Assembly: GCA_045605805.1 (NCBI GenBank)
Contig: JAZUQR010000018.1
Coordinates: 1-19,237 of the forward strand
Direction: 5' to 3'
From: Alphaproteobacteria bacterium
Lineage (GTDB): Bacteria > Pseudomonadota > Alphaproteobacteria > CAAHEQ01 > UBA3637
DNA length: 19,237 bases
The translations under genes were made by a program, and so were the position numbers. This document shows, one piece after another, positions 1-19,237 of the stretch. The stretch's first letter is position 1, and each line of letters starts with the position of its first letter. The notes below the pieces were generated by a model. The model searched no databases and was not told the origin of the DNA. It saw nothing but the letters and a program-made list of their open reading frames with translations.

Positions 1-71
1 CCCCCCCTCACGATTTTTTCGTTATTTTTCAAGGGGTTAGCTTGGTTTAAGACCTGCAATAAACGGGGCAT
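1..71 (-). CDS. 5' fragment of an unidentified gene running off the window (MPRLLQVLNQANPLKNNEKIVRG...)
   Basis: ATG at 71-69 preceded by GAAAGGAGAGAAA (strong SD). The frame is open to the window edge. TTGACA at 121-116 lies upstream on the same strand. Only 23 codons are visible. Confidence 0.6.
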   Translation of the reverse strand, partial: MPRLLQVLNQANPLKNNEKIVRG

Positions 72-129
72 TTTCTCTCCTTTCACCTCTCCTTTTTACT
101 CTATATATCATTGAATGTCAAGAAAAAAA

Positions 130-158
130 TAGACAATCCAAAAAAACTATGCTATAAA
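130..158 (+). promoter_or_regulatory. putative sigma70 promoter of the Sel1 gene
   Basis: TAGACA (130-135), 17 bp, TATAAA (153-158), with an extended TGn. Confidence 0.45.
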
Positions 159-178
159 TTATTTTACGAGGTGACACC

Positions 179-1561
179 ATGATGAAAAAGATTTTATTTT
201 TAACAACTGCTTTGGCTTTAACCGCCCCCTCTTTGGCAGGGCTTCCCGAAGCCTTGATGAGCTTTGATTATCAACAATATCAAACTGCCTTTAATGAATT
301 TCAAAATTTGGCAAGGCAAGGCAACGCTTCGGCTTTGTATTATTTGGGGCGCATGTATCAAGATGGAATGGGTGTTTCCAAAAACGCTGCCGTTGCTGTG
401 GATTATTTTAAGAAAGCAGACCAAGCATTTTATCTGCCTGCTGCAACTCAATTAGGTAAAATCTATTTGTATGGAACAGACGGCTTTTCGGCACAACCCA
501 AGCTTGCCATTCCTTTGTTGCAAAAGGCGGCTTTGGCCGGTGATGCCGAAGCGGCTTTTGAATTAGGTAATGCGGCTATGTCTGGTGTGAATAACGACAT
601 CAACTATAATCACGCATTTGGTTTTTATCACTTAGCCTCCCTTAAAGGAGATATGAAAGCTCAATTTCAACTGAGCCGGATGTATTTACAAGGCCGTGGG
701 ATTCCCCAAAACCATGAAAAGGCAATGATATGGCTGTCAAGGTCGGCCAATCAGGGCTATGTGCGGGCGCAAATGGAAGCTGCCTATCAATTTGAAAACA
801 ATCCAAAATTAAAAAACATTGGACTGGCCTATTCTTGGAACTCTATTTTGGCTGCCTATAATTCCGATGAGGTGGGGCTGAATGCCGCCAAAAAACGAGA
901 TCAACTTGCCCTGAAAATCAAACCCAAAGAATTAACTCAACATCAAGACAATGTGCGTTCTTGGACACCAAAAACCCCCGAACAATCTGTACCCGAGGAA
1001 GAACGCAAAAAAACACCAACGCCTGTTATCCCAGGCTTTAATGACCCAAAAACTTTGCAACAGATTTTACTGCAAACAGGCACTTTACCCCAAGATACGC
1101 AACAATATGGCCTGACCACGGAAATGTTAGATATGGCAGAAGCAACGCAAGAGCTTTTACCCATTACTAATGCCATTGAAAAAGCTTTTAAGCGGGACAA
1201 TCTGAAAGCGGCTGCCTTTTATGGCGATTTACTGCTGAAACGCTTTAATAATCCGCAAGAGGCTGTCAAATGGTATCAAAAAGGAGCTGAGGCAGGAGAC
1301 CCTTATGCCCAATATCAATATGCTCGTTCCTTTTGTGAAGGATGGGCTGAAACGCTTGATGCGGCACAGTGCTATGCGTGGCTGTTGATTAGTTCTGAGG
1401 CTGTAGATCCTGTGCTGAATGGTATTCTTCAACAGGCTATTTTGATGGTACGTACAAATGCCACAGAAGATGAAATCCAACGAGGTCAAGCAAAGGCAGA
1501 AAAACTTCAAAAAGAACACAGCCAAAAGAAACACAAAAAAGATATTATGGACTTCTTTTAA
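179..1561 (+). CDS. exported Sel1-like repeat (SLR/TPR) protein
   Basis: Signal peptide MKKILFLTTALALTAPSLA. Repeated Sel1 motifs (ALYYLGRMYQDGMGV..N..AVDYFKKA; AQFQLSRMYLQGRGIPQN.EKAMIWL.RSA.QG). SD GAGGTG. Confidence 0.9.
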   Translation: MMKKILFLTTALALTAPSLAGLPEALMSFDYQQYQTAFNEFQNLARQGNASALYYLGRMYQDGMGVSKNAAVAVDYFKKADQAFYLPAATQLGKIYLYGTDGFSAQPKLAIPLLQKAALAGDAEAAFELGNAAMSGVNNDINYNHAFGFYHLASLKGDMKAQFQLSRMYLQGRGIPQNHEKAMIWLSRSANQGYVRAQMEAAYQFENNPKLKNIGLAYSWNSILAAYNSDEVGLNAAKKRDQLALKIKPKELTQHQDNVRSWTPKTPEQSVPEEERKKTPTPVIPGFNDPKTLQQILLQTGTLPQDTQQYGLTTEMLDMAEATQELLPITNAIEKAFKRDNLKAAAFYGDLLLKRFNNPQEAVKWYQKGAEAGDPYAQYQYARSFCEGWAETLDAAQCYAWLLISSEAVDPVLNGILQQAILMVRTNATEDEIQRGQAKAEKLQKEHSQKKHKKDIMDFF

Positions 1562-1562
1562 C

Positions 1563-1600
1563 CAATAAAAAAAGCCTCTTAACCGAGGCTTTTTTTATTG
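1563..1600. terminator. bidirectional intrinsic terminator between the Sel1 gene and rbr
   Basis: Perfect 16-bp inverted repeat CAATAAAAAAAGCCTC / GAGGCTTTTTTTATTG between convergent genes. Confidence 0.9.
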
Positions 1601-1608
1601 TTTTTATT

Positions 1609-2181
1609 TTACCAGTTGCGAGCTGCTAATTCAAAATAGGCTTGTGGATGGGCGCAGGCCGGACATTTTTCCGGTGCAGATTTGCTGTTCATCACAAATC
1701 CACAGTTGCGACAACGCCATTCGTTTTCACCAGAGCGTTCAAACACTTCACCTTTTTCAATATTTTCTTTCAAGGCAACATAGCGTTCTTCGTGGAATTT
1801 TTCGGCCACAGACACAGCACGCCATACAGCAGCAATTTCTGGGAAACCTTCTTCATCGGCTTTTTGGGCCATTGCCGGATAGGCCATAGACCATTCTTCT
1901 TTTTCACCCATGGCTGCGGCAGCCAAATTTTCCACTGTTGTTCCAATTTTTCCAGCTGGGAATGTGGCTTCTATTGTTAAATCACCGCCTTCCAAAAACT
2001 TGAAGAACCGTTTTGCATGTTCTTTTTCTTGGTTGGCTGTTTCTTCAAAAATAGCGGCAATTTGTTCATAACCTTCTTTTTTGGCAACGCTTGCAAAATA
2101 TGTATAACGATTACGAGCTTGTGATTCACCAGCAAAAGATTTTAACAGGTTTTTTTCGGTTTCTGTTCCTTTTAATGTCAT
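1609..2181 (-). CDS. rbr: rubrerythrin
   Basis: LKGTETEKNLLKSFAGESQARNRY N-terminus, di-iron ExxH motifs (EKEH, EKFH), C-terminal rubredoxin knuckles CRNCG...CPAC. SD AGGAG. Confidence 0.97.
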   Translation of the reverse strand: MTLKGTETEKNLLKSFAGESQARNRYTYFASVAKKEGYEQIAAIFEETANQEKEHAKRFFKFLEGGDLTIEATFPAGKIGTTVENLAAAAMGEKEEWSMAYPAMAQKADEEGFPEIAAVWRAVSVAEKFHEERYVALKENIEKGEVFERSGENEWRCRNCGFVMNSKSAPEKCPACAHPQAYFELAARNW

Positions 2182-2207
2182 GTCTTCTCCTTTTGTTAAA
2201 CAATATG

Positions 2208-2236
2208 ATTATATGTTAAATCATACAAAATGTAAA
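2208..2236 (-). promoter_or_regulatory. sigma70 promoter of rbr
   Basis: TTTACA (2236-2231), 17 bp, TATAAT (2213-2208). Confidence 0.7.
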
Positions 2237-2238
2237 GC

Positions 2239-2271
2239 AAAAAAATCCCCTTCTTTGCAGAAGGGAATTTT
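2239..2271 (-). terminator. intrinsic terminator of the Cys-rich pilin-like gene
   Basis: On the minus strand, AAAATTCCCTTCT-GCAA-AGAAGGGGATTTTTTT: a stem with a GNRA loop and T-tract about 15 nt after the stop. Confidence 0.8.
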
Positions 2272-2285
2272 GTTGATTCAGCAAT

Positions 2286-5210
2286 TTATTTTTTCTTTCT
2301 CCACGGACCGATTTGAAAACATCCTTTGCTATCCGGCTTACCGTTATTCCAGCCGATACCCACAGAGATATTCTTTTTCGTTCCGCTGTGCGGCATACCG
2401 TTTGGTGCAGATTTTAAGCGGAACTCAAATGTACCAGAATAACCCACTTCACGCAACCAGCGATCTTGCACCACCAATTTCTTTTGTTGCGCATTTCCTT
2501 TAACGGTTGTGTTGGCCCGTTTTGGTTCAATTGAATTATCATGTGCTTCTTTCCAAGAATCATGGGCAGAGTTGGCACCAATTCCATCCGACTGACTTGC
2601 CACAACAAAGTCATCCGCTTCACCCATTGCGTAAAAATTATATTCGCAATAGAAGTTTGCCTTTTCTTTCGGCACATTGTAATAGCGTTGACGGTTGGAT
2701 GTACGACGTTCTTTGGATGTATCCCAATCGGACAACTTACAACTGTTCCCCATATCCTTCACACCTGTTGATTCCAATTTATCATAACATTCACACAAAT
2801 CACTGCCCGATGCACGCTTTAAGTCAATATATGTATTGATTTGGATACATTGGCCATCCGGTGTGCGACAGGTGTTGGCCGGACATTCATTTACGCAAGT
2901 ATAATTGCGACAGAAAGGTTTATCCGTTGGACAGTGTCCATCATTTAGGCATTCCATGCACACATCCCCTATTTTATTTGTTCCCCCTGAAATAAAGGAA
3001 GTATCCTTGCTGTTGGCCTTAAAGCACACAGGCTTGCCTGCATTCGCCCCAACACCGCAACCGGCATCTTGCCCATTTGCTTTTACATCATCGTAACAGA
3101 AGGCACAGACACCATTAAACCACAATGGTGTTGTTTCGGGGCATGGTTCGCACATATGATTGTTTTCATTACATACCGGTTTTTCACTTGGGCAATCGGC
3201 ATTTTCCAAACATTGATAACATGTTGTACCAGATGTTTTTGTCCCATCGTTTTTATATCCGGCTGTGACGCAAATCGGCTTATTCGGGTCAACGCAACCG
3301 GCATCAGATTGTGTGCCAGACACACTGTCATAGCAAGGAACACATTCTTTTGTGGTTTCGTTAAACACCTGCCCTTCCGGACAGTTGGAACAAGCATCAC
3401 CCATTCCACCATCTTCCGTGCCATTACACATGGGTTTTTCGGCCGAACAGCCCATATCTACCTCAATGCCTTTTTTATCGTTGATACACACACCACAAGT
3501 TGTGCCAAAAGCGTTTGAAGCCGCATCACACAATGGTTTTTCATCAGAGCAACCCGAATCTTTTTGGGCATCTGTTTTATCGTTCACACAATGGTGACAA
3601 ACTGTGCCATATTCGTCTTTGGCGGCTTCACATAATGGTTTATCAGACGAACACCCATCGTCTTTTTCGCCTTCTTTGGCATCATAGTTGTTGTTATAAC
3701 AGACATAGCAACTGTTCCCAAAGCCTTGTGTTCCATTTCCGTTTGCCGTGATTGGCTTACACAGTTGGTTATCTTCTCCTTCTGTACCAACCACACACCC
3801 TTTGTCCGCGCTTGCACCCATGCGATTATCTTGACACGCATAGCATGTGCGATCTTGACGATTGAAGAATGGTGTGGTGGTATCACATTGTACGCACATA
3901 TTGTTTTCACAATAAAAATTCGGTTCTCCGGTTGGACAATCGTCATCTGTCATACAATTGATACATTGGCCTTTTGCTTCTTGTGAAACACCACCAATGG
4001 TGACAGAAGTTGTTCCTGCTTCATGACATATTGGCGCAACTGTATTACATCCTGCATCCTGCAACACACCTTTGGAGGAATCATAACAAAAGACACATTC
4101 GCCCGTTGTGACATTCAATATCAATGGACTTGGACACACGCAACGCCCTGTGGCCGGATCGTATGTGGTGTTGGATGGACATGGTTCACATTTGCCCGCT
4201 TGACACATGGGCTTGTCCGTTGTGGGACATTCTACACCCACGCCAGCACCATAGCTTGTGGTACATTCCACACATCTTTTATCCAAACATGTTTGGGCGT
4301 TTGGATTTGGATTTTGTGGCCCAACCGGATTAGAACAATCCGCATCTGTTAAACATTCAATACATTTATTCGTTGCCCCATTACAAACATGTTGTTCAAA
4401 GTCATTATTGTAACGCCCCCAACATTGTTCGTTACCGGCTTGTTGATTTCCATCATTGACAGCACAAAGCACACATTGTTGCTTTTGTTTATCACAGGTT
4501 GTGCCAGACGGACACGCACACAAATTGCCACACCCCAATTCATAACAGCAATTACCGTTTGCATCTGTTTTCATACTTTGTGGACACATATTACACTCTA
4601 TGCCATAGATATAGCTGTATGAGGAAGAACCTTCGGGACAATCAAACACCACACGGGCTCGTCCAAGTTCTGTATATTTTAGCTTAACCTCTTCGGCTTC
4701 TTTCGTGCCTTTTTTCCATCCATCATAATTGCCATTGACAAATGTTTCATTGGATTTTACCAATTCTTGGGCAGAAAGTCTTTCTTCCCCTTCCACAGGT
4801 TCAAAAAACGAGATACTTTCAGAATCCAAAGCCGTTAAGACACTTTCAATTGTTTGGGGTTCGGCCTGTATAGACATTGCAAAAGCATTGCCCCCCAAAG
4901 ATGTAACCACCGCATAACTTGTTTCTGAATCAGGCAGTTTTAACACATAGCCGCTTTCAGCCATTTCGGGCCCTTTTACAACCTCTTTAACAGCAATTGT
5001 TTCACCGGCATCGTATCGGCGTTTTACGCCCGAGGCTTTTAAGTTCAACACCAAGCTGGACACATCTTTAACAGCTTGTTGGCGATTTTGCTGTTTCACA
5101 AAATAAGCATATCCTGTGAGGCCGCTTATCGTCACAACAGCTATCATTGACAGGACAGCCAATACTTCCAACACAGATTTACCGGATTCATTTTTGAAAA
5201 TTCGTTTCAT
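2286..5210 (-). CDS. 974-aa prepilin-like (class III signal) protein with cysteine-rich repeats, putative surface adhesin or minor pilin
   Basis: The likely start is ATG 5210 (SD AGGAGG 4 nt upstream), not 5240. N-terminus MKRIFKNESG|KSVLEVLAVLSMIAVVTISGLTGY has Gly-1, Glu+5 and a hydrophobic helix. About 630 aa of CxxC / DxGC / KPxC repeats follow. Function is inferred. Confidence 0.8.
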   Translation of the reverse strand: MKRIFKNESGKSVLEVLAVLSMIAVVTISGLTGYAYFVKQQNRQQAVKDVSSLVLNLKASGVKRRYDAGETIAVKEVVKGPEMAESGYVLKLPDSETSYAVVTSLGGNAFAMSIQAEPQTIESVLTALDSESISFFEPVEGEERLSAQELVKSNETFVNGNYDGWKKGTKEAEEVKLKYTELGRARVVFDCPEGSSSYSYIYGIECNMCPQSMKTDANGNCCYELGCGNLCACPSGTTCDKQKQQCVLCAVNDGNQQAGNEQCWGRYNNDFEQHVCNGATNKCIECLTDADCSNPVGPQNPNPNAQTCLDKRCVECTTSYGAGVGVECPTTDKPMCQAGKCEPCPSNTTYDPATGRCVCPSPLILNVTTGECVFCYDSSKGVLQDAGCNTVAPICHEAGTTSVTIGGVSQEAKGQCINCMTDDDCPTGEPNFYCENNMCVQCDTTTPFFNRQDRTCYACQDNRMGASADKGCVVGTEGEDNQLCKPITANGNGTQGFGNSCYVCYNNNYDAKEGEKDDGCSSDKPLCEAAKDEYGTVCHHCVNDKTDAQKDSGCSDEKPLCDAASNAFGTTCGVCINDKKGIEVDMGCSAEKPMCNGTEDGGMGDACSNCPEGQVFNETTKECVPCYDSVSGTQSDAGCVDPNKPICVTAGYKNDGTKTSGTTCYQCLENADCPSEKPVCNENNHMCEPCPETTPLWFNGVCAFCYDDVKANGQDAGCGVGANAGKPVCFKANSKDTSFISGGTNKIGDVCMECLNDGHCPTDKPFCRNYTCVNECPANTCRTPDGQCIQINTYIDLKRASGSDLCECYDKLESTGVKDMGNSCKLSDWDTSKERRTSNRQRYYNVPKEKANFYCEYNFYAMGEADDFVVASQSDGIGANSAHDSWKEAHDNSIEPKRANTTVKGNAQQKKLVVQDRWLREVGYSGTFEFRLKSAPNGMPHSGTKKNISVGIGWNNGKPDSKGCFQIGPWRKKK
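3381..3710 (-). repeat. three tandem 34-37 aa Cys-rich coding repeats
   Basis: CxxC motifs begin at 3710 (CYVC), 3599 (CHHC), 3497 (CGVC) and 3392 (CSNC). Each unit is CxxCxN[DN]...DxGCSxxKPxC...GxxC. Confidence 0.85.
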
Positions 5211-5261
5211 CGTTCCTCCTGCTCTTAAACAAAATAACACAAAAAAACTTTTAATGTTTGT

Positions 5262-5289
5262 ATTATATCATATTTTTCATTTTTTGCAA
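5262..5289 (-). promoter_or_regulatory. sigma70 promoter of the pilin-like gene
   Basis: TTGCAA (5289-5284), 16 bp, extended TGaTATAAT (-10 at 5267-5262). Confidence 0.6.
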
Positions 5290-5307
5290 GTTTTTTGTTA
5301 GGGAGAT

Positions 5308-5336
5308 AAAAAACACCTTGCTGTTCACAAGGTGTT
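5308..5336 (-). terminator. intrinsic terminator after tRNA-His
   Basis: 9-bp stem AACACCTTG / CAAGGTGTT followed by a T run on the minus strand. Confidence 0.8.
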
Positions 5337-5347
5337 GGAAAATGAAA

Positions 5348-5425
5348 TGGGGCGGAAGATCGGACTCGAACCGACGACATCTGGTACCACAAACCAGCGC
5401 TCTAACCAACTGAGCTACATCCGCC
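5348..5425 (-). tRNA. tRNA-His(GTG)
   Basis: Cloverleaf: G-1, acceptor GCGGATG/CTTCCGC, anticodon arm CTGGT-TTGTGGT-ACCAG, T-loop TTCGAGT, C73, encoded CCA. Confidence 0.97.
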
Positions 5426-5442
5426 ATTTGTTGATGTGTGGT

Positions 5443-5472
5443 ATATTACCATAATTCTGAATAAAATGTCAA
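5443..5472 (-). promoter_or_regulatory. sigma70 promoter of tRNA-His
   Basis: TTGACA (5472-5467), 18 bp, TGgTAATAT (-10 at 5448-5443). Confidence 0.65.
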
Positions 5473-5482
5473 GAAAAAAAGT

Positions 5483-5507
5483 AAAGGCTCTGAAATCCAG
5501 AGCCTTT
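5483..5507 (-). terminator. intrinsic terminator of rne
   Basis: 10-bp stem AAAGGCTCTG / CAGAGCCTTT directly after the stop, followed by T-rich sequence. Confidence 0.8.
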
Positions 5508-5512
5508 TTTCT

Positions 5513-7510
5513 TTAATTCACCAACCGATTCCACCAACCTTTTTTCACTTCTTTTTCCGTTTTTGGCTGTTCAGGTGTTTCAACCTTTTCCGAGGTTTTA
5601 GGCTGATTTTCTTTGTTTTCTTTGGCTTTTTTATTTTGATTTTTACCTTGACGATTGGCTTTATTTTCTTTTTTCTTTTCTTCTTCAACCTGAGTCAACG
5701 GGGCTTGTTCTACCACCGTAAAACCTTCTTCCGTTTTTTCAAAAATCTGTTGAGCCTGTTGTTTATGCTTCTTTTTCCAATCCCGATGACGACGACCACG
5801 ACGACCTTTTACATCATCCCCAATGGAAATTTCATCTCCCAAAGCCGCCAAATCAACTTTATTGCCGTGGGGCAAAAGGGTGTTTTCTTGAGTCACTGGC
5901 ACACGATTACCATCTTCACGCAGGCGTTCTAATTTGAAATCATCCACCTTCATCAAAGAACGATCTGTGCGTACTTGAATCCCTACTTGGTAATTTTTTT
6001 CCAATTCCAGCAAATGGACTCGCTTATTATTGGAAAGATATTCTGCCACCTCGGTTGTCACAGACAAAAACAGCGATGTTCTTGGGTTTTTAATGGCTGT
6101 TTCTTCCAAAAGACGCAACGCACGCATCGCACTGGATTCAACAGAACGGACAACCCCCATGCCGCCACAACACGGACATGTTTTATAACTGGATTCCAAA
6201 AAGCTGGAATGCAAACGCTGTCTTGTCATTTCAATCAAGCCGAAGCCAGACATACGCCCCACCTGAATGCGCGCTCTGTCACGCTTTAAGGCTTCTTTCA
6301 AATGGCGTTCAACGGCTGCATTATTTTTGGGTTCGTCCATATCAATAAAGTCAATCACAATCAACCCAGCTAAGTCACGCAACCGCAATTGACGAGCCAA
6401 TTCTTGACATGTTTCCAAATTGGTTTGAAGGGCTGTTTCTTCAATGTTGTGTTCCCGTGTGGAACGACCAGAGTTCACATCAACCGCCACCAAGGCTTCC
6501 GTTTGGTCAATGACCAAATAGCCTCCCGAAGGCAACCGAGCAATATGATTATGAATTTGTTCCAACTGTGCTTCCACATGGTATTGACAAAACAGTGGTT
6601 CTTTGCCTTTATATTCTTTGACTTTTTTCACCTGAGCAGGCATTAAAGATTTGACAAAGGCTTTGGCTGTTTTGAACGAGGATTCGCCTTCCACGATAAT
6701 TTCTTCAATATCAGTTGTAAAGACATCCCGCAACGAGCGTTTGATGATATCCCCTTCTTCATGAATCAACTTCGGAGCAATGGATTTTAAGGTTAAATCC
6801 CGAATTTGTGTCCATGTTTTCATCAGGTAATCAAAGTCCCGTTTAATATCTGTTTTTGTTTTACCTTGACCTGCTGTACGCACAATCACACTCATCCCAT
6901 CAGGAATGGGCAATTTATCAACGATAGCACGCAAATCCTTACGATCTTGGGCGTTGGATATTTTTCTGGACACACCACCGCCTTTGCCGTTATTCGGCAT
7001 CAACACACAAAAACGACCCGCTAATGACAAATAAGTTGTCATAGCAGCCCCTTTGTTGCCCCGTTCTTCTTTCACCGCTTGAACAAGCATTACTTGACCT
7101 GGGTGAATCACCTCTTGAATCCGATATTTTTTATAAAAGGACGGACGGACACGCACCACTTCTTCGGTTTCATTGATATTTTCATCATCCGATTCTGTTT
7201 CTTCTTCCGAATCGTGTTCTGCTTCGGCAACCATTTCTTTTTTCAAGGCTTCCCTATCGTCCACTGGAATCTGATAATAATCCGGATGAATCTCGCCAAA
7301 AGCCAAAAAGCCATGTCGGTTGCCGCTGTATTCAACAAAGGCCGCCTGTAAAGACGGTTCAACCCGAATCACTTTTGCAAGATAGATATTTCCTTTTATT
7401 TGTTTTTTATTGCGAGTGTCAACATCTAATTCGTCCAGCAGACCCTCGTCCAATATAACCACACGAGTTTCCTCTGGATGTGTGGCATCAATAAGCATTT
7501 GTTTTGACAT
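5513..7510 (-). CDS. rne: ribonuclease E (Rne/Rng family, alphaproteobacterial type)
   Basis: MLIDATHPEETRV, KGNIYLAKVIRVEPSLQAAFVEY, KEERGNKGAA, catalytic DVNSG and VIDFIDM, Zn-link CPxCxGxG, acidic S1 insert, C-terminal KKGWW. Confidence 0.96.
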   Translation of the reverse strand: MSKQMLIDATHPEETRVVILDEGLLDELDVDTRNKKQIKGNIYLAKVIRVEPSLQAAFVEYSGNRHGFLAFGEIHPDYYQIPVDDREALKKEMVAEAEHDSEEETESDDENINETEEVVRVRPSFYKKYRIQEVIHPGQVMLVQAVKEERGNKGAAMTTYLSLAGRFCVLMPNNGKGGGVSRKISNAQDRKDLRAIVDKLPIPDGMSVIVRTAGQGKTKTDIKRDFDYLMKTWTQIRDLTLKSIAPKLIHEEGDIIKRSLRDVFTTDIEEIIVEGESSFKTAKAFVKSLMPAQVKKVKEYKGKEPLFCQYHVEAQLEQIHNHIARLPSGGYLVIDQTEALVAVDVNSGRSTREHNIEETALQTNLETCQELARQLRLRDLAGLIVIDFIDMDEPKNNAAVERHLKEALKRDRARIQVGRMSGFGLIEMTRQRLHSSFLESSYKTCPCCGGMGVVRSVESSAMRALRLLEETAIKNPRTSLFLSVTTEVAEYLSNNKRVHLLELEKNYQVGIQVRTDRSLMKVDDFKLERLREDGNRVPVTQENTLLPHGNKVDLAALGDEISIGDDVKGRRGRRHRDWKKKHKQQAQQIFEKTEEGFTVVEQAPLTQVEEEKKKENKANRQGKNQNKKAKENKENQPKTSEKVETPEQPKTEKEVKKGWWNRLVN

Positions 7511-7747
7511 TTGATTAAATCCTTTATATTAAAATTAAATTGTTTGGGGGCATAAGTATATGCCAAAGATAACACTTTGGGGCCCGTGACCAAGCCCAAG
7601 ACAAACATTAAAAAGATACATATTTCAACCATTATATTGTTCACCTTTGTTATCAAAAATTTTTTTTGGAGCAATTTTTTTATTGCTTTTTTTATTATAT
7701 AGGTATATGAAGAAATAAGCAAGTGTTTTTTTTACATATAGGGAAAA

Positions 7748-8914
7748 ATGTTAAAACGACTTTTTATTTGTTTATGGCTTATACTGGGGATGATTTTCCC
7801 TGCGTTTGCGCAAAGCATTCAAAATCTGCGTCTTTCAGCCAGTGATGACCAGACTGTGCGTTTTGTGGTTGATTTAAGCCATCAAACAAACATTAAACTT
7901 TCAAAATTGACTCAACCTCCCCGTTTTGTGATTGATATAGAAAATGCTTCTTTTGATGCCGGTGTTCAAAACAAAACCTTTTCAAATACAGGTTTTATTT
8001 CCGGCATTCGCACAGGCACCCCAACCCCAAATACAAGCCGAATCGTGTTAGATTTACCTTCGGCCGATATTACAGAAAAGCATTTTACCCTTGAACCACA
8101 AGCCGGTTCTTCTTGGCGTTTTGTGATTGATTTGAAGGCAAATTCACCCCAAGTTGGCGTGAAAGCCTTTTCCAACAATGCCCAAACAGTGGCTACGCAG
8201 GCCCCCTCCAGCACCGCCAAAAAATCTGCCCCAAAGAAAAAAATCATTATGCTGGATGCGGGACATGGCGGACAAGACCCTGGTGCCATTTCCAGAACAG
8301 GCAAATACGAAAAAGACTTGACCTTGAAAATGGCAAAAGAAACAAAGGCTTTGTTGGAAAAAGCCGGTTATAAGGTTGTCATGACTCGTGATAAGGATGT
8401 TTATATTTCCTTACGGGGACGCATTGAACGGGCCCACAAAGCCAACGCTGATTTATTTATTTCTATTCATGCTGACAGTGCCAAAAATCCATCGGCCAAA
8501 GGATTGTCTGTTTATACTATTTCAGAAACTGCTTCTGACAAAGAGGCGGCTGCATTGGCCGAAAGCGAAAATAAATCGGACATTTTGTTTGGCATGGATT
8601 TAAGCGATTATCAACCAGAAGTGGGGAACATTTTAATTGACTTTGCCAAAACCTATACTATGGATCAATCAGCCAAATATGCTGACGAAGTAGTGAAAGA
8701 GATGGCCAAAGAAGTGACTTTGCGCCCCAAAGCCCATCGCTATGCCGGTTTTGTGGTGCTTAAATCCCCCAACATTCCTTCTGTTTTATTAGAATTAGGC
8801 TATTTATCCAATAAACAAGAAGACAAACAACTTCAAAAGGAAAGTTATCGCAAAAAACTTTCACAAGCATTGGTGCGGGCGGTCAATACTTATTTCAAAA
8901 AGCATGCCGAATAA
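7748..8914 (+). CDS. amiC: N-acetylmuramoyl-L-alanine amidase (AMIN + Amidase_3; AmiC-like)
   Basis: Signal peptide, AMIN domain (PPRFVIDI, RIVLDL), amidase motifs LDAGHGGQDPGA, EKD, FISIHAD and PSVLLELGYLSN. Confidence 0.92.
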   Translation: MLKRLFICLWLILGMIFPAFAQSIQNLRLSASDDQTVRFVVDLSHQTNIKLSKLTQPPRFVIDIENASFDAGVQNKTFSNTGFISGIRTGTPTPNTSRIVLDLPSADITEKHFTLEPQAGSSWRFVIDLKANSPQVGVKAFSNNAQTVATQAPSSTAKKSAPKKKIIMLDAGHGGQDPGAISRTGKYEKDLTLKMAKETKALLEKAGYKVVMTRDKDVYISLRGRIERAHKANADLFISIHADSAKNPSAKGLSVYTISETASDKEAAALAESENKSDILFGMDLSDYQPEVGNILIDFAKTYTMDQSAKYADEVVKEMAKEVTLRPKAHRYAGFVVLKSPNIPSVLLELGYLSNKQEDKQLQKESYRKKLSQALVRAVNTYFKKHAE

Positions 8915-8922
8915 ATAATTAC

Positions 8923-8951
8923 TTGCTTTTTGGCGCTTTTTCAGATATATT
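8923..8951 (+). promoter_or_regulatory. putative ssrA promoter
   Basis: TTGCTT (8923-8928), 17 bp, TATATT (8946-8951), which places the start near 8958. Confidence 0.55.
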
Positions 8952-8957
8952 ATATGT

Positions 8958-9258
8958 GTCAGGCAACTGACTATGATGCTAAACGGCAAATGGAATAGAT
9001 GTTGTGGACTCGGGGGCGGTACCCGACACCTCCACCATTTATGGGGGTGACACAGTTTCGACACGCATAGTAAAGATTGTGCTTTGTATCCGGCATGGTA
9101 TCCACCGTTATCGGGCTGAACAAAATAAATGCGAACGATAATAATGCTCGCATTGCAATGGCCGCCTAATTTTAGGCGTCTAGCGCAATCATGATTCTGG
9201 GGTCAATTTAGCGACGCCAGTGGGGTTTGGGGGTGACCTAGCAACAGAATACTCCCAC
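8958..9258 (+). ncRNA. ssrA: circularly permuted two-piece tmRNA; tag (A)ANDNNARIAMAA*
   Basis: The acceptor piece comes first: T-arm TCGGG-GGCGGTA-CCCGA, then CACCTCC-A-CCA ending at 9037. The coding piece starts GGGGGTG at 9043 (G3:U70 Ala determinant). Tag ORF 9131-9169 follows TAAAT. Outer boundaries are approximate. Confidence 0.95.
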
Positions 9259-9279
9259 TTTTTTGAAGGGGATTCCTAT

Positions 9280-9690
9280 ATGAAAGATTATTCATCTTAT
9301 ATGCAAAAAGCCTTTTTGGGCGTTGTTCATGATGTTTTGAAGGATGTGGCTCAAAACGGTTTAACCGATGGGGCGTACTATATGATTACTTTTGAAACAC
9401 CGTATGCTGTTATTCCCGATTTTTTACGAGCCAAATACCCCAACGAGATGACCATTGTTTTACAAAATCAATTTGACAATTTGATTGTGGATAAAGATAA
9501 GTTTTCGGTTGATTTAAGTTTTGGTGGGGTGGCCAGCACGATTGTTGTGCCGTTTCATACCTTAAAATCTTTTGCCGATCCGGATGCCCAGTTTGGCTTT
9601 CATTTAATGCCCACGCAACCGGCCGATACAGCGAAAAATGACGGCTCTGTGGCCGAAGTGATTGATTTGGCTTCTCGGAGAAAAAAATAA
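9280..9690 (+). CDS. sspB: ClpXP specificity-enhancing factor SspB (alpha type)
   Basis: YMITFET..., YPNEMTIVLQNQFDNL.V...FSVDLSFGG, PF..LKSFADP, C-terminal VIDLASRRKK ClpX-docking tail. Start moved to ATG 9280 because the longer ORF overlaps ssrA. Confidence 0.93.
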   Translation: MKDYSSYMQKAFLGVVHDVLKDVAQNGLTDGAYYMITFETPYAVIPDFLRAKYPNEMTIVLQNQFDNLIVDKDKFSVDLSFGGVASTIVVPFHTLKSFADPDAQFGFHLMPTQPADTAKNDGSVAEVIDLASRRKK

Positions 9691-9908
9691 TGCGCAAACA
9701 TTCGGTTGTTTTATCCGGACACGCCACAAGCCTTTGTTTGGAAGATGCGTTTTGGGATACCTTAAAGGAAATTGCCACACAAAAGGGTGTTGCTGTCCGC
9801 CAACTGATGATGGAAATTGACAATGCTCACACAGGCAATTTATCCAGTGCGGTGCGCCTTTATATCCTTCAAGAATTAAAACGACAACTGGCCGCTTATA
9901 AGAAATAA
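9690..9908 (+). CDS. ribbon-helix-helix domain protein (RHH_4-like)
   Basis: KHSVVLSGHATSLCLEDAFWDTLKEIA...IDN...NLSSAVRLYIL. Translationally coupled to sspB (TAATG overlap). Confidence 0.88.
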   Translation: MRKHSVVLSGHATSLCLEDAFWDTLKEIATQKGVAVRQLMMEIDNAHTGNLSSAVRLYILQELKRQLAAYKK

Positions 9909-10654
9909 AGCAACACACAGATTCCCAAAATAATTCTGTATAGCCCGAACACAAAGAACGAGGCTTTATTTAACCATTTTATCAAAAAGGTGATGGCTAT
10001 CATTCCAAAGATGGCCGAAGACACAAGTGCTACTGCCAATTCCTGACTTGGTGGCATTATCATTTGTCCTGATGAGGCTTTCCAAATGGTATAAATACCG
10101 GCCAACAGGATGGTCGGGATGGATAACAACATCGCAAAACGGGCGCTTTCTTCCCGCTTAAAACCACGCCATCTTGCGCAAGTCATTGTGATGCCGGAAC
10201 GACTTGTCCCTGGGATGACCGATAACACTTGTGCCACACCAATTAAAAAAGCATCCATAAAGCTCATCTGTTGCAACCTTCTGGAACAAGGTGCCTTTTC
10301 ATCTACCTTCCACAAAAGCCATCCAAAAAAGATAGAGCTGAGACCAATAACGGTTGCCCCCCGCAACAGTTTTATATCACAAAAATGAATGGCGGCCCCC
10401 ACAACCACTATTGGCACTGTTCCCACAATCAATTTACTTAAAAGATGGATATCTTTTAACAATATCATGCGCACAATATCTTTTCTGAAATACAGTATCA
10501 CAGCCAACAATGTACCGATATGCAAGGCAATATCCACCACAATCCCTTGGTCAGATAATCCAAAAAGATTAGACAACAATAAATGCCCCGAAGAACTTAT
10601 TGGTAAGAACTCGGTCAGACTTTGCAAAAATGCCAAAAAAATTAAAACGCCCAT
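9896..10654 (-). CDS. uppP: undecaprenyl-diphosphate phosphatase (BacA family)
   Basis: QSLTEFLPISSSGHL and PGTSRSGIT motifs, multiple TM helices. Overlaps the 3' end of the RHH gene by 13 nt. Confidence 0.96.
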   Translation of the reverse strand: MGVLIFLAFLQSLTEFLPISSSGHLLLSNLFGLSDQGIVVDIALHIGTLLAVILYFRKDIVRMILLKDIHLLSKLIVGTVPIVVVGAAIHFCDIKLLRGATVIGLSSIFFGWLLWKVDEKAPCSRRLQQMSFMDAFLIGVAQVLSVIPGTSRSGITMTCARWRGFKREESARFAMLLSIPTILLAGIYTIWKASSGQMIMPPSQELAVALVSSAIFGMIAITFLIKWLNKASFFVFGLYRIILGICVLLYFL

Positions 10655-10676
10655 TTTTTTCTATCCTTTTTATTTT

Positions 10677-10705
10677 AAGCTATCCTTTTTATAAAGTGCT
10701 GTCAA
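10677..10705 (-). promoter_or_regulatory. putative uppP promoter
   Basis: TTGACA (10705-10700), 17 bp, TAGCTT (10682-10677). Confidence 0.5.
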
Positions 10706-10721
10706 GAACAACTTTTCTCTC

Positions 10722-10749
10722 TTGCCTTTTCAAAAAAAATTTTTATACT
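10722..10749 (+). promoter_or_regulatory. putative bat operon promoter
   Basis: TTGCCT (10722-10727), 16 bp, TATACT (10744-10749), ending 7 nt before the ATG. Confidence 0.55.
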
Positions 10750-10756
10750 GTTTAAT

Positions 10757-11743
10757 ATGTATCAATTTGTTTGGCCGATTGTTTTTTGTCTTTTACCGCT
10801 GCCTTTTGTAATCAGGTGGCTTTTTGGTGGTTCGTCCGTTTCTGCAACAGTCAATCCCGAGGCTTTGAAAGTGCCTTTTTTTGAACGACTTCAACAATTA
10901 CAGGCCCCCACTGCCTTGCCTAATCGTTTTGTTTCTCCTTTGTTATGGAGCTTGGTATGGCTTTGTTTTGTGATTGCTGCTGCTCGTCCCGTATGGGTTG
11001 GTGAACCGATTCTGTTGGACAAAGAAGCCCGCAACATTGTTTTAACTTTGGATGTTTCCGGTTCAATGGAAGAACAGGACTTTGATATCAATCGCCAACC
11101 GATTACCCGATTGGATATGGTGAAACGCCTTGCCAATGATTTTATTACGCAACGCAAGGGCGACAATTTGGGGTTGGTTATTTTTGGTTCAGAGGCCTAT
11201 TCGTATGCCCCTTTATCTCCGGACACAAAAACTTTAGCCGGATTGATGGATGAAATTGGCATTGGCATTGCCGGTTCACAAACAGCCATGGGGGATGCTT
11301 TGGCTATGGCTGTTCAAAGCGTTGTTTCCGTTCCGGAAAAGGCACGCATTGTTCTTTTAATGTCTGATGGTTTTGCCAATGCGGGCGTTGTTTCGGTAAA
11401 AGATGCGTTGGAATTGGCCAAAAACAATCAAGTGAAGGTGTACACAATCGGTATTGGTTCGGACAGACAAACTGTTCAGGACTTTTTGGGGTTTGTTCAA
11501 ATGAATGCATCGCTGGACTTAGACGAAGAAACCCTGCGCCATGTGGCCAAAGAAACAGGCGGGCAGTATTTCCGTGCTAAAACAAGTGATGACCTTAAAA
11601 AGATTTATGATTTGATTGATCAATTGGAAACAACCAAGGCTGAAAGCACTGCTGTGCGCCCCAGACGAGAAATGGCGTTTTATTTCCTTTTGGCCGGTTT
11701 TGCTTTTTGGTTGATGGCCTTTATGATAAGGGGGCGTGCATGA
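10757..11743 (+). CDS. batA: BatA-like membrane-anchored vWA-domain protein
   Basis: N-terminal F.WP...LLPLP TM, AAARP.W motif, intact MIDAS (DVSGS, T, SDG), TGGQYFRA, C-terminal TM. Confidence 0.9.
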   Translation: MYQFVWPIVFCLLPLPFVIRWLFGGSSVSATVNPEALKVPFFERLQQLQAPTALPNRFVSPLLWSLVWLCFVIAAARPVWVGEPILLDKEARNIVLTLDVSGSMEEQDFDINRQPITRLDMVKRLANDFITQRKGDNLGLVIFGSEAYSYAPLSPDTKTLAGLMDEIGIGIAGSQTAMGDALAMAVQSVVSVPEKARIVLLMSDGFANAGVVSVKDALELAKNNQVKVYTIGIGSDRQTVQDFLGFVQMNASLDLDEETLRHVAKETGGQYFRAKTSDDLKKIYDLIDQLETTKAESTAVRPRREMAFYFLLAGFAFWLMAFMIRGRA

Positions 11744-13233
11744 TTTTTATCAGACCGTTTCTGTTATTATTACTGATTGTACCGTTTTTATTCAAAATTA
11801 GCAAATCACGGGGAAGCACAAAAACGCCGTGGACAAAGTGGGTGGATGCAACATTATTACCCGCCTTACTTGTGGGTGACCGTCAAAACCATTCTTTTGG
11901 TTTATGGCGCAAGAGCTTGATTTTACTATGGTCTCTTTTTGTTATTGCCAGTGCGGGGCCGGCTTTTGACAAGTTGCCCGTTCCTGTTGGCACAAGTTTG
12001 CCAAACACGGTTTTGATTTTTGACTTAGGGCCTGCCATGCAAGGGGCGACTTTGGCCAACGCCAAAATCAAACTGAACGATTTACTGACAGCCTTAAAAG
12101 GCAACCGAGTTGGCCTTGTGCTTTATGCCGACAAAGGCTATACTGCCGTTCCTTTAACGCAAGACAGGGCTTTGATTCGGGCATTGATTCCCACACTTGA
12201 TCCTTCTGTTTTACCCAATCCGCAACAAAATCCGGCTGCTGCTTTCCACTATGCCGACACCCTTATTCAACAAAGTGGCGGTAATGGGCGCATTCTTTAT
12301 ATCACAGCCGGTGGGGTGGATGGGCGCAACATCAAGTCTGCCTATCCTATTGGTGTTTTGGGCCTTGATGACAAAGCAGTATCGGCCACTCTTAAACAAT
12401 TGGGTGCTTATCAAGCAAAAAGCGCAGATGCTTCGGATATTTTATCTTTATTAAAGGCCACGGAACCAGATACATCCATTCAATTTGACATGGATGAAAC
12501 AGCCGATGAATGGGCTGATTTGGCTGGCCTTCTTACTTTAATTTTATTGCCATTTTTTGCTTTTACTTTCAAAAAAGGTTTTTTGTTCGGATTGCTTTTT
12601 TTCTTTATCATACCGGCTCAGGCGGCTTTCTTCTTGCGCCCCGATCAACAGGCTTATTACCACCATCAAGAAGCGGTTAAACATTACAGAAAGGGGGCTT
12701 ATGAAAAAGCCATTCAAGGGTTTGAAAATCATCCTTACAATCAAGGCAATGCTTTGGCCCATGCTGGCAAGATTCAAGAAGCCATTCAAGCCTATACCAA
12801 AGAATTAAAGATAAATCCTGATAACGAAGATGCTCGTTTTAACAAAGAGTATTTAGAAAAACAACTGCCGCCACCCGAACAGCAAAATCAGCAATCTGAA
12901 CAACAAAAATCAGATCAAGACAATCCTGATCAACAGGCGGACTCGCAAAATCAAGATGATCAACAAAGCAACGAAGAAAACCAAAACTCTCAAAAAAATG
13001 ACTCTCAACAACAGCCACAAGATTCTTCCCAACAACAAGAAAATCAAGCCAATGCGTCTCAACCCACTGAACCACAAGACAATGAAGAACAGATTCAACA
13101 ACAAGAGGTAGATGAATCCAGTCGGGAAAAATCTCCGTTTAATCAGGAAGAACAACAAGTTCTTAACCGTTTGAATACAGACCCTTATCGGGTTTTAAGA
13201 TACAGACTTCAACAACAAGCGAGGAAAAAATGA
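11740..13233 (+). CDS. BatB/BatC-like vWA + TPR fusion protein
   Basis: ATG 11740 overlaps the batA stop (ATGA). FIRP..LLLL, AGP, vWA (NRVGL..YA...PLT.D), TPR (YNQGNALA..G..QEAI.AY...L..NP...DA.FN), Gln/Asp/Asn/Glu-rich linker, DP...LR tail. Confidence 0.85.
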   Translation: MIFIRPFLLLLLIVPFLFKISKSRGSTKTPWTKWVDATLLPALLVGDRQNHSFGLWRKSLILLWSLFVIASAGPAFDKLPVPVGTSLPNTVLIFDLGPAMQGATLANAKIKLNDLLTALKGNRVGLVLYADKGYTAVPLTQDRALIRALIPTLDPSVLPNPQQNPAAAFHYADTLIQQSGGNGRILYITAGGVDGRNIKSAYPIGVLGLDDKAVSATLKQLGAYQAKSADASDILSLLKATEPDTSIQFDMDETADEWADLAGLLTLILLPFFAFTFKKGFLFGLLFFFIIPAQAAFFLRPDQQAYYHHQEAVKHYRKGAYEKAIQGFENHPYNQGNALAHAGKIQEAIQAYTKELKINPDNEDARFNKEYLEKQLPPPEQQNQQSEQQKSDQDNPDQQADSQNQDDQQSNEENQNSQKNDSQQQPQDSSQQQENQANASQPTEPQDNEEQIQQQEVDESSREKSPFNQEEQQVLNRLNTDPYRVLRYRLQQQARKK

Positions 13234-14645
13234 AACTTATTTTATTGATAATTTGCTGTTTTTTAAGTTCATCTGTTTGGGCCAAGATTACCGCAGAGTT
13301 TAAGCCGAATCCCATGAATCAAGGCGGAACGACCGAACTTATTTTAACCTCCAATCAACCCTTTAACGGTGTGCCGAATTTGGATGTTTTGAAACAAGAT
13401 TTTGTGATTGGTGGCCAACAACAGCGTCAATCTTCCCGTTGGGTGAACGGCAAAAGTTCGGCTTTATATCAAATGTCTTTCACTTTATTTCCAAACAAAT
13501 CGGGCGATATTCGTGTGACCGGATTCAAAGTTGGGGAAGAAGATATCGTGATGCCTGTTTTAACGGTGGGGAAAAATAAAGCCTATGAAACACAAGGGAA
13601 AGTTTTGTTGGAAGTTTCCTGCCCACAGGCAAGCCTTTACCCTGCACAGAAACTGTTATGTAGTGTCTGGCTTGAAGATTCTATGGGCTTAGTGGATGGG
13701 CAAATTGTACCGCCCAATATGCCAGAAGGCGTGTGGGAACAGGTGTTGCCGCCTATGCCTGTGGCGGGGGGCAAAGGAACGGCTCAACGCTATCAAAGTG
13801 CCTTTTCTTTCACCCCAAAACAAAGTGGCTTGATTAAGATACCGCCTTTTATTTTTCAAGGCGCAGCTCGTTTAAGGACACAACAAAATCGTTCTTTTAA
13901 CAGTATTTTTGATATTATGACTGGTTCGTTGCCTTCTACGGCCACACAGCCTGTTGGGGCGCAAAGTGCTCCATTTTCCTTAAAAATCAAAGAAAAGCCT
14001 GCCAATTACACGGGGTGGTGGTTGCCAAGTTCTCAGGTCACCCTTACCGAAACCTTTGATGCCCCCAAAAGCATTGCCATTGGCGAACCCATCAGTCGCA
14101 CTTTTATCCTTCGGGCAAAAGATGTGTTGGCCGAAGATATGCCTGTGGTACAAGTACCTCAAACGCAAGGCTTGAAATCCTATGCTAATCCGGAAAAACG
14201 CTTAAATCTGAACGATGGGGGGCAAGTTGAGGTGACGGTGACTTTTGTGCCAACTGTGGCGGGCGAATTGCTTTTGCCTGAGGTGAAAGTTCCTTGGTTT
14301 AACACCGCCACGGAGCAGATTCAAGAAGCCACTTTACCGCCTCAATCCATTGTTGTGCAAGGGGGGGCAGAGGCTGTATCTGATAGCTTACCCCAAACAA
14401 AACAGGTTATATCACAACCACAACCTGAACCTTCGGAAAAAAGCAAACCGCAATTGGTGCAAAAACCTATCACGCAAGCTCCAGCTTCTGTGGCGTGGAG
14501 ATGGGTTGCTCTGTTTGGATTGGGGGCGTTCCTCTTTGGGATTTTGATTGCCTTTCTTGTATTTCGCCATTTTTCAAAGAAACAAGCAAAGGCGCAACTT
14601 TCTTCCAAAAAGAAAAAACCTTTGCCTGATTTATACCCTTTTTGA
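13230..14645 (+). CDS. batD: BatD-family (oxygen tolerance) protein
   Basis: Signal peptide, Ig-like beta-rich repeats (S.WVNG, PNKSG, WLP...TL, GEP..RT, PWFNT), C-terminal TM. ATGA overlap with the previous gene. Confidence 0.85.
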   Translation: MKLILLIICCFLSSSVWAKITAEFKPNPMNQGGTTELILTSNQPFNGVPNLDVLKQDFVIGGQQQRQSSRWVNGKSSALYQMSFTLFPNKSGDIRVTGFKVGEEDIVMPVLTVGKNKAYETQGKVLLEVSCPQASLYPAQKLLCSVWLEDSMGLVDGQIVPPNMPEGVWEQVLPPMPVAGGKGTAQRYQSAFSFTPKQSGLIKIPPFIFQGAARLRTQQNRSFNSIFDIMTGSLPSTATQPVGAQSAPFSLKIKEKPANYTGWWLPSSQVTLTETFDAPKSIAIGEPISRTFILRAKDVLAEDMPVVQVPQTQGLKSYANPEKRLNLNDGGQVEVTVTFVPTVAGELLLPEVKVPWFNTATEQIQEATLPPQSIVVQGGAEAVSDSLPQTKQVISQPQPEPSEKSKPQLVQKPITQAPASVAWRWVALFGLGAFLFGILIAFLVFRHFSKKQAKAQLSSKKKKPLPDLYPF

Positions 14646-14720
14646 TAAAAAGTACTTGACTTTTATTTCAAAATCGTGTAAAACTATTGGCACGAGTTTA
14701 CAGAAGAAAGGATTTTTAAC

Positions 14721-15014
14721 ATGACAAAAAAGTGTCTGGTGACTGAAAAAGGCGTGATGTCCGGCAATAACAACTGTTATTCCAAAAAGAAAACACGTCG
14801 TCGTTTTATGCCTAATTTGCAAAATGTGGCTATTTACAGCGAAATCTTGGAAATGCCAATTACAATTCGCATTTCTTCCACTGGTTTGCGCACCATTGAA
14901 AAAAATGGCGGTTTGGATTTGTATCTTTTGAATACACAATCTTCCAAATTGTCCGAAGAATGCAAAGAATTGCGTGATCGGATTTTGGCTGCCAAAGCAA
15001 AAAAAGGTGTGTAA
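14721..15014 (+). CDS. rpmB: 50S ribosomal protein L28 (long alpha type)
   Basis: C..T.KGVMSGNN.....KTRRRFMPNLQ...SE.L......IST.GLRTIEKNGGLD.YLL. SD AAGGA. Confidence 0.95.
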   Translation: MTKKCLVTEKGVMSGNNNCYSKKKTRRRFMPNLQNVAIYSEILEMPITIRISSTGLRTIEKNGGLDLYLLNTQSSKLSEECKELRDRILAAKAKKGV

Positions 15015-15032
15015 TCTGATTTTGGGTTGAAC

Positions 15033-15068
15033 AAGCGCCGTTTCTTTTGAATCGGCGCTTTTATTTTT
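15033..15068 (+). terminator. intrinsic terminator after rpmB
   Basis: AAGCGCCG.TTC-TTTT-GAA.CGGCGCTT followed by TTATTTTT. Confidence 0.8.
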
Positions 15069-15083
15069 GAAAAGGAGAATCTT

Positions 15084-15566
15084 ATGTCTGAACCATATCA
15101 ACGCCCTTCGTGGGATGAATACTTTTTGGAAGTTATGCATGCTTTAGCCAAGCGAGCCACTTGTGACAGGGGTAGAACAGCCTGTGTGATTGTGAAAGAC
15201 AAACAAATTATTGCCTCAGGTTATGTTGGCTCTCCGGCCGGTTTGCCCCACTGTGACGAAGTTGGCCATTTAATGAAAAAGGTCATTGATGATGATGGCA
15301 CAATCAGCGAACATTGTATGCGCACTATTCATGCCGAACAAAATGCTATTTGTCAAGCGGCCAAAAGGGGTGTCTCCATTGAAGGGGCAACCATTTATTG
15401 CAAACTGGCCCCTTGTCGTACCTGTGCTATGCTGTTGATTGCCTGTGGCATTAAACGGGTGGTGGCGGAATATAAATATCATGCCGGCACAGAGGCCGAA
15501 GAAATGATGTTAAAAGCCGGCATTCAAATTGATTATGTGCATGATGAAACCTTGCAATACAAATAA
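15084..15566 (+). CDS. dCMP deaminase (ComEB-like, cytidine/deoxycytidylate deaminase family)
   Basis: RPSWDEYF, RATCDR, HAEQNAI and PCRTC zinc-binding motifs. SD AGGAG. Confidence 0.93.
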   Translation: MSEPYQRPSWDEYFLEVMHALAKRATCDRGRTACVIVKDKQIIASGYVGSPAGLPHCDEVGHLMKKVIDDDGTISEHCMRTIHAEQNAICQAAKRGVSIEGATIYCKLAPCRTCAMLLIACGIKRVVAEYKYHAGTEAEEMMLKAGIQIDYVHDETLQYK

Positions 15567-15589
15567 GAATATCTTTTTTTAAGATAGTT

Positions 15590-16276
15590 TTATCTGATGA
15601 TTAAATTCGGAAACACTTCCTTGATGGGGGCAAGGGCCTGAGGGGTGAAAAAGGCATCTATTTGTGTTTGTGAGGGGGGATTTTTATCTCCCTCAAAGGT
15701 ATGGTATGCCTGTAAAGCATAGCTTTTCACCCCCATTTGTTTTAACTCTGTGGCCATTTTTATCACATCTTGGGAAGTTAAAAAAGCAGGATCGCAAGTT
15801 GTTCGGCACTCAAAATTGATTTGTGCTTTTAACAACACATTCAAACTTTCTTGCACTTTTGGTGCCATATTCGGCCGACCACATAATGTATTATATTTTT
15901 CCCATGGTGCTTTGATATCCAGCCCCACCCAATCCACAAATGACACTATTTCTTTTAATTTTTCGGGATAGACACCTGCGGTATGAATCCCCACTTTGAA
16001 GCCCATTTGTTTGATTTGTTGACACGATGGTAAGATATCCGGTTGCATCAGAGGTTCCCCACCAGACAGAACAAGGGCATCTAATTTCCCTTGCCTTGAT
16101 GCCATAAACCGCACAACCTCATCCCACGCCATATCACTTTGGCCATTTGAAACTTGAAGATTCGGATTATGACAAAAAGGACACCTGAGTGGGCATCCTT
16201 TGAAAAAAACAACGGCCGCCAAGCACCCAGGATAGTCAATTGTTGTGAAGGGGACTAATCCAGCGACCGTTGGCAT
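15590..16276 (-). CDS. nrdG: anaerobic ribonucleoside-triphosphate reductase activating enzyme (radical SAM, long form)
   Basis: TTIDYPG...AVVF..GCPLRCPFCHN (CxxxCxxC), SGGEP, DWVGLDIKAP, ECRTT. In operon with nrdD. Confidence 0.93.
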   Translation of the reverse strand: MPTVAGLVPFTTIDYPGCLAAVVFFKGCPLRCPFCHNPNLQVSNGQSDMAWDEVVRFMASRQGKLDALVLSGGEPLMQPDILPSCQQIKQMGFKVGIHTAGVYPEKLKEIVSFVDWVGLDIKAPWEKYNTLCGRPNMAPKVQESLNVLLKAQINFECRTTCDPAFLTSQDVIKMATELKQMGVKSYALQAYHTFEGDKNPPSQTQIDAFFTPQALAPIKEVFPNLIIR

Positions 16277-16288
16277 AAAAAACTCCTG

Positions 16289-16477
16289 TTAGCCGGCAAT
16301 TTTCATGGTGCAGGCGCAGCTGCAATTTTCTTCCTTAAACCATTGCCGTTCGTCAAATTCGGATTTTTTCCCTTTATTAAAATGGCTGTATGGACGGAAA
16401 TATCCCATCACACGAGTCCACACTTCAACCGGTTGACGCAACGCTTCGTTTTGTTCCAAAATTTCTTGATCTGTCAT
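16289..16477 (-). CDS. stand-alone NrdD glycyl-radical domain (62 aa)
   Basis: EVWTRVMGYFRP...FNKGK.SEF..R is the class III RNR glycyl-radical motif. It has its own SD (AAGGAG) and ATG 20 nt after the nrdD stop. Confidence 0.9.
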   Translation of the reverse strand: MTDQEILEQNEALRQPVEVWTRVMGYFRPYSHFNKGKKSEFDERQWFKEENCSCACTMKIAG

Positions 16478-16497
16478 GTTATACTCCTTTCTTTTTA

Positions 16498-18552
16498 TTA
16501 TTGTTGTTCTTGTTCTTTATGTTTTTTTTCTAATAATTCTTTATCGCACAGAGGGCAATACTTATGCGCCCCTGCAATATAGCCATGTTTCGGGCAGATA
16601 GAATACACCGGCGTCACAGATACATAAGGCAACCGATAGTTGGTTAAAACCCGTTTCACCAAGTCTTTACAGGCCGAGGATGACGAAATGCGTTCGTTCA
16701 TATACAGATGCAACACTGTGCCACCTGTGTATTGTGTTTGCAGGTCATCTTGATAATCCAAGGCCACAAACGGGTCATTGGTAAAGCCCACAGGCAATTG
16801 AGATGAATTGGTGTAGTATGGGGCTTCTTTTGTACCGGCTTGGATGATATCCGGAAAGCGTTTTTGGTCTTCACGGGCAAAACGATAGGTTGTGCCTTCG
16901 GCCGGTGTCGCTTCCAAGTTATACATATTCCCTGTTTCATCTTGATAATCCAACAACTTTTCACGCATATGTGTTAAGAACTTTTTGGCAAACTCACGCC
17001 CCCAATCGGTTGTGATGTCTTCTTTATCGTTCGTGAAGTTGCGAATCATTTCGTTGATACCATTCACACCAATTGTGGAAAAGTGGTTACGGAAAGTTCC
17101 CAAATAGCGGCGGGTATAAGGATACAGGCCTCGTTCCAAATGCATGGCAATTGTTTGTCGCTTTAATTCAAGTGACTTTTTGGCCAATTCCATCAATTCG
17201 TCCAAGCGTTTATATAACCCTTCTTCATCTTCCTTAAACAGATAACCCAAACGGGCGCAGTTGATTGTGACCACACCGATAGAGCCTGTTTGTTCGGCCG
17301 AACCGAACAAGCCTCCGCCTCGTTTTTTTAATTCGGTTAAGTCCAACCGCAGACGACAACACATACTGCGTACATCCGATGGTTTCATATCTGAATTCAT
17401 ATAGTTTGAAAAATACGGCAATCCATATTTTGCAGTCATTTCAAACAGCAAATCAATGTTGGCCGAATCCCATGGGAATTCGTTTGTAATGTTATAGGTT
17501 GGAATTGGGAAAGTGAACGGACGGCCTTTGGCATCCCCTTCTCCCATCACTTCCAAGAAGGCCTTGTTTATCATATCCATTTCGGGTTGCAAATCACCAT
17601 AGGTGAACGGTTGTTCTTCCCCCCCGATGATTGGATGACGATCTTTCAAATCGGCCGGACAGGTCCAGTCAAATGTCAAGTTCGTGAATGGCGTTTGTGT
17701 TCCCCAACGAGAAGGCACATTCAAGTTAAAGATGAAGGATTGCATGGCCTGTTTCACATCTTTATAATCCAATTTTTCAATGCGCACGAAAGGGGCTAAA
17801 TATGTATCAGCAGACGAAAAAGCCTGCGCCCCTGCCCATTCGTTTTGAAGTGTTCCCAAAAAGTTCACCATTTGTGAAAAAGCACTGACCAAATGGCGGG
17901 GAGGATTAGATTCTGTTTTGTTTGGCACACCATTAAAACCTTCTTGCAACAACACACGCAACGACCATCCCGCACAATAGCCGGCCAACATATCCAAATC
18001 ATGAATATGATAATCCCCATCTTTGTGGGCAGCGCCTATTTCGGGTGTATAGACATGTTTTAACCAATAATTGGCCACCACTTTGCCAGACACATTTAAT
18101 ATCAACCCCCCCAAGGAATAGCCTTGGTTTGCATTGGCATTCACACGCCAATCTGAACGATCCACATATTCATTGATGGATGAAATCGCATCCACAATAG
18201 CTTGTTGATCTTTTCGTTGGCGTTCCCGTTGTTCACGATAGACAATGTAGGATTTTGCTGTTTTATAATAGTTGGACGAAATCAAAACCTGTTCCACAAC
18301 ATCTTGAATCTGTTCAATGGTTGGTACAATGGCATCCCCAAAACGGTGACGCAAAACCTTGATCACTTGACCAGACAGCAATTCGGCCTCATCATTACCA
18401 TATTCCCCTGTGGCAAAACCGGCTTTGGCGATTGCACTGACAATCTTTTGGCTGTCAAAAGCAACCTGTGCGCCATCCCGTTTAATGACACCGGACAGTG
18501 GGCCAGCATCCAAGATATCATTTTCTCTTTTATTTTGAACAACTTCCAACAT
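16498..18552 (-). CDS. nrdD: class III (anaerobic) ribonucleoside-triphosphate reductase, catalytic core lacking the glycyl-radical domain
   Basis: ATP cone (VIKRDG...FD..KI..AI), HIHDL, YC, finger loop SMCCRL, EATPAE, YTGG, Zn site CPKHGY...CPLC. No RxxGY motif before the stop. Confidence 0.95.
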   Translation of the reverse strand: MLEVVQNKRENDILDAGPLSGVIKRDGAQVAFDSQKIVSAIAKAGFATGEYGNDEAELLSGQVIKVLRHRFGDAIVPTIEQIQDVVEQVLISSNYYKTAKSYIVYREQRERQRKDQQAIVDAISSINEYVDRSDWRVNANANQGYSLGGLILNVSGKVVANYWLKHVYTPEIGAAHKDGDYHIHDLDMLAGYCAGWSLRVLLQEGFNGVPNKTESNPPRHLVSAFSQMVNFLGTLQNEWAGAQAFSSADTYLAPFVRIEKLDYKDVKQAMQSFIFNLNVPSRWGTQTPFTNLTFDWTCPADLKDRHPIIGGEEQPFTYGDLQPEMDMINKAFLEVMGEGDAKGRPFTFPIPTYNITNEFPWDSANIDLLFEMTAKYGLPYFSNYMNSDMKPSDVRSMCCRLRLDLTELKKRGGGLFGSAEQTGSIGVVTINCARLGYLFKEDEEGLYKRLDELMELAKKSLELKRQTIAMHLERGLYPYTRRYLGTFRNHFSTIGVNGINEMIRNFTNDKEDITTDWGREFAKKFLTHMREKLLDYQDETGNMYNLEATPAEGTTYRFAREDQKRFPDIIQAGTKEAPYYTNSSQLPVGFTNDPFVALDYQDDLQTQYTGGTVLHLYMNERISSSSACKDLVKRVLTNYRLPYVSVTPVYSICPKHGYIAGAHKYCPLCDKELLEKKHKEQEQQ

Positions 18553-18559
18553 TTTGTGT
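18544..18559. promoter_or_regulatory. NrdR box 2 (overlaps the nrdD start codon)
   Basis: TTCCAACATTTTGTGT keeps all core positions (C4, A6, A8, T9, T11, G13) of acaCwAtATaTwGtgt. It lies 33 bp from box 1. Confidence 0.6.
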
Positions 18560-18576
18560 GCCTTCCCTTTCTTTTG

Positions 18577-18592
18577 ATACTATATATTGTGT
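18577..18592. promoter_or_regulatory. NrdR box 1
   Basis: ATACTATATATTGTGT, a 15/16 match to consensus acaCwAtATaTwGtgt, 25 bp upstream of nrdD. Confidence 0.85.
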
Positions 18593-18920
18593 TATATATT
18601 TTTTTCTTCTGTCCATAATAAAGCCCGAAATGAGAAGGAAGTCAACAAAAAAAACACAAAAAATAAACTTTTTTATAACCCTTTCAAAAACAAGTATTTT
18701 TTATTTATTTTTTTTGGATTTTTTTTCTTCAAATCTATTAACTTTTAGACAAATATTTGGCGCAAAATTAGTTAATTTTTGGCGTTTGCCCTTGATAATG
18801 CGTTGCTTTCTAACATACACAATGATGCAGGAAGCGATTCGGTGGATTTTAGCGAATCGGTGCGAATCGGGTTTTTGCTTTTCTTTTCATTCTTTTATGC
18901 AATCAATCAACAAAAAACTC

Positions 18921-18949
18921 TTGACTTTTTATTTGAAAGCGCATAGAAT
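18921..18949 (+). promoter_or_regulatory. sigma70 promoter of the tRNA-Gly/tRNA-Leu pair
   Basis: TTGACT (18921-18926), 17 bp, TAGAAT (18944-18949), with an A-rich UP-like tract upstream. Confidence 0.8.
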
Positions 18950-18960
18950 GTTTTTACTTA

Positions 18961-19031
18961 GCGGATGTAGTACAATGGTAGTACAGCAGCTTCCCAAGCT
19001 GAATACGAGGGTTCGACTCCCTTCATTCGCT
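18961..19031 (+). tRNA. tRNA-Gly(CCC)
   Basis: Acceptor GCGGATG/CATTCGC, anticodon loop TTCCCAA, T-loop TTCGACT, U73. CCA is not encoded (CAT follows). Confidence 0.95.
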
Positions 19032-19108
19032 CATAAAGGAAACTATACAGCAATCTAATCTTCGATTTTTTTTGGCTTTCGATAACAACATGTTTCCTGT
19101 TAATAATT

Positions 19109-19189
19109 CGGGCTGTGGCGGAATTGGTAGACGCCCCAGACTTAGGATCTGGTGCCTTGTGCGTGTGGGTTCGAGTCCCACCAGCTCGA
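19109..19189 (+). tRNA. tRNA-Leu(TAG)
   Basis: Acceptor CGGGCTG/CAGCTCG, D-arm GCGGAATTGGTAGACGC, CCAGA-CTTAGGA-TCTGG, variable arm, A73. CCA is not encoded (CAA follows). Confidence 0.95.
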
Positions 19190-19237
19190 CAATATCGGTA
19201 CTCTTTTGAGTACATAACCTCAACCTAACATGTAAGG

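Follow-up and report, generated by a model that had tools for sequence, protein, structure and literature searches.

Oxygen destroys glycyl radical enzymes by cleaving the polypeptide chain at the radical glycine. According to two papers, of 2021 and 2026 respectively (PMC8683613, PMC13450708), the only known remedy for this cleavage is GrcA/YfiD, the spare part of pyruvate formate-lyase (PFL); glycyl-radical spare parts are validated there for PFL only, and whether other glycyl radical enzymes possess them is left open by both. GrcA/YfiD and the T4 protein Y06I, the autonomous glycyl radical cofactors of PFL, are small stand-alone carriers of the radical hairpin, and grcA stands apart from the gene of the enzyme that it serves. 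In single-chain NrdD, the catalytic protein of class III ribonucleotide reductase (RNR), as represented by the T4 (1h79) and T. maritima (4coi/4u3e) enzymes, the family model NF006126/PRK08270, the homologue P0392 and gp46 of phage phiCTP1, an ATP-cone, a catalytic barrel, an MCCR finger loop, a Zn site and the RVMGY hairpin are found together with an adjacent NrdG2-type activase, and approximately 4-7 residues separate the Zn site from the hairpin, both being part of one chain (P0392, phiCTP1). The finger-loop cysteine motif of class III RNRs is MGCR or MCCR, as given in section 2.5 of PMC9669993. RNR chains divided between two polypeptides are also known. In the split class II RNR of Pseudomonas aeruginosa two adjacent genes encode NrdJa and NrdJb, the C-terminal module on the second chain carrying Zn-finger and redox-tail functions (PMC9669993), and the large subunit NrdA of Aeromonas phage Aeh1 is likewise reported to be made of two polypeptides, its gene being split by a mobile element (PMC3045599). 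Full-text searches of the main texts of freely available papers found no description of a split class III RNR.

The locus described here shares all the listed elements of single-chain NrdD, but the hairpin is encoded by a gene of its own. It lies in the window, that is, the whole stretch of 19,237 nucleotides of alphaproteobacterial DNA that was analysed, the open reading frames of which give, on the minus strand, the order nrdD, 20-nt spacer, 62-aa ORF and nrdG:

18577..18592, no strand assigned: NrdR-like 16-bp palindromic box, 25-40 nt 5' of the nrdD ATG
16498..18552, minus strand: nrdD core, 684 aa, with ATP-cone, catalytic barrel, finger loop and Zn site; glycyl-radical motif absent
16546..16596, minus strand: coding sequence of the Zn-binding site CPKHGY...CPLC, beyond which the large chain has no further conserved element
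16478..16497, minus strand: spacer of 20 nt with the second TAA and the Shine-Dalgarno (SD) sequence GAAAGGAG, 7 nt before the ATG
16289..16477, minus strand: gene of the stand-alone glycyl-radical subunit, 62 aa, with its ATG at 16477
16403..16405, minus strand: codon of Gly25 (in RVMGY), on which the radical is predicted to reside
15590..16276, minus strand: nrdG, radical-SAM activase, 228 aa, with the cluster motif CPLRCPFC; TIGR02495

This layout is the one that the original prediction had put forward: nrdD ends after its Zn site (...SICPKHGYIAGAHKYCPLCDKELLEKKHKEQEQQ, then TAA TAA), the spacer at 16497-16478 carries AAGGAG after the first nrdD stop, and RVMGY, encoded at 16414-16400, forms residues 22-26 of the small ORF, with nrdG starting 12 nt past the small gene. 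The frame of the small ORF differs from that of nrdD, as its ATG is 20 nt past the first stop. Neither promoter-like nor terminator-like sites were detected in the spacer, the counts of promoter sites not exceeding those in shuffled sequences, and a tblastn search of the window returned no second copy of the small gene.

Profile searches identify the 684-residue protein as an NrdD core. It matches positions 2-529 of 562 of PF13597 together with an ATP-cone (583 bits; Pfam), positions 4-660 of 684 of NF006126 (1137 bits, cut-off 548; NCBIfam) and TIGR02487 (476 bits, cut-off 326), and it aligns with residues 104-613 of T. maritima NrdD (4coi). The ATP-cone corresponds to residues 22-110, the finger loop M397 C398 C399 R400 is invariant in all 22 sequences of the alignment used (A2), and the predicted Zn site C653/H656/C666/C669 is invariant in the same alignment; the first pair of this site is Cys/His (CPKH) rather than Cys/Cys. 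Approximately 15-16 residues beyond the last Zn-site cysteine the chain stops, at residue 684 and without a C-terminal RxxGY, the motif being found on the next ORF. Compared with single-chain NrdD, the core has gained this tail, and the small protein a leader of approximately 12 residues ahead of its conserved ERQ motif.

The small ORF provides what the core lacks, matching positions 531-561 of PF13597 (E 8.7e-8, 31.7 bits, cut-off 26.2; Pfam) and positions 649-683 of the 684 of NF006126 (NCBIfam), so that the two adjacent genes jointly cover one single-chain homologue. Such tiling of a single-chain family model is far beyond chance. The PFL-type Gly_radical domain was not matched by the small ORF in Pfam at E values up to 0.1, PF13597 (NRDD) being the only family found. 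Against PDB sequences the profile of the small proteins retrieved 4coi/4u3e only, at residues 612-644 of 4coi, a weak match (E ~0.8; 0.78). Structure prediction of the protein alone (pLDDT 80.8) gives an N-terminal helix, a beta-hairpin with G25 of RVMGY at its tip, a helix and a Cys-containing tail (CSCAC); a fold search with this lone model found no PDB entry at E <= 0.001, the best, non-significant matches being T. maritima NrdD (4u3e_B, E 3.6) and YfiD (6owr, E 6.3). The neighbouring nrdG product belongs to TIGR02495, NrdG2 (6e-62, 208 bits, cut-off 131).

Stand-alone homologues of the small protein are numerous: 190 were collected, of 58-88 aa, and 21 columns, including WTR.MGYFRP, are invariant across the 58 aligned small proteins, G25 among them in 58 of 58. 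Clustering at 50% identity (E <= 1e-3) yielded 3892 representatives, and the best 150 of them are all small (51-153 aa), with RxMGY in 148 and no upstream Zn site in 147. A genome scan gave 574 confirmed matches, of which the best 80 were analysed. Each of the two lists is ordered by similarity to the small protein and is therefore biased towards split forms. In all of these best 80 loci the small gene is a separate frame of 58-70 aa, in agreement with the original expectation that similar splits occur in other genomes; that close relatives might all carry a fused gene, which had been considered at the same time, is contradicted by this observation. The 80 loci consist of 52 nrdD-small gene operons, 27 orphan copies far from nrdD and nrdG, and one copy at a contig end. 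In the operons the same two-gene coverage of a single-chain homologue is conserved, nrdG lies downstream in 48 of the 52, and every NrdD (52/52) ends past the Zn site without a glycyl domain of its own. Likewise, among the matches listed, the 120 closest NrdD homologues (at least 83% identity, approximately 677-721 aa) all end where the window protein does; the six that were inspected stop right after the Zn site, and the four longer ones among these six have N-terminal extensions only. The split gene pair is also present in Pleomorphomonas koreensis DSM 23070, a harmless strain that is in culture. Together with a pN of 0.30 against a pS of 0.75 in the small genes and a median dN/dS of 0.19 for the operon copies, these findings support and extend the structural part of the original prediction: the split is a genuine and conserved arrangement of long standing and wide distribution, maintained by purifying selection, and it is present in at least dozens of species-level genomes.

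Most probably, therefore, the locus encodes a class III RNR whose catalytic chain was divided by gene fission at a point past the Zn ribbon and ahead of the glycyl-radical hairpin. The small protein is best read as an obligate trans-acting radical subunit, with the radical presumably on the small chain. ATP-cone, barrel, MCCR finger loop and Zn site would all reside on the 684-aa core, while the glycine would be supplied in trans by the 62-aa protein. In the modelled complex, residues 17-20 of the small protein are predicted to add a strand to NrdD strand 649-653 near the Zn ribbon, its RVMGY hairpin would insert into the barrel, and its N-terminal helix would pack against residues 670-681 of the new NrdD tail. 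NrdG would then install the radical on Gly25, from where it would pass to a finger-loop cysteine, as in single-chain enzymes. Modelling of the complex, which the original prediction had proposed, indeed predicts docking of the small protein onto the core: three runs scored 0.88, 0.85 and 0.88 against 0.00 for the best of three controls, with a partner pLDDT of 78-79, 154-158 confident interface contacts and a contact agreement between runs of at least 88%. Of 157 solved complexes, 116 reach the mark passed here, as do 2 of 215 mismatched pairs, but likeness to solved single-chain NrdDs may explain the result, a caution that the tool itself attaches to the halves of split genes. The finger-loop cysteines 398/399 were not among the confident contacts of the complex. 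An electrostatic zipper joining the tail of NrdD to the N-terminus of the small protein was also considered and found no support, the median net charges being -1 and -2.

With respect to the known systems, the analogy with GrcA that had been drawn at the outset holds in that the radical hairpin resides on a small stand-alone protein, and fails in that no NrdD of the 52 operons retains a glycyl domain for which it could be a spare; the small protein is thus obligate, unlike GrcA. Furthermore, GrcA/YfiD is of the PFL type, whereas the present protein is homologous to NrdD (PF13597). The piece split off here is the putative radical cofactor itself, which also distinguishes it from NrdJb, and the 20-nt spacer of the window contains no mobile element of the kind that divides the Aeh1 gene, although a DNA methylase gene occupies the gap between nrdD and the small gene at two other loci, L070 (259 aa) and L075.

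The orphan copies, which resemble grcA in standing apart from the enzyme gene, raise the question of whether the radical-bearing part can be exchanged. In eight genomes an operon copy coexists with an orphan, and 34-54 of 61-62 residues are identical between the two. The orphans occur in conserved, non-RNR synteny, the two largest neighbourhoods comprising eight loci each, and evolve under a dN/dS (median 0.21) similar to that of the operon copies. Their neighbours encode, e.g., RNase HI, an outer-membrane-like protein and a transglutaminase-like protein, none of them tied to nucleotide metabolism. A single origin of the orphans found no support, since the label has to change 13 times across the tree and at least five of these changes are forced, although the tree has few columns and many open forks. 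As for regulation, all box counts were made with a consensus that we take to be that of NrdR. In the window, ATACTATATATTGTGT at 18577..18592 has one mismatch to it and is the sole match with up to three mismatches in the 19 kb; at the same threshold, a box precedes nrdD in 37 of 50 upstream regions, compared with 53 of 2000 random 250-nt pieces, and in many related loci it lies at -39/-40. Upstream of the orphans such a box was found in 5 of 26 cases, against the same 53 of 2000 random pieces, and at up to three mismatches none was seen upstream of the other 21.

Oxygen cleavage at the glycine would, in the split enzyme, call for replacement of the 62-residue subunit only, and in many genomes the orphan paralogues may constitute a separately regulated pool of it. 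That the radical part can be swapped after oxygen damage is an idea strengthened by the presence of second copies at unrelated loci, some of them behind NrdR-like boxes. In its full form, which we advance tentatively, autonomous glycyl-radical proteins of the NrdD type, a large family that has no name as yet, would make class III RNR a three-protein enzyme with an exchangeable radical subunit, in which the operon copy serves as the resident cofactor and the orphans, some under NrdR control, as the replacement pool; an oxygen-cleaved subunit would be exchanged and the enzyme reactivated by NrdG without synthesis of a new 684-residue core. The carriers of such a system would be oxygen-exposed gut Alphaproteobacteria and a phage-like element.

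A stably bound subunit that arose by neutral fission would produce mostly the same data and the same sequence signals as an exchangeable one. According to this explanation, which we regard as rather unlikely, the linker between Zn ribbon and hairpin lengthened and broke, the two chains assemble once and then act like single-chain NrdD, separation as such confers no advantage in repair or exchange, and the orphans are ordinary duplicates. The fused relatives do form a graded series, with a linker of approximately 4 residues in P0392 and of approximately 10-35 residues in P0375, P0357 and P0369; the large interface of the model suggests tight binding, and the 13 changes of the orphan label point to frequent and perhaps incidental duplication. 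On the other hand, the conserved synteny of the orphans, a purifying selection on them as strong as that on the operon copies and the boxes in front of five of them speak against this explanation, and close fused forms of the small protein are very rare, with two longer relatives among five candidates as opposed to 190 small ones, the evidence for the longer ones being weak by the search tool's own account. In a phage collection, the small protein of the window had no match, and the only match of that of L070 was the fused NrdD of ANMV-1; the NrdD of phiCTP1, the closest to L070 among the phage NrdDs inspected, is fused as well.

It is far less probable that the small proteins, or at least the orphans, serve a role outside NrdD. 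They might then be decoys or radical stores of NrdG, regulators, or cofactors of another glycyl radical enzyme. The 21 orphans lacking a box and the surroundings of the orphans, outside nucleotide metabolism, would fit such a role. However, residues that are invariant in the operon copies are all retained by the orphans, which differ mostly in the tails, their only Pfam family is NRDD and not Gly_radical, and operon and orphan copies are interleaved on the tree.

The two remaining explanations carry next to no weight. A single window with a junction in an A-rich stretch leaves room for an indel, but a frameshift introduced by sequencing or assembly, like the recent decay of a normal fused nrdD into a pseudogene, is contradicted by the double stop and the 20-nt spacer with its SD sequence, which had been invoked against it from the start, by three NrdDs from other sources (684 aa each, 99-100% identical to that of the window) that imply the same stop in other assemblies, by the separate piece in 80 of 80 loci with varied spacers, frames and nrdD stops (TAA, TGA and TAG in 37, 8 and 7 of the 52 operons) and by the dN/dS of ~0.19. 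Recoding, i.e. programmed frameshifting or stop read-through that would fuse both ORFs during translation, has the adjacency of the ORFs in its favour and is equally negligible in view of the tandem stops in the window, small-gene frames of 0, +1 and +2 relative to nrdD at 11, 27 and 14 of the 52 operons, stop-to-ATG gaps that span -4 to 877 nt, with a median of 29.5, the methylase gene that intervenes at L070, the ATG start of all 79 complete small genes (62 with an SD-like site) and the 27 copies that have no nrdD nearby.

The small protein has no dedicated model in Pfam or NCBIfam, and the few source names of its homologues read 'hypothetical protein' or 'anaerobic ribonucleoside-triphosphate reductase', so that a truncated NrdD could be mistaken for either a complete enzyme or a pseudogene. 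The protein also offers a natural minimal substrate of NrdG and a natural system in which to study radical transfer between two chains. A separate and selected radical hairpin, often in two copies, makes the question of spare parts testable for an enzyme essential to the supply of DNA precursors and, should the exchange of the radical subunit prove true, it would be the first system of spare parts or of exchange in a glycyl radical enzyme besides PFL. Indeed, a conserved gene of 62 residues, often with a second copy in the genome, suggests that in this gut alphaproteobacterium and in many of its relatives the radical-bearing part of class III RNR may be swappable.

The class III RNR locus of the window consists of three closely packed genes on the minus strand, and every element of the original prediction (an nrdD end with TAATAA, a 20-nt spacer with a Shine-Dalgarno (SD) site, a 62-aa RVMGY ORF and nrdG) was recovered in its place:

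18552..16498, minus strand: nrdD, 684 aa, C-terminal end ...CPKHGYIAGAHKYCPLCDKELLEKKHKEQEQQ, then TAA TAA
ATG 16477 to 16289, minus strand: small ORF, 62 aa, RVMGY at residues 22-26 (16414-16400)
16276..15590, minus strand: nrdG, 228 aa, 12 nt past the small ORF

The ATG at 16477 is preceded by GAAAGGAG and lies 20 nt from the first nrdD stop, a distance not divisible by 3 that puts the small ORF out of the nrdD frame. On the Pfam NRDD model (562 positions), NrdD covers positions 2-529, with an ATP-cone in addition, and the small ORF positions 531-561 (E 8.7e-8, over the gathering score); on NCBIfam NF006126 the ranges are 4-660 and 649-683, respectively. Compared with solved structures, NrdD aligned with residues 104-613 of T. 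maritima NrdD, and the small-protein profile, weakly, with residues 612-644 of the same chain. Neither Pfam nor NCBIfam returned a model dedicated to the small protein when the window ORF was scanned. The nrdG product is an NrdG2-type activase (NCBIfam), and the finger loop of NrdD reads MCCR, a motif that section 2.5 of PMC9669993 describes as compatible with either formate or thioredoxin as the reductant.

When the small-protein profile was searched against 1.84 billion cluster representatives, 3892 matched at E ≤ 1e-3 and 826 at E ≤ 1e-10. The best 150 of the 3892 are all 51-153 aa long; RxMGY is found in 148, and 147 have no upstream Zn site, the other three being pieces of fused NrdDs (P0369, P0357 and P0375) with linkers of about 10-35 residues that separate the Zn site from ERQxCEVWTRVMGY. 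Such long-linker forms are possible intermediates toward the split, or re-fusions, and a neutral fission reached via them accounts for most of the data too. A search aimed at relatives longer than the small protein itself turned up two proteins only, a fused 594-aa NrdD (P0392; linker about four residues) and a 161-aa protein (P0391). The representative and locus lists, both ordered by likeness to the small protein, show that the family of split enzymes is large, not its share of all NrdDs.

Among the NrdD matches listed (83-100% identity), all 120 homologues are of truncated length. The six inspected end a few residues past the Zn site, the four of these with 704-721 aa owe their extra length to longer N-terminal gene calls only, and three of 684 aa, 99-100% identical to that of the window, come from other sources. 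For the small ORF, 190 homologues were found that stand alone, at 58-88 aa; an alignment of 58 of these contains 21 invariant columns, including W20, T21, R22, M24, G25, Y26, F27, R28 and P29.

A genome scan, with one genome per species, yielded at least 574 confirmed matches, of which the best 80 were analysed: 52 are nrdD-small operons, 27 are orphans, lacking both nrdD and nrdG over some 4 kb around them, and one is truncated at the end of its contig. The survey of homologous loci proposed in the original prediction thus returned a match within a separate small frame in 80/80, and its expectation of similar splits in other genomes was borne out by the 52 operons, with nrdG downstream in 48. 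The median distance between nrdD stop and small ATG is 29.5 nt (range -4 to 877), the small gene is in frame 0, +1 or +2 relative to nrdD in 11, 27 and 14 operons, and nrdD terminates with TAA, TGA or TAG in 37, 8 and 7; over all 79 small genes of these operons and orphans, the start is ATG in 79 and an SD-like site is present in 62. Such variety of spacers, frames and stops over 52 operons rules out a shared sequencing artefact, already argued against from the window sequence, as well as stop read-through or programmed frameshifting. Small genes display pN 0.30 versus pS 0.75, with synonymous sites close to saturation; the median dN/dS of non-saturated pairs is 0.19 for operon and 0.21 for orphan copies. 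As judged from sequence, the split is a genuine gene arrangement. In one locus (L013, 1762-3806), two separate stretches of NrdD (query 1-628 and query 631-680) match at different reading positions, a pattern that points to a frameshift or a faulty assembly of this MAG.

Most carriers, among the best 80 of at least 574 loci, are uncultured Alphaproteobacteria of the gut and rumen. Pleomorphomonas koreensis DSM 23070 also has the split (nrdD TGA, 23 nt with AAGGAGAG, ATG; checked by eye), and its nrdG overlaps the end of the small gene. Two contigs (L041, L045) are titled Holdemanella biformis and Lactobacillales; their small proteins group with alphaproteobacterial ones, NrdD of L041 shares 74% identity with that of the window, and the titles probably reflect mis-binning, gene transfer being less likely. 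ESM Atlas clusters of 62, 68 and 61 aa hold 400, 135 and 52 members, and half of the members with a record in the last are viral. A phage-like locus (L070/L075), assigned by binning to one Clostridia and one Paludibacteraceae MAG, has a DNA methylase gene between nrdD and the small gene:

L070, 1183-4177: cone-less nrdD, N6/N4 DNA methylase (PF01555, 3.8e-35), 58-aa glycyl-radical gene, weak RNA-ligase-like ORF, in this order

In L075 the NrdD match is interrupted, about 400 nt separating two aligned pieces.

The small protein in complex with the NrdD core (residues 120-684), modelled alongside three controls, scored 0.88, 0.85 and 0.88, the best control reaching 0.00; partner pLDDT was 78-79, at least 88% of contacts were common to the runs, and the score mark is reached by 116/157 solved complexes and 2/215 mismatched pairs. 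The docking for which the original prediction had suggested modelling is thus predicted, but the pass shows likeness, not binding of this pair, because fused NrdD structures are already solved. In the predicted complex, the small protein pairs through residues 17-20 with NrdD 649-653, next to the Zn ribbon. Its residues 13-29, RVMGY among them, touch barrel segments 344-350, 376-378, 550-559 and 572-597, and the N-terminal residues 1-13 contact the NrdD tail (670-681), so that these two split-specific extensions may make up for the missing covalent connection. Modelled by itself (pLDDT 80.8), the small protein places G25 at a β-hairpin tip. At least two cysteines occur in its distal tail in 42/52 operon copies and 15/27 orphans (best 80 of at least 574 loci), the window tail (16289-16330) reading CSCAC; C.C (ACSC or ACAC) closes the tail of NrdD in 8/52 loci, and tail cysteines are absent from the two fused relatives inspected, P0392 and phiCTP1 gp46. 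The pairs could serve in redox shuttling or bind a metal. P0391 is a glycyl-radical mini-protein with a C-terminal thioredoxin-like part bearing CQKC (Pfam Thioredoxin_3 and Thioredoxin below their cut-offs, 20.3 and 18 bits), a fusion which hints that the small-subunit tail lies where the reductant docks.

The system would work like other class III RNRs, although the glycine, a defining feature of the single chain, is off the NrdD chain. The small protein resembles GrcA/YfiD, the spare part of pyruvate formate-lyase (PFL), in being an autonomous glycyl-radical protein, but it is NrdD-type rather than PFL-type (Pfam) and its parent NrdD is without a glycyl domain of its own. Split class II NrdJa/NrdJb likewise builds a catalytic subunit from two genes, whereas the part separated here is the radical site. 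PMC8683613 counts only two validated spare-part proteins, both for PFL, and no description of a split class III RNR was found in the main texts of the full-text literature searched.

The orphan small genes go beyond the original prediction. The surroundings of all 27 (best 80 of at least 574 loci) are conserved and have no relation to nucleotide reduction: eight of the genes adjoin an outer-membrane-like protein, six of these being flanked by a transglutaminase-like protein opposite, and eight are directly upstream of an RNase HI-like gene (types recognised by eye). Operon copy and orphan coexist in eight genomes, in one case on one contig, with 34-54 of 61-62 residues identical and differences chiefly in the tails. 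In the small-protein tree the two kinds interleave, with 13 label changes, at least five of them forced by well-supported branches and many forks unresolved. A 16-bp palindrome 25-40 nt upstream of the window nrdD, the single match in 19 kb, is a putative NrdR box. At ≤3 mismatches, NrdR-like boxes precede nrdD in 37/50 loci and 5/26 orphans (random background 53/2000 pieces of 250 nt), and three orphans (L037, L063, L068; best box at 2-4 mismatches) have two boxes 31-33 nt apart, a spacing also seen upstream of several nrdD genes. The boxes may tie some orphans to RNR regulation, as a lead rather than proof.

Elsewhere in the window, three ORFs with VWA, TPR and BatD domains and a rubrerythrin gene (10757-14645 and 1609-2181) were noted; the former presumably resemble the Bacteroides aerotolerance (Bat) cluster, and together they would fit an oxygen-exposed anaerobe. 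Further features are:

15084-15566, plus strand: dCMP/cytidine deaminase gene, converging on the nrdG end, so that a second deoxynucleotide-metabolism gene adjoins the operon
8945-9260, plus strand: permuted tmRNA (ARAGORN), tag ANDNNARIAMAA, its 3' end overlapping the GTG start called for an SspB-like ORF at 9220
2286-5240, minus strand: 984-aa ORF, no Pfam family found at E ≤ 1e-5

In the mechanism proposed for the split enzyme, the small chain, as the sole radical site, would receive its radical at Gly25 from NrdG; oxygen would damage these 62 residues only, and, as the least certain step, the operon or the orphan pool may supply a substitute for the damaged chain.
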